64,000 nt of DNA. Origin: Desulfobacterales bacterium (GTDB lineage Bacteria; Desulfobacterota; Desulfobacteria; Desulfobacterales; UBA2245). Shown one piece after another: positions 1 to 64,000 of the stretch. Both the position numbers and the translations under genes were made by a program. The notes beneath the pieces were generated by a model. It was not told the origin of the DNA. It was given only the letters and a program-made list of their open reading frames with translations, and made no database searches. The stretch lies in contig JAXGZF010000008.1 of assembly GCA_040771865.1 (NCBI GenBank), forward strand, positions 84,722 through 148,721. Reading direction: 5' to 3'. Position 1 is the first letter of the stretch. Each line of letters opens with the position of its first letter.

Positions 1-424
1 GCAGTTTCGCGCCGGAATCGTTGAACTGGTACAGCAGTTCCCGGTCTGAATAAAGCGGATTGTTCATGACGGCGATGCCGCCGATCTTCAGGATCGCGTA
101 ATATCCGGCAATGCAGGGAATACAGTTGGGAAGCAGCAGCGCCACCCGGTCGCCCTTGCGGATGCCCAGATTCCAGAGGCATGCGGCCATCCGGTCCACC
201 ATCTCGTCGAGCCGGCCGTAGCTCAGGCGGTATCCTTCAAAGACAAGGGCCATTCGATCCGGATGGGACTCGGCTCCCTTTTTCAGCACCTCCGGAAGAC
301 AGATTTCATCGTAGATTTTGGATTCCGGAACGCCCTTCTGGTAATGGAAAAGCCAGGGTTTGTCCGAATATTGAAGAACATCCGTCTCCTGATCGTCGAG
401 TTTTTGCAGAATGGCGTTAAGCAT
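1..424 (-). CDS. Long-chain-fatty-acid--CoA ligase, N-terminal part (runs off window start)
   Basis: Not in the ORF track. Manual translation gives MLNAILQK...KPWLFHYQKGVP...LGIRKGDRVALLLPNC...ILKIGGIAVMNNPLYSDRELLYQFNDSGAK, a typical FadD-like N-terminus. GAGGGA SD precedes the ATG at 424. Confidence 0.85.
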   Translation of the reverse strand, partial: MLNAILQKLDDQETDVLQYSDKPWLFHYQKGVPESKIYDEICLPEVLKKGAESHPDRMALVFEGYRLSYGRLDEMVDRMAACLWNLGIRKGDRVALLLPNCIPCIAGYYAILKIGGIAVMNNPLYSDRELLYQFNDSGAKL

Positions 425-472
425 CGCTGAGTCCCTCTCTCTGAGCTGACATTCTCGATTAAATTGTGCGAA

Positions 473-500
473 TTTATAATGAATGCCGAGACTTTGTCAA
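473..500 (-). promoter_or_regulatory. Putative sigma70 promoter of the acyl-CoA ligase
   Basis: Minus strand TTGACA-N16-TATAAA. Confidence 0.5.
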
Positions 501-706
501 CAAATCAAACGCGTTGATCCGGCGTTTGTTGATGAATTGTTGCAATCCGTCGTACCTGAACGGAAAATACGGGTCATGTTGTGCCTGCGCGTCATTTTTT
601 CAAGAAAGAGTTGATTTTGTCTTCCATTCAGGCAAAGAATGAATCCGGAACATTCAACCGGTCCGCTGGTTTCGGCGGACTTCTGAGAACAAGGGAGGCG
701 CTGACG

Positions 707-1273
707 ATGAATTTTTCGCAACTTCTCGAAAAAAGGCGATCCATTCGAAAGTATCTGGATAAAGACGTTTCGCAGGAACTGGTCACGGAAATCATTCAGG
801 ATGCCTGCATGGCGCCCAGCGCGGTGAACGGTCAGCCCTGGGAGTTTATCGTCATTCGGAACCGGGCGCTGATCAGACGGCTCTCAGATGAAAGCAAGGC
901 CAACCTGATTGCGGAGATCGAAAAAAACCCGGATTGTCCGGCAGTCAAATATGAATCGATCCTGAGGAACCCAGATTTCAACGTATTTTACAATGCGCCC
1001 TGTCTGGTGTTAATTGCCGGCCCCAAGGGCCTGCATTCTCTCGAGGTCGATTGCGCTCTCGCGGCGTGTTATTTCATGCTTTCGGCGGCCGAAAGGGGCC
1101 TTGGAACCTGCTGGATCGGTCTCGGCGCCTATATATCGGATCCGGTTTTGATCGATGCGATCGGACTGCCGGGTACTTCAACCATCGTGGCGCCGATCAT
1201 TCTCGGATATCCGGAAACAATTCCGCCCGTGCCGGCCAGAAATTTGCCGAAAATTCTGAAGGTCGTCTCCTGA
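707..1273 (+). CDS. Nitroreductase family protein
   Basis: RRSIRKY, APSAVNGQPWEF, GLGTCWIG motifs. Start moved to ATG 707 after a GGAGG SD. Confidence 0.9.
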   Translation: MNFSQLLEKRRSIRKYLDKDVSQELVTEIIQDACMAPSAVNGQPWEFIVIRNRALIRRLSDESKANLIAEIEKNPDCPAVKYESILRNPDFNVFYNAPCLVLIAGPKGLHSLEVDCALAACYFMLSAAERGLGTCWIGLGAYISDPVLIDAIGLPGTSTIVAPIILGYPETIPPVPARNLPKILKVVS

Positions 1274-1414
1274 GGGCGGAATCATTGCTGTGTTGTTTGC
1301 GGGCCGATGCGTTCCGTCTTCCGGAAAAATGAACAGAGAAAAATGGTTTTCGAACAGACGGTTTTACCATGAGATCGCCCGGGGAAGAGCCGAATATCAG
1401 ATGGCGGGAAATGG

Positions 1415-1451
1415 AAGGGGCGTTGCATCCGAAATGGACCCAACGCCCCTT
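1415..1451 (-). terminator. Hairpin downstream of csp, between convergent genes
   Basis: AAGGGGCGTTG...CAACGCCCCTT 11-bp stem. Confidence 0.5.
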
Positions 1452-1469
1452 TAAACCCAAATGGCCGAA

Positions 1470-1670
1470 TTAGATAACGGTTACATTGACTGCGGCAGGT
1501 CCTTTTTGGCCCTGCTGAATATCAAAGGAAACGCGATCGCCTTCCTTGAGGCTTTTAAAGCCGGTTGCATTGATGGCGGAATGATGAACGAACACATCCT
1601 TGCCGCTTTCCTGCTCAATAAAGCCAAAACCTTTGGAATCATTAAACCATTTGACAACTCCGTTAGCCAT
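1470..1670 (-). CDS. csp: Cold-shock protein (CspA family)
   Basis: [15 protein letters not shown] (RNP1), DVFVHHSAI (RNP2); GGAGG SD. Confidence 0.97.
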
Positions 1671-2077
1671 AGTGACACCCTCCTTCCTTAAATTTTTTCA
1701 AGGTTCCAAACTTCAGGCTGTCACTTGGACAAAAAAAGCTTCCTGCAGAAAGAAACCGGCCCGCCAATCAAGGACGGGCCTTTATTGATGTTAAGTGACA
1801 CTACCATGTTTTTGAAATAATACAAGCAAATAATTCGACCGAGCCCTTTTTATTTTTTCGGATTCTGAGAAAAATTATTTTTTGTTCTGGTGAAAAAAGC
1901 AGGGAGGGTCAGATAAAGCGCTTGCATATCTTGCCATACTGAATTATCGGATTGGGTGAGAGAAGACCGCATGGAATCAGCGGGATGTTCGAAGCCGGCC
2001 TACGGACGGTTTTGTCAGGCAGATGAAAGAGTGGTCAGACCAAGCTTTTTGGGCGTTCCGAAGGAGGACTATAGAAG

Positions 2078-2461
2078 ATGTCTGAAAACAGGCGTCAACC
2101 TGGAAAAGACGGGCTGGATCAGATTCTGGATGAGGCGCGGCGAGACCGGGAACGCAGGGAAAAGACCTATCGGGAGCAGGCGCTCAAGCTCTTCCCCAAT
2201 GTCTGTGGGCGGTGCGGGAGAGAGTTTTCAGGTAAAAGGCTTCGTGAGCTGACCGTCCATCACAGGGACCATAATCATGACCATAATCCGCCGGACGGCA
2301 GCAACTGGGAACTGCTCTGCATCTACTGCCACGAAAACGAACATTCGCGAATAATGGATTCTCAATGGTACGATTCAGAATCCTCGCGGCAGGAAAGGCA
2401 GCCGATGTCCATCGACAGCCCGTTTGCGGTTCTTGAATCCCTGCTGAAAGACAACAGGTAG
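2078..2461 (+). CDS. yajD: YajD-family HNH nuclease
   Basis: YREQALKLFP-CGRCGREF, TVHHRDHNHDHNPPDGSNWELLCIYCHENEH. Confidence 0.85.
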   Translation: MSENRRQPGKDGLDQILDEARRDRERREKTYREQALKLFPNVCGRCGREFSGKRLRELTVHHRDHNHDHNPPDGSNWELLCIYCHENEHSRIMDSQWYDSESSRQERQPMSIDSPFAVLESLLKDNR

Positions 2462-2900
2462 GTGGCGTCAGATTTCAAACCGCAGGTTCCGGATCGAAGC
2501 TTAAGCCTGTATGACCTGCTGGAATGCAGCCCGTTGATGGGTTCGTAAGGAATACCACTTCTGCGGTGTATGCCGAATCGCAGTGATGAATTTTGAAGAA
2601 ACCTTCCGAATTGTAACGAAATTTATGAAAATCCCTCCCGCATTCACGGACCGCAGGTGTATCAATATGTGACACTTGCGGCATCCCCTTTCGTTGAAAT
2701 TATTTGCAATATCTTTCATAACCAATTTAAATCACTATATTAAATTACAAATCGAATCAATTCTTTTCTCTGTTGACTTTATTAAGAGCCGGCATTAAAA
2801 GAATCTGTCGTAAAATGAGAAGGGGTCGAAAAAAACTAGCAAATTGAATGCAATCGTTGAGATTAAAAGAAAGAAATAAACTTAAGGGCAATAAACAAAT

Positions 2901-4508
2901 ATGGCAATTACATTGAAAGACAAGTTGGGTTTCCTGGCATCCGTTTTTCCGGAGAGAAAAAAGAAAACGGGAGTGAGGGTTTGCGACAACCATCTTGATT
3001 CGAACCAGTCGCAAACGGATTTTCTGGTCAAGTTCGCAGTCTGCGCCGCCGTCGGGATTGTGGTTGTTTCGGCCGTCATGAATCTGGATCGGATAGAGAC
3101 ATCACGGGAGGCGCTCAGCCGGAGTGCCTGGGGAAGCTGGTTCCTTTTGCTGGGCGAGATTTTTGTAGGAATCAATCTGGCCGCTTTTATCTGGCGACTG
3201 TTTCTGGTTCTGGGCTATCGTCCGGCGCCGCCTTGCACCGATCGTCGTCTTCCGACATGCACGGTTGTGGTTCCGGCTTACAACGAGGGAAAACTGGTGC
3301 TGTCGACTTTAAGAAGCCTGGCTGCGAGCGATTATCCAGCCCATAAGCTTAAGATCATCGCGGTGGATGATGGAAGCGTGGACGACACCTGGCAGTGGAT
3401 TCAGTCCGCCGAAAGGGAGCTTTCAGGGCGTATTTCGACGATCCGGCTTCCTGAAAATCGCGGCAAGCGTCACGCGCTTTACGCCGGCTTCCAGCAAAGC
3501 AGCGGGGATGTTCTGGTGACCGTGGACAGCGATTCCGTGGTCGAGCCCCAGACTTTGCGCAACCTGGTCAGTCCGTTTTTGCAGGACTCCCGCGTGGGTG
3601 CTGTGGCGGGAAACGTGCGGGTGCTCAATCTCAAGGAGGGGATTATTCCGCGAATGCTGGACGTGTCGTTTATGTTCGGCTTTGATTTCATGCGGGCCAG
3701 CCAGAGCGAGGTGGAAACGGTGATGTGCACGCCGGGAGCGCTGTCGGCCTATCGTCGTTCGGTTATCATAAAGGTTCTGGATGAATGGCTTGTTCAGACG
3801 TTCTTTGGAAAGCCGGCCAATATCGGAGAAGACCGCGCGATGACAAACCTGATTCTTCGGGATGGATATTTTGTCCGGTTTCAGCAGAATGCGGTGGTTT
3901 ACACCAATGTTCCGGTGCGCTACAAGAACCTGTGCAAGATGTTTTTGAGATGGGCGCGGAGTAACGTTCGCGAATCGATCGTGATGGCCCGGTTTGCGTT
4001 CCGCCGGTTCCGCGAGAGCTCGATGCTCGGTGCGCGGATTAACCTGCTGCTGCTGCTGCTTTCCATGACCGTTTGTCAGGCGCTGCTGGTGTCGACGCTG
4101 ATTTGTTTTACCATGCAGCCGATGGTGTTCGGAATCAACATATTGTTTGGAATCGTGGTCAGCTCCACGTTCCCGGCGGCCCTATACGCGCTGAAATGCC
4201 GTAACTCCGAATGCTTGGCGGCCTATGTGTACGGAGTTTACTGGTTTTTGAGTCTTTCGTGGATTTCGCCCTATGCATTGTTCACATTGCACCGGTCCGG
4301 GTGGCTGACGCGACAGATCAAAAGTCCAAACGAGCAGCCCGGGTTGGCTCCCCATCCGGTATTTACGGAAATGCAGGGCATGGCGTTTGAGAAAGTGGCG
4401 CTTTCCCGAATCGCTGAAAACAGTGCCAGAGGGGGAGTGCAGCCGTACATGGTGCAGCGGACCTATGATTATCCTGCCTTGGCCGGTCGTGTCCGCTTCT
4501 TCCTTTAA
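2901..4508 (+). CDS. Processive GT2 glycosyltransferase, hyaluronan-synthase/NodC-like
   Basis: PAYNE, DDGS, GKRHAL, DSDS, CTPGALSAYRR, GEDR and FLRW motifs; TM helices on both sides of the catalytic domain. Confidence 0.85.
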   Translation: MAITLKDKLGFLASVFPERKKKTGVRVCDNHLDSNQSQTDFLVKFAVCAAVGIVVVSAVMNLDRIETSREALSRSAWGSWFLLLGEIFVGINLAAFIWRLFLVLGYRPAPPCTDRRLPTCTVVVPAYNEGKLVLSTLRSLAASDYPAHKLKIIAVDDGSVDDTWQWIQSAERELSGRISTIRLPENRGKRHALYAGFQQSSGDVLVTVDSDSVVEPQTLRNLVSPFLQDSRVGAVAGNVRVLNLKEGIIPRMLDVSFMFGFDFMRASQSEVETVMCTPGALSAYRRSVIIKVLDEWLVQTFFGKPANIGEDRAMTNLILRDGYFVRFQQNAVVYTNVPVRYKNLCKMFLRWARSNVRESIVMARFAFRRFRESSMLGARINLLLLLLSMTVCQALLVSTLICFTMQPMVFGINILFGIVVSSTFPAALYALKCRNSECLAAYVYGVYWFLSLSWISPYALFTLHRSGWLTRQIKSPNEQPGLAPHPVFTEMQGMAFEKVALSRIAENSARGGVQPYMVQRTYDYPALAGRVRFFL

Positions 4509-4705
4509 AGCATACGTTAGTTGAAACAGAAGCGCCGGTTTCAGACGGTTCAAGAGCGGTCTTTTGTTGTGCTTTACGAAGTCATCGGCTTTAATCATTG
4601 ATTTTATGGCTCAATGACGAGCGACCATCTGGCCGCAATTGAACGGTACTCACGGTTCTTCGCTTGGCCGTCGAGGCGCTTGGAAATAGCTTTCGTTCCA
4701 TATTC

Positions 4706-4732
4706 GAAGGCTCGGGCATTGCCCGAGCCTTC
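4706..4732. repeat. Perfect palindromic hairpin (REP-like or terminator)
   Basis: GAAGGCTCGGGCA-T-TGCCCGAGCCTTC, 13-bp perfect arms. Confidence 0.6.
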
Positions 4733-4737
4733 AGCAT

Positions 4738-4872
4738 GAGGCTGTTAAAACTCCCACCAAGGTCGCCATGCAGCGTTTCTCGGCGCTTGCCAGGCTTCTT
4801 CTTCCAACCCTGATAACGGTTCTCCGGCCCTTCGGGCCAAAAGTCTTGACGGGCATCCGTTTTTCAAAGAGC
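4738..4872. mobile_element. Degenerate copy of MITE family A
   Basis: AAGGTCGCCATGCAGCGTTTCTCGGCGCTTGCC matches the reverse complement of the 23574 copy (AAGGCCGCCATGAAGCGTTGCGCGGCTCTTGCC); ends GAGGCTGTTAAAAC / GTTTTTCAA. Confidence 0.55.
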
Positions 4873-5132
4873 AATTTTTTGTGCCGCCTGTCCTCGAAAA
4901 GTCAATTTCCGCAAGAGACAGGGACCGCAATCCAAAACGTTGATGTGATTTCCTCGATACCTGTGGTATTTAATAAAAGCGATGCGGGAGCCTGGAGCAG
5001 CGGATCCACGGTTGAAAAACAGTGAGAAACAGGCTGCAAACCGGGAATAAAAGACTCGGTCTGCAGCCTCGAAGAAACCGGTCCGCTCGACTCAGTTCAG
5101 ACAATCAATTTGCAGGTCTTATGGAAAGGAGA

Positions 5133-5939
5133 ATGAACATGAGAGGTAAATTTACGCTGAAGGGCGATTACGTTTACAAAATGCCAGTGCATTTCGGAGG
5201 ACATCCTTTCATCCCCGTTCGCACGGTGTACAGGGACATGACCTGCATCGGCATTTCCTTTGAAACCGATCTCGATCAGCTTGCGGAGTATATTCCGGAT
5301 GCCTTTGAGATTATAGAACCCAGGGTGATCGTCCAATATGCCAACGCCCGCGACGTGGACTGGATGTCCGGAGGCGAATACAGGCTGATACAGGCCTCGG
5401 CGCCCGTGCGGTATCTGGGCAACGAAGAGGGTTTGACCGGCGAATATGTGCTGGTGATTTGGGAGAACAGGGCATGTCCCATTATTGGCGGACGCGAAGA
5501 GGACGGCATGCCCAAGATCTACGCCGACATTGCCGTCGAAAAGCATGTGGGAGACCACTGGTTCACCTCGGCGAGTTATGAATGCAACACCTTTCTTCAG
5601 ATGGATTTCTGGAATCAGGGAGAGGCGGACGAGGCAACCGTGGTTCGAGCGCGGGAGAATCCCAACGTCAATAATTTTGCGTGGCGATATCTTCCCAATC
5701 TTGGAAGAGGCGGTGCGACGTTGAGCCACGCCACGCTTTATCCTCAGCAGATGTTTCCGAAGCGGGTGTGGCACGGCGAAGGAAAACTGAATTGGACGCA
5801 GCTGACGCAGGAACAGCACCTGCTGCAGTGCGGCATCATTCTTGCCATGTCCCGGCTGCCCGTCGTTAAATATCTTGAAGCCACCATGGTCAAGGCTACC
5901 GCACAGCTCAATGTGGGAGACTCACGGATACTGCCGTGA
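5133..5939 (+). CDS. Acetoacetate decarboxylase-like family protein
   Basis: YKMPVHFG, FETD, PIIGGREEDGMPKIYADI with the Schiff-base-type Lys; start after AAGGAG SD. Confidence 0.8.
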   Translation: MNMRGKFTLKGDYVYKMPVHFGGHPFIPVRTVYRDMTCIGISFETDLDQLAEYIPDAFEIIEPRVIVQYANARDVDWMSGGEYRLIQASAPVRYLGNEEGLTGEYVLVIWENRACPIIGGREEDGMPKIYADIAVEKHVGDHWFTSASYECNTFLQMDFWNQGEADEATVVRARENPNVNNFAWRYLPNLGRGGATLSHATLYPQQMFPKRVWHGEGKLNWTQLTQEQHLLQCGIILAMSRLPVVKYLEATMVKATAQLNVGDSRILP

Positions 5940-5997
5940 TTTCCCGAAAAGGACATGTGTATCGTAACGCGCCATGGATTATGAAAGGAGTTTGATG

Positions 5998-6804
5998 ATG
6001 AAGGAATATTATCAGGGCAAAGTCGCGGTCGTGACCGGCGCTGCGTCAGGCATAGGCCTCGGCATCGCCAGGGGCCTTCTGGAGCGGGGAGCGATGGCGG
6101 TCTACATGGCCGACAAGAACGGGGACAACCTGAATCGGGAATCCGCCATTCTCGACGAGCGCTTTTCCGGAAAGTCGTTTGCCATGCCCGCGGACGTGAC
6201 GGACCGGGTGCAGGTCGAAAAGCTCATCCACTCCGTCAGCGGCCATGACGGACACCTCGATTTCGTGTTCAACAACGCGGGCATGGGCATGACGCTGCCC
6301 ACCGAGCGGGTTACGCCGGAGATCTGGGACCTTGTCATCGATCTGAACTTAAAGGGCGTGGTCTACGGCACCTATGCCGCCATTCCCATCATGCGGAAGC
6401 AGGGGTTCGGACACATCGTGAACACCGCTTCCATCACGGGGCTAGTCCCGGTGCCCTATCAGGCGCTGTATGCTTCAACAAAGGCTGCGGTGCTGATGAT
6501 GACCGAAAGTCTGCAATACGAGCTGGAGAACGAAGGCCTCTCCTTCAGCGTCGTATGTCCGGGCAATGTGGCCACGCCCATATTCGGGCAGATGACTCCG
6601 CCGCCCGACGCGGTCTCGGTGGCGGATGCCGTGCATTACATATTCGCAGAGGTGGAGAAGAAAGCTCTGGAGATCGTCTTTCCTCAGACCTACCGCGATA
6701 TGGCAAAACTGTACCGGGAGGACCGCCCGTCGTTCGACGCGCTCGCCCGCGGTATCGCGGATGAACGGCGGGAGAACTATCGCACCAAGGGGACCTATTA
6801 TTGA
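5998..6804 (+). CDS. SDR family oxidoreductase
   Basis: TGAASGIG, NNAG, YASTK (YxxxK). Confidence 0.92.
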   Translation: MKEYYQGKVAVVTGAASGIGLGIARGLLERGAMAVYMADKNGDNLNRESAILDERFSGKSFAMPADVTDRVQVEKLIHSVSGHDGHLDFVFNNAGMGMTLPTERVTPEIWDLVIDLNLKGVVYGTYAAIPIMRKQGFGHIVNTASITGLVPVPYQALYASTKAAVLMMTESLQYELENEGLSFSVVCPGNVATPIFGQMTPPPDAVSVADAVHYIFAEVEKKALEIVFPQTYRDMAKLYREDRPSFDALARGIADERRENYRTKGTYY

Positions 6805-6939
6805 CGAGGATCAACAGGACGTTGCCACAGCGGCATCGCCCTGCAGGGACAACTCGAAGGCGATGCGGACACCGGCGCCGAGGCCTCAGGTCAGGCCGAT
6901 AACAACACGATGGGGAGTTTGGACACTGCGGCGAAGCAT

Positions 6940-8154
6940 TCAGCAGACAGCTACTTTAAGCATTCTTTGAACTTTAACCAGAAGATAAACCAGGAAGAGC
7001 AGTACGCAGCCGTTTGCCGCCAGTACAACGCCAAGCACAAGACCCGGAAAGATGCCGGGAATCAGCATGGATGTTCCAAAGAGGATGGCAAGCACATTCA
7101 TCGCCAGTGTTGCCGTTGTAATCCGAACCTGAATTCCGGGTGCCGGTTCATCCGATTCGGGCGCTTTGAATGCCGGAATGACGATTTTAACTATTGCGGC
7201 AAATCCGCCGACGAGATTCAGAAGCCCAATCAATGCGGTGAGCAATGCGACCAGAATTCCCGGAATGATGCATGAGGCAATGCCCAGGGCCGCAAAAGCG
7301 AGTCCAAATATAACCATCAGCCGTGACCTCGGGAATGGGCCCAGGGGTGTATTTCCGAAAGCGATCATCTGAACGGCAAAAATTACCATCATCAATCCAA
7401 GCTGAGCGCTTCCGGAAAACGGCAGCAGTCCGAGGTTTACCGGAATCAGAAGAATTCCAAGAATCAGCATGAACAATCCGAGGACCAACAGAATGACATT
7501 GTCAATCGACACATCCGCTGTGGCAAGCAGCCCTGTTTTTTGAATGCCTGTGGATTTGTTCGAATCCGGATAAGCGCTGTGGATTTTCTGAAGGCTCAAC
7601 GAAAGATACAGAATGGCCAGGCCAAAGACCAGCGCGGCGGCGGCTGCCTGAGGGGTTGTGACCCGTTCCGGTTGATACAGGATCGCCGAAATGACAATGG
7701 ACAGGGTGTATACCAGCGCGCATGAGATGGTCAGATGACGGAAAATGCCTCTGAATTTGCGCCATGCCGGAAATTTGCTTTTTGACAGAAAGAGTTGCAG
7801 CAGCAGGAAAAAGCCACCCAGCCCGAAGCAGATGATCAACAGAATTCTCGAAACGCTTCCCATGGCGTGCGGAATAAAGCAGGTGACAATACCGATTGCG
7901 GCCGTTACCGCTCCCGCGATAATCAGAAGCCAGGATCTGGGTGCATCTCCAAACGGTGTTTTTCCAAGGGTAATTGTCTGCAAGGCAAACACGAACAAAA
8001 GCAGACCAAACAGCCCTTCTTCATAGTACGGCAGAATACCGGCATGAACCGGAAACAGGAGGATTCCCAGGATCAGCATGGTCATGCTGCCGATAAGCAG
8101 AATGACAACCTCGAGTGAGAGTCTGGAATCCTGCAAAAACCAGTTGTTTGCCAT
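6940..8154 (-). CDS. Polytopic membrane protein with two homologous halves
   Basis: About 12 hydrophobic segments; MLILGILL.PV..G.LP and G.TP.G..PRS occur twice; GAGG SD before MANNW. Confidence 0.75.
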   Translation of the reverse strand: MANNWFLQDSRLSLEVVILLIGSMTMLILGILLFPVHAGILPYYEEGLFGLLLFVFALQTITLGKTPFGDAPRSWLLIIAGAVTAAIGIVTCFIPHAMGSVSRILLIICFGLGGFFLLLQLFLSKSKFPAWRKFRGIFRHLTISCALVYTLSIVISAILYQPERVTTPQAAAAALVFGLAILYLSLSLQKIHSAYPDSNKSTGIQKTGLLATADVSIDNVILLVLGLFMLILGILLIPVNLGLLPFSGSAQLGLMMVIFAVQMIAFGNTPLGPFPRSRLMVIFGLAFAALGIASCIIPGILVALLTALIGLLNLVGGFAAIVKIVIPAFKAPESDEPAPGIQVRITTATLAMNVLAILFGTSMLIPGIFPGLVLGVVLAANGCVLLFLVYLLVKVQRMLKVAVC

Positions 8155-8332
8155 GAATCCGCCTCTTGAAATATGCGCCGCCGTTAACCCGTATGCATAT
8201 ATCAATTTCTCCGAATTCGAACAACATTCAAAATCAACGGCATGGATTGCCTGTCCGGTCCGATCTGGAATTGAGCAGAAGGCTGATCATTCGAGGAATC
8301 TCTATACTGGGACCGCAGCGAATTAACCGAAA

Positions 8333-8878
8333 TCATTTTGCCCATTTATCGGTCAGACGGAGGCAGAAAAGAACGATGCTGCCGATGGAAAGCCCGGCTG
8401 ACAGGATGATGCCGATCACGTTTCCGAAAATGCGGAACAGATGCGGGCGGGTGAACACGAGCCGATGGTCGGCGTCATTCTCCTGCCCGGCTTCAAGCCC
8501 GTTGATTCTCAGAATATAGCGTCCGGGCTCGGGAATTTCATAGCTTCGAATCGCCATCCGCACCTTTCTAAGACCGGACGTTCTGGCGTGAAACCAGGTC
8601 GTTCGGCCATCCACAGGCGTGCCGAAGCCCTGGCTTAATTCGTAGGAGAGTTTTCGGAACCGGCCTGTGAGAATCGGCCCTTCAATAGAAAGAACGACGG
8701 GGCCCGCCTCGGCAAATTCAATATCCTGCTGTTCCAGAATCGGAATGCGGAGAATCGGAGCCTGTCTTGCCAGCCGGACGAGGTTCAGAATAAAGATACT
8801 CACAAAGATCGTCGAGATGAGAAATGCCGGCACTGCTATCCAGAGTCCGTTCCGGTAGATGTAGGTTAGCATTGTCAT
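8333..8878 (-). CDS. Hypothetical protein with N- and C-terminal TM helices
   Basis: 181-aa ORF co-oriented with its neighbours; two hydrophobic segments flank a soluble domain. Confidence 0.6.
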   Translation of the reverse strand: MTMLTYIYRNGLWIAVPAFLISTIFVSIFILNLVRLARQAPILRIPILEQQDIEFAEAGPVVLSIEGPILTGRFRKLSYELSQGFGTPVDGRTTWFHARTSGLRKVRMAIRSYEIPEPGRYILRINGLEAGQENDADHRLVFTRPHLFRIFGNVIGIILSAGLSIGSIVLFCLRLTDKWAK

Positions 8879-8948
8879 ATTTTTTGCCTTTGCACAGGAC
8901 CGGCCGTGGAACTGACAGTCGCCAGCTCATGCCGCCGGTCCGCAGGTT

Positions 8949-9545
8949 TTAGTTCTTCTCAAGCCTTAACCAGACCTGGGCGTCATAGGGAACGCGTCCC
9001 GATTTCTTGTCCCCTGTATATAGCGGCACCTCGTCAAAACTGCCCACGAGCACTTTTTCCACGGTCACGCCTGCGATTTCATATCCGGCCTGTGCCAGAA
9101 CGGCCTGTGTCGCTGCCAGCACTTTTCTGTCAAAAAGAACGCGGGAAGCGTATGCGTTGATATCCATCGCAACGGGTTTTCCTTGGATTGCGTTCCATTC
9201 TGAATCCTGAAAGGCGGAAACGGCCAGATGCTGTGACAACCAGGGAAAGTCGATCAGCCTGCCGATAAACAAGGATGAATAAATTCCTTCCAGTCTTGGC
9301 GTTTCGGTTTTAGAAAACGCCGCTTTCAGAACCGAGACCATTTCATGCTCGGTGATCTGACAGTTCCGGTATTTTGAATGATGCGCACGCAGTCTTAAAG
9401 TTCGCCACGAATTGTTTGCTTCGACGCTGAGCGTGCATTCGCCGGCAGCAAACGAAATAATCGACACATCCCCGGACCATGCCATGTCGGAAAAACACAG
9501 AAACAGCACCAGGACCGAAATTCCTGAAACGATTCGAGGGGTCAT
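8949..9545 (-). CDS. Hypothetical exported protein
   Basis: Signal-peptide-like MTPRIVSGISVLVLFLCFSDMAWS; start chosen at 9545. Confidence 0.6.
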   Translation of the reverse strand: MTPRIVSGISVLVLFLCFSDMAWSGDVSIISFAAGECTLSVEANNSWRTLRLRAHHSKYRNCQITEHEMVSVLKAAFSKTETPRLEGIYSSLFIGRLIDFPWLSQHLAVSAFQDSEWNAIQGKPVAMDINAYASRVLFDRKVLAATQAVLAQAGYEIAGVTVEKVLVGSFDEVPLYTGDKKSGRVPYDAQVWLRLEKN

Positions 9546-9681
9546 TTTTATTTTTCCTGCCGCCGGGAAAAGGCACGATAAAATCAGTCTTATCCGGGCG
9601 TTTTTTCGATGGATCTTGTGAATGTGATCGGTCCACTTTTCAGAGTGATGATAGGCGAGAACGGCGTTTGGCGTCAATACT

Positions 9682-9843
9682 GATTGTTTCGTAAAAAGTC
9701 AAATTTCTGTGTAGCGAGGCATCCATCGTTCCTGCCGTACGCTAAAAGTACGTCTCGCTCATCGGTATTTGCGGCGCCTTGAACCTGAATTCGTTACATT
9801 GCCACCATGCCGCCCCTCAATTTTGACTTTTTACGGGAACGAC
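9682..9843. mobile_element. Miniature inverted-repeat element, family B
   Basis: Perfect 14-bp inverted repeats CGTAAAAAGTCAAA (9690-9703) / TTTGACTTTTTACG (9822-9835), non-coding interior; partial copy at 44271. Confidence 0.7.
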
Positions 9844-9925
9844 AAAACCAGGGGCTGCGAGATGTGCGTTCATCGCTGTAAATATTCAATGCGATGATTT
9901 TATCAACTTCCTTTAACAGGCGCAA

Positions 9926-10849
9926 TTATTCCATGCTTGGGCCAAAACCTCTTCCACTGCCAGGAGCGTAATCTCCATGCATCATCCCGCGATGGCCCAT
10001 GCCTCCCCAGAATCGGCTCCAAGAACCGATTTCCGATACATCCTTGGGCAAGGTGCGCGCAAAGGACAAAAGGTCGAGGAGATCTTTTTCGCTCCATTCA
10101 TTGATGATCGCCGAGGGCATTCTGGCACCGGGTTGTCCCGCTCTGACCTTGTGAATAAATTCCCACGGATTATTGCTGGCGATCGTTCCGACAAACTCCG
10201 GCTTTTCGGCGTCTCCAAAGTTGATTGCGACGCCGGCCATGCCGTGGCACATATGAGCGCAGTTTCTCCTGAAAAGATAGCTTCCCGTCCTTTCGTTACC
10301 CCCGACAGGGATGCCTTCATTTGTGACAAATCGGCTGGTATCGATGAGGCCTTTTTTTATAAAAAGCGCAAGATCCGCAATGTCATCCGCACTGATGTGC
10401 CCTGAAAAGTCGTGTTTTTTGGCTGCGGCTTTTTTGCCGAGCACGGACTGAAGCTCCTCGATGGACTTTTTCTGGCCGGCCTCATACACCCCCTTGAAGC
10501 CGGTGAAGTGGGATCCCTTGCCATAGACGCCGTCTTTGCCGAGATAATCCCAGCCGTGGCATTCCTTGCACCGATAGGTGTCATATCCACTGCGCTGGTT
10601 CGTGCTTTGCTCCATCCACAGCGGGTGGCTTTTCTCGGGTTTATTCGCATCCATCGCAACCTTCCACCAGTTGTCATAAAGTTGTCCGCCCCGGCTGATG
10701 CGTATCAGCTCATTTAAATGGGCATCTTGTTCCGGCGAATAGGGTTGCGAATACACTGGCGGCCCGCCCATCCTGCCGTCTTTCATCTGGGACCACGCGG
10801 CCATGCTGAAAATCGCCAAAATCGATAACGCAATGACAATTTTTTTCAT
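9926..10849 (-). CDS. Periplasmic c-type cytochrome, probably diheme
   Basis: Signal peptide; CKECH and non-canonical CAHMCH; GGAGG SD. Confidence 0.8.
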   Translation of the reverse strand: MKKIVIALSILAIFSMAAWSQMKDGRMGGPPVYSQPYSPEQDAHLNELIRISRGGQLYDNWWKVAMDANKPEKSHPLWMEQSTNQRSGYDTYRCKECHGWDYLGKDGVYGKGSHFTGFKGVYEAGQKKSIEELQSVLGKKAAAKKHDFSGHISADDIADLALFIKKGLIDTSRFVTNEGIPVGGNERTGSYLFRRNCAHMCHGMAGVAINFGDAEKPEFVGTIASNNPWEFIHKVRAGQPGARMPSAIINEWSEKDLLDLLSFARTLPKDVSEIGSWSRFWGGMGHRGMMHGDYAPGSGRGFGPSME

Positions 10850-11070
10850 AGCGTCCTCCTCCGTAATATGAATGGTTGTTGGGAAAATGACTTTTTGCTT
10901 TTTAACGATGATACAAACTCAATTGCATAGCGCATTTTAGTGCGTCAGGCAGCAGCATGGCATGGGCGCTTGAGAATTTTAAAAACCGGAAAACAGAAAG
11001 ACCCGGGAAAGTATATATAAAAGTTTAGGCGGCAGACTCTGGCTGAGTCAATATTTTTTTATAGTCCTTC

Positions 11071-11101
11071 GCCGCCCCGAAAAACGGACAATCAGGGCGG
11101 C
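11071..11101 (-). terminator. Hairpin after the VWA-PspA-membrane protein operon
   Basis: GCCGCCC...GGGCGGC stem just past the stop at 11111. Confidence 0.4.
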
Positions 11102-11110
11102 GGGAGGAAG

Positions 11111-11662
11111 TTATTTGCCGTAAAGGTTGGATGCGATGATTTTTTCAGCTTCCGCGCGTGCCTGGTCAAACGGGTCGGCAGCGATTTCCGACGCGGCCGG
11201 CGCTTCAGCGGGTTGAAAGAAAACAAAGTAGAGCGACTGGATCAAAAAGAACATCCACACGCCCAGTGCCCAGCTGAGCGGGGTTCGGGGCGATAAGAGA
11301 GCGATCAGTGCCCCGCCTCCCAGGGTGAGCAGCAATTCGGCCGCAAATGTTTTAAACAGGCTGCCGGGAAAACAGACCCCGCTTCGAATCCAGCCGAACA
11401 CCGCCAGGCACATGATCCAAAAGGCCGGCCGGCAGGGAAGGGTGAACACGAGAAGCAAAAAAGCCAGCAGCGGGAAGAAAATCGATATCGGGTTTTTCCC
11501 GGCCCACCGGCAGAACAGCAGCCCGTATCCGGCCGTCATGGCCCATACAAGAAGCGAGAGGGAAAGAGCGCGATAATAAAAGCCCCCGGTTGCGATATGC
11601 ATGATGAAGGTTGCTCCGGCGCATAAAACGCCAAATACAAGGGTGGTTCGAAAGGGTTTCAT
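11111..11662 (-). CDS. Uncharacterised integral membrane protein (5-6 TM) with a charged C-terminal helix
   Basis: Hydrophobic segments; tail DPFDQARAEAEKII; ATGA overlap with the PspA-like stop. Confidence 0.75.
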   Translation of the reverse strand: MKPFRTTLVFGVLCAGATFIMHIATGGFYYRALSLSLLVWAMTAGYGLLFCRWAGKNPISIFFPLLAFLLLVFTLPCRPAFWIMCLAVFGWIRSGVCFPGSLFKTFAAELLLTLGGGALIALLSPRTPLSWALGVWMFFLIQSLYFVFFQPAEAPAASEIAADPFDQARAEAEKIIASNLYGK

Positions 11663-12216
11663 GCGGGTTCTCCTTTCATGGCTTCCTTGCGTTTAATCAG
11701 TTCCAGCTCCACTTCCTCGGGACACGGTTCCTGGAAAAACGACTCGATGGGAGATGCCTTCAGAGAGGCGGTCCATTGTTCGGCATCTGTTTTTTGCATA
11801 AAGGCCGATGCCCGCAGCTGAAGGCGTTCAAACTCGCCGCGCTGACGCTCCAGACATTCGGAAAGCTCCCGGATCTGAAGGTCGATGTTCTGAATCCGCC
11901 GGCCGAGCTCGTCTTTCAGAGCCTGATGGGGTTTGAGCTTTTTGATCAGAACCCGGGCGATGTCGTCTTTTTCCTTTTCAATCGCCACGGCAAGGTCCTT
12001 TTCCAGATTGTCGCAGGTTTGAACGTTCCGGGCGTGATCGCGGGAAAGCGCTTCACGCCGGGCCTGAATTCTTTTGAGTTCCAGGGCCTTTTCATCCAGA
12101 GCCTTTTCCATTTCCCTAAGGTGCTGGCGAAGCAGCAGGGCCGGGTCCTCGATCTGGTCCATAACGCCGTGCATGTCGGCTTTGAACAGCCGAAGAATGC
12201 GGGTAAAAATTCCCAT
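11659..12216 (-). CDS. PspA/IM30 (Vipp1, ESCRT-III-like) family protein, 185 aa
   Basis: MGIFTRILRLFKADMHGVMDQIEDPALLLRQHLREME N-terminus, coiled coil, C-terminal VELELIKRK; AGGAGG SD supports start 12216. Confidence 0.85.
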   Translation of the reverse strand: MGIFTRILRLFKADMHGVMDQIEDPALLLRQHLREMEKALDEKALELKRIQARREALSRDHARNVQTCDNLEKDLAVAIEKEKDDIARVLIKKLKPHQALKDELGRRIQNIDLQIRELSECLERQRGEFERLQLRASAFMQKTDAEQWTASLKASPIESFFQEPCPEEVELELIKRKEAMKGEPA

Positions 12217-12263
12217 GATGTTCCTCCTTTTTGGATTAGATTCCTTTTTCCCGACAGGTTGTT

Positions 12264-13673
12264 TTATTCCTGACTCCGGATGGATTTGTAGCCTTCGTAC
12301 TGAAGGGCTTTGGACTGGACCGCCTGTTTCTGGCGGACCGCTTCGGCCTCTCCCTTGAAGGTTTCCTCGACCACTCTGGAAAGCTGGGGCAGGGCCTGAT
12401 TCAGGTTTTCGTTCACGGCGTCCGAACCCACCTTTGCGTTGAGCTCGCTCTGGCGGTCCCGGTATGCATCGATGCGGTCCAGGGCTTTTTTGCGGTCTCC
12501 GGATTTGATGTCGGATGCGACCTGCTCCTTGAGCCGGCCATAGTCGTCCTGAAGGACTTTTTTCTCCCATGCTTCCTTCTGAATGGAGGCGGCCACTTTT
12601 TCGGCATCCGGAATACAGGCGACCTCAAAGGCCGGGTTGAGAACGATCCTGTGTCGCGACCCGTCCGTCTGATAGTCCACGGCAATGGGGCCGAGTCGGT
12701 AAGTGGCTTCGGAATCGGTGGGTACCTGAAAGCTTAAAAACAGGTTCCGGCTCTGGCCGGATCCCAGCGTTCCCGGGTGGAACACGGCCTCGCCGTTTTT
12801 GTATTCAATGGGATAACCGGCGGCATGAGACAGCCTTACGCCGCCGGATACCGGCACGTGAACCGAGATCCCGCTGACGGCCACCATGCGGGTCTGTCGG
12901 CATTCATTTTCAAAGGTTCGGGCAAAGGCTGCCGGGTTGTCCAGAAAGTAATACCGGCCTGCGCCGCGGTCGGCCAGGGATGTCATCAGGTATTCGTTAA
13001 AATCCGTGCCAACGCCCACGGTGCTGACGGAAAATTCCCTTTCAACCGCAACCGAGGCCATGTCGCCCAGGGTTTTTACGTCGGTGATGCCCCGGTTGGC
13101 AAGACCGTCCGATATCAGAATCAGCCGGGCCGCATTTTTCCGGTTCTTGTCCGCCAGAATCAGGTTCAATCCTTCCTGAAGCCCTGCGCCCAGGTTGGTG
13201 CACCCGCCCGGCTCGATGCGGCCGACCGCTTTCTGAAGCCGGGCCAGATTGGCTGGATTCACCGGTGCCAGCGCGCTTTCCAGGTGTACCTCATCCGAGT
13301 AGGAGACCAGGGCAAAGCGGTCTTCGGCGCCGAGCTGTTCCAGAAGATTCCGGACTGCCTGGCGGGCGTACCGGATCTTGTCTCCGTTCATGGAACCGCT
13401 TCGATCCAGAACGATCACCAGGTCTACCGAGTTTGCCGGTGAACCGGATTCAGGCCCGAGAATATCGGCGGCGTTCAGAGTCAGGGAAAGCGAGACCGGC
13501 TGATTGGAGCCGACCAGTACCTTGTCCTGAACCAGTTTCCCGGAAACCGAAAGCCGGTCGGATGTGCCGGCAAGGCGGGTCGTCGTGCCGGCGAAACGGG
13601 CGGCGGCCGTCATGGCCGCGCCGGTCAGGGTGATCAGAGCGATAATGAGTAAAAGTCGAATCTTGGGTTTCAT
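12264..13673 (-). CDS. Exported or membrane-anchored VWA domain protein (YfbK-like)
   Basis: N-terminal hydrophobic segment; LDRSGSM (MIDAS DxSxS), GGCTN, ISDG, VGVG. Confidence 0.88.
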   Translation of the reverse strand: MKPKIRLLLIIALITLTGAAMTAAARFAGTTTRLAGTSDRLSVSGKLVQDKVLVGSNQPVSLSLTLNAADILGPESGSPANSVDLVIVLDRSGSMNGDKIRYARQAVRNLLEQLGAEDRFALVSYSDEVHLESALAPVNPANLARLQKAVGRIEPGGCTNLGAGLQEGLNLILADKNRKNAARLILISDGLANRGITDVKTLGDMASVAVEREFSVSTVGVGTDFNEYLMTSLADRGAGRYYFLDNPAAFARTFENECRQTRMVAVSGISVHVPVSGGVRLSHAAGYPIEYKNGEAVFHPGTLGSGQSRNLFLSFQVPTDSEATYRLGPIAVDYQTDGSRHRIVLNPAFEVACIPDAEKVAASIQKEAWEKKVLQDDYGRLKEQVASDIKSGDRKKALDRIDAYRDRQSELNAKVGSDAVNENLNQALPQLSRVVEETFKGEAEAVRQKQAVQSKALQYEGYKSIRSQE

Positions 13674-13784
13674 ACATGCCTCCTTTGTCGAGTTTTGGGT
13701 GAAGGATCGTGTGCTTTTGTCCTGATGCTATGCGGGAGTCCCGGGGATTGCAATTCAAAGAAATGTAAATAAATCGATAGGATA

Positions 13785-13801
13785 TTTTACATAAGTTTTA
13801 C
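13785..13801 (-). promoter_or_regulatory. Candidate OmpR/CpxR-type binding site
   Basis: Minus strand GTAAAA-CTTAT-GTAAAA, 11-bp period, between the divergent VWA operon and regulator. Confidence 0.5.
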
Positions 13802-13910
13802 TTTTAAACCCGATGGGCTTGGTGTAGGATAAGACCGCATTCTGAACGGAACCATCGGCGAAAAATGTAGAAAATCCGGTTTTTAAATGCCGCGATGAAG
13901 CGAGAAGATC

Positions 13911-14609
13911 ATGAAGACCTCCAAAGCCAGAATACTGATTGTGGAAGATGATCCGGCCATATTGCAGGGACTTTGCGATGTGCTGGTTTTTAACGGGTAT
14001 GAAACCTTCGGAGTTCCGGATGGTCTCGAGGGGCTTGAAGCCGCATCGAATCAGGCATGGGATCTGATCCTTCTGGATGTCATGCTGCCCGGTATGGACG
14101 GATTTTCCATCTGCCGGAAGCTTCGGGAGAAAAAACCTTCCCAGGCCGTTGTCATGTTGACGGCCAGGGGTTCTGAAGACGATATGGTCACCGGGTTCAA
14201 GGCCGGGGCCGACGATTATGTCAGCAAGCCTTTTTCCCTGCGCGAGCTTATGGTCCGTGTCGAGGCGGTGCTGCGAAGAACCGGAAAAAATATCTCGAAT
14301 GAGACCGTCGAATTCAGGGAAATCCGTTTTGACGGATGCAACCTGACCGCCGGTTTTCAGGGCCGGACCTGCGAGCTGACGCGCCGCGAGATGGATATTG
14401 TCGCCTATCTGCACCGGAATCAGGACCGGATTGTTTCTAAAAAGGAGCTTCTGACGCATGTATGGCATTATGCGGATGCGGATATCGAGACCCGCACCGT
14501 GGATATTCACATGCTCAAACTTCGAAAAAAGATCGCCTCTATCGCACCGGATCTGCCGTTTGTTCAGACGATTCGAGGCGAAGGGTATCGTCTGGAGACA
14601 ACATCTTGA
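13911..14609 (+). CDS. OmpR/PhoB-family response regulator
   Basis: VEDD, LLDVMLPGMDG, KPF; winged helix RTVDIHMLKLRKK, TIRGEGY. Confidence 0.95.
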   Translation: MKTSKARILIVEDDPAILQGLCDVLVFNGYETFGVPDGLEGLEAASNQAWDLILLDVMLPGMDGFSICRKLREKKPSQAVVMLTARGSEDDMVTGFKAGADDYVSKPFSLRELMVRVEAVLRRTGKNISNETVEFREIRFDGCNLTAGFQGRTCELTRREMDIVAYLHRNQDRIVSKKELLTHVWHYADADIETRTVDIHMLKLRKKIASIAPDLPFVQTIRGEGYRLETTS

Positions 14610-16462
14610 AACGCATCAATATCCTGATCGTTGTCTTTTTTCTGGCTCTGTCCGTGCCGTTGGCCTGGGTGGTTGTACGCACCTACCAGGGGCTGGCCCG
14701 GGAGGAGAGCGCCACTCTGCGCTATTTTGCCGATGCCCTGTTTGATTCCATGGAGCAGGAACTGGCCAGGTTTGTGCAGACCGAAGAAGGCCGGGCCGTG
14801 GATGAGTACAATACCTGGTACGTTCCCGGCGGGCAGAGCGAAAAACGCCTTTCGCCAATTTCCGGTATTCCGGATCAACCCTTTATTCTGGGATATCTTC
14901 AGAACAACCCGGACGGCTCGTTTCAAACCCCGCTGGCGGATGCGGACGGACAAAGCGCGATTTTTGCGCAGCTGAAGTCGGTCAATGAGATTTTTAACCG
15001 GAAGCGGTTTTCCGAGCCTGCCGATTATACGGCCCGGCGGTCCGTCGAGGTCAAGAAGGAACAGGCGCCTGCTTTTATTGACCGTTTCCTGGCAAAATCC
15101 CAGGAGCAGAAATCGTATCTGGGAAGAACCGGAAAACGGGTGGAGGAAATTACCGCCAGCCAGGCTTTGAACATTGCGCAAAGTCCGGTCGCAAAGGGCG
15201 ATTCGAACATGGACTTCAAGGATGAGTTGACTGCAAAGGATGCGGCGATGCCTCAAAATGAAGGCGAACCGAGCTTGGAGCGGCGGAAGGCCAGGCAGGA
15301 TGTTTCCGAAACGCTTGCCGGCGAGGGCTTGAAAACTTATCAGGTGGAAATGGCCCCCATGCAGTCGGTTTTCATTGATGCCGAACGCCTGTTTGTTTTC
15401 CGGCGGATCATCGTCAACAGCCGGATCTACCGCCAGGGCGCGGTGCTGAAGGTCCGGGATTTTCTCGATTACCTGATAGGACAGAATTTCGCAAACCAGC
15501 CCATGGCGCGGTTTGCCAGTATCCTTCTCAGCGCGACCGACAACGACGATACGGTCGCACGGGTTCAGGGCGGCGCCTCTTCAAAGGAACCACGGTTCGA
15601 GCTGACCCGCACCTTTCCGAGGCCCTTTTCGTTTTTGAGCGCCTTGCTTTCCTGCGACCGGATTCCGGCCGCGGAAAGCCGAAAGACCCTGAATCTGATC
15701 GTCGTGGTTCTGACTGCCGTGTTGACGGTGGGTTTTGTGGCGATTTATCAGAGTGTTCGGGCCGTGGTTCAGCTTTCCGAACGCCGGTCCCGGTTTGTAT
15801 CCAGTGTCACTCATGAACTCAAAACGCCGCTGACCAATATCCGCATGTATATTGAGATGCTTTCACAGGGAATGGCGCCCACGGTGGAACGGGAACAGGC
15901 GTACTTCCGCATTCTGGAATCCGAAAGCGCCCGGCTCACCCGGCTGATCGGAAATGTGCTGGATCTGGCCAAACTGGAGAAAAAACAGCGGACTTTTAAC
16001 TGGACGACCGGGGATTTTTCGGAAGGCGTCGCAGACCTTTCCCTCCTGATGGCCGAAACCCTGCGACAGGCGGATTTTGAATTTGAGGCGATTCAGATCG
16101 GAGAGCGCAGGTTTGCCTATGATAAGGAAGTGATGATTCAGGTGCTGATCAACCTGATTGAGAACAGCGTCAAATTCGGAAGGCATGCCGCGGTTCGGCG
16201 CATCACCCTGAAAGTGGACAGAAATGCGGACCCGATTCTGATATCGGTGTCCGACACGGGTCCCGGCATTGCCAGGCACGCCTTGAAAAAGATTTTTGAG
16301 GATTTTTACCGGGGCGATGATACGGCGGTCAGAAATACGGGTGGAACCGGAATCGGGCTGGCGCTGGTCAAAAAGTTCGTCACCGCCATGGGTGGACAGG
16401 TGAGGGCGGAAAACAATGCCGGCCCCGGATGCACGATCGTCATTTCATTGCCTGCGGCCTAG
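14606..16462 (+). CDS. Sensor histidine kinase with a large extracytoplasmic domain
   Basis: Two TMs; THELKTPL H-box; NLIENS, DTGPGI, GTGIGL; probable TTG start overlapping the regulator stop (TTGA). Confidence 0.92.
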   Translation: MKRINILIVVFFLALSVPLAWVVVRTYQGLAREESATLRYFADALFDSMEQELARFVQTEEGRAVDEYNTWYVPGGQSEKRLSPISGIPDQPFILGYLQNNPDGSFQTPLADADGQSAIFAQLKSVNEIFNRKRFSEPADYTARRSVEVKKEQAPAFIDRFLAKSQEQKSYLGRTGKRVEEITASQALNIAQSPVAKGDSNMDFKDELTAKDAAMPQNEGEPSLERRKARQDVSETLAGEGLKTYQVEMAPMQSVFIDAERLFVFRRIIVNSRIYRQGAVLKVRDFLDYLIGQNFANQPMARFASILLSATDNDDTVARVQGGASSKEPRFELTRTFPRPFSFLSALLSCDRIPAAESRKTLNLIVVVLTAVLTVGFVAIYQSVRAVVQLSERRSRFVSSVTHELKTPLTNIRMYIEMLSQGMAPTVEREQAYFRILESESARLTRLIGNVLDLAKLEKKQRTFNWTTGDFSEGVADLSLLMAETLRQADFEFEAIQIGERRFAYDKEVMIQVLINLIENSVKFGRHAAVRRITLKVDRNADPILISVSDTGPGIARHALKKIFEDFYRGDDTAVRNTGGTGIGLALVKKFVTAMGGQVRAENNAGPGCTIVISLPAA

Positions 16463-16503
16463 CGTTTCAGCTCATTTTCTCCGAGAGCGGGGCCGTTTTC
16501 CGG

Positions 16504-17439
16504 TCAAGACCGAAGCTTCTCAATCAATTCCGCCATGTCCCCGGGAACCGGCGCTTCGAAACCAAGGCGATTTCCGGTCTCCGGATGGAAAATTTCGAGC
16601 CTACGGGCATGCAACATCTGGCGGCAGACATTTTCCGGCAGTTCCCTGTCCAGTTTCCGGTTGCCGTAGACCGGATCTCCGATGACCGGATGATGAATGG
16701 CCGCGCAGTGGACCCGAATCTGGTGGGTGCGGCCGGTCACCAGTTCGACCTCGAGCAGGCAGGCTTTTTGGAAACGTTCGGCGATTTTCCAGACGGAAAT
16801 CGCGGTCCGGCCCGAACGGCTCATGGTGGACATCTTTTTACGATATACCGGATGCCGCCCGATGGAAAGCTCGATCCGGCCGGCGTCCGCTTTGGGATTT
16901 CCGTGCACCAGGGCCAGATACTGTTTTTGAATGGTCCGGTTTTTAAACTGATCGGTCAGGCTCAGGAGGGCTGTCTGCGTTTTTGCGACCACGATTACGC
17001 CGCTGGTATCCTTGTCCAGGCGGTGAACAATGCCGGGCCGGATCATTCCGCCGATGCCTTCAAGGTCAGGGCAGTGATACAGCAGAGCATTGACCAGGGT
17101 TCCGGAGAAATTGCCTGGCGCAGGATGCACCACCAGTCCCGGCGGCTTGTTGATCGCAATCAGGTGGGCGTCCTGGTAAAGAATGGACAGAGAGATCGGT
17201 TCCGCTGAAAACCGGGGCTGTTCCGGAACCGGGATTTCAATTTCGATCTTATCTCCCGTGTGAACCGAATATCCTGGTTTTTGTGCGGCGCCATTGACCC
17301 GTATGTGTCCGGCGCGGATCAGTCTGGAGATGCCGGAACGCGACAGAGAAGAGGTTAAACCCAGGACGTAAAGATCCAGCCGAAGCCCTGCGGCTGAATC
17401 ATCAACAAATGCAATGACCGGTTCCTGCTGACATGTCAT
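16504..17439 (-). CDS. rluD: RluA-family 23S rRNA pseudouridine synthase (RluD type)
   Basis: S4 domain, NKPPGLVVHP, HRLDKDTSG, GRTHQIRVH. Confidence 0.9.
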   Translation of the reverse strand: MTCQQEPVIAFVDDSAAGLRLDLYVLGLTSSLSRSGISRLIRAGHIRVNGAAQKPGYSVHTGDKIEIEIPVPEQPRFSAEPISLSILYQDAHLIAINKPPGLVVHPAPGNFSGTLVNALLYHCPDLEGIGGMIRPGIVHRLDKDTSGVIVVAKTQTALLSLTDQFKNRTIQKQYLALVHGNPKADAGRIELSIGRHPVYRKKMSTMSRSGRTAISVWKIAERFQKACLLEVELVTGRTHQIRVHCAAIHHPVIGDPVYGNRKLDRELPENVCRQMLHARRLEIFHPETGNRLGFEAPVPGDMAELIEKLRS

Positions 17440-17457
17440 GCGGAGGGAAGCTGGAAA

Positions 17458-18003
17458 TCAGGGTTGAAGGTTGCTGAACAGGGACTCGATCTCTTCGATG
17501 ACGGCGTCTTCATCCGCGCTTTTGGCGGTGGAAATCTCTTTGACCAGCAGCGCCTGTGCCGTATCGTAAAGTTTTCGTTCTCCAAAGGATAGATCCTTGG
17601 AAAGCTTGAGCACATAGAGATCTCGAAAGACTTCAGCTACTTCGTACAGTGACCCGGTTTTGATCTTATCCATGTATTCACGGTACCGTCGGTTCCAGGT
17701 CTGATTGTCGCACATGCTGTCTTCATGGTTTTTCATGATGTCATACACTTTTTCGACGTCCTTTTTCTGAATCAGATCCCGAAGCCCTACCGAGGTCACG
17801 TTGCGCGTCGGAATCATGATGACCATATCGTTTTCAAGGACCTTCATGATGTAGAAATCATGTTTTTTCCCATTGATGTCGCGGCTTTCAATCGCCACAA
17901 TTCGACCCACTCCGTGAGCTGGGTACACGGCCATGTCGCCGACCTGAAATTGCCGTATTTTTCTGCTGACCAGGAAGTTTGCTTCGCTCGTTTTTTCTAC
18001 CAT
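17458..18003 (-). CDS. carD: CarD/CdnL family transcription factor
   Basis: FQVGDMAVYPAHGVG, IMIP, WNRRYR, LSFGERK. Confidence 0.9.
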   Translation of the reverse strand: MVEKTSEANFLVSRKIRQFQVGDMAVYPAHGVGRIVAIESRDINGKKHDFYIMKVLENDMVIMIPTRNVTSVGLRDLIQKKDVEKVYDIMKNHEDSMCDNQTWNRRYREYMDKIKTGSLYEVAEVFRDLYVLKLSKDLSFGERKLYDTAQALLVKEISTAKSADEDAVIEEIESLFSNLQP

Positions 18004-18070
18004 TGTTTCGCACCGAAAAAATTATTTATTATTTTAGATATATACCATTCTTGATTGGAACAATCAATGA

Positions 18071-18101
18071 AAAAAGGGCCGGCTTATTTGCCGACCCTTT
18101 T
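18071..18101 (-). terminator. Intrinsic terminator after hppA
   Basis: Minus strand AAAAGGGTCGGC-AAATAA-GCCGGCCC followed by a T tract. Confidence 0.7.
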
Positions 18102-18125
18102 GCGTAGCGAAGCACATTCCTTTAT

Positions 18126-20126
18126 TTACAGAAGAAATGGCACCATCAGAAGCGCAACCACGTTGAGAATTTTGATCATGGGATTGATCGCGGGACCCGC
18201 CGTATCCTTGTACGGATCGCCGACCGTATCTCCTGTGACCGCCGCTTTGTGCGCATCGCTTCCCTTGCCGCCCAGATGGCCGTCTTCAATGTATTTCTTT
18301 GCATTGTCCCAGGCCGCACCGCCAGTGGTCATGGAAAGTGCTACAAAAAGGCCCGTGACGATGCTTCCGATCAGAAGTCCGCCCAGCGCGATTTTGCCGA
18401 GCAGAAGACCTACCAGAATCGGGACTGCGACCGGAAGCAGCGCGGGAACGATCATTTCCTTCAGGGCAAACTTGGTGACAATATCCACGCAGTTGCTGTA
18501 ATCTGGTTTTGCGGTGCCTTCCATAATTCCGGGAATGGTCCGGAACTGGCGTCGAACCTCTTCAACCACGGCGCTGCCGGCTTTTCCAACGGCCCGCATG
18601 GCGATGGAGGCGAACAGATAGGGCAGAAGCCCGCCGATGAACAGGCCTACGATCACCTTGACGTTGCTCAGATCAAACTGAATGGCTCCAGATCCTCCGC
18701 GAATGCTGAATTCCTGAACATAGGATGCAAAAAGCACCAGAGCCGCCAGACCGGCCGAACCGATCGCATACCCCTTGGTCACCGCCTTGGTGGTGTTGCC
18801 GACCGCATCCAGGGGGTCGGTCACGGCCCGGACGCTTTCTTCCATTTCCGCCATTTCCGCGATGCCCCCGGCATTGTCGGTGATCGGGCCGTACGCATCG
18901 ATGGCGATGACCATGCCGGTCATGGAAAGCATGGAAATGGCTGCCATGGCAATTCCGTAAAGACCGGCAAAGGCATAGGCGGAGAGTATTCCTATGCAGA
19001 TCAGGACGACCGGCGCCGCCGTTGCCTCAAGACTGACGGCAAGTCCCGAGATGATATTGGTTGCATGGCCCGTGGTGGATGCCTGGGCGATGGATTTTAC
19101 AGGACCATATTTGCCGGTATAGTATTCGGTAATGATGACGATGCCGACGGTGAGTATGAGACCGACCAGCGTGGCCATATAAACCCCCGAAGCCGAAATC
19201 CCCTCGATTCCCTTCATCATCGACATGGTGAACACGCCAAAGACGACGGCTGCCAGTATGGCGGCACCGAACATTCCTTTGTAGAGCGCGCCCATGATAT
19301 ACTGATTTTTGCCCAACCGGACAAAAAAGACGGCGATCATCGAGGCAATGATAGATATGGCGCCCAGAACCAGGGGAAATTGCGTGGCGATGGGGTTGTC
19401 CGGGTAAAGCAGGTGGCCCAGAAGCATGGCGGCCACAGCGGTGATAGCATAGGTTTCAAAAAGGTCAGCGGCCATGCCGGCGCAGTCTCCGACATTGTCA
19501 CCGACGTTATCGGCGATAACCGCCGGATTTCTCGGATCATCTTCGGGAATGCCCGCTTCAACTTTTCCGACCAGGTCCGCGCCGACATCCGCGCCCTTGG
19601 TGAAAATGCCGCCGCCGAGACGGGCGAAAATCGAAATCAGGCTTCCGCCGAAACCCAAGGCCACCAGCGCGATGACATCGTGGGTTATGGCGTAAAAGCC
19701 TGCCACCGAGGTCAACGCAAGACCTGCCACCATCATTCCGGTGACCGAACCGCCCTTGAAGGCCATGCTCAGACCCGCGGCCAGTCCCTGTTTGGCGGCT
19801 TCGGCTGTGCGTACGTTGGCGATGACGGACACCCGCATGCCGACGTAGCCGGCAATAAATGATGCGGTTGCGCCCACCAGAAAGCCGATTGCGTTTCTGA
19901 ATCCCAGGGTGGGGAGCATGATGACGAAAATAACGCCGCCGGCAATGGACATGCTTTTAAGCTGACGGTTCAGATAGGCAATGGCGCCTTCTTTGATGGC
20001 GCCGGAGATTTCCTGCATTCGCTCGCTGCCGGCAGGGGCCTTTTGAATCATTCGAGCTACGATGATCGAATACACTACAGCCGACAGACCGATCAGCGTA
20101 CAGTACAGCGGTAAATTGCTCAACAC
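18126..20126 (-). CDS. hppA: Membrane-bound proton-translocating pyrophosphatase
   Basis: [29 protein letters not shown]-like, [16 protein letters not shown] signature; GTG start. Confidence 0.95.
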
Positions 20127-20140
20127 TGCCTCCTTTCTGT

Positions 20141-20740
20141 TTAATCCTTGCTGCCTGGGTGAGGTTTTATGTTATAGGTATTCATTGCCGTCTTTACTCC
20201 ATCGCAAAGCATTGATTTAACGGCATTGCATGCCTGGACGACAACCTGTTCGACGACGGATTTTTCGAATGCGGAAAAGGCGCTCGTCACATACTCCGTG
20301 ACACTGATGCCGTCTTCGGGCCTTCCGACGCCGACACGAAGGCGGGCAAAGCAGTCATTTCCAAGCGCTTCCAGAAGGGATCGAATGCCTTTATGCCCGC
20401 CGGGCCCCCCGTGATCTTTGATCTTCAGTCGGCCCAGTTCGAGATCGATATCATCGTGAACAACCAGCAATCGCCGGACCGGTATGCCGAAACGATTCAG
20501 CAGGGCGGCAACCGGCGAACCGCTTCGGTTCATGTATTCCATGGGTTTTGCAAGAATTATCGGAACGGATGCAACTGCGCCCTGTCCGTAGATCGCCCCG
20601 AAATTCGAAAAGCAAAAAGGTATGGAAAAACTGCCGGCAATCCTATCCGCCACAAGAAATCCGGCATTGTGACGGGTAAATCGATATCGTTCCCCCGGAT
20701 TTCCCAATCCAACCACCAAATAGAGATTCGGTTCCAGCAT
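20141..20740 (-). CDS. pth: Peptidyl-tRNA hydrolase
   Basis: VGLGNPG, TRHNAGF, YMNRSG, HDDID, RLRVGVG. Confidence 0.95.
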
Positions 20741-20823
20741 AAATTGCTTGTTTCAGCGCCCGGCCCGATTCGGCATGATGTTTCAGAAAATTTTCACAGA
20801 ACAAAATTGAACCGATGACAGGA

Positions 20824-21432
20824 TCAGGATTCAGCAGATTCTTCCGCTGGTTTTTCACCGGCTACTTCAGGGCCGGCGCTTTTCTTGCCAAGAACCGTTG
20901 CTACCGTGAAGTTTGCGTCATCCGGTAATTCGGCTCCCGCGGGCATTTGAATGTCTTTGGCATGCACGGCGTCTCCGATGTCCAGAGAGGTCACGTCGAT
21001 TTCGATTACTTCCGGGATTTCCGACGGCAGGCAAAGCACTTCTATCTGACGTCGGATCTGCTGAAGCATTCCTCCAAGTTCAACGCCCTTGGCCTTACCT
21101 TTCAAAACGACCGCGACTTTTGCGCGAACCTTTCGATTCATGTCAACTTCATAAAAGTCGACATGCTGAAACCGGCCTGTGACCGGATGGATCTGCATAG
21201 ACTTGATCATGGCCATGCGCTTTTTATCATCGGTTGACAGAGCGATTAGAGAATGACCCTGATTCGTATTTTTCAGACAGGTTTCCAGATCCTTGGCCGA
21301 AATCGAAAGTAAAATCGAATCGGTATGGGCGCCGTACAAGACGGCGGGAACCATGCCATTGCTTCGCAACCTCCTCGATGGGCCTTTGCCCCCTGAGGAT
21401 CGTAAGGTTGATTTGAGTTCAAACTGTTCCAA
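20824..21432 (-). CDS. rplY: 50S ribosomal protein L25/Ctc
   Basis: RRLR, VPAVLYG, QIHPV, HVDF, GVELGG; synteny with prs and pth. Confidence 0.95.
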   Translation of the reverse strand: MEQFELKSTLRSSGGKGPSRRLRSNGMVPAVLYGAHTDSILLSISAKDLETCLKNTNQGHSLIALSTDDKKRMAMIKSMQIHPVTGRFQHVDFYEVDMNRKVRAKVAVVLKGKAKGVELGGMLQQIRRQIEVLCLPSEIPEVIEIDVTSLDIGDAVHAKDIQMPAGAELPDDANFTVATVLGKKSAGPEVAGEKPAEESAES

Positions 21433-21457
21433 GAATACCTCCTAATAAAGCTGAAAT

Positions 21458-22399
21458 TTAAACAAACAAAGTGGACAGAGAAAGTCCTTTATGACTGCGA
21501 ATGATCGCCTCGCCGACCAGTTCGGCGATTGACAGTACCTTGATTTTGTTGCAGGCGGCGGCGTTTGCTTTTAACGGAATGGTGTCCGTGACGGTAAGGG
21601 TCTTGATGGGAGATGCGTTAATCCGATCCACCGCCGGGCCGGAGAGCACCGGATGGGCGCAGCAGGCATGCACCTCTTTTGCACCGCTGGCCATAATGGC
21701 CGTTGCCGCTTCGGCCAGGGTTCCGGCGGTATCGGTCATATCGTCGAAAATAATGGCGATCTTGTCGGTAACGTCTCCGATCACGGCCATGGCTTTGGCC
21801 TTGTTCGGGGCTTCCCGGCGTTTATCGATAATGGCCAGTCCTGCATTCAGGCGCTTGGCAAAAGCTCTGGCGCGTTCCACGCCGCCGGCATCCGGGGATA
21901 TGATCATGATCTCGCTGTGTTTGAAATGGCTTTTGATGTGCTGGAGCAGCACCGGAGCCGCATAGATGTTGTCGACGGGGATGTTGAAAAAACCCTGAAT
22001 CTGACCGGCATGCAGGTCCATGGTGATGATCCGGTTGGCGCCGGCCGTTGTCAACAAATCGGCGACGAGTTTGGCGCTGATGGGAACCCGCGGCGCAACC
22101 TTTTTGTCCTGGCGGGCATATCCATAGTATGGAATGCAGGCGGTGATACGGGCGGCCGAAGATCGTTTGACCGCGTCGATCATCAGAAGCAGCTCGACCA
22201 GATTGTCGTTGACCGGTGAGCACAGGGACTGAATGATAAAGATATCTTTAGATCGGACATTGTCATGGATTTCGATCTGAATCTCGCCGTCGCTGAAGGT
22301 GTTTACCTTGGCGCTGCCCAGTGCAATGTTCAGGTAGGTGCAGATTTTTTTTGCAAGAATCGGATTGGAGTTGCCCGTAAAAACACATAACTCATTCAT
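21458..22399 (-). CDS. prs: Ribose-phosphate pyrophosphokinase
   Basis: [29 protein letters not shown]. Confidence 0.97.
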
Positions 22400-22452
22400 A
22401 TTTATACCTATTTAATGCCTCTGTCATCGCGCTTTTTGACTGTGAATAAAAG

Positions 22453-22527
22453 TGGCTGGGGCGGGAGGATTCGAACCTCCGAATGCAGGAACCAAAATCC
22501 TGTGTCTTACCGCTTGACGACGCCCCA
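22453..22527 (-). tRNA. tRNA-Gln(UUG)
   Basis: TGGGGCG...CAGGA-TT-TTG-GT-TCCTG...GGTTCGAATCC...CGCCCCA-GCCA, 75 nt with encoded CCA. Confidence 0.96.
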
Positions 22528-22577
22528 GCAGGGTTAAATAAACAACTCAACCTCCACAACGAGGTCGCGCCTGCTTC

Positions 22578-23435
22578 TCAGACGATCAGTTTGGCAATAA
22601 AAAAACGCCACCTTTTGTTGCCGGAAAGATGATCATGGGCGCGTTGAAGCTCCTTTTCGCCGGAAAACAGACCGAAAACCGCTGAACCGCTTCCCGACAT
22701 TAACGCCCCTTTTGCCCCATGGTTCAGCAATGCTTGTTTGGCGGCTCCGATATCGGAATGCCAGCGCTCCGTTACCGTTTCCAGATCATTTTTCAGGTGG
22801 CGGGCAACATCGAATTTGTCTTTGTTGGCCGCGGAATCTTTAAGTTTTTTTTCCGATTTTGTCAATCCCAAATTCAGATTATTGTACACCGCGGCAGTTG
22901 AGACAGGTATCCGTGGATCGATCAGAAGAACGTGGTACGGAAACAGCCCGGAAAAAGGGCTGAGCTTTTCACCGATCCCGGTGGCCAAAGCGGGTTTTCG
23001 GAAAATGAAAAAGGGAATATCCGCGCCGATGCGACTGCCCATCATCATGAGTTGATTTTCCGAAAACGGATATTTGAAATGACGGTTGAGGGCCGATAAT
23101 ACCGAGGCGGCGTTGGAACTGCCTCCTCCGAGGCCGGCTCCCACGGGAATCTTTTTATCAATTGAGATCATAACCCCTGCGGATGTGTTGAACTCATCCA
23201 TGAAAAGTCTGGCGGCCTTATATGCAAGGTTGGTTTCATCCTCCGGAACCCCGGTAAAGGGGCAATTCACGGCAATGCGCTGGCCGGTAAACCGCAGGGT
23301 AATCTGGTCGTAAAGGCTGATGCAGCACATCAGCGTTTCCAGTTCGTGATATCCGTCCGGCCTTTTACTGATGACGTGCAGAAATAAATTGATCTTTGCC
23401 GGTGAGAGAATGCGGATGGTCTGACCTGAACCCAT
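22578..23435 (-). CDS. ispE: 4-diphosphocytidyl-2-C-methyl-D-erythritol kinase
   Basis: PAKINLFL, DGYHEL, IPVGAGLGGGSSNAA, MSGSGS. Confidence 0.96.
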   Translation of the reverse strand: MGSGQTIRILSPAKINLFLHVISKRPDGYHELETLMCCISLYDQITLRFTGQRIAVNCPFTGVPEDETNLAYKAARLFMDEFNTSAGVMISIDKKIPVGAGLGGGSSNAASVLSALNRHFKYPFSENQLMMMGSRIGADIPFFIFRKPALATGIGEKLSPFSGLFPYHVLLIDPRIPVSTAAVYNNLNLGLTKSEKKLKDSAANKDKFDVARHLKNDLETVTERWHSDIGAAKQALLNHGAKGALMSGSGSAVFGLFSGEKELQRAHDHLSGNKRWRFFIAKLIV

Positions 23436-23573
23436 GATGCATTTTTTCCATATCTTAAATGACTTGGCCGAATTGCCGGGACGCCCGCCGGTTCATTCAG
23501 GGTCTCGGCTTTGCAACAGGGTTCTGGTGCGACCCAGACCGCATTCGACCGCTACCGGCCGTCGGTTTTCCAA

Positions 23574-23712
23574 CAGGATATTGAAAAACAGGAATCGGGT
23601 CGTCGATCAAGGCGTGCGGCGGTGCGACAAGCGCAGCTTATTCACGAATATGTGAGCATTGGCAAGAGCCGCGCAACGCTTCATGGCGGCCTTAGCGCGG
23701 TAATTAAGCATG
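23574..23712. mobile_element. MITE family A copy with eroded right end
   Basis: Aligns in reverse orientation over about 120 bp with 29634-29775 (e.g. TGCGACAAGCGCAGC, ATATGTGAGCATTGG). Confidence 0.75.
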
Positions 23713-24078
23713 TTAAGCCACCCTGACATACATCAGTCTTAATTCGTGGAGAATATTTTCCAGCAGCTTTGCCTCATCATCTGTAAGATTGCCCCGGGTC
23801 TTTTTCTCAAGCATTCCGATAAGATCGATGGTCTGCTTGGCCAGAGGCAGATCCCTGGCCGGTTTTCCGGTGGCCGGGTCCTCCAGGACACCCAGGTGAA
23901 CCAGTGCCGAAGAGTTCAGGGAAAACACAAAAGTCGAAAAATTGATTTCCGGCAGACTCCCGGTCCTGGGCGTTTCGTTCTTCGGAGGTGTCTTCTGAGT
24001 GTTTTGATTCGATGCCGAAGATTCTGATTTTTCGTTGCCTGTTTCTTCCGGAACACTTTCAGTTTCCTGTTTGCTCAT
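23713..24078 (-). CDS. DUF1844 family protein
   Basis: LPEINFSTFVFSL, AKQTIDLIGML, KTRGNLT..E..LL...L.ELRL.YV. Confidence 0.8.
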   Translation of the reverse strand: MSKQETESVPEETGNEKSESSASNQNTQKTPPKNETPRTGSLPEINFSTFVFSLNSSALVHLGVLEDPATGKPARDLPLAKQTIDLIGMLEKKTRGNLTDDEAKLLENILHELRLMYVRVA

Positions 24079-24172
24079 AAGGCGCTCCTAAATTTCAAAA
24101 TCCATCCAAACAGGCCGAGGTTTTGACGCATGCAAATTCGGCGGAAAATCCTTTTAATTTATGTATATTAAG

Positions 24173-24210
24173 CACGGGACCGGCTTCGGTCAACTCGATC
24201 CGGTCCCGTG
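24173..24210 (-). terminator. Hairpin after serA
   Basis: CACGGGACCGG...CCGGTCCCGTG 11-bp stem. Confidence 0.55.
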
Positions 24211-24242
24211 AAATATCTATTTCCCGCCGTTGAGGCTCGGGC

Positions 24243-25823
24243 TCAGAGTTCCAGAGGAATCACGCTCTTGATCATCGGAAGGTGACGCAATTCCTCAAGG
24301 ACATTTTCAGGAATCGGCGTATCGGTGCGAAGGAAAACGATGTTGTGATTGCCTTCTTCTTCCTGGCCGACCTGCATGCGGGAGATATTAATGTTGTGCT
24401 TGCCCAGGGTGGTGCCGATGCTTCCGATGGCGCCAGGTTTATCCAGATTGTTGATCAGAGCCAGATGTCCCCTTGGACTCATCTCGACCCTGAATCTGTT
24501 GATTCGGACTACCCTGGGGTCTTTCTTACCGAATATGGTCCCCGAAACCGTACTGGTCATCTTGTTCGTAATGGCCTGGATGGTCACGAGATTGGCAAAG
24601 TCCTCGGATTCGGCGATGTTGGTTTCGGTGACCTTGATGCCTCTTTCTTTGGCGATGATGTGGGCGTTGACAAAATTGACGTCATCCTGAAGGATCGGCG
24701 CCAGGATGCCTTTGATGGCGGCGGTTGTTACCGGCGCCATGTCCATGCCCTGAAAATCTCCGGCGTATTCCACGATCACCTCTTTCAGGGGACCCTTGAT
24801 GAGCTGGGCCTGGAGCCGTCCCATGCTTTCCGCCAGGGACAGATAGGGAGACATCTTTTTGAGCAACTCGCCGGTTACCGAGGGAACGTTGACGGCATTT
24901 CGAATGGTTCCGTTCTGCAGGTAGTCGATAATCTGATCCGCCACGGCCACGGCGACATTGGTTTGCGCCTCTTCGGTGGATGCGCCCAGGTGAGGGGTGC
25001 AGATCAGGTTGCTGAACTCAAGAAGCGGTGATGAACCCGGAGGCTCATTTTCAAATACATCCAGAGCTGCGCCTCCAACCTTGCCGGATTTGAGCGCATC
25101 GTAAAGATCCTGTTCGTTGACGATGCCACCGCGCGCGCAGTTGATGATCATCACGCCGGGCTTCATTTTTTCAAAGGCCGCCTTGTTGATCAGGCCGATG
25201 GTGTTTTTCAGCTTCGGTACGTGAACGGTGATATAATCCGAGCGCTGGAGCAGTTCGTCGAAGGTTGCGTTTTCAAAACCAGCCTTTTCGATGAGTGCGG
25301 GTGTGACATAGGGGTCATAGACGATCACATTCATTTTCAGGCCCCTGGCGCGGTCGGCAACGACGGCGCCGACTTTCCCGAAACCGATCACGCCCAGTGT
25401 TTTATTGAAAACTTCCCGGCCCTGAAGGTTTTTTTTATCCCATTTTCCGGCCTTGAGAGATGCGGTGCCGGAGGGAATGTTGCGGGTCAGCGCCATGAGC
25501 ATGGCAATGGCGTGTTCGCCGGTCGTAACCACATTTCCTCCGGGCGTGTTCATGACAATCACGCCGCGTTTCGTAGCGGCGGGAATGTCCACGTTGTCCA
25601 GCCCGATGCCGGCGCGACCGACCACTTTCAGATTCTTGGCGGCATCCAAAATTTCTTCCGTTACCTTGGTGGCGCTTCGAATGACCAGCGCATCGTAGTC
25701 GCCGATCACCGATTTAAGTTCTTCGGGGTTCATGCCGGTTTTGACGTCCACCGAAATCCCTTCGGCTTCCTTGAACATCCTGACCCCGATATCCCCGAGT
25801 TTGTCGCTGATTAAAACTTTCAT
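24243..25823 (-). CDS. serA: D-3-phosphoglycerate dehydrogenase (long type with ACT domain)
   Basis: RAGIGLDNVD, GFGKVG, INCARGG, TPHLGAST, C-terminal ACT; start 25823 after GGGGG SD. Confidence 0.96.
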   Translation of the reverse strand: MKVLISDKLGDIGVRMFKEAEGISVDVKTGMNPEELKSVIGDYDALVIRSATKVTEEILDAAKNLKVVGRAGIGLDNVDIPAATKRGVIVMNTPGGNVVTTGEHAIAMLMALTRNIPSGTASLKAGKWDKKNLQGREVFNKTLGVIGFGKVGAVVADRARGLKMNVIVYDPYVTPALIEKAGFENATFDELLQRSDYITVHVPKLKNTIGLINKAAFEKMKPGVMIINCARGGIVNEQDLYDALKSGKVGGAALDVFENEPPGSSPLLEFSNLICTPHLGASTEEAQTNVAVAVADQIIDYLQNGTIRNAVNVPSVTGELLKKMSPYLSLAESMGRLQAQLIKGPLKEVIVEYAGDFQGMDMAPVTTAAIKGILAPILQDDVNFVNAHIIAKERGIKVTETNIAESEDFANLVTIQAITNKMTSTVSGTIFGKKDPRVVRINRFRVEMSPRGHLALINNLDKPGAIGSIGTTLGKHNINISRMQVGQEEEGNHNIVFLRTDTPIPENVLEELRHLPMIKSVIPLEL

Positions 25824-26174
25824 GACATCCCCCTGAAACGATTGCGAGATTTTTCGAACACGCATGCGCGTTCGAGTTTAATGCATTAATTTTTATCACG
25901 CCGCAGCGCCCGTTCGATGGAAGACCAGTCGCTGGTCAAAGTTGCGGCTTTCAACAAAATATGCAAATAGTTTAACAATCGACCTTCCTGACGGCGTGCC
26001 GTCAAGAAAGTCGATATTATTCCGCTCTGAAGGTTTGTCAAGGATAAATTGCATAAATTTTAAGCGCTTATCGGTTAATTTATGAACAATGCCGACGATG
26101 CGAAAGACGATTTTTCCAATACCCCCTTAAAATGACAGGATATTTGAGTTGATCATATCCGTAAGGGTGCTTGC

Positions 26175-26924
26175 ATGAACCATTCGGGTTTCGCCGGCGG
26201 TTGCGGGATCAGTTTTTCGAACCTGGTTCCGGGGATTCTGATCTGTCGCTACAAACGGTTTCTGGCCGATGTCCGGCTGCAATCCGGCAATGTCGTCACG
26301 GCGCATTGTCCCAACCCCGGTCGCATGACGACCTGCTGTGATCCGGGCAGGCGGGTCTATTTATCCCGACACAATTCGATCCGTCGCAAGTACTCATACA
26401 CCTGGGAGCTGATTCAAATGCCCGGCTCCATGGTCGGTGTAAATCCCGTGACGGCCAATCGGATCGTGCATCGAAGCCTTTGCGCCGGGCGCATTCCTTT
26501 GCTTGCGGGTTATGATGCGATTCATGCCGAGGTTTCCGCAGGGCATGGGGTCCGGCTTGATTTTCTACTGGAAGGCGCGGAAAAAACCTGCTTTCTGGAG
26601 GTGAAGAGCTGCACTTTGGTCGAAAATCAGGTGGCCCGATTTCCCGATGCCGTCACCGTCCGCGGCGTCAAACATCTCGCCCATATGCAGCGGCTGATGT
26701 CCGGCGGGTTTCGATGCGTTTTGCTTTTCCTCGTTCAACGAACGGATGCCAAAATTTTCAGGCCCGCCGACGATGTGGATCCGGCTTATGGAAGGCAACT
26801 CAGGGCCGCGGTTGCCCTGGGGCTGGAAATCCTCGTGTATGATGTGAGATTGGATTCAAGTGGAATTGCATTGAACCATCCGCTTCCGATAAATTTTCAA
26901 AAGGCCGCCTTTCGATCGATCTAG
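26175..26924 (+). CDS. sfsA: DNA/RNA nuclease SfsA
   Basis: RYKRFLADV, HCPNPGRM, EVKS, FPDAVTVRG.KH. Confidence 0.92.
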   Translation: MNHSGFAGGCGISFSNLVPGILICRYKRFLADVRLQSGNVVTAHCPNPGRMTTCCDPGRRVYLSRHNSIRRKYSYTWELIQMPGSMVGVNPVTANRIVHRSLCAGRIPLLAGYDAIHAEVSAGHGVRLDFLLEGAEKTCFLEVKSCTLVENQVARFPDAVTVRGVKHLAHMQRLMSGGFRCVLLFLVQRTDAKIFRPADDVDPAYGRQLRAAVALGLEILVYDVRLDSSGIALNHPLPINFQKAAFRSI

Positions 26925-27035
26925 TGCAAGGCATCTGTTCAATCTGTTTGAAAACCAATCGGGTTTCTGGTAAATTAAAAACATTCATTCCGGTCGTCGA
27001 CATCTTCGGCATCTATTGAAATCGTCATATTTGTA

Positions 27036-27065
27036 ATTATTGTACATATTATTATTGTACATATT
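27036..27065. repeat. Exact 15-bp tandem duplication
   Basis: ATTATTGTACATATT twice. Confidence 0.85.
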
Positions 27066-27184
27066 ATGGGCAAATTGCGAGATCCCGGTTTTACCCGGTG
27101 TTACGGCTTCGTATTCATTGATAGAGTTTTGCCGAATGTGGGTTTCAATGCCAAAAGGACGCTTTAACAAAGGAGGTGCACGCC

Positions 27185-27748
27185 ATGCCGAAATTATTGT
27201 TTACCCTGATTTTGATGTTCTTCAGTTGTACATTCGCCTTTGCCGCCGATGTAGCGCCGCCCAAAGAAGGAGACACTCTGCCGGAGTTGCTGCTTCCGGG
27301 GACCGAGGATGCCGGCGTACAAAAGTATCTCGGAGTGAGCGGAAGCGAACCTTTTTCGGTTAACGATATACAGGGCGACGTGGCGATCATTCAGATTTTC
27401 AGCATGTACTGCCCCCATTGTCAGGCCGATGCACCCTTTGTAAACGAACTGTACAAGAAGATTCAGAATTCTCCTCAAATCAGGGGAAAAATCAGGCTTC
27501 TGGGGATCGGCGCGGGAAATTCGGAACTTGAGGTGGACATCTTCCGCCAGAAATACAAGGTATCTTTCCCGTTGTTTGAGGACGAAAGATTCGTGATTCA
27601 TAAACAGGTCGGCGAGGTTAGAACTCCGTACTTCATTGCCGCCAAGAAAAATTCAGAGGGCGCCTGGAGCGTATTTTACTCCAAACTGGGCGGCATCGAA
27701 AATGCGGACAAATTTTTGAAAACCATTCGGCAACTTTCCGGACTCTAG
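27185..27748 (+). CDS. Exported thioredoxin-fold protein (TlpA/redoxin family)
   Basis: Signal peptide; FSMYCPHC; TPYF cis-Pro loop; AGGAGG SD. Confidence 0.8.
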   Translation: MPKLLFTLILMFFSCTFAFAADVAPPKEGDTLPELLLPGTEDAGVQKYLGVSGSEPFSVNDIQGDVAIIQIFSMYCPHCQADAPFVNELYKKIQNSPQIRGKIRLLGIGAGNSELEVDIFRQKYKVSFPLFEDERFVIHKQVGEVRTPYFIAAKKNSEGAWSVFYSKLGGIENADKFLKTIRQLSGL

Positions 27749-27763
27749 TGAGGAGGTGTGAAG

Positions 27764-28366
27764 ATGAAAAAAGCCTTTGTCACCGTTATGACGGTTGCTC
27801 TCTTTTTGATTGCGGCGCCCCTGACGTATGGATTGTCGGAGGCCTTTAAAGACAGCGTTTATAATCCGGGACAGCTCAAACCCATAGACAGCCAGCTCAA
27901 GGTCAAGGTCGGCGAACCGGCGCCGGATTTTACACTGCCCTCGCTGTCCGGAGAGAAGATTTCCCTGAGTTCTTTTCGGGACAATAAGAACGTGGTTATC
28001 TCGTTTGTTCCGGCAGCCTGGACCCCGGTGTGCTCCGACCAGTGGCCGGGGTACAACATTGTCAAGGATATATTCGATCAAAACGACGCTGTTCTGCTGG
28101 GCATCACGGTGGACAATATTCCGACGCTGTATTCATGGGTTCGGGAGATGGGACAGCTGTGGTTTCCCGTGCTTTCCGATTTCTGGCCTCACGGCGCGGT
28201 TGCGGATGCCTACGGACTTCTGCGTTCCGACGGGGTGACGGAACGCGCCCTTCTGTTTATCGACAAGAAAGGCATTCTGCGCCATGCCCATGTTTCGGAC
28301 ATCAATGTCAGACCCCCCATGCAGGTGATTGTCACGGAACTTAAAAAAATGAATCAGGCACCCTAA
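27764..28366 (+). CDS. Exported peroxiredoxin-like (AhpC/TSA, AhpE-type) protein
   Basis: Signal peptide; PAAWTPVC (PxxxTxxC), LSDFWPHG, ERA; single Cys. Confidence 0.82.
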   Translation: MKKAFVTVMTVALFLIAAPLTYGLSEAFKDSVYNPGQLKPIDSQLKVKVGEPAPDFTLPSLSGEKISLSSFRDNKNVVISFVPAAWTPVCSDQWPGYNIVKDIFDQNDAVLLGITVDNIPTLYSWVREMGQLWFPVLSDFWPHGAVADAYGLLRSDGVTERALLFIDKKGILRHAHVSDINVRPPMQVIVTELKKMNQAP

Positions 28367-28560
28367 AGACTCTGAGCGAATGAAAGGACTTTTGGAGGAC
28401 GTTGTTTATCAGGATGGACGACGGGCGAGGCGAAGTACTGCCTTCAGGTTTCTCCGGCGGTCGAATGTTTTTGTTCAGCCGAAATTCTGTACGCGTCTCA
28501 TTAACTCAACCAGATCGCCGTGAAGTTTCAGTGGTTTCGACACACAAATAGGAGAAGAAA

Positions 28561-28815
28561 ATGACATCACTGCCTGTAAAAATCTATTCTTTAAGTACCT
28601 GTAGTCACTGCAAAGCAACCAAACAGCTCCTGTCCGACTGCGTTGTCAAATACGATTTTGTCGATGTTGACCTGCTTCAGGGCGAAGAAAGAAAAGCCAT
28701 ACTGGAAGACGTCAAAAAACTGAACCCGAATTGCTCTTTCCCTACGATCATTATCGGAAACAAGGTGATCGTCGGATACAGAGAAAAAGAAATCAGGGAG
28801 GCGCTGGGGCTTTAA
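28561..28815 (+). CDS. Glutaredoxin/NrdH-like protein
   Basis: STCSHC, SFPTI, VIVGY. Confidence 0.88.
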   Translation: MTSLPVKIYSLSTCSHCKATKQLLSDCVVKYDFVDVDLLQGEERKAILEDVKKLNPNCSFPTIIIGNKVIVGYREKEIREALGL

Positions 28816-29150
28816 TGAATGCTGAACAGCTGTATGAGATGCTCAAGAAGGCGCAGGAACCGCGGGGTTACTATTTCAGCAATAATCATTCATTCGTATT
28901 TGATCTTCTTGAAGCCCTGATTTTAAACAGAGAGCGCTACGGCTACATGTGTTGCCCTTGCCGCCTGGCTTCCGGCGACCGGCAAAACGACAGGGACATC
29001 ATCTGCCCCTGCGTTTATCGTGAACCGGATGTCAAGGAATTCGGCAGCTGCTACTGCAACCTGTATGTCTCCAGGGAATGGAATGATGGAAAAATTCCTC
29101 ATTCATACGTTCCCGAACGCCGGCCTCCGGAGAAGACGGCGTGTCTATGA
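28815..29150 (+). CDS. Ferredoxin:thioredoxin reductase catalytic subunit
   Basis: CPC...CPC...CYC; TAATG overlap with the glutaredoxin gene. Confidence 0.88.
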   Translation: MNAEQLYEMLKKAQEPRGYYFSNNHSFVFDLLEALILNRERYGYMCCPCRLASGDRQNDRDIICPCVYREPDVKEFGSCYCNLYVSREWNDGKIPHSYVPERRPPEKTACL

Positions 29151-29206
29151 TCGGCGTCAAAACACTATGTTTTTCAAGTAGATAGAACATTATATATCTT
29201 TCTTTC

Positions 29207-29267
29207 TTGACATTTCGGCGAATCATATTCATATTTTAATTACTTCCACAATGAGGATCGTCTCAAT
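29207..29267 (+). promoter_or_regulatory. Putative sigma70 promoter with downstream dyad
   Basis: TTGACA at 29207, AT-rich -10 region, then AATGAG-GATCGT-CTCAAT at 29250-29267. Confidence 0.4.
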
Positions 29268-29331
29268 ATTTCTGAATCGTTTATTTACCTATTTTCCAGG
29301 TCGATATTAACATGATAAGGAGGTAGTTTCG

Positions 29332-29517
29332 ATGGCTAAAACCGTTCTGAAAAAAGTCTGTACGTGTGAAAAATGCGGCAATGAGGGCGAAATGACCGTG
29401 ACCTGTTCCCTGGAAGAAGTGGAAATTGCGGAAAAGAAGAAAAAGCATGAAAAAGTTCATGGAACGGGCGTATGCACTACCTGCGGCAACGAAGCGGATC
29501 TGTGGATTGATCTTTAA
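29332..29517 (+). CDS. Small metal-binding protein with two CxxC knuckles
   Basis: Strong AAGGAGGT SD; CEKCGNE and CTTCGNE. Confidence 0.8.
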   Translation: MAKTVLKKVCTCEKCGNEGEMTVTCSLEEVEIAEKKKKHEKVHGTGVCTTCGNEADLWIDL

Positions 29518-29577
29518 AAACGTCTGAGCGCATTTACGGCGCATCGGGCGTACTATCAGAGTGAAAGAATGCATCAA

Positions 29578-29628
29578 CCGAATGCCTCTTCGGGATCACG
29601 CAAATCGGTTCCCGAAGAGGTATTCGGC
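29578..29628 (+). terminator. Long hairpin after the small CxxC gene
   Basis: CCGAATGCCTCTTCGGGA...TCCCGAAGAGGTATTCGG 18-bp stem with one G-U pair. Confidence 0.55.
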
Positions 29629-29633
29629 TTTAA

Positions 29634-29775
29634 CAGGTTGTTGAAAAACTGTGCATGAGGCCGCCATTCAGCGTTGCACGGCTCTCTCCAATGCTCACAT
29701 ATGTTGAATATGCTGCGCTTGTCGCATCGCCGCGCGCCTTGCCTGACGGCCTGATTCTTGTTTTTCAACACCCTC
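29634..29775. mobile_element. MITE family A, complete copy (142 bp)
   Basis: Ends CAGGTTGTTGAAAAAC / GTTTTTCAACACCCTC, flanked by TTAA on both sides (29630-33, 29776-79). Confidence 0.8.
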
Positions 29776-29901
29776 TTAAGAACGAGATACTCTTTTTCTG
29801 ATGCCGGCAATCGTTCTCCGCGGCCTGAGAATTCAGGCATTTTGAAAATAATCGCAAATGATACCGGAAGTTTTTGCTTTCACAGATGAAAGGAGTCCGA
29901 C

Positions 29902-30276
29902 ATGGCTGAAAAGCTCCAGATTTACAAGTGCGAACTTTGCGGAAACATCGTTGAGGTGCTTCATGGCGGCGCCGGTGAGCTGGTTTGCTGCGGAAAGCCG
30001 ATGAAGCTGCTGGTCGAGAACACTACGGATGCGGCGACAGAAAAACATGTGCCCGTGATCGAAAAAACGGCCGGCGGCGTGAACGTCAAAGTCGGCGATG
30101 TGGCCCACCCCATGCTGGAGAAGCACTATATCGAATGGATCGAAATAATTGCCGACGGCAAGGCCTACCGGCAGTTCCTGAATCCCGGAGACGCTCCGGA
30201 GGCAACCTTCAAAGTCGAGGCGAAACAGATTATTGCCAGAGAATACTGCAATCTTCATGGCCTGTGGAAGGCCTGA
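29902..30276 (+). CDS. dfx: Desulfoferrodoxin (2Fe superoxide reductase)
   Basis: CELCGN...CCG, EKHVP, HPM...HYIEW, CNLHG. Confidence 0.97.
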
Positions 30277-30375
30277 TGAGGCGGTGGTTTTCTTCTTGTT
30301 AAGCCAACGGCGATCTTCCAACTGAAAACAGAGGTCTGACAACTGCATTCCCGAAGCTTCGGGAAGGGAGGAACG

Positions 30376-30711
30376 ATGAAAAAGCAATGGATCATGGTTT
30401 TTTGCGTTTTGATGCTGGCGGCATCGGTTACTCTGGCCGAATTGAACGCCGGAGATGAGGCGATGATCCTTCCGGGAGGCAAACCGGGCGATGTGGCTTT
30501 TCCTCATAAACTGCATCAGGATGCCTTACAATCCTGCGATGCCTGCCACTCCATGTTCGGGCAGCAGGCCGGCGTCATTCAGACTCAGATGGCCGCCGGT
30601 GAATTGAAACCCAAACAGGTGATGAATTTCTGCACAAACTGCCACCGGCAGGGGGCTGCCGAGGGCCGCAAGAGCGGTCCGACATCCTGCAAGGGCTGTC
30701 ACAGCCGATAG
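30376..30711 (+). CDS. Periplasmic triheme cytochrome, c3/c7 family
   Basis: Signal peptide; VAFPHKLH; CDACH, CTNCH, CKGCH. Confidence 0.88.
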   Translation: MKKQWIMVFCVLMLAASVTLAELNAGDEAMILPGGKPGDVAFPHKLHQDALQSCDACHSMFGQQAGVIQTQMAAGELKPKQVMNFCTNCHRQGAAEGRKSGPTSCKGCHSR

Positions 30712-30720
30712 GAAAGATGC

Positions 30721-31686
30721 ATGAATGTCCTGGGTCTTCAGGGAAGTCCGAGAAAAGGCAACACACTTTTTCTGCTTTCAAAATTCATGAGCGCAACTGA
30801 AAGACTCGGCGCGTCGGTTGCGACGATTGACGTTCAGGATAAAAAAATACTTCCCTGCACGGAATGCAGAGTATGCGAAACCCGAGGTTTTTGTCCCATT
30901 GATGACGACATGACCGCCGAGGTCTATACGCTTCTGCGCGAGGCTGATATTGTCGTCATGGCCGCGCCGGTGTTTTTTTATTCCGTTCCGGCGCAGCTCA
31001 AGGCTCTGATCGATCGGTCTCAGGTTTTGTGGGCCCGTCGGTACCGGCTCGGGCTGGAAGATTCCGGAAACAGGTGGCGAAAAGGCTTTCTGCTTTCTCT
31101 GGGGGCGACTCGGGGAAAAAAGCTTTTTGACGGCATTCGGCTGACCGCCCGGTACTTTTTCAGTGCCATTGGCGCGCGGTTTGAAGGAGATCTCGTTTAC
31201 CGCGGCGTTGAAAACGTCGGTGACTTGGAAAAGCAGGAAGGCGCGGCAGCGGATGTTGAGAAGGCGGTGCAGGAACTGCTGCATCCGTTCCGGCTGCGCA
31301 AAAAGATTTTGTTTGTCTGTACGGATAATGCTAGCCGGAGTCAGATGGCCGCGGCATTTGCCGAGCAGCTTTTCGGAGACAGGCTGGACTGCCTTAGCGC
31401 GGGCAATCAGCCGGCAGCCGAGGTCAATCCCGCGATGGTTGCGGTCATGGCGGAAAAAGATATGGATATGGCCTTTCGCAGGACTCGATCTCTGGATGCG
31501 GTTTTGCGGACGGGGGTTCCGGATATCGTGGTTGTCATGGGGCCGGGCGAAGCCGGTATTCCGGTTCCTGGAGCGGAGCTTCAGGACTGGAATATTCCGG
31601 ACCCTGCGGGCGGTTCATTGGATGTGATGAGAAAGGCTCGCGACCATATCGAAAAACAGGTGCTTGAACGGATCGCACATATCTAA
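30721..31686 (+). CDS. Iron-sulfur flavoprotein / NADPH-FMN reductase domain fused to an ArsC/LMW-PTP-like domain
   Basis: GSPRKGNT, CTECRVC..RGFC, KALIDR; C-terminal LFVCTDNASRSQMA, SAG, WNIPDP. Confidence 0.8.
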   Translation: MNVLGLQGSPRKGNTLFLLSKFMSATERLGASVATIDVQDKKILPCTECRVCETRGFCPIDDDMTAEVYTLLREADIVVMAAPVFFYSVPAQLKALIDRSQVLWARRYRLGLEDSGNRWRKGFLLSLGATRGKKLFDGIRLTARYFFSAIGARFEGDLVYRGVENVGDLEKQEGAAADVEKAVQELLHPFRLRKKILFVCTDNASRSQMAAAFAEQLFGDRLDCLSAGNQPAAEVNPAMVAVMAEKDMDMAFRRTRSLDAVLRTGVPDIVVVMGPGEAGIPVPGAELQDWNIPDPAGGSLDVMRKARDHIEKQVLERIAHI

Positions 31687-31697
31687 TTGTTTTTCCA

Positions 31698-32903
31698 ATG
31701 GAAATTATGAAACACTATGTGATCGTGGGAAACGGTGCGGCGGGAACGAACGCGGCGGATCAGCTGAGACGGCTGGATGCGGAAGCCAAAATCTGCATAA
31801 TCACCGAAGAAGCATTCCCGTTTTATTCCCGCATTCGTCTGATTGATTACATCGCCGGGGATATTACCAAAGAGGCTCTGGTGATCAACAAGAATCAGTG
31901 GTATTTGAATCGCAATATCGAATTGCGTCTGAGCGTTCGAGTTACTTCGGTCGATTCAGCGAATAAGCGGGTTCTGACCGGGCAAAATGAGGCTTTTTCT
32001 TACGACAGACTGCTGCTGGCCACCGGCGCCCATGCCTTTATGCCGAATATTCCCGGCGCGGAGAAAAAGGGCATTTTTACGCTTCGAAACATCGAAGACG
32101 CCGAAGCGATTCGGTCTTTTGCGGATTCATCGCAGCATGTGGTCATGATCGGCGGCGGTCTGCTGGGGCTTGAAACCGGAAACGCCTTGCGCAGGCTGGG
32201 GAAAAAGGTCACTGTAGTGGAATTCTTTCCACGCCTGCTGCCGAGGCAGCTGGATGTGCCGGCCGCCGACCTGCTTGCCGGAACGATGACAAAAATGGGA
32301 TTTTCATTATATCTTGGCCGGAAAATAAAGCAAATCGTCGGCCCGGATCAGGTCAAAGGGGTGATGCTGGAAAGCGGGGAAACGCTTCCTGCGGACATGG
32401 TTGTAGTTTCGGCCGGCGTTCGGCCGAACATGAAGCTGGCTGAATCCCTGAAGCTGCACCGCAGTAAGGGGATCGAGGTGGACGAGGGTATGCGCGCTTC
32501 GTTGCCGGGCATTTACGCGGCAGGCGACGTGGCGGAATATAAGGGCGTCCTTTACGGCATCTGGCCCGCTGCAATGGAACAGGGTAAAATCGCGGGTTCC
32601 AATATGGCCGGCGTGAATGCGGCATATGAGGGAACGACGGCGTCCAACCAGTTGAAGGTTGCCGGCATCGATCTGGCCGCGGCCGGTAATATCGATGCCG
32701 AGTGCGCCATCGAATCCAGAACATTTCAGGAGGATGGGGTTTACAGAAAGTGCGTCTTTGAAGACAATCGGCTTGTCGGGTGCATCCTGCAAGGAGACAC
32801 TAGCGGTTTTCAGGCCATGCTGCGCCTGATTCGGCAGAAGCAGGACGTATCCGTGTACAAGGATGATATGGCCTTGAAAGACTTTGATTTCAATGTGGTC
32901 TGA
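31698..32903 (+). CDS. FAD-dependent NAD(P)H:rubredoxin oxidoreductase-like protein
   Basis: [28 protein letters not shown]; directly upstream of rubredoxin. Confidence 0.85.
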
Positions 32904-32944
32904 TGCGCCTTTTGTATAGAGAACGCGCCGAAAGGAGGATGGTG

Positions 32945-33106
32945 ATGGCGAAATACGTCTGTACGGTTTGTGGGTATGTGTATGATCCGGCCCAGGGAGA
33001 TCCGGATAACGGCATCGATCCGGGCACGCGCTTTGAAGATCTGCCGGAGGATTGGGTTTGTCCACTGTGCGGTGCTTCCAAGGGCGAGTTTGAACAGGAA
33101 AAATAG
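32945..33106 (+). CDS. rub: Rubredoxin
   Basis: [10 protein letters not shown]...[19 protein letters not shown]. Confidence 0.97.
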
Positions 33107-33137
33107 ACGAACGGCGAACGGGTTTTCGACAAGGCTT

Positions 33138-33182
33138 GAAATGCCCTTTACCGGCGAAGCATTTCGCTGCAAAGGGCATTTC
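33138..33182 (+). other. Intergenic hairpin between rubredoxin and FprA
   Basis: GAAATGCCCTTT...AAAGGGCATTTC 12-bp outer stem with an inner GCGAA/TTCGC stem. Confidence 0.55.
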
Positions 33183-33224
33183 TTTCAGAATGCAACCAGC
33201 GCGTAAAAAAGGAGGCGACTTGAG

Positions 33225-34412
33225 ATGAAACCGGTTCAGATTGCGGAAAAGATTTTCGACGTCGGCGTGACGGACTGGAATATTCGGGATTTTCACGGAT
33301 ATTCGACCGAGCAGGGCAGTACCTATAACGCCTTTTTAATTCTGGATGAGAAAATCGCGCTGATCGATACGGTTAAAAAAGAGTACGCGGATCAGCTGTT
33401 GAGCCAGATCTCGCAGATCGTGGATCCCGCAAGGATCGATTACGTGATCAGCAATCATACGGAGATGGATCATACCGGAGCTCTCGCACAGGTCATGCAG
33501 GCCGTCGGCCCGGATACGCCGCTGGTCTGTTCCAAAATGGGCCACAAGAACCTTTCGGCGCATTTTCGAAACGCCTGGAACTATCAGACCGTGCAGAGCA
33601 AGGATACGCTGGGCCTGGGAAGCAGAACCCTGAGCTTTCTGGAAACCCGGATGCTGCACTGGCCGGACAGCATGTTCACCTATCTCGCGGAGGATAAGAT
33701 CCTTTTTTCCAGCGATGCTTTCGGGCAGCATTATGCCGGTCCTGAAAAATACGATGATGTCATGGACGAGGCGGTCATGCCCCATGCGAGGAAATATTTC
33801 GCCAACATCCTGCTGCCGTATTCGGACCTGATTTTAAAGCTTCTCGACCAGGTCGGCCAAATGGGTCTGGAAATCAGAATGATCTGCCCGGACCACGGGA
33901 TCATCTGGCGCAAACAGCCCGAAAAGATTATTGAGGCCTACGATCGATGGAGCCGGCAGATTCCTGAAAAAAAAGCGCTGGTGGTTTACGACACCATGTG
34001 GCACAGCACGGAAAAAATGGCGGAAGCCATTGTGGCTGGCTTTATCGAAGCCGGCGTGTGGGCCCGCCCTATTCATATCCGTTCTTCGCATCGAAGCGAT
34101 ATCATGGCGGAACTGATGGATGCCAGGGCGATCGTGGTCGGCTCTCCCACCCTGAACAACGGGCTTTTCCCAACGGTCAGCGATTTTCTGACCTATATGA
34201 AGGGGCTTCGTCCCAAAAACAAAATCGGCGCTGCTTTCGGTTCCTACGGTTGGAGCGGCGAGGCGGTGAAGCTCGTCAACAAGGAGCTTGAGGACGCCAA
34301 GATTCAGCTGGCGGATACAGGTTTGAAGATCGCTTATGTTCCCGGTCCTGAACAGCTGAAACAGTGCATGGATTTCGGAAAGAAGATCGCCGCCGCCGTT
34401 CTGGCGGATTAA
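33225..34412 (+). CDS. fprA: Flavodiiron protein (FprA/ROO, O2/NO reductase)
   Basis: HTEMDH, HWPD, SSDAFGQH, PDHG; flavodoxin domain FGSYGWSG. Confidence 0.95.
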   Translation: MKPVQIAEKIFDVGVTDWNIRDFHGYSTEQGSTYNAFLILDEKIALIDTVKKEYADQLLSQISQIVDPARIDYVISNHTEMDHTGALAQVMQAVGPDTPLVCSKMGHKNLSAHFRNAWNYQTVQSKDTLGLGSRTLSFLETRMLHWPDSMFTYLAEDKILFSSDAFGQHYAGPEKYDDVMDEAVMPHARKYFANILLPYSDLILKLLDQVGQMGLEIRMICPDHGIIWRKQPEKIIEAYDRWSRQIPEKKALVVYDTMWHSTEKMAEAIVAGFIEAGVWARPIHIRSSHRSDIMAELMDARAIVVGSPTLNNGLFPTVSDFLTYMKGLRPKNKIGAAFGSYGWSGEAVKLVNKELEDAKIQLADTGLKIAYVPGPEQLKQCMDFGKKIAAAVLAD

Positions 34413-34440
34413 CCCGGTCGGTTTCCGAATCAGGACCTGC

Positions 34441-35364
34441 TCAGGCTTCACTCGGCAGCACGTACTTCCCCTGCCGGGAATTTCTGGCTTCCAGGGTCTG
34501 CAGAATCAGATTCAGGGTTTCTGTTTTTTTCAGAGCCCATTCCGGCGCTGCCAGTTCATTCGAATGCGGGTCTCCGGTCAGCCTTTGAATCACCGTCTGC
34601 TTCGGCAGCCGTTCCAGGAAATCACAGACCAGGTTCACGTACTCGATTTGTTCCAGGCATTGATAGCTGCCATGGCGGTACATCGATTCCAGAACCGTGC
34701 CCCGTACGACATATAGCAGGTGAACCTTGACGCCGTCGATGGCCAGATCGGCTAAAAAATCAGCTGTCTGAAGCATATGGTTTCTGGTTTCACCGGGAAG
34801 GCCCAGAATCACATGGGCGCAGACAGGAATGCCATGCTGCCGTGCCGCCTGGACGGCCCGGACGAAACAGGCCGCATCATGCCCGCGGTTGATGGCGGAG
34901 AGCGTGGCGTCATGGGCGGATTGCAGCCCGTATTCCAGCCAGATCAGACATCGGCGCGCATAGCCTTCCAGCAGCTCCAGTATCGGTTCGGACACGCAGT
35001 CCGGCCGGGTGCCGATGGAAAGCCCGACGACTCCCTCGACGCTCAGCGCTTCTTCATACAGGGCTTTGAGCCGGTCAAGGGGGGCGTAGGTGTTGGAATA
35101 GGACTGAAAGTAAGCGATAAATTTATCGGCATGATACCGCCTGGACATGGCCGCCTTGCCCCGAATCAGCTGTTCCGTGATGGACAGCCCCCTGGCGGCG
35201 TCGCCGGTTCCGGAACCCTTCATGTTGCAGTAAATGCAGCCGTTTTTTGAAAGGGCGCCGTCGCGGTTCGGGCAGGTCAGACCGGCGTCTATGGTGATTT
35301 TCTGCACCCGGCAACCGAAGCGGTTTCTCATATAGGCGTTAAGATCGTTGTACCGTTTTTCCAT
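34441..35364 (-). CDS. TIGR01212 (YhcC/YtqA) family radical SAM protein
   Basis: AGLTCPNRDG....GCIYC, AYFQSYSNTY, GTRPDC, EYGLQS, RGH. Confidence 0.92.
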   Translation of the reverse strand: MEKRYNDLNAYMRNRFGCRVQKITIDAGLTCPNRDGALSKNGCIYCNMKGSGTGDAARGLSITEQLIRGKAAMSRRYHADKFIAYFQSYSNTYAPLDRLKALYEEALSVEGVVGLSIGTRPDCVSEPILELLEGYARRCLIWLEYGLQSAHDATLSAINRGHDAACFVRAVQAARQHGIPVCAHVILGLPGETRNHMLQTADFLADLAIDGVKVHLLYVVRGTVLESMYRHGSYQCLEQIEYVNLVCDFLERLPKQTVIQRLTGDPHSNELAAPEWALKKTETLNLILQTLEARNSRQGKYVLPSEA

Positions 35365-35371
35365 GATCGTC

Positions 35372-35400
35372 TTGACCCGAATCCCATCCGGCTATATGGT
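35372..35400 (+). promoter_or_regulatory. Putative sigma70 promoter of mnmG
   Basis: TTGACC-N17-TATGGT. Confidence 0.45.
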
Positions 35401-35485
35401 GATTGCGTTTTTTATTTTGTTCCGTGCGTTGCATTCGAAGGGAAAAGCCTTATCGTTTAAATAATTTTAAATCAATGTATCATCG

Positions 35486-37357
35486 ATGGGATATTCAAAA
35501 CAATACGATATTGTCGTAGTCGGCGCCGGTCATGCGGGCTGCGAGGCCGCACTGGCCGCGGCGCGCATGGGGTGCAGCGTATTGCTGACCGCAATCGATC
35601 TGGACAAGGTGGCCGCCATGCCCTGCAGCCCCTCAATCGGCGGAACCGCCAAGGGACAGATGGTCAAGGAAATCGACGCCCTGGGCGGCGAGATGGCCCG
35701 GGCCGCTGATCAGACCGCCATTCAGTACCGGATTCTCAACACGAAAAAGGGACCGGCGGTGCAGTCCACCCGGACCCAGAATGACAAGAACCGGTATCAC
35801 CGGTACATGAAGTCTGTGGTGGAAAAACAGCCGAATCTCGAGCTGAAGCAGGCTCTGGTAGAGTCTCTGATCGTGGAAGACGGCCGCGCGGTCGGAGTGA
35901 AGGATCACACGGGATTCGAATACCCGGCCAAAGCGGTGATTCTGGCCACGGGAACCTTTCTCAGCGGTCTGGTGCATATCGGTTTCCGGTCCATTCAGGC
36001 GGGAAGGGCTGGCGAGTTTTCCGCGCACGCTCTTGCCGGCGATCTGAAATCGCTTGACTTTGAGCTCGGGCGCATGAAAACCGGAACCCCGCCGAGGCTG
36101 AAAAAATCCAGCATTGATTTTGACGCGTTTCAGATCCATCCAGGAGACGAGACGCTTTTCGCCTTTTCCGTGTTTACGGACAGAATTCCACTGGAGCAGC
36201 GGCCGAGCTATATCGGATACACCAATTCGGAAAGTCGGCGCATTGTCCGGGAAAACCTGAAAAAGAGCGCGCTTTACGGCGGCATGATCACGGGCATTTC
36301 GGCAAGGTACTGTCCGTCTTTCGAAGACAAGGTTGTCCGGTTTCCCGAACGAGACCGGCATCAGGTGATTCTGGAACCCGAGGGGCTGGATACCGAAGAG
36401 ATTTACGCGAGCGGGTTGGGAAACAGCCTGCCCCTGGAAATTCAGCTGGATTTCGTCCATTCGGTCAAGGGCCTGGAGTCAGCCGAGATCATGCGTCCGG
36501 CGTACGCCATCGAATACGATTACGTCAATCCGGTTCAGCTCAAGCCCACCCTGGAGACCAAGCGGATCTCCGGTCTCTTCATGGCCGGGCAGATCAACGG
36601 AACCTCCGGGTACGAGGAGGCCGCCGGTCAGGGGATATGGGCCGGCATCAACGCGGCCTGCCGTATTCAGGGCCGGCCGCCTCTGGTGCTGGATCGATCC
36701 CAGGCCTATCTTTCGGTCATGGTGGATGACCTGGTGACCCGGGGTACCCGGGAGCCCTACCGCATGTTTACCTCGAGAGCCGAATACCGCCTGATGCTGC
36801 GCGAGGATAACACCGAATTCCGTCTGATGGAGATCGGTCATGAACTGGGCCTGATCGGAAAGGATGCGGTTCAAGCGCTTCGGGAAAGAACGGAAAAAAT
36901 TCGCCGGGAAATTCAAAGGATCAAAAGCACGGTCGTCAAACCCCTGCCCCAGGTCAACAAATACCTGAAACTTCGTGGAACCCAGCCCATCAGCCAGGGG
37001 ATTCATCTGGATCAACTTTTGAAAAGGGTTGAACTCGACTACCAGGCTGTTGAGGCCCTGTCCAAAAGCCCGGAGACGATCGATGACAATGCCGCGCGTC
37101 AGGTAGAGATCGAGATCAAATACGAAGGCTACATCGAGCGCCAGCTCAGGGAAATCGAAAAATTCAAGAGTCTTGAAAAAATCAGAATTCCCGAGAATTT
37201 TGACTTTTCAAAGGTACACGGGCTATCCACCGAGCTGAAGGAAAAACTGTCCGCGGTGCATCCAGCATCCCTGGGCCAGGCTTCCCGTATCGACGGCATG
37301 ACCCCCTCGGCACTGTCGGTGATCATGATTGCGCTGAAGGCGGCTGAACCGTTATGA
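35486..37357 (+). CDS. mnmG: tRNA uridine-5-carboxymethylaminomethyl(34) synthesis enzyme
   Basis: [52 protein letters not shown]. Confidence 0.98.
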
Positions 37358-37434
37358 TCTTGCCCCGGCGGTATCCTCAGCCGGGCTGTTAATATGAAAT
37401 TAAGATACAGGATTGAATCACGAGGTAAATTCGA

Positions 37435-38337
37435 ATGTCGGAGACGGATTATTATAAGGCTCTCGGCGTAAACCGGGATGCAACCGAAGATCAGATCAAG
37501 AAGGCCTACCGAAAACTGGCCATGAAATATCACCCGGATCGCAACAAGGACGACAAGGGCGCCGAAGAGAAGTTTAAGGCGATCAGCGAAGCCTATGCGG
37601 TTCTGGGCGATGCGGAAAAGCGAAAACAGTATGATACCTTCGGCGCCAGTGGTTTTCATCAGCGGTATTCTCAGGAAGACATTTTCAGCAACTTTGATTT
37701 CGCCAGTATATTCAAAGATATCGGAATCGGCGGTTTTGATTTTCGATCCGGCGCCGGACGCAGGTTCTCGTTCGGCGGAGGCCCGTTCGGCCCTCAACCC
37801 CGTCGGCCTTCAAAGGGGCAGAATCTGATCTACGAACTACCGCTGACGATTCGGGAGATTGCAGCGGGCGCCAGCAAGGTGATCACCCTGCAGGATGAGG
37901 GAGGAGGCTCCGAACAGCTGACCGTGAAGATTCCCCCCGGAATGGTGGAAGGAAAAAAACTCAGGCTGGCCGGTAAGGGCAGACCCGGAGTGAACGGCGG
38001 GCCGAAGGGGGACCTGTATATTCGGGCCAGAGTGGAGCCGGATTCCCGGTACCGGCTGGAGGACCACGATGTGACGATGGACTGTTCCATCAAATTGTCC
38101 GAAGCGCTTCTGGGAACAACGGTTTCCATCCCCACCCTCGACGGAGCGACTCTGAAATTGAAGATTCCTTCCGGAACGAATCACCGGGCCCGATTGCGGA
38201 TCACCGGGCGGGGCATACCCCGCATGCATGGTGCCGGCACGGGGGATCTTTATGTCTGCATTCAGGTAGAAATGCCGAAGTCTTTGAGCGAAGAACAGAA
38301 ACAATTCGTCGAGAAACTGGCTCAAACCGGTTTGTAA
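37435..38337 (+). CDS. Class B DnaJ co-chaperone (CbpA-like)
   Basis: J domain with HPD, G/F region, C-terminal domains, no zinc finger. Confidence 0.9.
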
Positions 38338-38483
38338 CCGATCAAATTCATTGACAAGTGAAGGCATAAGGAGTAAAGAATTCAAGTTAATGGTTCATAT
38401 TTTTCGTCAGCGTTTGTGTTCCAGAAGATCAGCGGGGGATGATCCGCGAACGCGCTAACCCTTAATGCACCCCGGATTCTAAG

Positions 38484-39002
38484 ATGAGTGAACTGGTTCC
38501 TGTTCTGAGCAAAGAGGAAATTGACGAAAAGGTCCGGGCGATCAGCCGTCGAATATCGAACGATTATAAGGATCATGAGCTGGTCATCGTGTCGGTGCTC
38601 AAAGGCGCTTTTATCTTTCTGGCGGACCTGGTGCGGCATCTGACAATACCGGTTCAGATCGACTTTGTGCGGACATCGAGTTATGGCAGTGGAACCGTCT
38701 CCAGCGGGTCGATCGTTCTCAGCAAGGACATTGAACTGGATATCAAAGGCAAGGACGTTCTGATCGTGGACGATATCGTGGATACGGGCCTGACCCTGTC
38801 CTTTCTGGTTGAGCACCTGCGGTCCTTTGGGCCCAGGACGGTGAAAATCTGCGCCCTGCTCGCCAAGCAGGAACGGCGTCAAACCGCGGTTCACGTGGAT
38901 TATGTCTGCCATGAGTTCATGCAGGGATTTCTCGTCGGTTACGGGCTCGATTACGCGGAAGCCTATCGGCATCTGCCTGCAATTTATCACCTGAAATTAT
39001 AA
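38484..39002 (+). CDS. hpt: Hypoxanthine phosphoribosyltransferase
   Basis: VLKGAFIF, SSYG, IVDDIVDTGLT, GYGLDY; TTGACA-N17-TAAAGA upstream at 38351. Confidence 0.96.
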   Translation: MSELVPVLSKEEIDEKVRAISRRISNDYKDHELVIVSVLKGAFIFLADLVRHLTIPVQIDFVRTSSYGSGTVSSGSIVLSKDIELDIKGKDVLIVDDIVDTGLTLSFLVEHLRSFGPRTVKICALLAKQERRQTAVHVDYVCHEFMQGFLVGYGLDYAEAYRHLPAIYHLKL

Positions 39003-39017
39003 CGATGAGGGTACACC

Positions 39018-40544
39018 ATGATTATTACCTGTGATAAGTGCAATACCCGGTTTTCCTTGGATGATGCGCTGGTCAAGGCAACGGGCACAAAGGTTCGTTG
39101 CAAGCAGTGCGAACATGTATTTGATGTGTACCCTTCAGGCAAGCCGGCATTCGACGACAAAGTCGATGTGGAAATCAGCGGCCTTGAAATGGAAAACAAA
39201 AGCCTTTCCGCTGAAAAGGGGGGCGACGTTCCGGGGCACAAACCCGGAGGAATTGATTTTGATTTTGAGTTCGAAGAGTCAGACCAAGAATCCCAGGATG
39301 CGGATAAAGGCCTGGAACTCGAAGATGGGGAGCTGCAGTTTGAGCTGGAGATGGAATCCGGGGGGCAGACCAGAGACAAGGGTTTGCAGATGGAACTGGA
39401 TACCGGCGACGAGGACCTGAAGCTTGAGCTCGAATCTTCGGGCAGGGAACCGGAAGATGCCCTCACGCCGAAAGCCGACGATGAAGAAGAAGAGTTCGAA
39501 CTGGATCTGGACCTGGAGCCTGTCGAATTCAAGGGCTCTGAACCCGAAAAGGGGGCTTTCGAAGAGGAGATAGACATTTCCGAAATCGAAAAGATGCTGG
39601 AGTCGGAAGAAGAGGGTCCTGAACCCGCAGGCGGCGACGAAGATACCGAACTGGATCTGGAACTGGATCTGGAAGATGAAGAAGCCATGGAATCCGCATC
39701 CTCTCTTGAGGAGGACACCGCCGAAGAGGAGGGCTTCGATATCAATCTGTCCCTTGAGGGGGAGCCTGAGACAGACTTTGCACCCACCGAACCGGTTGAT
39801 TCGAAAAACAGGCCCGTCCAGTTTCCTAAAAAGAAGGACGCCGAGGTCGAGCCTGAAGAGCCCCTGGTGATGGCGGATAAGGAGCGGCCTGCCGTTCAGC
39901 CACCGTCCTTTGATATCGGCACCCTCGCGGAGCCGGAGGTGGCGCAGGATGCGGAAGAAGAGGAAGAAGCCCCTTATTCAATAGGATCCTATCAGCCTGA
40001 AACACATAGAGGCTCGAGACTACCGGTTTTCCTGCTGGTGATTTTACTTCTGGCCGGAGCGGGTTACGGCGCTTTCTGGCTGATGCAAAACAAGGGGATT
40101 AAGATTCCCGTTATTTCACAGCTGTTCACAACGTCCGCTGCCGACAAGACGGGTAACCTGAATATCTCCACAACGGAGGTCGCCAGCCGGTTTGTGACAA
40201 CGGCAAAACAGGGCCGGCTGTTTGTCATAACCGGAAAGGCCAGAAACGATTACGCCGAGGCTCGAAGCGCGATCAAGATTACGGCAAAGCTCTATGCTCC
40301 CGGCAAGGTGCTTGTCGCCACTCAGAGCGTGTTCTGCGGCAATTTTTTGTCGAATCTTGAACTGGAAAGCCTGGATATCGAAACAATACAGAAAATATTG
40401 CAGAACCCTTCCGGAGACAATTATTCCGGAGATCGCGTCGAGCCGGGCAAGGAAATTCCCTTTATGGTTGTTTTCTCCAGTCTGCCGGATAATTTGGACG
40501 AGTTCACCGTAGAGGTGGAAGGCTCTTCCCCGGTGAAGCCCTGA
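39018..40544 (+). CDS. Zinc-ribbon (MJ0042-type) / acidic linker / TM / DUF3426-like protein
   Basis: CDKC...KVRCKQC, long Asp/Glu-rich region, one TM, C-terminal beta domain ending PFMVVF. Confidence 0.8.
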   Translation: MIITCDKCNTRFSLDDALVKATGTKVRCKQCEHVFDVYPSGKPAFDDKVDVEISGLEMENKSLSAEKGGDVPGHKPGGIDFDFEFEESDQESQDADKGLELEDGELQFELEMESGGQTRDKGLQMELDTGDEDLKLELESSGREPEDALTPKADDEEEEFELDLDLEPVEFKGSEPEKGAFEEEIDISEIEKMLESEEEGPEPAGGDEDTELDLELDLEDEEAMESASSLEEDTAEEEGFDINLSLEGEPETDFAPTEPVDSKNRPVQFPKKKDAEVEPEEPLVMADKERPAVQPPSFDIGTLAEPEVAQDAEEEEEAPYSIGSYQPETHRGSRLPVFLLVILLLAGAGYGAFWLMQNKGIKIPVISQLFTTSAADKTGNLNISTTEVASRFVTTAKQGRLFVITGKARNDYAEARSAIKITAKLYAPGKVLVATQSVFCGNFLSNLELESLDIETIQKILQNPSGDNYSGDRVEPGKEIPFMVVFSSLPDNLDEFTVEVEGSSPVKP

Positions 40545-40556
40545 ACAAAAAACGTC

Positions 40557-40585
40557 TTGACTAAGACGAATTGAGCTGTTAAAGA
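40557..40585 (+). promoter_or_regulatory. Putative promoter of tRNA-Met
   Basis: TTGACT-N17-TAAAGA. Confidence 0.55.
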
Positions 40586-40608
40586 CGGCTTTCAAAAAAA
40601 CAACCCGA

Positions 40609-40685
40609 GGCGATGTAGCTCAGACGGTCAGAGCATGCGGCTCATATCCGCAGTGTCCGGGGTTCAAATCCCTGCATCGCCACCA
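40609..40685 (+). tRNA. tRNA-Met(CAU), probably elongator
   Basis: GGCGATG...TGCGG-CT-CAT-AT-CCGCA...GGTTCAAATCC...CATCGCC-ACCA; paired G1:C72 and no GGG/CCC anticodon stem, so not initiator. Confidence 0.93.
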
Positions 40686-40716
40686 CCACACAATCCAGTA
40701 TCATCCGATACTGTCC

Positions 40717-40745
40717 AAAAAGGCCTGAGAAATCAGGCCTTTTTT
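40717..40745 (+). terminator. Intrinsic terminator after tRNA-Met
   Basis: AGGCCTGA-GAAA-TCAGGCCT followed by a T tract. Confidence 0.75.
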
Positions 40746-40921
40746 ATTGTCCAACAGGCTCTTGTAAAGCACCGATAACATCCTAAAGTTTTAGTGGAAT
40801 TTATAGGGTTGTTCGGCCCTTCCACCAATATGGATTTCCCAAAAACAAGAGGCCAACGAACGGTGAAGATAGAGAAAACTCCGGGGTTAAATTCCATCAT
40901 CATGAAAGAGGAGGCGGAACG

Positions 40922-42058
40922 ATGAGAGACAGGTCATTTGCGACAATGTGGGCCGCGGTTTTGGTTGTTGTCCTGGGATGTGGAGTATCCTGGGCCGGAC
41001 CCTTGGACAGTCTGACGGACAAGGTGAAAGGGGTCATCAAAACACAGGCCGGAGAATCCGTGAATAAGATTACTAATCAGGGTGAAGCAGTTGCAGCGGA
41101 TAAGGAAAAAGGCCAGGGAGAGGGCGGGATTGCCGCACCCGCGGCGGCTCAGAAAATTCGCGGACCGGAGCCGGGGAATATTGTTTTTTCCTCCGTCCCC
41201 GTCGATCCGGCAAAACCCGACCAGCTGTCGGGAAGCTTCAAGATGGAAGACCCGATTTACGCCGTCGCTTATCTGGGAAAGGCCATCAAAGCCTTGAGCT
41301 CAAACCCGCAGTCGAAGACCGTGAATATCGAGGTCAGTTTCTGGAGAATTCAACCACCTCTGTATTCATACCAGCAGCCCAGCGAGATGTTCATTGACTA
41401 CAGCGCCGTCGCTCTGACGGGGAGCATTCTGGAAAAGGACGTTCTTTCCTTCGAGATACTGCCCGGCGTCGACGGCATGACCTCATATGGTTCGCCGGAG
41501 ATGAAGTACAAAAAGTTTGGAAACACCGCCGACGGCCCGGTGAAGATTGCGGAAAGCTTTTCGAAACTGGATCCGGGGAAACACACGATCGTCTTCAAGG
41601 TCAAGATCAATTATGCGGACGTGGCAACAGGGGAATTCGATATTGAAGGAGCTGATTTTACAAAGTTTTCTGCTCTAGCCGAAGAATACAGGAAAGCCGA
41701 AGCCGGTCAGGCGGCCGCCAGCGCCGAGATGCCCAAGGCAGCCATGAAAGACTCGAAACTGGAAGCGGAGATGATCGCCGCCTTGAAGGCTTCCCAGACT
41801 TATAACGATCGGATGAAAGGCGAGATCTTGCGTTTCGTTATTATTGATCCTGACTGGTTCATCCGCCGCCACCCCATTTCCGGAGCGGTCCTGCATCGCT
41901 ATATTCGCGCCGCCGCAGCAATTAAGGACTCTGCGGGCGAGTGCCGGGTCTGGAACCTGATTACCTTCCAGCAGGACTTTGTGGGGGGGCAGTTTCAGAA
42001 GAGCCGTTTTGACGGAGTCGGTGATCCCACTCCGATCCAATGCGAGAATGTGAAATAG
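40922..42058 (+). CDS. Hypothetical exported protein
   Basis: GGAGG SD, signal peptide, 378 aa, two C-terminal Cys. Confidence 0.75.
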   Translation: MRDRSFATMWAAVLVVVLGCGVSWAGPLDSLTDKVKGVIKTQAGESVNKITNQGEAVAADKEKGQGEGGIAAPAAAQKIRGPEPGNIVFSSVPVDPAKPDQLSGSFKMEDPIYAVAYLGKAIKALSSNPQSKTVNIEVSFWRIQPPLYSYQQPSEMFIDYSAVALTGSILEKDVLSFEILPGVDGMTSYGSPEMKYKKFGNTADGPVKIAESFSKLDPGKHTIVFKVKINYADVATGEFDIEGADFTKFSALAEEYRKAEAGQAAASAEMPKAAMKDSKLEAEMIAALKASQTYNDRMKGEILRFVIIDPDWFIRRHPISGAVLHRYIRAAAAIKDSAGECRVWNLITFQQDFVGGQFQKSRFDGVGDPTPIQCENVK

Positions 42059-42158
42059 CGTCCATCCGGAAACGGTCCGTTCTGCAGCGGTAAAACACTT
42101 CAGGAGCGACGCGGTCAAGGGATTGGCCCCTTACGCAGCTGCTTGCTGCAGGGGCAGG

Positions 42159-42200
42159 GTCCTAAATGGCAAAGCCGGACCTGGTTTTGCCATTTAGGAC
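42159..42200. repeat. Long palindrome
   Basis: GTCCTAAATGGCAAA...TTTGCCATTTAGGAC 15-bp perfect arms. Confidence 0.7.
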
Positions 42201-42418
42201 ATGTATTTAATTGTCAGTCGTTAATGTCTCCCAAATAGATGGAGGTACTCGCAGACTTTATTTGAATTGCGATGGCGTTTTCTGATTATTTTAATATACA
42301 TGAGTTGCATGATACGGAATCGAGGCGGCGTCAAGCTTAATATGCATGGGTCCAGTGATCGGGATATTGCCAACGCTCAGATGCTTGGGACAATACCATC
42401 CGAAAAAGGGTGTGTCTG

Positions 42419-43099
42419 ATGTGCGGACGATTTGTTCTGTTCAGTCCAAGCGAAGAGATTCGAAAGGCGTTTTCCATCGATTCGATTCAGGCGGAGGTCG
42501 CGCCCGATTACAATGTCTGCCCGACCCGGCACATCCTCACGGTTATAAATGAAAACGGACAAAACGTTCTGGTCAGAATGCACTGGGGGCTGGTTCCGTA
42601 CTGGGCCAAAGACAGGTCCCTGGCCGCGAGAATGATCAACGCCCGGTCCGAAACACTTTCGGAAAAACCGGGTTTTCGAAACGCCTTTAAAAAACGTCGA
42701 TGCCTGATTCCGGCAAACGGATATTACGAGTGGAAGGGGAAAAGGGGAAACAGGCAGCCCTGGTACATCACCACTGAAACCGGGGTGCCATTTGCCTTTG
42801 CCGGCCTGTGGGAACGCTGGATCGGCAAGGATTCTTCGAATGGTTCGCCTTTTGATTCCTGCGCGATCGTTACAACCGAGGCGATTGCTTCCATACGGCA
42901 TATTCACGACAGAATGCCGACAATGCCAGCTCCTGAGCATTATGAATCCTGGCTCGACCCCAACCTGGAGAACGCGAATGCACTGAACCGAATGCTGTGT
43001 ACCGGGGCCATCGAGCAGATCACGCACTATCCGGTGTCAAAAATTGTCAATTCGGTCCACAGAAACGGACCGGATCTGATACAAAAAATTGACGCGTGA
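42419..43099 (+). CDS. yedK: SOS response-associated peptidase (SRAP/YedK/HMCES) abasic-site protein
   Basis: MCGRF N-terminus, WGLVP.W, INARSET, RCLIPA.GYYEW, HDRMP. Confidence 0.92.
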   Translation: MCGRFVLFSPSEEIRKAFSIDSIQAEVAPDYNVCPTRHILTVINENGQNVLVRMHWGLVPYWAKDRSLAARMINARSETLSEKPGFRNAFKKRRCLIPANGYYEWKGKRGNRQPWYITTETGVPFAFAGLWERWIGKDSSNGSPFDSCAIVTTEAIASIRHIHDRMPTMPAPEHYESWLDPNLENANALNRMLCTGAIEQITHYPVSKIVNSVHRNGPDLIQKIDA

Positions 43100-43121
43100 C
43101 AGGCCGAGTTTCGTGTTCCAT

Positions 43122-43206
43122 GAGGGCATTGAAAAACTGCGCCGAAGTCCGCCATACAACGTTTCGCGCTCTGTTCGACGGCCTGATTCCGATTTTCAAC
43201 ACCCCG
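43122..43206. mobile_element. MITE family A, internally deleted copy
   Basis: Both ends match the 29634 copy (TTGAAAAACTG.GC...CCGCCAT.CA.CGTT; GACGGCCTGATTC...TTTTCAACACCC); centre missing. Confidence 0.7.
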
Positions 43207-43339
43207 AAGAAATCCCGTGATTCAAAGGAAATTTTCGAGAACAATTATTTTTTGGAACGGAAGTTGAATGTATGTTATAAAATGAACATGAAAGAATAAT
43301 TATGATTTTTTTGTGAGTGTAAGGGAGACTTCACAGTCA

Positions 43340-44272
43340 ATGAATGAGCCCCGGCGTACTTTCAGCGATCTACTGAGCGCGGAGGATTCCGCGGCCGTTT
43401 TCGAAGAGATCCGATATCTCGTTTTCCTCATGGATCCGGAGTATGATTTTCTGACGTTCTCGTCGGTTCAGTCAGATGTTATCCGCCTTTTTCAGGGCGA
43501 ATTTCCCGGGTATCGGGCCTGCAATACGCGGTATCACGACCTTGAGCATACCATGGCTGTTACGCTGGCCGTCTTCAGGCTCCTGCACGGCGCATTTGTG
43601 CGAGGCATTTCTTTCAGTTCTCACGAGCTGACCCTGGGGTTGATCTGCGCCTTGTTTCACGACGTCGGGCTGATTCAGACCGACACCGACTTGGAAGGGT
43701 CGGGTGCCAAGTATACGGCCAACCACGAGGAACGCAGCATCGAGTTCACGCGGCGCTACCTTGGGACGAAAAATTTTTTGCGTCAGGATCTTGACGATTG
43801 CGCGGCGATCATCACCTGCACCAAACTGAGCAAGGTTCCAGCGGATATCGCGTTTCGAAACGAAACGGTGCGTATGCTCGGAAATATACTGGGTTCCGCG
43901 GACCTTCTGGCTCAGATGGCCGACCGGAAATACCTGGAAAAGCTGCTGCTGCTGTTCCAGGAATTCGACGAGGCCGGTCTTCCGGGATTCAATTCGGAGC
44001 TCGAACTGCTTCGAAAAACGGAAGAGTTTTACGAGCGCGTGGTTCAGAAGCGTCTTTGCCATGATTTTGATGACGTGGACCGCTACATGCGTGTTCATTT
44101 CAGAACCCGATGGCAGATCGATGCGGATCTTTACCGGGACTCCGTTCGAAGAAATATTCAGTATCTGCAGACCGTTATCGCCGGGTGCAAGGACCATCGC
44201 CAGTGCGGGAAATATCTTGAAACCCTGCGCCGGAACGGGATGAACGGAAAGACGGACTGCCGGCAATACTGA
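43340..44272 (+). CDS. HD-domain metal-dependent phosphohydrolase
   Basis: YHDLEH, LFHDVG, HEERS, ADL. Confidence 0.82.
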   Translation: MNEPRRTFSDLLSAEDSAAVFEEIRYLVFLMDPEYDFLTFSSVQSDVIRLFQGEFPGYRACNTRYHDLEHTMAVTLAVFRLLHGAFVRGISFSSHELTLGLICALFHDVGLIQTDTDLEGSGAKYTANHEERSIEFTRRYLGTKNFLRQDLDDCAAIITCTKLSKVPADIAFRNETVRMLGNILGSADLLAQMADRKYLEKLLLLFQEFDEAGLPGFNSELELLRKTEEFYERVVQKRLCHDFDDVDRYMRVHFRTRWQIDADLYRDSVRRNIQYLQTVIAGCKDHRQCGKYLETLRRNGMNGKTDCRQY

Positions 44273-44328
44273 CGGCTTCGTAACAAGTCCAATTTCTGCG
44301 TTTCCCTGCATTCCGCGTCATTGCGACA
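44271..44328. mobile_element. Truncated copy of MITE family B
   Basis: TTCGTAACAAGTCCAATTTCTGCGT resembles TTCGTAAAAAGTCAAATTTCTGTGT at 9688. Confidence 0.5.
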
Positions 44329-44334
44329 CGAGCG

Positions 44335-45717
44335 TTACTTTTCAGATCGCGGACGCACGCCGTTCAGAAAGATCATCTTTTCCAAGCGCCGAAGCAGCGT
44401 GCCCTTTTTCCTGTCAAAATCCCGCCTTTCACTGCCCGGCGCCAGCGTGGTCACGGAGGCACGGCCGATGACGGCGCGATCTGATTTTCCGAACAGACTT
44501 TTTGTCGAAACTCCCCAGACGTTGTGAAACACCAGGGGTTCATTCCGAAAGCTGCCGATGTAGAGCATGATGTGACCCCTGAGCCAGAGCAGGGTGGCAA
44601 AGGGAACCCCCTCCGCCAGAATCCGTGTTTTCTTTTCGGCTTCCGGCAGATCGCCCAGATCGACAAAGCGGCCCTGTTCGGCCTGTTCGAATGAGTTCCG
44701 CGGCAGCCAGACGCCGAAGGGAGCAAACAGGTCCCTGATCATCGCCGAACAGTCGCGGTTCATCAGAATGCCTCCCCAGCCGTAGGGTTCGCCGGACAAT
44801 TCCATTGCCACCCGGGCGACATTGGCGGCGGTCATCTCCATGGGCTGAATGCAGGCATCGGATGCCTCGACGGTTGCCGGCCTGATGACCGCCCGGCGAT
44901 TCTCGTCCGGAACCGCGATGCCGATTCTGTATCCGGCATCGGTTGCAGCGATCAGCGGAAACAAAGATCCCAAGGGCGCCTTAAAACGAAATGTGCCGGA
45001 GTCGTCGCGGATCGGAATCTCGTCTTTGACCATGCAGACAGAGGAATTACCTTGCCAGGAACGAATAAAAGCCTCATCGACGCGGGCGACGTCCGTGGCC
45101 GGAATCCATCCGAGGCAGTAATGCGATTCGGTCAGAACCCAGGCCCCGTCTCGGGAAACATGGCTGACGAAGACCGGAGTGTTGGCGGCCATGGCCGATT
45201 CCTGCAGGTTGTCAAAAGGATATCCTTGGCCCGGGGCCTGAAAGCTGGTAAAGTGTGGGCCTTGGGTCGGAAGGGCTCGAATGTCCGTGTTGTGGATCGT
45301 GATCGCGGGAAAACAGGCGTTCGGATAGGCGTCCATATCGGTATTTCGGGCGATGTCTCGAATCCATGCGGCATCGTGCGGTTTTCCGTTTTCCCCGTAT
45401 CCGGGATCCCTGCCGAATCTGAGCAGCTTTTTCTCCAGGATCGACCTTGGATATTCGGGCGCCTGCCGGCGCCAGGGCGCAAACAGGATGTCCTGAAAGG
45501 CTCTGCTCGCCATCAGCTGGCTTCGGGCGTCCATGATCGGACGGCCGGAATCCATGGGGTTCAGATGGGCGGCTGGATTCTGATCCAGAATTCGAAGATC
45601 CTGAATCGGTTCGGGTCCGCTGCATGCGCCAATCACAAGAAACAGCGCCATGACGGCCATTCGGGGTATTTGATGGCCGGCTGACTGGATCACAGGCGGG
45701 GTTTGTCGCATTTTCAT
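44335..45717 (-). CDS. NlpC/P60 lipoprotein with SH3b domains (peptidoglycan peptide hydrolase)
   Basis: Lipobox VIGAC; YPFDNLQES; PYGWGG..RDCS, GHIMLY, HN. Confidence 0.85.
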   Translation of the reverse strand: MKMRQTPPVIQSAGHQIPRMAVMALFLVIGACSGPEPIQDLRILDQNPAAHLNPMDSGRPIMDARSQLMASRAFQDILFAPWRRQAPEYPRSILEKKLLRFGRDPGYGENGKPHDAAWIRDIARNTDMDAYPNACFPAITIHNTDIRALPTQGPHFTSFQAPGQGYPFDNLQESAMAANTPVFVSHVSRDGAWVLTESHYCLGWIPATDVARVDEAFIRSWQGNSSVCMVKDEIPIRDDSGTFRFKAPLGSLFPLIAATDAGYRIGIAVPDENRRAVIRPATVEASDACIQPMEMTAANVARVAMELSGEPYGWGGILMNRDCSAMIRDLFAPFGVWLPRNSFEQAEQGRFVDLGDLPEAEKKTRILAEGVPFATLLWLRGHIMLYIGSFRNEPLVFHNVWGVSTKSLFGKSDRAVIGRASVTTLAPGSERRDFDRKKGTLLRRLEKMIFLNGVRPRSEK

Positions 45718-45875
45718 AAAGCCGGAAAGGCTCCTTCCTCGTTTGGTTTGCGCAACCGTCCATGGTGGATGGTCGAGTAAATTATTCTATAGATCATGGG
45801 TTCTTGCAAGCCGCGAGTTGGAATCGGCGCGGGCGGTTTTACGAACCGGGCTTTCAAGACACCCGAAGGGGGATC

Positions 45876-46601
45876 ATGATCGAGCGCGTGGACGGCGGGT
45901 ATGCCGCGACTTACCTGATTCAGGGAAATGACGGCTGGGTCGTGGTCGATCCAGGGACCCGGCTTGCAGCGGATCTGGCGGCCGCCCGAATCGGCAAGGC
46001 CCCGGTTAGCCTGATCTGCGCAACCCACTTCCATATCGATCACATCGGGGGGATCGAGAGGCTTCTGGCATATTATCCGAATGCGGCCGTGATGTTCTCC
46101 GCCGGCGCGACGCCCTTTGCAAAAGGCCTTGAACCGCTGCCGGTTCCCGTTTTCCGGCGATGGATTCTCGGCCTGATTCCCGTAGCAGTGAGACTGGGCC
46201 ATCCGATTCGGAACCTGTATCAGGGCGCGATCAGCGTCAGGGCGGGCATTTTGCTTCCCTTTTTCGGAAAGGCTTCAAAACTCAACTTTCCTTTTCAGTG
46301 CCGGCTTCAGGAAGGCCGGAGTATTCGCGGTCTGGAAGGGTGGCGGATCATCGAAACGCCTGGGCACACTCCAGACAGCATCAGCCTTTTTCATTCGAAT
46401 TCCCGGTCCCTGATCAGCGGGGACACGATTCTGAACATGAGCGGAAGCGGTGAGCTGAACCGTTTCTGCTGCAACTGGGCCGACATACGGAAATCGTTTC
46501 GAAAACTTTCGGCCCTGCCGGTTGAAAACCTGTATCCCGGGCACGGCCCCTCCCTGTGCGGAATTCAGGATGTTCTGGCCCGGGTTCAAATACGGCCATG
46601 A
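45876..46601 (+). CDS. MBL-fold metallo-hydrolase
   Basis: THFHIDHIGG, TPGHT, SGD, PGHG. Confidence 0.88.
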   Translation: MIERVDGGYAATYLIQGNDGWVVVDPGTRLAADLAAARIGKAPVSLICATHFHIDHIGGIERLLAYYPNAAVMFSAGATPFAKGLEPLPVPVFRRWILGLIPVAVRLGHPIRNLYQGAISVRAGILLPFFGKASKLNFPFQCRLQEGRSIRGLEGWRIIETPGHTPDSISLFHSNSRSLISGDTILNMSGSGELNRFCCNWADIRKSFRKLSALPVENLYPGHGPSLCGIQDVLARVQIRP

Positions 46602-46728
46602 TATTTTGATTCCCCCTTCGGAGTATGATATGAGATTCGAAAACCGGTAAAATCAGGGTAGGCATTCATCCTTTGACGCCGGCTATGCCGTATTCCCCGA
46701 TTCTGATCGAATCGCGGTGCGAGGTTTC

Positions 46729-48378
46729 ATGTATCAATGTTTTTTCGGATTCAAGGAAAGACCCTTCAAGCTGGTTCCGGATCCCGATTACCTGTACCTG
46801 AGCGCCAGCCACGAGGAAGCGCTGGCGCATCTGCGGTATGCGGTCAAGCACGGGGACGGGTTCGTCAAAATCACCGGCGAGGTGGGAACCGGCAAGACCA
46901 CGTTGTGCCGGGCTTTTCTGGAAACCCTGGATGAGGATACCGAGGCCGCCTATATTTTCAATCCCAGACTCGATCCAATCGAATTGATCAAGGCGATCAA
47001 CGATGAATTCGGCATCGATTCGTCATCCGACCATCTCAAGACTCTGATCGACGCTTTGAACGCTTTCCTGATAGAACAGAAGCAGAAGGGGAAAAATTCG
47101 ATTCTGCTGATCGACGAGGCTCAGAATCTGCCGCCCGATGTTCTGGAACAGCTCCGGCTGCTCTCCAACCTGGAGACGACCCGTGAAAAACTCTTGCAGA
47201 TCATCCTGGTGGGACAGCCCGAACTGAGTCAGCTGCTGGCCACCCATGCCCTGAGACAGCTCGCCCAGCGAATTACCCTGAGTTGTCGCCTGAGACCCTT
47301 GAATTTTAAAGAAACCAGAGATTATATTCGACATCGGATTCGGGTGGCCTCGGTTCGACCCAGCGTTATTTTTAACTGGAGAGCGGTGCGGGCGATCCAT
47401 AGATACAGCAGGGGCGTTCCCAGACTGATCAATATTGCATGCGACCGGTCGTTGTTGACCGCCTATGGTGCGGATCAAAGATGTGTTACGGCGGCAATTG
47501 CCAGAAAAGCCATCGCCGAGATCTCGGGAAAATCCCTGAAGAGATTCGACGGCTGGGTGAGATGGGCGGCTTTTGCCGCCATTCTATCCGCTGTTGGAAC
47601 GGCCAGCTTTCTTCTGGCGTACCGTCCGAATACAAAGACACAAGGTACCGTGTCATATTCGATGATTGACGTCGCTGCTGAGAAGCGCCTTTATTTTGAC
47701 GATTATGCGAGCTTTTCATCGTGGCTGGCCGGAATCGATTTCAAAGCGTCTCGACACAGTGCTGTAGAAAATGTAATGAAGCTCTGGGAATCGAATTCGC
47801 AGATTCACCCCTATCTGTATGCCATCCCTGATGATTCGAGCTTTTTTCATGCATCCGCCGAACAAAACGGTTTTAAGGTTCAGACTTTCAATTGCGATAT
47901 TCCGCGGCTTGCGGCCATAAATCTTCCCGCAGTGATCGAACTGAAACTTCCCACAGACACATTTTTCCATTATCTAAGCTTGGAAGGCTTTGACGACTCG
48001 GGGCGTCTGGTCTGCGGGAGTGCGGACGGCAAGGTGGCGATTAAAAGCGAGGCGCTCGATCCTTTTCGGACAGGGGTCGCCTATGTTTTCTGGAAGAACT
48101 TTTATGCCTATCAGGGCACGATTCCATTGAATTCGGGTTCGTCCGCGATTCTGTCGCTGAAAATGAACCTGAAACAGATCGGATTTTCCGATATCGACAT
48201 GTCGCCGTCCTTTGATGCAAAAACCCGGCGCGCCATCGAACAGTTTCAGGCGCGCAACGGTATTCCCGTGGACGGTCTGGTCGGCCCGCTGACCCAGATG
48301 GCGCTGTACAATCATACGCCGTCTTTGCCCATACCCCGTCTTCGACCGAACCTTCCGCTTCAGGACAAAGATTTTTAA
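46729..48378 (+). CDS. exeA: ExeA/GspA-like AAA ATPase with peptidoglycan-binding domain
   Basis: GEVGTGKT, IDEAQ, LVGQPEL, GVPRLIN; TM; C-terminal FQARNGIPVDGLVGP. Confidence 0.9.
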   Translation: MYQCFFGFKERPFKLVPDPDYLYLSASHEEALAHLRYAVKHGDGFVKITGEVGTGKTTLCRAFLETLDEDTEAAYIFNPRLDPIELIKAINDEFGIDSSSDHLKTLIDALNAFLIEQKQKGKNSILLIDEAQNLPPDVLEQLRLLSNLETTREKLLQIILVGQPELSQLLATHALRQLAQRITLSCRLRPLNFKETRDYIRHRIRVASVRPSVIFNWRAVRAIHRYSRGVPRLINIACDRSLLTAYGADQRCVTAAIARKAIAEISGKSLKRFDGWVRWAAFAAILSAVGTASFLLAYRPNTKTQGTVSYSMIDVAAEKRLYFDDYASFSSWLAGIDFKASRHSAVENVMKLWESNSQIHPYLYAIPDDSSFFHASAEQNGFKVQTFNCDIPRLAAINLPAVIELKLPTDTFFHYLSLEGFDDSGRLVCGSADGKVAIKSEALDPFRTGVAYVFWKNFYAYQGTIPLNSGSSAILSLKMNLKQIGFSDIDMSPSFDAKTRRAIEQFQARNGIPVDGLVGPLTQMALYNHTPSLPIPRLRPNLPLQDKDF

Positions 48379-48392
48379 ATGGAAAAGAGAAA

Positions 48393-49151
48393 TTGAGCGC
48401 AATACTCAAGGCCTTAAAAAAACTTGAAGATCAGACGACCGACGGATTTGCCGCCGCGCGAAGCGGCGCACAAATGACGCCGGAAAGAATTCCGGAGCAT
48501 GTGGCGCGGAAAAGAGCCTGGTACAGAGCCGGTTTCTGGACGTTTGTCATTGCGGCTCTTGGCTTTATGGCCGCCGGCGGCGTGTGGATATACAAGACCC
48601 TGCCGGTAAAATCCGCATTCCAGGACTCGGAATCAAAGAGTGAGGAAGGTTTCAGAAGCGAGGCGCAACCGGTCCGGGCGCCTCATCAGGGTCTGCCCAA
48701 GCCGAAGGACGTCCCGGCGAAAACGGCCCCTCCGCAGCGTGGCGCGAATATCCCGAAACATGCGAAACTGCCCATTCAGAATGTGTCTTCCGCGCCGCCG
48801 CTTCAGAACTCAAAACCTCAGGTTCGACCCGATCTGAATGCGCCGCCCGCTGTTCAAACGTCTCAGGATGCGCCGGTTGTGCGTGATGATTCGTCGTTTT
48901 CGACGCCGCACGAGTCCGCATACAATCCGCCTTCCAAAAGTGCTGCTCCGCCGGTATTGAAGGATTCATCCTTGAGAATTCAAGCCATTGCATGGGCTGA
49001 GGATCCCCTGCGGCGGATTGTGGTGATCAACGGCCGCATCCTGCACGAGGGTGAGACGGCGGATGATTGCTACATTCAAACGATTCACCCCGAGGCAATC
49101 GAGGTCCGGCAGGGAGAAAGGTTGTGGACGATTGAATTCAGAATCAATTGA
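48393..49151 (+). CDS. exeB: ExeB/GspB-like protein
   Basis: (M)SAILKALKKLE, TM, Pro-rich linker, IQAIAW...RIVVING..LHEG. Confidence 0.8.
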   Translation: MSAILKALKKLEDQTTDGFAAARSGAQMTPERIPEHVARKRAWYRAGFWTFVIAALGFMAAGGVWIYKTLPVKSAFQDSESKSEEGFRSEAQPVRAPHQGLPKPKDVPAKTAPPQRGANIPKHAKLPIQNVSSAPPLQNSKPQVRPDLNAPPAVQTSQDAPVVRDDSSFSTPHESAYNPPSKSAAPPVLKDSSLRIQAIAWAEDPLRRIVVINGRILHEGETADDCYIQTIHPEAIEVRQGERLWTIEFRIN

Positions 49152-49181
49152 AAGGACGACCGGGATGCCGGGGATTGGCTC

Positions 49182-50039
49182 ATGGGAAAACGAGGACTTT
49201 TAACTGCGAATTTTGGAAAAACCGGTCGCAGTGTCACCCGGGTGGGGCTGGGCGGAGAAGGCGCGCTGCGCACTTTCGGAAAACCCGAACCGGCTTGCGA
49301 GGTGATCCGTAAGGCGCTGGACTGCGGCATTACGTATTTTGATACGGCAAGGGCCTATGCGGACAGCGAAACATATTACGGCACCGTCTGGTCGGAAAAA
49401 CCCCGCATCCGGTCCCGGATATTTCAGGCCGGCAAATCCGCCGCCAGAGACCGGATCTCCGCGATCAGGGCCCTGGATCAGACCCTGGAACGGCTCAGTA
49501 CCGACTATCTGGATCTCTGGCAGATTCACGACGTGAGGACCCGCGGAGAGCTTGACCAAATCGCCGGACCCGGCGGCGCTCTGGAGGCTTTTGTCGAGGC
49601 CAGGGATGCCGGAAGGGTTCGATATATCGGCGTGACCGGACATCATGACCCGGCCGTTCTGACCGAGGCGGTTTTGAACTGGCCCGTGGATGCCGTGATG
49701 ATGCCGGTCAATCCGGTGGAGGCCGCGCTCGGGGGATTTCTGACCGAAACGCTTCCGGTCGCGCTGGAAAAGGGAATCGCCGTGATCGGCATGAAGGTGC
49801 TGGGCGCCTCGCATTATATTCTTTCACAGGCGGGAATCAGCGCGGAATATCTGATCCGGTTCGCGCTGTCCTGTGACATTACGCTGGCCATTGTCGGTTG
49901 CTCGACCGCGTCGGAAGTCGAGGTGCTCGCTGATACCGCGAGGCGCTACAACCCGTTTTCTTCTTCTGAAATGGCGGATATTGCGGCGCTTTATCGGCCG
50001 TACGCCGAACATCTGGCATTTTACCGGGGAGTGATTTGA
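49182..50039 (+). CDS. Aldo/keto reductase
   Basis: GITYFDTARAY, DYLDLWQIH, IGVTGH, MKVLG. Confidence 0.9.
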   Translation: MGKRGLLTANFGKTGRSVTRVGLGGEGALRTFGKPEPACEVIRKALDCGITYFDTARAYADSETYYGTVWSEKPRIRSRIFQAGKSAARDRISAIRALDQTLERLSTDYLDLWQIHDVRTRGELDQIAGPGGALEAFVEARDAGRVRYIGVTGHHDPAVLTEAVLNWPVDAVMMPVNPVEAALGGFLTETLPVALEKGIAVIGMKVLGASHYILSQAGISAEYLIRFALSCDITLAIVGCSTASEVEVLADTARRYNPFSSSEMADIAALYRPYAEHLAFYRGVI

Positions 50040-51617
50040 GTGGACGATTCACGAATTCGGGCGGAGGAGGATCCGCTGTTCCGGTTGAAACCGGTTCTGG
50101 TGACCGGCGCCACCGGTTACGTGGGCGGTCGCCTGGTACCCCGGCTGCTGGAGGCCGGATACCGGGTTCGCGTGATGTCCCGTTCGATGGAAAAGCTCTC
50201 CTCCCGGCTCTGGGCCGATCATCCCATGCTCGAGGCGGTCAGGGGAGATGTTCTGAGTCCGGATTCTCTGCAGGCGGCCGTTCAGGGATGCAGGGCCGCA
50301 TACTATCTGGTGCATTCCATGAATCCCCATACCGAGGATTATGTGAAAACCGACCGAATTGCGGCCCGGAACATGACGCAGGCCGCCGCTCAAGCCGGAA
50401 TCGAACGCATCATCTATCTGGGCGGGCTGATTCCCGATGAGCCGGACCTGACGCATCATCTGAGTTCCAGAGCCGAGGTCGGACGGATTCTGCAGTCCGG
50501 GCCTGTTCCGGCCACCGTTCTGCAGGCCCCCATGATTCTTGGATGCGGCAGCGCCTCGTTTGAGATGATGCGGTATCTGGTGGAACGGATGCCCATTCTG
50601 ATCACGCCCAAAGGCATAAATAACAAGGTTCAGCCGATCTTCATCCGCAACGTGCTGAACTACCTGATCGGCTGCCTGGAAAACGAGGCCGTGCGGGGAG
50701 GCGCCTTTGATATCTGCGGCCCCGATATTCTGACCTACCGGGAGCTGTTTCAAATTTACGCCGAGGAAGCCGGCCTCAGGCCTCGCCTGTTTATCGTTCT
50801 GCCGTTTGTCAGCGAGAAGCTCAGCGCATACTGGATTCATCTGTTTACGCCGGTTCATGCCTCCCTGGCCCGTCCTCTGGCAGAAGGGCTTCGCCATAAC
50901 GTCGTGTGCCGTGAAAACCGCATTTCCCAAATAATCCCTCAGGACCTCATGGACTGCAGGGCCACGATTCGAAGAATCCTTCAGGTCCGCCGGGAAAAAC
51001 GGGTCGAAACCTCCTGGACCGATGCCGGCCTGTTGATTCCTCCCGAATGGGAACAAATCGGCGATGCGGACTATGCCGGCGGAGAGGTCAGGGAAATTGC
51101 CTGCCGCATTCGGATTCAGGCAAAACCCGCCGCGGTCTGGGACCTGATCGTCCGCCTCGGCGGAGAAAACGGATGGTATGTCGCCGATGCGGTCTGGAGA
51201 TTCCTGGGCCGGGTGGACAAGCTGTTCGGAGGCGTGGGCATCACCCGGGGCAGGCGTCATCCCGTGAAGCTTTCCATTGGAGACGCCCTCGATTTCTGGC
51301 GCGTTCTGGAAATATGGCCGTTCCGGCGTCTGTTTTTGGTCGGCGAGATGAAAAGCCCCGGAGAAATACTCATGGATTTTCAGCTCAGCGAATACGGAAC
51401 GCGGGCAACGGAGCTGAAAATCATATCGCGGTTTTTTCCCAGGGGCGTGGTCGGGCTGACCTTTGGCTTTTTTTTGATTCCGGTGTTGCGATGGATGTGT
51501 AAGCGGATACTGATCGCAATTTCAAATCGATGTTCCGAAGGTGATTTTCAGAAACCCGAGTTTTTCATGCCGACCTCGGAAGAACTCGCCTGGCGAAAGG
51601 TTCAAAGGAAAAGGTAA
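50040..51617 (+). CDS. Atypical SDR with C-terminal DUF2867-like domain (YbjT-like)
   Basis: TGATGYVG, YYLVHSM, HLSSRAEV, GSASFEM; GGENGWY, GDALDFWRV. Confidence 0.85.
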   Translation: MDDSRIRAEEDPLFRLKPVLVTGATGYVGGRLVPRLLEAGYRVRVMSRSMEKLSSRLWADHPMLEAVRGDVLSPDSLQAAVQGCRAAYYLVHSMNPHTEDYVKTDRIAARNMTQAAAQAGIERIIYLGGLIPDEPDLTHHLSSRAEVGRILQSGPVPATVLQAPMILGCGSASFEMMRYLVERMPILITPKGINNKVQPIFIRNVLNYLIGCLENEAVRGGAFDICGPDILTYRELFQIYAEEAGLRPRLFIVLPFVSEKLSAYWIHLFTPVHASLARPLAEGLRHNVVCRENRISQIIPQDLMDCRATIRRILQVRREKRVETSWTDAGLLIPPEWEQIGDADYAGGEVREIACRIRIQAKPAAVWDLIVRLGGENGWYVADAVWRFLGRVDKLFGGVGITRGRRHPVKLSIGDALDFWRVLEIWPFRRLFLVGEMKSPGEILMDFQLSEYGTRATELKIISRFFPRGVVGLTFGFFLIPVLRWMCKRILIAISNRCSEGDFQKPEFFMPTSEELAWRKVQRKR

Positions 51618-51624
51618 ACTCATT

Positions 51625-52620
51625 ATGAAGCCATCGGCTTTTTCTCCTGCAAAGCTTATCGAGATGTCCGGCGCCTACTGGCAATCGTGCGCACTTCATG
51701 CGGCGGTCGAGCTGGATGTTTTTACGGTTCTTGCGGACGAGGTTCTTTCCGCGGAAGCGCTGTCTTCAAGGCTCAAAACCGATGCGCGCGGCCTGAGCGT
51801 TCTGGCAAACGCCCTCTGCGCCATGGGACTGTTGATCCGGAACGGGGATGGTTATCAAAACACCGAAACCGCTCGAACCCTTCTGTCCCGGGATGCTTCC
51901 GGATATATCGGTTTCATTATTCTGCACCATCATCACCTGGTCGAATCGTGGGCGCGTCTGGATCAGGCGGTTCAGACCGGCAGGCCCGTTCGGACCCGCT
52001 CTTCCCACGGCGATGCTGTCCAGCGGGAAAGCTTTCTCATGGGCATGTTCAACATCGCCATGCATACGGCTCCCGGCATCGTGTCTGGAATCGATCTTGC
52101 CGGTCGGGAGGACCTGCTGGATCTCGGCGGGGGACCCGGCACCTACGCGATTCATTTCTGTCTGGCCAATCCGGATCTCAGGGCAACGGTGTTCGATCTT
52201 CCGACGACCCGGCCCTTTGCGCTCAAAACCATCGAAGGATTCGGACTTTCCGGCCGCATCGAATTTGCCGCCGGTGATTTTCTGAAAGATCCCATTCCCG
52301 GCGCCTATGACGTGGCCTGGCTCTCTCAGATTCTTCACGGCGAGGGGCCTGCGGATTGCGAAAAAATTATTGAAAAGGCCGTGTCGGTTCTCAGGCCCGG
52401 CGGCATGATTCTGATTCACGAATTTATTCTCGATGACACGCTGGACGGCCCCCTGCATTCCGCCCTGTTTTCGCTGAACATGCTTCTGGCGACCGAACAG
52501 GGCAGGTCGTATTCAGAGGGCCAGATTCGAGACATGCTCTTGCACTGCGGGATCAGGGGGATTCACCGAATGCACCTGAAAGGCCCCTCCTCCGGTATTC
52601 TGTACGGGTTCAAAGATTGA
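51625..52620 (+). CDS. SAM-dependent O-methyltransferase family protein
   Basis: Dimerisation domain AAVELDVF; LDLGGGPG, FDL, GDF, LRPGG. Confidence 0.88.
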   Translation: MKPSAFSPAKLIEMSGAYWQSCALHAAVELDVFTVLADEVLSAEALSSRLKTDARGLSVLANALCAMGLLIRNGDGYQNTETARTLLSRDASGYIGFIILHHHHLVESWARLDQAVQTGRPVRTRSSHGDAVQRESFLMGMFNIAMHTAPGIVSGIDLAGREDLLDLGGGPGTYAIHFCLANPDLRATVFDLPTTRPFALKTIEGFGLSGRIEFAAGDFLKDPIPGAYDVAWLSQILHGEGPADCEKIIEKAVSVLRPGGMILIHEFILDDTLDGPLHSALFSLNMLLATEQGRSYSEGQIRDMLLHCGIRGIHRMHLKGPSSGILYGFKD

Positions 52621-52634
52621 TGGAGAGTGATTTC

Positions 52635-53300
52635 ATGAAGAAATTGAAGGGTTCTGTATTTTTTATTATCTGTTTTGCATCGGCGATTTTTGCCGATTGC
52701 GCATGGTCTGAATTCTACCGCTACGTGGACCGGAACGGAAACGCGCATTACGTGGATGATCCGGCCAAGATTCCGGCTGAATATCTGGAGGCTCAGAAGA
52801 CTTACCAGGAACGCGATGATTTTCTTTCTCCGGATGAAAAAAAAGTCCTGGAGGAAAAGGAAAGGGCGCTTGAAAAAGATCGGAACAGGGCGTTTGAAGA
52901 ACAGATCGCCAGGCGCAGTCAGACCGATGTTTCCATTCAGGGCAACCGGGTTCTGGTGCCGGTCGAACTGGGCTGTGACGGACGTACGGTTTCAATCCGG
53001 CTGATTTTGGACACCGGCGCCGATATGGTGGTGGTGGATCAGTCCGTTGCCAGGCGATTGGGGCTTAAACCCATCGCGAAAGGGAAAGCCAGGGTGGCCA
53101 ACGGCGCCGAGGTGGATGCCCAGCTGGCGGAGCTCAGTTATATCGAGGTCGGACCGCATCGAAAAACCCATATGCGGGTTCTGATTATCGATCAGCAGGA
53201 TGCCGGTGCAACGCACAGCGGGCTCTTGGGTATGAATTTTTTGCGGAATCTGGACTATTTTGTCGATTTTCAGAATCAGGTCATTCGATGGAAACCGTAA
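52635..53300 (+). CDS. Exported retropepsin-like aspartyl protease with DUF4124-like N-terminal domain
   Basis: Signal peptide; FYRYVDRNGNAHYVD; LDTGA; GLLGMNFL. Confidence 0.85.
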   Translation: MKKLKGSVFFIICFASAIFADCAWSEFYRYVDRNGNAHYVDDPAKIPAEYLEAQKTYQERDDFLSPDEKKVLEEKERALEKDRNRAFEEQIARRSQTDVSIQGNRVLVPVELGCDGRTVSIRLILDTGADMVVVDQSVARRLGLKPIAKGKARVANGAEVDAQLAELSYIEVGPHRKTHMRVLIIDQQDAGATHSGLLGMNFLRNLDYFVDFQNQVIRWKP

Positions 53301-53366
53301 AATCATGGAAAGCAACTGGACGAAACAGGCGGGAATAAGGCGTTCAGGGCCGGCTTCCGGAGATTT

Positions 53367-54350
53367 TTACGTGTGGCCGGATATCGAATCAAAGGTTTCA
53401 ACCAGGAACCGTTCATACCATCGGGGTTGAAAGAGATTTTGAACAAAACCGTTGTGTCCGCCGTGCGGATGAATGATCAACCGGCCGGAATCGTCGATGC
53501 GAATGTTTTTATAATCCTCAACCGGGATAACGGGGTCATCGGCGGCGGCGATCAAAGCAACGGGAATCTGAAATGTCAAAGGATGGATTCCGGTCAGCGT
53601 GTACCGTGAAAAATAATCCTCGGCATCCGGATAATCGCTGTAGGTCGTGATCAGCGCGTCGGTGATTTTCCGGCATGAATTCAGAGACAGTACGTCGGTG
53701 AAATCGTAGAGACTCGGAAACAGTCGCTGCTTCTTTTTCAGGGATTTTCGCCATTTTTTCAGGAAATAGCTGCGGATGAGGGGGTTTGCATCAATGGCCG
53801 CCGTGGCTTTCCGGGGATCCAGCACCGGGCTGATCGCCGCAATGTGCCGCAGATTTTTCGCCGTTTGCGGCAAACCGGATGCGGCAATTCGAAGCGCGAA
53901 GTTCCCTCCCAGCGAGAATCCCGCCAGAAAAGCAGGGCGTTGTCCGGCCAGCCGGGCGGCTTGTGAGACGGCATCTTTGACCTCGTCGAGCAGGGTGGCG
54001 TAAAACAATCCGGAATTCAGTCCGTGGCTTTCTCCGTGGTCTCTGAGATTCAAACGGACCACGGAATACCCGTGTTCGTAGAACCATCGGCCCGCATGCA
54101 GGATATAGGCGGATTCGGCGCTTCCTTCCCATCCGTGAATCAATATGACCAGTCCTTTCTCACACCCGGAAGAATGCGGGGAATAATATGCCTGCAACCG
54201 GATATCTTCAGATGTATAAAAGATGATCTCCCTTGCCGCTGCTTTCATGGCGTTTTTACCCCAGGTCAGGGGTTTAAGGCTGGCGAGGGTCGTCTGAACC
54301 ATGGAAGCACACAGGTACGGAGCCGGCTCGAATTTTTCCAGAATATTCAT
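53367..54350 (-). CDS. YheT-like alpha/beta hydrolase
   Basis: HGWEGS, GFSLG nucleophile elbow, DDP, GGHNGF. Confidence 0.88.
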   Translation of the reverse strand: MNILEKFEPAPYLCASMVQTTLASLKPLTWGKNAMKAAAREIIFYTSEDIRLQAYYSPHSSGCEKGLVILIHGWEGSAESAYILHAGRWFYEHGYSVVRLNLRDHGESHGLNSGLFYATLLDEVKDAVSQAARLAGQRPAFLAGFSLGGNFALRIAASGLPQTAKNLRHIAAISPVLDPRKATAAIDANPLIRSYFLKKWRKSLKKKQRLFPSLYDFTDVLSLNSCRKITDALITTYSDYPDAEDYFSRYTLTGIHPLTFQIPVALIAAADDPVIPVEDYKNIRIDDSGRLIIHPHGGHNGFVQNLFQPRWYERFLVETFDSISGHT

Positions 54351-54574
54351 CACGGCAGATCCTTGAATAATCAAGCATAATAGTGCCTGAACGGACGCTT
54401 GTCCAGGGAAACATGGTCAACGGCGGATCGCACGCCTGAAATACCGCTTGTGGACAGACTCTATTTTTCATATAATTTTAAAGATCTTGAGTTTGGTGCA
54501 ATTCAATCGATTCAGGAAGAATGCGCGATGAACCGGCCTGTTTTTTCCAAACCCCTCTGGTTGTGGATTCAGTT

Positions 54575-54603
54575 TTGACAGACCTAGTATATTTGTATAT
54601 AGT
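54575..54603 (+). promoter_or_regulatory. Near-consensus sigma70 promoter of usp(-mutY)
   Basis: TTGACA-N17-TATAGT. Confidence 0.7.
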
Positions 54604-54648
54604 CCCATATCAGCTCAAACCGTGTTTACCGATCGAAAGGAGAATGGA

Positions 54649-55041
54649 ATGAAGATAATGGTGGGCTACGACGGTTCCTTTGTTGCTCAGGACGCTCTGA
54701 GTCTGGCCATGAAACACGCAAAGGTATTTGGCGCCCATATCGATGTGGTCACCTCCATGGTCAAAGGCACCGAGCATCAAATGGAAGACATTCAAAAAGC
54801 CGAACAGGATCTGAAGGAAATAAAAGAGATGCTGCAGCGGGAGAATATTTCATGCGAAACGCACCTGCTGATTCGAGGCCTGGAACCCGGAGAAGATCTG
54901 GTGCAATTTGCCCGGGAGAATAATGTGGATGAGATATTTGTCGGCGTCAAGAAGCGTTCGAAAGTTGAAAAGATCCTTCTGGGTTCGTCAGCCCGGTACG
55001 TGATTCTCAATGCGCCTTGCCCGGTCATGTCGGTGAAATGA
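54649..55041 (+). CDS. Universal stress protein
   Basis: KIMVGYDGS, LLGS, VILNAPCPVMSVK. Confidence 0.92.
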   Translation: MKIMVGYDGSFVAQDALSLAMKHAKVFGAHIDVVTSMVKGTEHQMEDIQKAEQDLKEIKEMLQRENISCETHLLIRGLEPGEDLVQFARENNVDEIFVGVKKRSKVEKILLGSSARYVILNAPCPVMSVK

Positions 55042-55081
55042 TTCAACTGCCCGCATATTATGTTCGGGGCCGGGATGCACG

Positions 55082-56263
55082 ATGACGCTTTATGTTCAGG
55101 CGGATTTCGCGTCGCGTCATGCCGCGGATGGAAACACGCAGTCAGGTTTCCGGCTACCGTACAACCCCGTCGAGTTCCGAAACGCCCTGATATCCTGGTA
55201 TCTGAAGCATTCCCGGAAGCTGCCCTGGAGGGAAAATCCAAATCCTTATCGGATATGGGTTTCCGAGGCAATGCTTCAGCAAACTCAGGTTAAAACGGTC
55301 ATTCCTTATTATCAAAGATTTGTTCTGAAGTTTCCCGATATTGCTTCTCTGGCGTCTGCCGACACGGAACAGGTCCTCAAGGCGTGGGAAGGCCTGGGCT
55401 ATTATGCCCGGGCACGAAACCTTCACCGGGCCGCACGGCGGGTCTGCCAGGATCACGGCGGATGCATTCCGGACACCTATGCGGCTTTCAGAAGCCTGCC
55501 GGGAGTTGGCGACTATATCGCCGCGGCTGTGCTGAGCATTGCTTACAATCAACCGCTGTGCGTGGTGGATGGCAATGTGAAGCGCGTGCTGGCGCGGCTT
55601 ATGATGATCGATGACCCGGTCAATGCCGCTTCCGCCCGTGAGCGGTTTCAATCAGAGGCCGACCGTCTTCTGGACCGGAAGCATCCCGGATGTTTCAACC
55701 AGGCCATGATGGAGTTCGGGGCCTTGATATGCCGACCGGGCAGTCCGCGGTGCAACGAATGCCCGGTGAAGGACTTGTGTCTTTCCTTTCAAAACGATCG
55801 AACTGTTGATTACCCGAAACGCAAGGTCAGGCCAAAGACGCCCCTTCACCATCTGGTCGCGGGAGTGGTTTTAAAGGATCATGAAATTCTGATCGCGCGG
55901 CGTCCAATGGAAGGCCTGCTCGGAGGCCTGTGGGAGTTTCCCGGAGGAAGGGTCGAAACGGATGAGCCGCCGGAAAGCGCCTGCATTCGAAACATCGCAA
56001 AGACGGTGAACCTGCATGTGGCGGTAGATTGCCATGTCGGCCGAATTAAACATGCCTACACGCATTTCAGAATTCTGATGGATGTATTTGTCTGCCGGCA
56101 TTGCAAAGGCACGGTCCGGTTGAACGGGCCTGAGGCTTTCCGCTGGATCTCCTTGAATGAAATCGAAAATCATGCTTTTCCGGCAGGACACCATAAATTT
56201 ATTCCCCGCCTTCGAATGATTCTGCAGAGTTTCCTTGAGCCGGAAAGGACAGGACGGTCATAA
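55082..56263 (+). CDS. mutY: A/G-specific adenine glycosylase
   Basis: RKLPWR, SEAMLQQT, GLGYYARARN, LPGVG, VDGNV, C-x6-C-x2-C-x5-C; Nudix-like C-terminus. Confidence 0.95.
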   Translation: MTLYVQADFASRHAADGNTQSGFRLPYNPVEFRNALISWYLKHSRKLPWRENPNPYRIWVSEAMLQQTQVKTVIPYYQRFVLKFPDIASLASADTEQVLKAWEGLGYYARARNLHRAARRVCQDHGGCIPDTYAAFRSLPGVGDYIAAAVLSIAYNQPLCVVDGNVKRVLARLMMIDDPVNAASARERFQSEADRLLDRKHPGCFNQAMMEFGALICRPGSPRCNECPVKDLCLSFQNDRTVDYPKRKVRPKTPLHHLVAGVVLKDHEILIARRPMEGLLGGLWEFPGGRVETDEPPESACIRNIAKTVNLHVAVDCHVGRIKHAYTHFRILMDVFVCRHCKGTVRLNGPEAFRWISLNEIENHAFPAGHHKFIPRLRMILQSFLEPERTGRS

Positions 56264-57397
56264 GAGACTCAGCTGAACCGGGCTGTTCAAATTGCGCCGA
56301 CCATTCTGCATCACGGGGGCCGTTTCGCGTCCATCGGATCTTTCCTTCAGGCTTTCCTCGTAAATTGCTTCAAACCGGCCGGGCCCCGCAGGCGCGATCG
56401 AAATCAGAGGATAGAACCGCAGATCCACCTCTTGGCGGGTCATCACGGGAAACCGGTAATTCCGGCTGAGGTGTTTCATTTCTCCCTGATCGTTCTGAAT
56501 GCGGCTTTCGACAAAATCCAGATGCGACTGAATTCTGTCCCGAAGTCTCTGCTGCGCGAGCTCCGCGCCCTGAATCAGCTGATCGAAGATTCTGCTTTCG
56601 AAACTTGAATCGATTTCAAAGCCGATGCTGTTTCGGCCGGCAGCCGCGGCCGCCAGCATGGCAGCGCCGGTTCCGAGAAAAGGATCGATCACCGTGTCCT
56701 GATACACGGAAAACATGTTGATCAGGCGATAGGGCAGTTCAAAGGGAAAAGCCCCGCTTCGCCGGCGGGCTTCGTTGCCGTTGAGCTTCTGAACCGCGCC
56801 TTTCAGATCCATCCATACATCCGAAAACCAGACGTTGCGTTCTTCCCAGAAAAAAGCGCTCTGTCTTCTGCGCATTCGATCCGGTTCGGAGTCGAATTTT
56901 CGTTTGCTCCCCTTTCGAACGATCAGGATGTGTTCATGTTCCAGGGTGACGTATGCTCCCGAAGGCAGCATGCCGGATCCCATGAACTTGTTCGGAGCGT
57001 TGGTCTGTTTGCGCCAGAGAATTTCCGGAAGAGCGCTGAACCCGGTTTGCTGCAAGGCGTTGAGAATTCTGGCATGATTGGAATACAGTTGAAACCGGTC
57101 ATTCAGGGTCCTGACGGCATCTCCGATGTTGATGCATGCGATGCAGCCGGGTTTGAGGATTCTGTAAAGCTCGCGCCAGACCTCGTCGAGGAGTTCATGC
57201 ATCAGGGCAAAGGCTTCAAGCCCCCTGCCGGCGCGCAGATGATCGGCAATGGCCGGATTCTGAGCGGCAAAGACCGAATCCCACATTTCAATCATGGGGT
57301 AGGGCGGGGAGGTAACCACCAGTTCAACGCTCTCCGACACAAGGTCGCCCATCTTTCGGGCGTCTTTAAAAATGATCCGGTGCTGTGTTTTCATCAA
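56258..57397 (-). CDS. Orphan beta-class amino DNA methyltransferase (probably m4C)
   Basis: Catalytic TSPPY precedes SAM-binding DPFLGTG; no restriction enzyme adjacent. Confidence 0.88.
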   Translation of the reverse strand: MMKTQHRIIFKDARKMGDLVSESVELVVTSPPYPMIEMWDSVFAAQNPAIADHLRAGRGLEAFALMHELLDEVWRELYRILKPGCIACINIGDAVRTLNDRFQLYSNHARILNALQQTGFSALPEILWRKQTNAPNKFMGSGMLPSGAYVTLEHEHILIVRKGSKRKFDSEPDRMRRRQSAFFWEERNVWFSDVWMDLKGAVQKLNGNEARRRSGAFPFELPYRLINMFSVYQDTVIDPFLGTGAAMLAAAAAGRNSIGFEIDSSFESRIFDQLIQGAELAQQRLRDRIQSHLDFVESRIQNDQGEMKHLSRNYRFPVMTRQEVDLRFYPLISIAPAGPGRFEAIYEESLKERSDGRETAPVMQNGRRNLNSPVQLSLL

Positions 57398-57454
57398 TGC
57401 GGTTTTCTGGCAAAAGATGGTTTCTCTGATCGAAATGCCCCATGCGCCGTCGGG

Positions 57455-57901
57455 TCAAGAAAGAATCCTGTCCATGGCCTCGAGCGCCAGTAAGTATCCC
57501 TGGAATCCCAGCCCGAGGATCTGACCGGTCACGATGTCGGTGATCATCGATCGGTGCCGGAAGGCTTCCCGCTTGTGAATGTTGGACAGGTGGACCTCGA
57601 TGGCCGGAAGATTCAGGAACAGCAGGGCGTCGCGAATGGCCACGCTGGTATGGGTGAAGGCTGCCGGATTGATGATGATGCCGTCAAAGCGGCCGGCAGC
57701 CTGCTGAATTCTGTCCACCAGCACGCCCTCATGGTTGGATTGAAATGTTTCCACTGCGATGCCGAGATCCCGGCCGCGCTGTTTCAAACCGGCGTCGATC
57801 TCCTCGAGAGTCGTTTTTCCGTATATCTCCGGTTCCCGCAGGCCCAGCAGGTTGAGGTTGGGTCCGTGGATCACCAGAACTTTCCGGTCAGGTTTCATCA
57901 T
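57455..57901 (-). CDS. aroQ: Type II 3-dehydroquinate dehydratase
   Basis: [31 protein letters not shown]. Confidence 0.96.
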
Positions 57902-57932
57902 ACACGCCTTCCATGAGTTTTCAGGCAACAGG

Positions 57933-58592
57933 TTAATGATTTTGAATCCGGCTGCGCAGGTCCGTTATGGCCTTTCGGTAATCCGGAGCGTTGAAAATCG
58001 CGGAACCGGCCACAAATATATCGGCCCCGGCCGAGGAAATATCAGCGATCGTCTCGACGTTGACCCCTCCGTCCACCTCGATTGCCGCATTGAGTCCCCT
58101 TTTTCGAATCATTTCGCGCAGGGCTCGAATTTTATCCAGGCTGTTGGGAATGAAGGCCTGGCCCCCGAAACCCGGATTCACGCTCATGATCAGGATAAAA
58201 TCCACGAATTCGAGGATCCATTCCAGAGCATGCAGGCCGGTTGCCGGGTTGACGACTACGCCGGGAACGGCGCCGTTTTGCCGGATCAGTGAGATGGTTC
58301 GGTTCAAATGAACGCAGGTTTCCGCCTGAACGGAGATATGGGTGGCCCCGGCTCTGGCAAAAGCCGGAATATAGAGATCCGGATTTTCAATCATCAGGTG
58401 AACGTCGATGGGAAGCTGCGTGGTGCGGCGGACGGCTTCGACCACCATGGGCCCCATGGTGATGTTCGGCACAAAATGACCGTCCATGACGTCCACGTGA
58501 ATCCAGTCCGCGCCGGCCGCTTCAATGGCCTGTATTTCCCGGCCGAGGATTGAAAAGTCGGCCGAGAGTATGGAGGGTGCGATATATTTCAT
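57933..58592 (-). CDS. rpe: Ribulose-phosphate 3-epimerase
   Basis: [35 protein letters not shown]. Confidence 0.97.
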
Positions 58593-58692
58593 GGCTGCGA
58601 GTTCTCCGGTTTCAGGATGAACAGGTATCGGCCTGCCTGAAAATTTAGGTTTTGAATCAACGGGTCATCCTCATGGAAAAAAATTCGATGCG

Positions 58693-60036
58693 TCAGAAGG
58701 TTTTTCTGAGACGCACGGCAAAAAAACCGTCCATGTCGTGAAGGCACGGACAGGTCCGCAGGCATCCTTCCGACGTGAAAAGGGTTCCTGCCTTTTGACC
58801 GAGTCCGTCGACCGCTCTATCGATAGCAAACTCTGAATGATTATTCAAAAAGGATTTTACCACCGATTCATTTTCCTCCGGCTCCATGCTGCAAACCGCA
58901 TAGACCATCACACCTCCGGCCTTGACCAGAGGGGCCATGTTGTCCAGAAACCGGTGCTGCCGCCGGGCAAACCGGTTCAGATTCGAAAGATCTACGGACC
59001 ACTTGGCGTCCGGGTTTCTGCGAAGAACTCCCAGTCCCGAGCATGGGGCGTCGATCAGCACGGCGTCAAACTCCCGGCCGGTTTCCAATCCAACGGGTTG
59101 ATGCAGATCATGAACCCGAGTCGATACGATGGATACGCCCAGGCGCTCCATCTCATTTGAAAGGCGCTGAAGCTTTTCTTCGGAACTGTCCAGGGCGACG
59201 ATGCTGCCACGGTTGTTCATCATCTGGGCCAGATGCCCGGTTTTGCCTCCCAGACCGGCGCAGGCGTCCAGAACCTTATAATCCGGACGGGGGTCAAGCA
59301 TCCGTCCCACCAGTTGGGCGGCCTCATCCTGAACCTGAAATTTACCCTCTGAAAAACCGGCAAGATCGAAGACGGCCGCATTCAGGCCGTATAACCGGAT
59401 CCCATCTGGAGAAAAATCCGTGAGCTCGACCCGGTCGCACTGGGTTTTCAAATCTTCCGCCAGCTGCCGGCGCGTGGCGTTCAGTGTGCAGGTCCGCAGG
59501 GTGGTCGGAGCGATTTCGTTGACGGCGGCGCAGATCTGTACGGTCTTTTCGAATTCGAACCGTTTAAGCCATCTTCGAATCAGCGGTTTCGGAAACGAAT
59601 GGAAGGCGGCCAGCCAGCCTGCTGGATCATTCTCAGGATTCGGATACGGCGTCTTCTGATGATTTCTCGCGGCATTTCTCAACACGGCGTTGACAAATCC
59701 CGCCGCCCGTGCCGGGGCCTGTGTCTTGGCCAGTTCAACGGCGCTGTGAACCGAGGCTGAGACCGGAACCCGGTCCAGGTAGAGAATCTGAAACAATCCC
59801 AGACGAAGAATGTTTAAGATTCGAGGCTCGATGCGGGTGATCGGCGTTCTGGAAAAATGGGCCAGAATCCAGTCCAGCCGGGCCTGCCAGCGAAGCACGC
59901 CGTAAACCAGGGCATACATCAGGTCCCGGTCTCTTTTGGGAAGATCGATGTCGGCCAGCGCTCGATCCAGAGTGATACGTCGATTTTGAAGGGAATTGAG
60001 CGCCTGCAGGGCTTTGATGCGCGCTTCACCGATCAT
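58693..60036 (-). CDS. rsmB: 16S rRNA m5C967 methyltransferase
   Basis: NusB-like N-domain, VQD, DACAGLGGK, DAPCSG.G..RR.PD. Confidence 0.94.
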   Translation of the reverse strand: MIGEARIKALQALNSLQNRRITLDRALADIDLPKRDRDLMYALVYGVLRWQARLDWILAHFSRTPITRIEPRILNILRLGLFQILYLDRVPVSASVHSAVELAKTQAPARAAGFVNAVLRNAARNHQKTPYPNPENDPAGWLAAFHSFPKPLIRRWLKRFEFEKTVQICAAVNEIAPTTLRTCTLNATRRQLAEDLKTQCDRVELTDFSPDGIRLYGLNAAVFDLAGFSEGKFQVQDEAAQLVGRMLDPRPDYKVLDACAGLGGKTGHLAQMMNNRGSIVALDSSEEKLQRLSNEMERLGVSIVSTRVHDLHQPVGLETGREFDAVLIDAPCSGLGVLRRNPDAKWSVDLSNLNRFARRQHRFLDNMAPLVKAGGVMVYAVCSMEPEENESVVKSFLNNHSEFAIDRAVDGLGQKAGTLFTSEGCLRTCPCLHDMDGFFAVRLRKTF

Positions 60037-60069
60037 CGTATTCGTTCCTGTAAGTTGAGAAGGCGGCGT

Positions 60070-61011
60070 TTATGAGAAACACTGGCCCGCGGCCAGCCGG
60101 CATCCCCGCAGAAAATCTTCAATCGGCATGCGTTTTCCGGATTGGCTCTGAATCTCCAGAATCGAGATCACGCCGTCTCCGGTGGCGACTCGAAGCTCGC
60201 CGGGAAAGGATTTGATAATGGTTCCGGGCGCGGCATCGGTCTTGTCGGGAAGGGGAATTGCCTTGAAAATCTTGAACGTTCTGTCTTCGCAGGTCGTGTA
60301 AGCACCGGGCCAGGGAGCTGTTCCGCGGATCAGCGCGTCAATGGATTTTGCCGGGCGGCGCCAGTCGATTCTGCCGTCGGCTTTCTTGAGCATGGGCGCG
60401 TAGGTTGCCTGACTATCGTCCTGGGCAACCGGACGCAGGGTTCGAGCGGCCAGTCCGTCCAGGGTGTCCATGATCAGTTCGGCGCCCATGAGAGAGAGAC
60501 GGTCATGAAGCGTCTGGGCGGTATCCTGCTGAAAAATCGGCGTTTTCTTGACCAGAAGCAGGTCTCCGGTATCCATTCCAGCATCCATGAGCATGGTCGT
60601 GATGCCGGTTTCTTGTTCGCCGTTGATCACGGCTCGCTGAATCGGCGCGGCGCCCCGGTATTTCGGAAGCAGGGAGGCATGGATGTTGACGGCCCCGAGC
60701 CGGGGAATTTGAAGCAGCGCTTTGGGCAGAATATGCCCGAAGGCGACCACCACGAAAAAATCCGGCGCCAGCCCCGTGATGTGATCGATAAACTCAGGGG
60801 TTTTAACCGATTCGGGCTGAACGACCTCGCAGCCAAAAGTCTGGGCTGCGATTTTCACCGGCGGCGGCTCGACCCGGCAGCCCCGCCCCCTGGGACGGTC
60901 CGGCTGGGTGACGACCAGGGCCACGTCCTGAGCGTTTTGATGCAGGGCCTCGAGCGTGGGAACGGCAAACTCCGGAGTGCCGAAAAAAACAATTTTATAT
61001 GCGCGGTTCAC
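60070..61011 (-). CDS. fmt: Methionyl-tRNA formyltransferase
   Basis: [31 protein letters not shown]. Confidence 0.97.
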
Positions 61012-61514
61012 TGTTTCTTGAGCTGTTTCATGACGCGCCGTTTGTACAACTGGCGCTTTAATGGACTGATGCGGTCAATAAAGAGCATTCCCTCGAGATG
61101 ATCGATCTCATGCTGTAATACGATGGCCAGCAGGCCCTCGGCGTCGATTTTCACCGGTTTTCCAGAACGGTCCATACCTTCCACACTGACCGCTTCGGCC
61201 CGCTTGACGTCGGCCCGGAAATCCGGAACGCTGAGGCACCCCTCGGATTCGGAAATCATCGAACCCTCTCTGGTTATGATGCGCGGGTTGATCAACACCT
61301 GGAGGTTGTGCTTGTCGTTCTCCACGATGTCGTAGATGATCAGGCTCAGGTTCACGCCGACCTGTACGGCGGCCAGTCCCAGACCCGGCGCAGCGTACAT
61401 GGTTTCAGCCATGTTGTCCATGAGCCGTTCGAGCTTCTCGTCGATGCCGGCGACCGGAATTGTCTTCTGTTTCAGAATCGGAGCCGGATAGGTAACAATT
61501 TCAAGTTCTGCCAT
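61008..61514 (-). CDS. def: Peptide deformylase
   Basis: GLGLAA.Q, EGCLS, QHEIDHL. Confidence 0.97.
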
Positions 61515-61796
61515 TTCTTGCCTTTCCAGTAAATCTATAAAAAGCGTTACAAATATAGCACATGATTCAGGAGGTTCAACCCAAATCGATCATATTTCAG
61601 AAACATTGAAAAGAGGAATCGTCTATAATAATCGATTTCTCACTCCTATGGTTTTTGAAACCTTGAGTAAAATCTGACATCAGTTGATGAAAGCGCAGGG
61701 AGAAAACGAAAGGCGGATTGACTATAGAACCCTCGGACCGGTCCGGTTCCGATGGCCCATCCCGATGAAGCGCTACGGGTTTTCATTCAAAAGCCG

Positions 61797-62861
61797 TTAC
61801 GTCTTTTCGGATATTCTTCGAATGTCGATGCCGGTGACCAGGGCTGAAACCCATCCCGCCAGAATCACGGGAAACATCTGCACCGCATGATTGGCCAGGG
61901 TGAATCCGGCCGCATCGGTTGAAGAAACGCCGAAAAGCGACAGGGCGAAGACTCCTCCGGCTTCCCAGAGCCCCCAGAATCCCGGTGCCGAGGGAAGGGC
62001 GATGAAAAAGCAGACAATGATCATCACCGCGGATGCCTCGCTGAAAGACAGGCCGATACCCGGGCTGCCCAGCATCAACAGATAGTAGGAAAGCGCTGAA
62101 AGCAGCCAGATCAGAACAGACAGCACCAGGCACAGGAAGATGCTTCGTGGAAAACGAATCAGGGAAAAACCGCCGGCAACGTTTTCCACCATGCGAACCA
62201 GCGGAACGATGAAGCGCTGCCCGATTCGATTTTGAAAAGAAACGTTGGTGAAAAAAAACAGCCCGGGAAGTTTTTCCAGCATGCGGATCATATGCCTTCG
62301 AGTAAAACCGAGGCTGACCGAGACGATGCCGGCGATCAGCACGAGACTGAGTTTGACCATGCCGGAAAACACCGTTTCCAGAGCGGATCGGTTCAGCGTA
62401 TGTCCAGCGAAATTCAGGCTGATGTCCGGATCGATATCGACGATTGTCATGATTGTTGAAAAGAAAACGATCAGAAGCATCACGTCAAACAGGCGTTCAG
62501 CGGCCACCGTGGCCAGTCCCGTGGTGAAGGGGACTGCCTCCTGCTTTTGAAGAACGATCGGCCTGGCCACCTCGCCGATTCGACCCGGCGCCACGCAGTT
62601 GAGCATGAATCCGATCATCAGCGGATGGAAGGCGTGCCAGAAGCCGACCGGTTTGTTGGCGGCCGCGAGAATGATCTGCCAGCGGAGCGCGCGCAACAGG
62701 AAACTCAACATCACGACCGCCGTCGAAGGAATCACCCAGAGGTACTCAATGGATTTCAGGTAGGCGAGCAGCTCTTGGAAAGGAACATTTCGAAAGGCCA
62801 GATAAAGGGTTGCAACCGATATCGCAACTCCTGCGGCCAGCGTGACGGCACGTTTTTTCAT
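61797..62861 (-). CDS. Lysylphosphatidylglycerol synthase TM-domain (UPF0104) membrane protein
   Basis: RALRW, N..PGRIGE, ERLFD, LPSAPGFWG; multiple TMs. Confidence 0.85.
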   Translation of the reverse strand: MKKRAVTLAAGVAISVATLYLAFRNVPFQELLAYLKSIEYLWVIPSTAVVMLSFLLRALRWQIILAAANKPVGFWHAFHPLMIGFMLNCVAPGRIGEVARPIVLQKQEAVPFTTGLATVAAERLFDVMLLIVFFSTIMTIVDIDPDISLNFAGHTLNRSALETVFSGMVKLSLVLIAGIVSVSLGFTRRHMIRMLEKLPGLFFFTNVSFQNRIGQRFIVPLVRMVENVAGGFSLIRFPRSIFLCLVLSVLIWLLSALSYYLLMLGSPGIGLSFSEASAVMIIVCFFIALPSAPGFWGLWEAGGVFALSLFGVSSTDAAGFTLANHAVQMFPVILAGWVSALVTGIDIRRISEKT

Positions 62862-62876
62862 GGAGCGTTTCCGGAC

Positions 62877-63818
62877 TCATTCGTGATTGGCAAGGATTTT
62901 TCGCGCTTCGACGATGTCGGCTCGAATCTGGCATTTGAGTTCTTCGATGGATGAAAACTTGATTTCATCTCGAATGCGCTCGATAAAGTTGACGCGGATC
63001 TTCTGGTTGTAGAGATCCTGATTGAAGTCCAGAAGATGAACCTCGACGGTATATATCCGGTCTTCAAAGGTCGGACTATATCCGATGTTGGCCACGGCCT
63101 GGTATGTTTTTCCCTGGTATTCGGCGGTAACCGCATAGACGCCGTTTCTGGGGCAGAGCTCATCGTGAAGGCGGATATTGGCCGTGGGAAAGCCCAGCAA
63201 TTTTCCGCCCCGGTTCCGACCGTAAACCACCGTGCCCCGAATCTGGTAGAAGCGGCCCAGAAGGTGCCTGGCTTCAGCAACACGCCCATCCATCACGCAC
63301 TCTCGAATGCGGGTGCTGCTAACCCGGCCCGACCGGATAAAGGAGGCCTGAATCCAGTCCGGAACGATCACATCAAAGTCAAAGCGTTTTGAATATTCCT
63401 TGAGAAACGCGACATCTCCCGTGCGCTCTGCGCCGAAGGTGTAATCCGGTCCGACCACGATTATCTTGGCGCCGATTCGACGGACCAGGATGTCTTCGAC
63501 AAATGTTTCAGCGGAAATGCGGGCGAACTCGAGGGTGAACGGAATGCAGATCAGGACATCAATGCCGGTTTTTTCGATCAGCTCCACCTTTTGCTCATAA
63601 AGAGTAATCAGGGGAGGGCGTCTCTCGGCGCTCAGCACACTGATCGGATGCGGCTCAAAAGTCATTCCGACGGCCGCTCCGCGGATCATTTCGGCCTGCT
63701 GAACCACCTCTCTGAAAAGCGCCTGATGTCCGATGTGAACGCCGTCGAAGTTGCCTATGGTTATGACGGCATTTTTGAATGGATGTTTAATGTTATCAAG
63801 GTGTTCGATGACTTCCAT
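62877..63818 (-). CDS. ribF: Bifunctional riboflavin kinase/FAD synthetase
   Basis: IGNFDGVHIGH, VSSTRIR, LGFPTAN, EVHL. Confidence 0.97.
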   Translation of the reverse strand: MEVIEHLDNIKHPFKNAVITIGNFDGVHIGHQALFREVVQQAEMIRGAAVGMTFEPHPISVLSAERRPPLITLYEQKVELIEKTGIDVLICIPFTLEFARISAETFVEDILVRRIGAKIIVVGPDYTFGAERTGDVAFLKEYSKRFDFDVIVPDWIQASFIRSGRVSSTRIRECVMDGRVAEARHLLGRFYQIRGTVVYGRNRGGKLLGFPTANIRLHDELCPRNGVYAVTAEYQGKTYQAVANIGYSPTFEDRIYTVEVHLLDFNQDLYNQKIRVNFIERIRDEIKFSSIEELKCQIRADIVEARKILANHE

Positions 63819-63846
63819 CTTGTCCGTTCAATCCCGAATTAAACGC

Positions 63847-63875
63847 TTGACACGGCTGGTGAAAGAAAGTATATA
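63847..63875 (+). promoter_or_regulatory. sigma70 promoter of tRNA-Leu
   Basis: TTGACA-N17-TATATA. Confidence 0.65.
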
Positions 63876-63907
63876 GGGCAAACTCAAGCATTAATCAATG
63901 CTTTTGT

Positions 63908-63994
63908 GCCGAAGTGGCGGAACTGGTAGACGCGCTAGGTTCAGGGTCTAGTGAGTGTACGCTCATCGGGGTTCGAGTCCCCGCTTCGGCACCA
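63908..63994 (+). tRNA. tRNA-Leu(CAG)
   Basis: GCCGAAG...CTAGG-TT-CAG-GG-TCTAG, long variable arm, GGTTCGAGTCC, ends ACCA; 87 nt. Confidence 0.96.
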
Positions 63995-64000
63995 AACGAA

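Follow-up and report, generated by a model that had tools for sequence, protein, structure and literature searches.

The genes for an exported VWA protein, a short PspA/IM30 protein, and a small 6-TM protein, together with a divergent OmpR-type regulator and sensor kinase, are supported as one conserved unit, which we hold, with moderate confidence, to be a self-contained envelope module of the PspA type under two-component control. In the mechanism proposed here, the dCache-like ectodomain of the kinase would sense a periplasmic signal, and the kinase would phosphorylate the OmpR-type regulator, which would then bind a pair of G[TC]AAAA boxes that are spaced by one helical turn and closely precede a -35 element of the sigma-70 type. 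The vwa-pspA-tm operon would thereby be switched on, and probably the regulator's own operon too. The 6-TM protein would retain the short PspA at the inner membrane through its cytoplasmic C-terminal helix, which is predicted to pack on the base of the PspA alpha1/alpha2-3 hairpin; there, PspA would polymerize and protect or remodel the membrane. The exported VWA protein would engage a periplasmic ligand through its MIDAS. Of these steps, we infer activation as opposed to repression, the stress character of the signal, the polymerization of PspA, and every role given to the VWA protein.

Organization of the Locus

The locus lies in a window of 64,000 nucleotides, i.e., the whole stretch of DNA that was analyzed, in which a sequence-only reading had placed five genes; an open reading frame check of the locus found all of them where that reading had put them (Table 1). 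The VWA, PspA/IM30, and 6-TM genes occupy the minus strand, and the regulator and kinase genes diverge from them on the plus strand. The stop of the PspA gene and the start of the TM gene share a 4-nt overlap (ATGA), and the same overlap is found in 53 of the 80 related loci, in agreement with the translational coupling that had been proposed for this pair. The most likely start of the kinase is the TTG at 14606, which overlaps the stop of the regulator. The home genome measures 2.98 Mb and is 98.3% complete. The host is a sulfate-reducer-type bacterium.

Table 1. Genes and regulatory elements of the cassette, with positions in the window
Feature	Coordinates	Strand	Basis
Exported VWA protein, 469 aa, operon gene 1	12264..13673	-	Pfam PF00092
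Short PspA/IM30 protein (ESCRT-III superfamily), 185 aa	11659..12216	-	PF04012
6-TM inner-membrane protein, 183 aa, unnamed family	11111..11662	-	Hydrophobic segments and AF2 model
OmpR/PhoB-type response regulator, 232 aa, divergent from the operon	13911..14609	+	Response_reg and Trans_reg_C
Sensor histidine kinase, 618 aa	14606..16462	+	HisKA and HATPase_c
Tandem regulator boxes AAGTAAAA-CTT-ATGTAAAA, putative site	13785..13803	-	Anchored alignment and pattern search
Promoter block, -35-like/-10-like, presumed promoter use	13725..13770	-	TTTGAATTG conservation

Conservation of the Cassette

The cassette recurs at 80 Desulfobacterota loci, which belong to different species and have variable flanks, so the arrangement is far from chance. 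The PspA and TM genes are present at all 80 loci and the VWA gene at 78, and in both exceptions the contig ends 65-219 nt upstream of the PspA gene. Among the loci with room for it, a regulator orthologue adjoins in 55 of 66 (50 of 60 with a stricter script), and a kinase with an orthologous ectodomain comes next after the regulator in 52 of 52. No conserved sixth gene was found among the 80 loci, and further neighborhood clusters, considered as extra cassette genes, were rejected as shadow ORFs. Of the proposed check for co-occurrence of the five genes across phyla, the recurring unit is borne out within one phylum: every named locus belongs to the Desulfobacterota.

The two halves of the cassette are also found apart. 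A sample of 401 genomes from the phylum contains 7 with a strong TM match, and the sensor is present in every one of them. Five genomes have the operon without an adjacent kinase pair, and in four of them the sensor lies elsewhere; one genome (G405) contains the operon and the operator and gave no sensor match. In three genomes, all from one family, the kinase pair is found together with the operator but the VWA, PspA, and TM genes are absent, and for this reason the kinase pair is able to exist without the operon.

Regulator, Sensor Kinase, and VWA Protein

The regulator contains a receiver (PF00072, E 2.4e-29) and a winged-helix Trans_reg_C domain (PF00486, E 5.4e-21), and is thus of the OmpR type, as first thought; its best NCBIfam matches, namely PhoB, MtrA, and CreB, are all under their cut-offs. 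In the kinase, TM segments at 6-24 and 362-380 leave ~336 aa outside the membrane, very near the ~340-aa extracytoplasmic region first described. This ectodomain models as dCache-like with a disordered insert of ~100 aa that contains a conserved KRVExIT motif (AF2 model, pLDDT 73.9; low-confidence stretches, 136-172 and 192-243). Domains of the dCache class are built from a long N-terminal helix and two PAS-like alpha/beta modules, set between two TM helices. The best long matches obtained with VIA-align are dCache sensors, with 7k5n_A first (Z 9.2, rmsd 3.5, 180 aligned), and 11 of the best 50 rows are Cache/CHASE sensors with Z 7.5-9.2. Foldseek returned no row for the ectodomain at E <= 0.001, with weaker Cache/CHASE rows seen, and Pfam at E <= 1 returned no family, Cache models included, for the ectodomains of 40 members. 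The sensor alignment has a mean column identity of 52%, and the invariant KRVExIT loop is retained in genomes that lack the VWA gene.

The VWA protein consists of a signal peptide, the VWA domain (aa 84-250, PF00092, E 2.2e-21), a beta-rich region of ~100 aa, and a conserved helical tail of ~115 aa. In 51 of 51 VWA orthologues, one hydrophobic segment is found, at the N-terminus, and its end resembles that of a signal peptide, and D90, S92, S94, T159, and D189, which we take to be the MIDAS residues (DxSxS...T...D), are invariant in 51 of 51 as well, so the description of an exported VWA protein with an intact MIDAS stands. Among solved structures, ArnB, ITIH, and integrin I domains come closest, for the VWA part only, and no Pfam family was found over the C-terminal 215 aa in 51 members.

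Because dCache-like ectodomains usually bind small ligands, the trigger may be a chemical cue and not membrane damage. Taken further, the system could respond to a ligand or cation, with the kinase sensing a small molecule or an ion, the VWA protein acting as the main effector via its MIDAS, and PspA and the TM protein buffering the membrane, a reading that we consider unlikely, if by no means far-fetched. It would accommodate the invariant MIDAS, the place of VWA as the ever-present first gene, and the long structural matches of the ectodomain, all of which are ligand-binding Cache/CHASE sensors; however, the Z values of these matches are middling and no Cache Pfam model is found at E <= 1, so ligand binding is only putative. 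A 2026 preprint reports that, in huge phages, TerD and VWA genes lie between PspA and a Ca-ATPase, and suggests a cation-linked membrane-stress module (10.64898/2026.10.24.761521), but in the cassette the strongest protein-level links are those that join PspA and the TM protein, i.e., joint presence at every locus, overlapping genes, and a predicted interface.

A further reading, to which we give a rather small probability, is that of a trans-envelope device, where the VWA protein would be a MIDAS-dependent co-sensor of the periplasm or outer envelope, reporting to the kinase ectodomain in a CpxP-like feedback and, via the 6-TM protein, to a cytoplasmic ESCRT-III-type polymer. If true, a protein at the outer face of the membrane would set the position of a PspA scaffold at the inner face, the 6-TM protein with its Arg93/Glu109 pair would be the coupling element, and this recruitment logic of PspA would be without a described counterpart.

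PspA and Its Predicted Membrane Partner

The assignment of the 185-aa protein to PspA/IM30 is confirmed by PF04012, with 51.7 bits against a cut-off of 33.9 and a match spanning profile positions 1-124 of 220 only, and by a profile of 26 orthologues that matches solved Vipp1/PspA over residues 1-165 (E 1.9e-9). It is the only PF04012 match of the home genome. In its architecture, helix alpha0 and the hairpin are followed by a linker that varies and by a conserved acidic motif, EEEVELELLxRKEA, at the C-terminus. In the family alignment, all 26 of 26 sequences share a conserved N-terminus, and the C-terminal acidic helix is conserved too. The alignment to Vipp1/PspA chains begins at residue 1 and covers the hairpin region, 24-142 as delimited in a structural source, where helix alpha5 is described as binding the hairpin of a neighbor and as needed by Vipp1 to form polymers (PMC8281802).

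The 183-aa TM protein has six hydrophobic segments, and its AF2 model (pLDDT 82) contains six TM helices and a C-terminal helix (3-24, 31-54, 58-74, 78-97, 102-122, 128-149, and 164-181), which settles the former count of five to six at the higher figure. The protein is predicted to be N-in/C-in, with the C-terminal helix cytoplasmic. Neither Pfam nor NCBIfam has a matching family, Pfam at E <= 1 gave none for any of 67 TM orthologues, and Foldseek gave no match with the model; a remote kinship to LiaI-type anchors may still exist. An Arg93/Glu109 pair is invariant and buried, and the C-terminal helix (aa 163-181) has the conserved motif DPFExARxxAExIL.

Prediction of the PspA:TM complex gave a median score of 0.74, with 0.00 for the best of 3 controls; this score expresses the confidence of the model and is not a measurement. 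Among solved complexes, 116 of 157 attain this value, as do 2 of 215 mismatched pairs, a calibration that applies only roughly because the input alignments were our own. The three runs share 100% of contacts, with a partner pLDDT of at least 82, and place TM residues 163-179 on PspA 25-43 and 125-143, where D163, F165, A168, and A172 of the TM protein and L29, L33, M36, and K43 of PspA are invariant or nearly so. The proposal that the TM protein anchors PspA is thereby strengthened at the level of modeling and made more specific as to the C-terminal helix, and the six-helix protein probably docks PspA to the membrane.

The predicted interface covers residues of the PspA hairpin, and Vipp1 hairpins pack side by side in the polymer (PMC8281802), so that a bound TM helix could compete with assembly. 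The tail might then be a brake, capping the hairpin base and keeping PspA monomeric and inactive until released by stress, comparable to the partner-switching of classical Psp. This idea has a slim chance in our estimate, as PspA and the TM protein would be co-induced, are often translationally coupled, and are likely present at 1:1, features more readily expected of a functional complex than of an inhibitor.

Operator and Promoter

The region upstream of the VWA gene carries a G[TC]AAAA box in two copies at an 11-bp spacing, followed by TTTGAATTG over the -35; the spacing is counted between the G residues of the tandem boxes AAGTAAAA and ATGTAAAA. An inverted copy of the box, TTTACA, is at 13769-13764, and TTTGAATTG is at 13759-13751, overlapping a -35-like TTGCAA (13753-13748) that is separated by a 17-nt spacer from a -10-like TAGCAT (13730-13725). 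Inspection of the promoter region disclosed no obvious -24/-12 element.

The element TTTGAATTG occurs in 54 of 55 intergenic regions, with the single miss differing by one base, whereas any 8-mer in 20 shuffles reached at most 7 regions. The tandem boxes are conserved in the anchored alignment of the 54 intergenic regions. In most loci the motif lies 82-150 nt before the VWA start, and its distance to the regulator gene goes from 80 to 524 nt. Over the home genome, the double box pattern has one exact match, at the VWA promoter. The tandem boxes are where the OmpR-type regulator would presumably bind.

Of the 11 loci without an adjacent regulator, 9 have TTTGAATTG ahead of the VWA gene, and the double box is retained at 3 loci of 2 genomes in which the kinase pair lies apart from the operon, as well as beside the regulator gene in 3 genomes without the operon. 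The operator thus accompanies either partner when the two are apart, and so links the regulator pair to the operon. The claim that the kinase pair induces the operon is thus upheld in so far as a conserved operator links both partners; activation in preference to repression is our reading, and the operator could instead act in repression or in autoregulation of the kinase pair only. That the pair and the operon have no regulatory link at all, the motif serving the pair itself or some other factor, is very improbable: the double box does persist next to the regulator gene in operon-less genomes, and metatranscriptome contigs map on the kinase pair only, but the full motif keeps its distance and orientation to the VWA start, not to the regulator gene, and remains with VWA at loci lacking an adjacent pair.

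Relation to Known Envelope Stress Systems

We read the cassette as a Lia/Cpx-like but unrelated envelope module. In the LiaRS(F)-LiaIH system of B. subtilis, according to two sources, a two-component system drives essentially one strong operon encoding a PspA homologue and a small recruiting membrane protein (PMC9239133, PMC11237479). The cassette likewise has a single genomic operator site and a predicted membrane anchor for PspA. However, its regulator is of the OmpR type and LiaR of the NarL/LuxR type; its kinase has a 336-aa periplasmic dCache-like domain, whereas the Lia kinase is an intramembrane sensor working with LiaF; its anchor, with 6 TM helices, belongs to no detectable family; and it adds a constant exported VWA protein in a Gram-negative-type Desulfobacterota host. 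PF09922 (LiaF-like_C) has no match in the home genome.

The resemblance to CpxAR-CpxP lies in an OmpR-type regulator and kinase divergent from an exported accessory gene, with tandem GTAAA boxes in between. The cassette box GTAAA-ACTTAT-GTAAA at 13800-13785 (N6) fits the E. coli CpxR-type definition GTAAA-N4-8-GTAAA as given in its source (PMC3158067), a fit that is a likeness of site and not a proof of kinship. Orthology with CpxAR was rejected, given 129.5 bits against a cut-off of 341 for CpxR (NF008199) and 106.7 against 486 for CpxA (NF007007). Moreover, the ectodomain of the cassette is far larger, its accessory protein is a VWA protein and not CpxP, and its operon encodes PspA, which Cpx does not.

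With the classical PspF-PspABC(DE) systems of E. coli and Yersinia, the cassette shares a PspA/IM30 effector with alpha0 and hairpin and membrane partners that are encoded adjacently. It differs in having a promoter that looks sigma-70-like and has OmpR-type boxes, as opposed to sigma-54, and a PspA of 185 aa whose Pfam match ends at position 124 of 220. PspB (PF06667) and PspC (PF04024) have no match in the home genome, while control genomes match, so the reported lack of a pspB, pspC, or liaF-like gene extends to the whole of this nearly complete assembly.

The terms vWA and von Willebrand have 0 occurrences in the main texts and text supplements of the PspA-neighborhood surveys by Ravi et al. 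2024 (PMC11237479) and Popp et al. 2022 (PMC9239133). No description of the cassette was found in the literature searched, and to that extent the system may still be called undescribed, but the kind itself is known: the cassette is a variant of the PspA modules controlled by two-component systems, such as Lia, and not a new kind.

Significance

PspA, Vipp1, and ESCRT-III proteins are universal membrane-repair polymers, and to our knowledge the way in which they reach the right site on the membrane has been worked out in just a few model systems, those of PspBC and LiaI. The cassette offers a new candidate recruitment partner, a small 6-TM protein with a 20-residue tail that is predicted from models to grip the PspA hairpin, along with a family of periplasmic sensor domains that is new, an exported VWA protein as constant partner, and a compact one-promoter regulon that could be transferred to a reporter strain. 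For Desulfobacterota, it would provide a read-out of envelope stress that operates without the classical Psp partners, and it would widen the known modes by which bacterial ESCRT-III proteins are controlled.

Gene Organization

ORF calls and Pfam matches bear out the five genes where the sequence-only reading had placed them, with the domains it described, i.e., an operon encoding a VWA protein, a short PspA/IM30 protein, and a membrane protein (TM), and, divergent from it, a pair encoding a histidine kinase and a response regulator whose Pfam domains are indeed those of the OmpR type. The proposed translational coupling of PspA and TM takes the form of an ATGA, a four-base overlap of stop and start that recurs in 53 of 80 loci of relatives, and the regulator stop codon is overlapped by the TTG chosen as the kinase start, which yields 618 aa. 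The PF04012 match of PspA spans profile positions 1-124 of 220, and none of the five proteins is assigned to an equivalog by NCBIfam.

Features of the cassette and of its VWA-regulator intergenic region
Feature	Position	Strand	Evidence
VWA protein, 469 aa	13673-12264	minus	PF00092, E 2.2e-21, aa 84-250
PspA_IM30 protein, 185 aa	12216-11659	minus	PF04012, 51.7 bits vs cut-off 33.9
Membrane protein (TM), 183 aa	11662-11111	minus	six hydrophobic segments (hydropathy)
Response regulator, 232 aa	13911-14609	plus	Pfam Response_reg + Trans_reg_C
Histidine kinase, 618 aa	from TTG 14606	plus	Pfam HisKA + HATPase_c
Two boxes	13803-13785	minus	anchored alignment and sequence reading
TTTGAATTG	13759-13751	minus	9-mer shared by 54/55 intergenic regions
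-35-like TTGCAA	13753-13748	minus	sequence reading
-10-like TAGCAT	13730-13725	minus	sequence reading
Ribosome-binding site AAGGAGG	13685-13679	minus	sequence reading

Elsewhere in the window, at 6940-9677 on the minus strand, three successive ORFs encode a polytopic membrane protein of 421 aa and proteins of 181 and 242 aa, all unmatched in Pfam and NCBIfam, and lie upstream of a gene for a two-domain c-type cytochrome (9926-10849).

Conservation of the Cassette

The two halves of the cassette travel together, with few exceptions. Among 574 candidate relatives, 231 are short PspA proteins of about 185 aa; the locus scan, made with one genome per species, comprised 164 encoding places, and the counts given here rest on the best 80 of these 164. 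PspA is followed by the TM gene in all 80 loci and preceded by a VWA orthologue in 78, the contig extending just 65 and 219 nt upstream in the other two. Of 66 loci with enough room, 55 have a divergent regulator orthologue next to the operon (50/60 with a stricter script, which lost three loci to over-long ORF calls), and a kinase sharing the ectodomain of the window's kinase comes next in 52/52 loci with room. At the 11 loci where no regulator is adjacent, the upstream genes are mutually unrelated (NlpC/P60, HD-GYP-like, LacI-type, TrkA, TPR, radical SAM, and others). All-against-all clustering of the neighboring ORFs of the 80 loci brought up no further gene that is conserved beside these five, whose shadow ORFs make up the next clusters. 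The co-occurrence across phyla that had been suggested as a check is answered in part: the five-gene synteny recurs, but all of the best 80 of 164 loci are titled Desulfobacterota or 'delta proteobacterium', and a divergent TM relative, P0389, is from Desulfobacterales too.

Within a sample of 401 genomes of the phylum, the TM profile gives strong matches (E <= 1e-56) in seven, the window's genome included, and two further weak, partial ones; the cassette is therefore patchy, occurring in about 2% of the sample. The profile of the kinase ectodomain matches the same seven genomes strongly; it further matches G108, G261, and G339, which belong to a single family, and, weakly and in the N-terminal part only, two more. 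Five genomes have the operon with no kinase pair adjacent to it, and in four of them a full-length ectodomain orthologue is encoded elsewhere; G405 contains the operon and has no sensor match by the ectodomain profile.

Two relatives carry additional genes. The cassette at locus L091 (G040:C11:55000-70000) has two, at 7058-8860 (minus) and 9714-10532 (plus), i.e., a second, YfbK-like VWA protein (PF12450, PF00092, PF12034) encoded in the VWA-regulator interval, and an ADP-ribosylglycohydrolase encoded between regulator and kinase. Locus L102 (G405:C1:3768532-3772056), from the genome with the cassette and no sensor match, includes a further PspA that is longer (frame of 237 aa; E 4e-13 against the short-PspA profile); in the window's genome, the short PspA is the only one.

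Operator and Candidate Promoter

The intergenic set consists of 55 aligned VWA-regulator regions, from 54 loci and the window. The 9-mer TTTGAATTG is found in 54 of them, and the remaining one (L047) carries TTTTAATTG; in 20 shuffles, no 8-mer rose above 7 occurrences. Read from the alignment anchored on this 9-mer, the architecture is fixed and comprises AAAG[TC]AAAA, three bases, and TATG[TC]AAAA, which make two boxes with an 11-bp period, followed by about 13 variable bases, an inverted box copy, TTTT[AG]CA, then TTCTTTGAATTG and, about 16-17 bases on, a TAnAAT-like hexamer. Regulators of the OmpR/PhoB type bind tandem direct repeats spaced by one helical turn. The double box of the window also fits the CpxR site of E. 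coli, defined as GTAAA-N4-8-GTAAA (PMC3158067). A sigma-70 consensus scan of the intergenic region found no promoter, and the candidate promoter is proposed from conservation.

The distance from the block to the VWA start is usually 82-150 nt, versus 80-524 nt to the regulator gene, so that the block is placed relative to the operon. It is kept upstream of VWA in nine of the 11 loci lacking an adjacent kinase pair, eight of them exact and one with TTTGCATTG; no operator was found upstream of VWA in L006 and L039, the latter having a truncated VWA gene. The double box also accompanies the regulator. It occurs alone, some 50 nt ahead of the regulator gene, in G403 and G404, whose kinase pair stands apart from the operon, and in G108, G261, and G339, which have the kinase pair and no VWA, PspA, or TM gene anywhere in the genome, it is kept beside the regulator gene. 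In G108 the whole promoter block is retained, some 215 nt ahead of a gene resembling fmt, and loci of this type look like places from which the operon was lost and the operator left behind. At the loci of these three genomes (L094, L095, and L096, with L095 at G108:C77:9713-12730, about 1500-1560), the next gene encodes an fmt-like formyltransferase, and the one after it an MFS transporter.

With one mismatch allowed, the double-box pattern has a single hit in the window's own genome, exact and at the VWA promoter. A reversed control pattern also has one hit, which means that chance sites are about as common, and no second real double-box site is evident in this genome at that tolerance. From the conserved block and its links to both partners, we infer that the regulator activates the operon. 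The earlier claim that the pair induces the operon is supported as far as the block is tied to both regulator and operon; that the effect is activation is a proposal.

PspA and Its Predicted Membrane Dock

The short PspA protein is the sole PF04012 match in the genome, which is 98.3% complete and, in agreement with the sequence-only reading, has no match for PspB, PspC, or LiaF-like_C. In the family alignment, the N-terminus and an acidic C-terminal motif are conserved. The orthologue profile aligns with solved Vipp1/PspA chains from residue 1 to about 165 (E 1.9e-9), a span that takes in helix alpha0 and the hairpin, the latter comprising aa 24-142, by the limits of Liu et al. (PMC8281802). 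According to the same source, Vipp1 polymerization requires helix alpha5; the short PspA may polymerize as well.

Regarding the TM protein, its family matches nothing in Pfam or NCBIfam, Pfam being blank for all 67 members at a threshold as loose as E <= 1, and Foldseek of its model against the PDB returned no row at E <= 0.001 (best 0.31). Relatives in the ESM Atlas fall in unnamed clusters only; one database lists at least 876 members, none of them named, and a search of 1.84 billion proteins gives 753 cluster representatives at E <= 0.001. The hydropathy segments agree with the "5-6 TM" protein first described, and the AlphaFold model has six TM helices, a low-confidence linker, and a C-terminal helix at 164-181 (pLDDT 82). 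The basic N-terminus and the number of spans, six, would place both ends in the cytoplasm. Among the invariant residues are R93, E109, P125, and Q142 and, in the tail, F165 and A168. R93, E109, and Q142 are charged or polar residues within predicted TM helices 4-6, which hints that the protein may be more than a passive anchor.

The multimer check suggested for PspA and the TM tail, run on the two family alignments with three controls, predicted an interface, with a median score of 0.74 versus 0.00 for the best control. This mark is reached by 116/157 solved complexes and 2/215 mismatched pairs, a calibration that is rough for custom alignments. All contacts (100%) are common to three runs, with a partner pLDDT of at least 82, and the TM tail helix (163-179) is predicted to pack against PspA 25-43 and 125-143, which are the two hairpin strands near the open end. 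The contact residues rank among the most conserved in both families. No comparable solved complex is known to us, so that memorization by the predictor seems an unlikely source of the score. The prediction supports, rather than shows, docking of PspA on the TM tail helix; the claim that the TM protein anchors PspA gains a predicted contact, but the model is compatible with the tail as an anchor or as a brake, and cannot tell the two apart.

VWA Protein

The presumed MIDAS residues (D90, S92, S94, T159, and D189) are invariant in 51/51 orthologues, in accord with the description of an exported VWA protein with an intact MIDAS. Hydropathy detects one N-terminal hydrophobic segment, and the N-terminus reads as a probable Sec signal that ends in AMA/Y in most orthologues. 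A lipoprotein signal, considered for the LVGC stretch of many orthologues, was rejected because the Cys falls within the hydrophobic core and the window's protein lacks it. The nearest solved relatives, for the VWA part only, are archaeal ArnB (8s05), ITIH, and integrin I domains. Conservation extends through the C-terminal 215 residues, which match no Pfam family in 51 members.

Kinase Ectodomain

The hydrophobic segments of the kinase, at 6-24 and 362-380, enclose about 336 extracytoplasmic residues, close to the roughly 340 first estimated. The 40 aligned ectodomain orthologues have 52% mean column identity and a variable middle, and no Pfam family is matched at E <= 1. The model (pLDDT 73.9) consists of a long helix and two alpha/beta modules, with low confidence at 136-172 and 192-243. 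Foldseek returned weak rows only, and the best long matches in VIA-align are dCache or CHASE sensors, such as 7k5n_A (Z 9.2, rmsd 3.5, 180 aligned), 9nia_A (Z 8.9), and 4jgo_A (Z 8.5); such sensors make up 11 of the top 50 rows, mixed with short helix-only matches. With moderate confidence, the modeled ectodomain is dCache-like.

Within the otherwise variable, low-confidence insert lies a conserved stretch, FADKYLD...YLGQxxKRVExITxxQA (window 15070-15180, kinase aa 157-190), whose E180 is invariant. This KRVExIT segment is a candidate for partner binding or regulation. In a comparison that served as a proxy for a hypothetical VWA-kinase contact, the three kinases from genomes with no VWA gene retain the otherwise invariant KRVExIT loop and have lost the neighboring YLG.

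Transcript Data

In an anaerobic-digester metatranscriptome (run X1), three contigs of 152-250 nt are at least 99% alike to the window and lie on the regulator/kinase junction and the kinase (14546-16423, plus strand); VWA, PspA, and TM are uncovered in this run, which shows neither induction nor silence of the operon. Runs X2 and X3, labeled 'RNA-Seq', are DNA-like and contain a relative, roughly 91% alike, that has the five genes together on a single contig, and nothing matched in X4.

Proposed Mechanism and Relation to Known Systems

In the mechanism that we propose, a periplasmic cue would be sensed by the kinase, and the regulator would bind the double box and activate the operon, probably along with the genes of the kinase pair, so that PspA would be made together with its membrane dock and the exported VWA protein. 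The inducing signal, like the sign of regulation, polymerization of PspA, and a ligand for the VWA protein, belongs to this proposal.

The cassette resembles LiaRS-LiaIH of B. subtilis in having one main target operon with a PspA homologue and a membrane recruiter, but differs in that the window's genome has no LiaF-like_C match; it differs from the classical PspFABC system in that PspB and PspC are unmatched there. With CpxAR-cpxP of E. coli it shares divergent genes, GTAAA boxes, and an exported accessory protein, although neither regulator nor kinase receives an NCBIfam equivalog placement here. A 2026 preprint (10.64898/2026.10.24.761521) notes VWA and TerD genes that huge phages carry between the genes for PspA and for a Ca-ATPase, a different context from that of this cassette.

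Full-text literature searches on PspA with VWA or envelope stress met no description of the cassette, consistent with its being called undescribed. vWA is absent from the main texts and text supplements of the two large surveys of PspA contexts (PMC11237479 and PMC9239133), whose web application and external data sets could list the cassette. As it stands, the cassette holds two protein families without a name.
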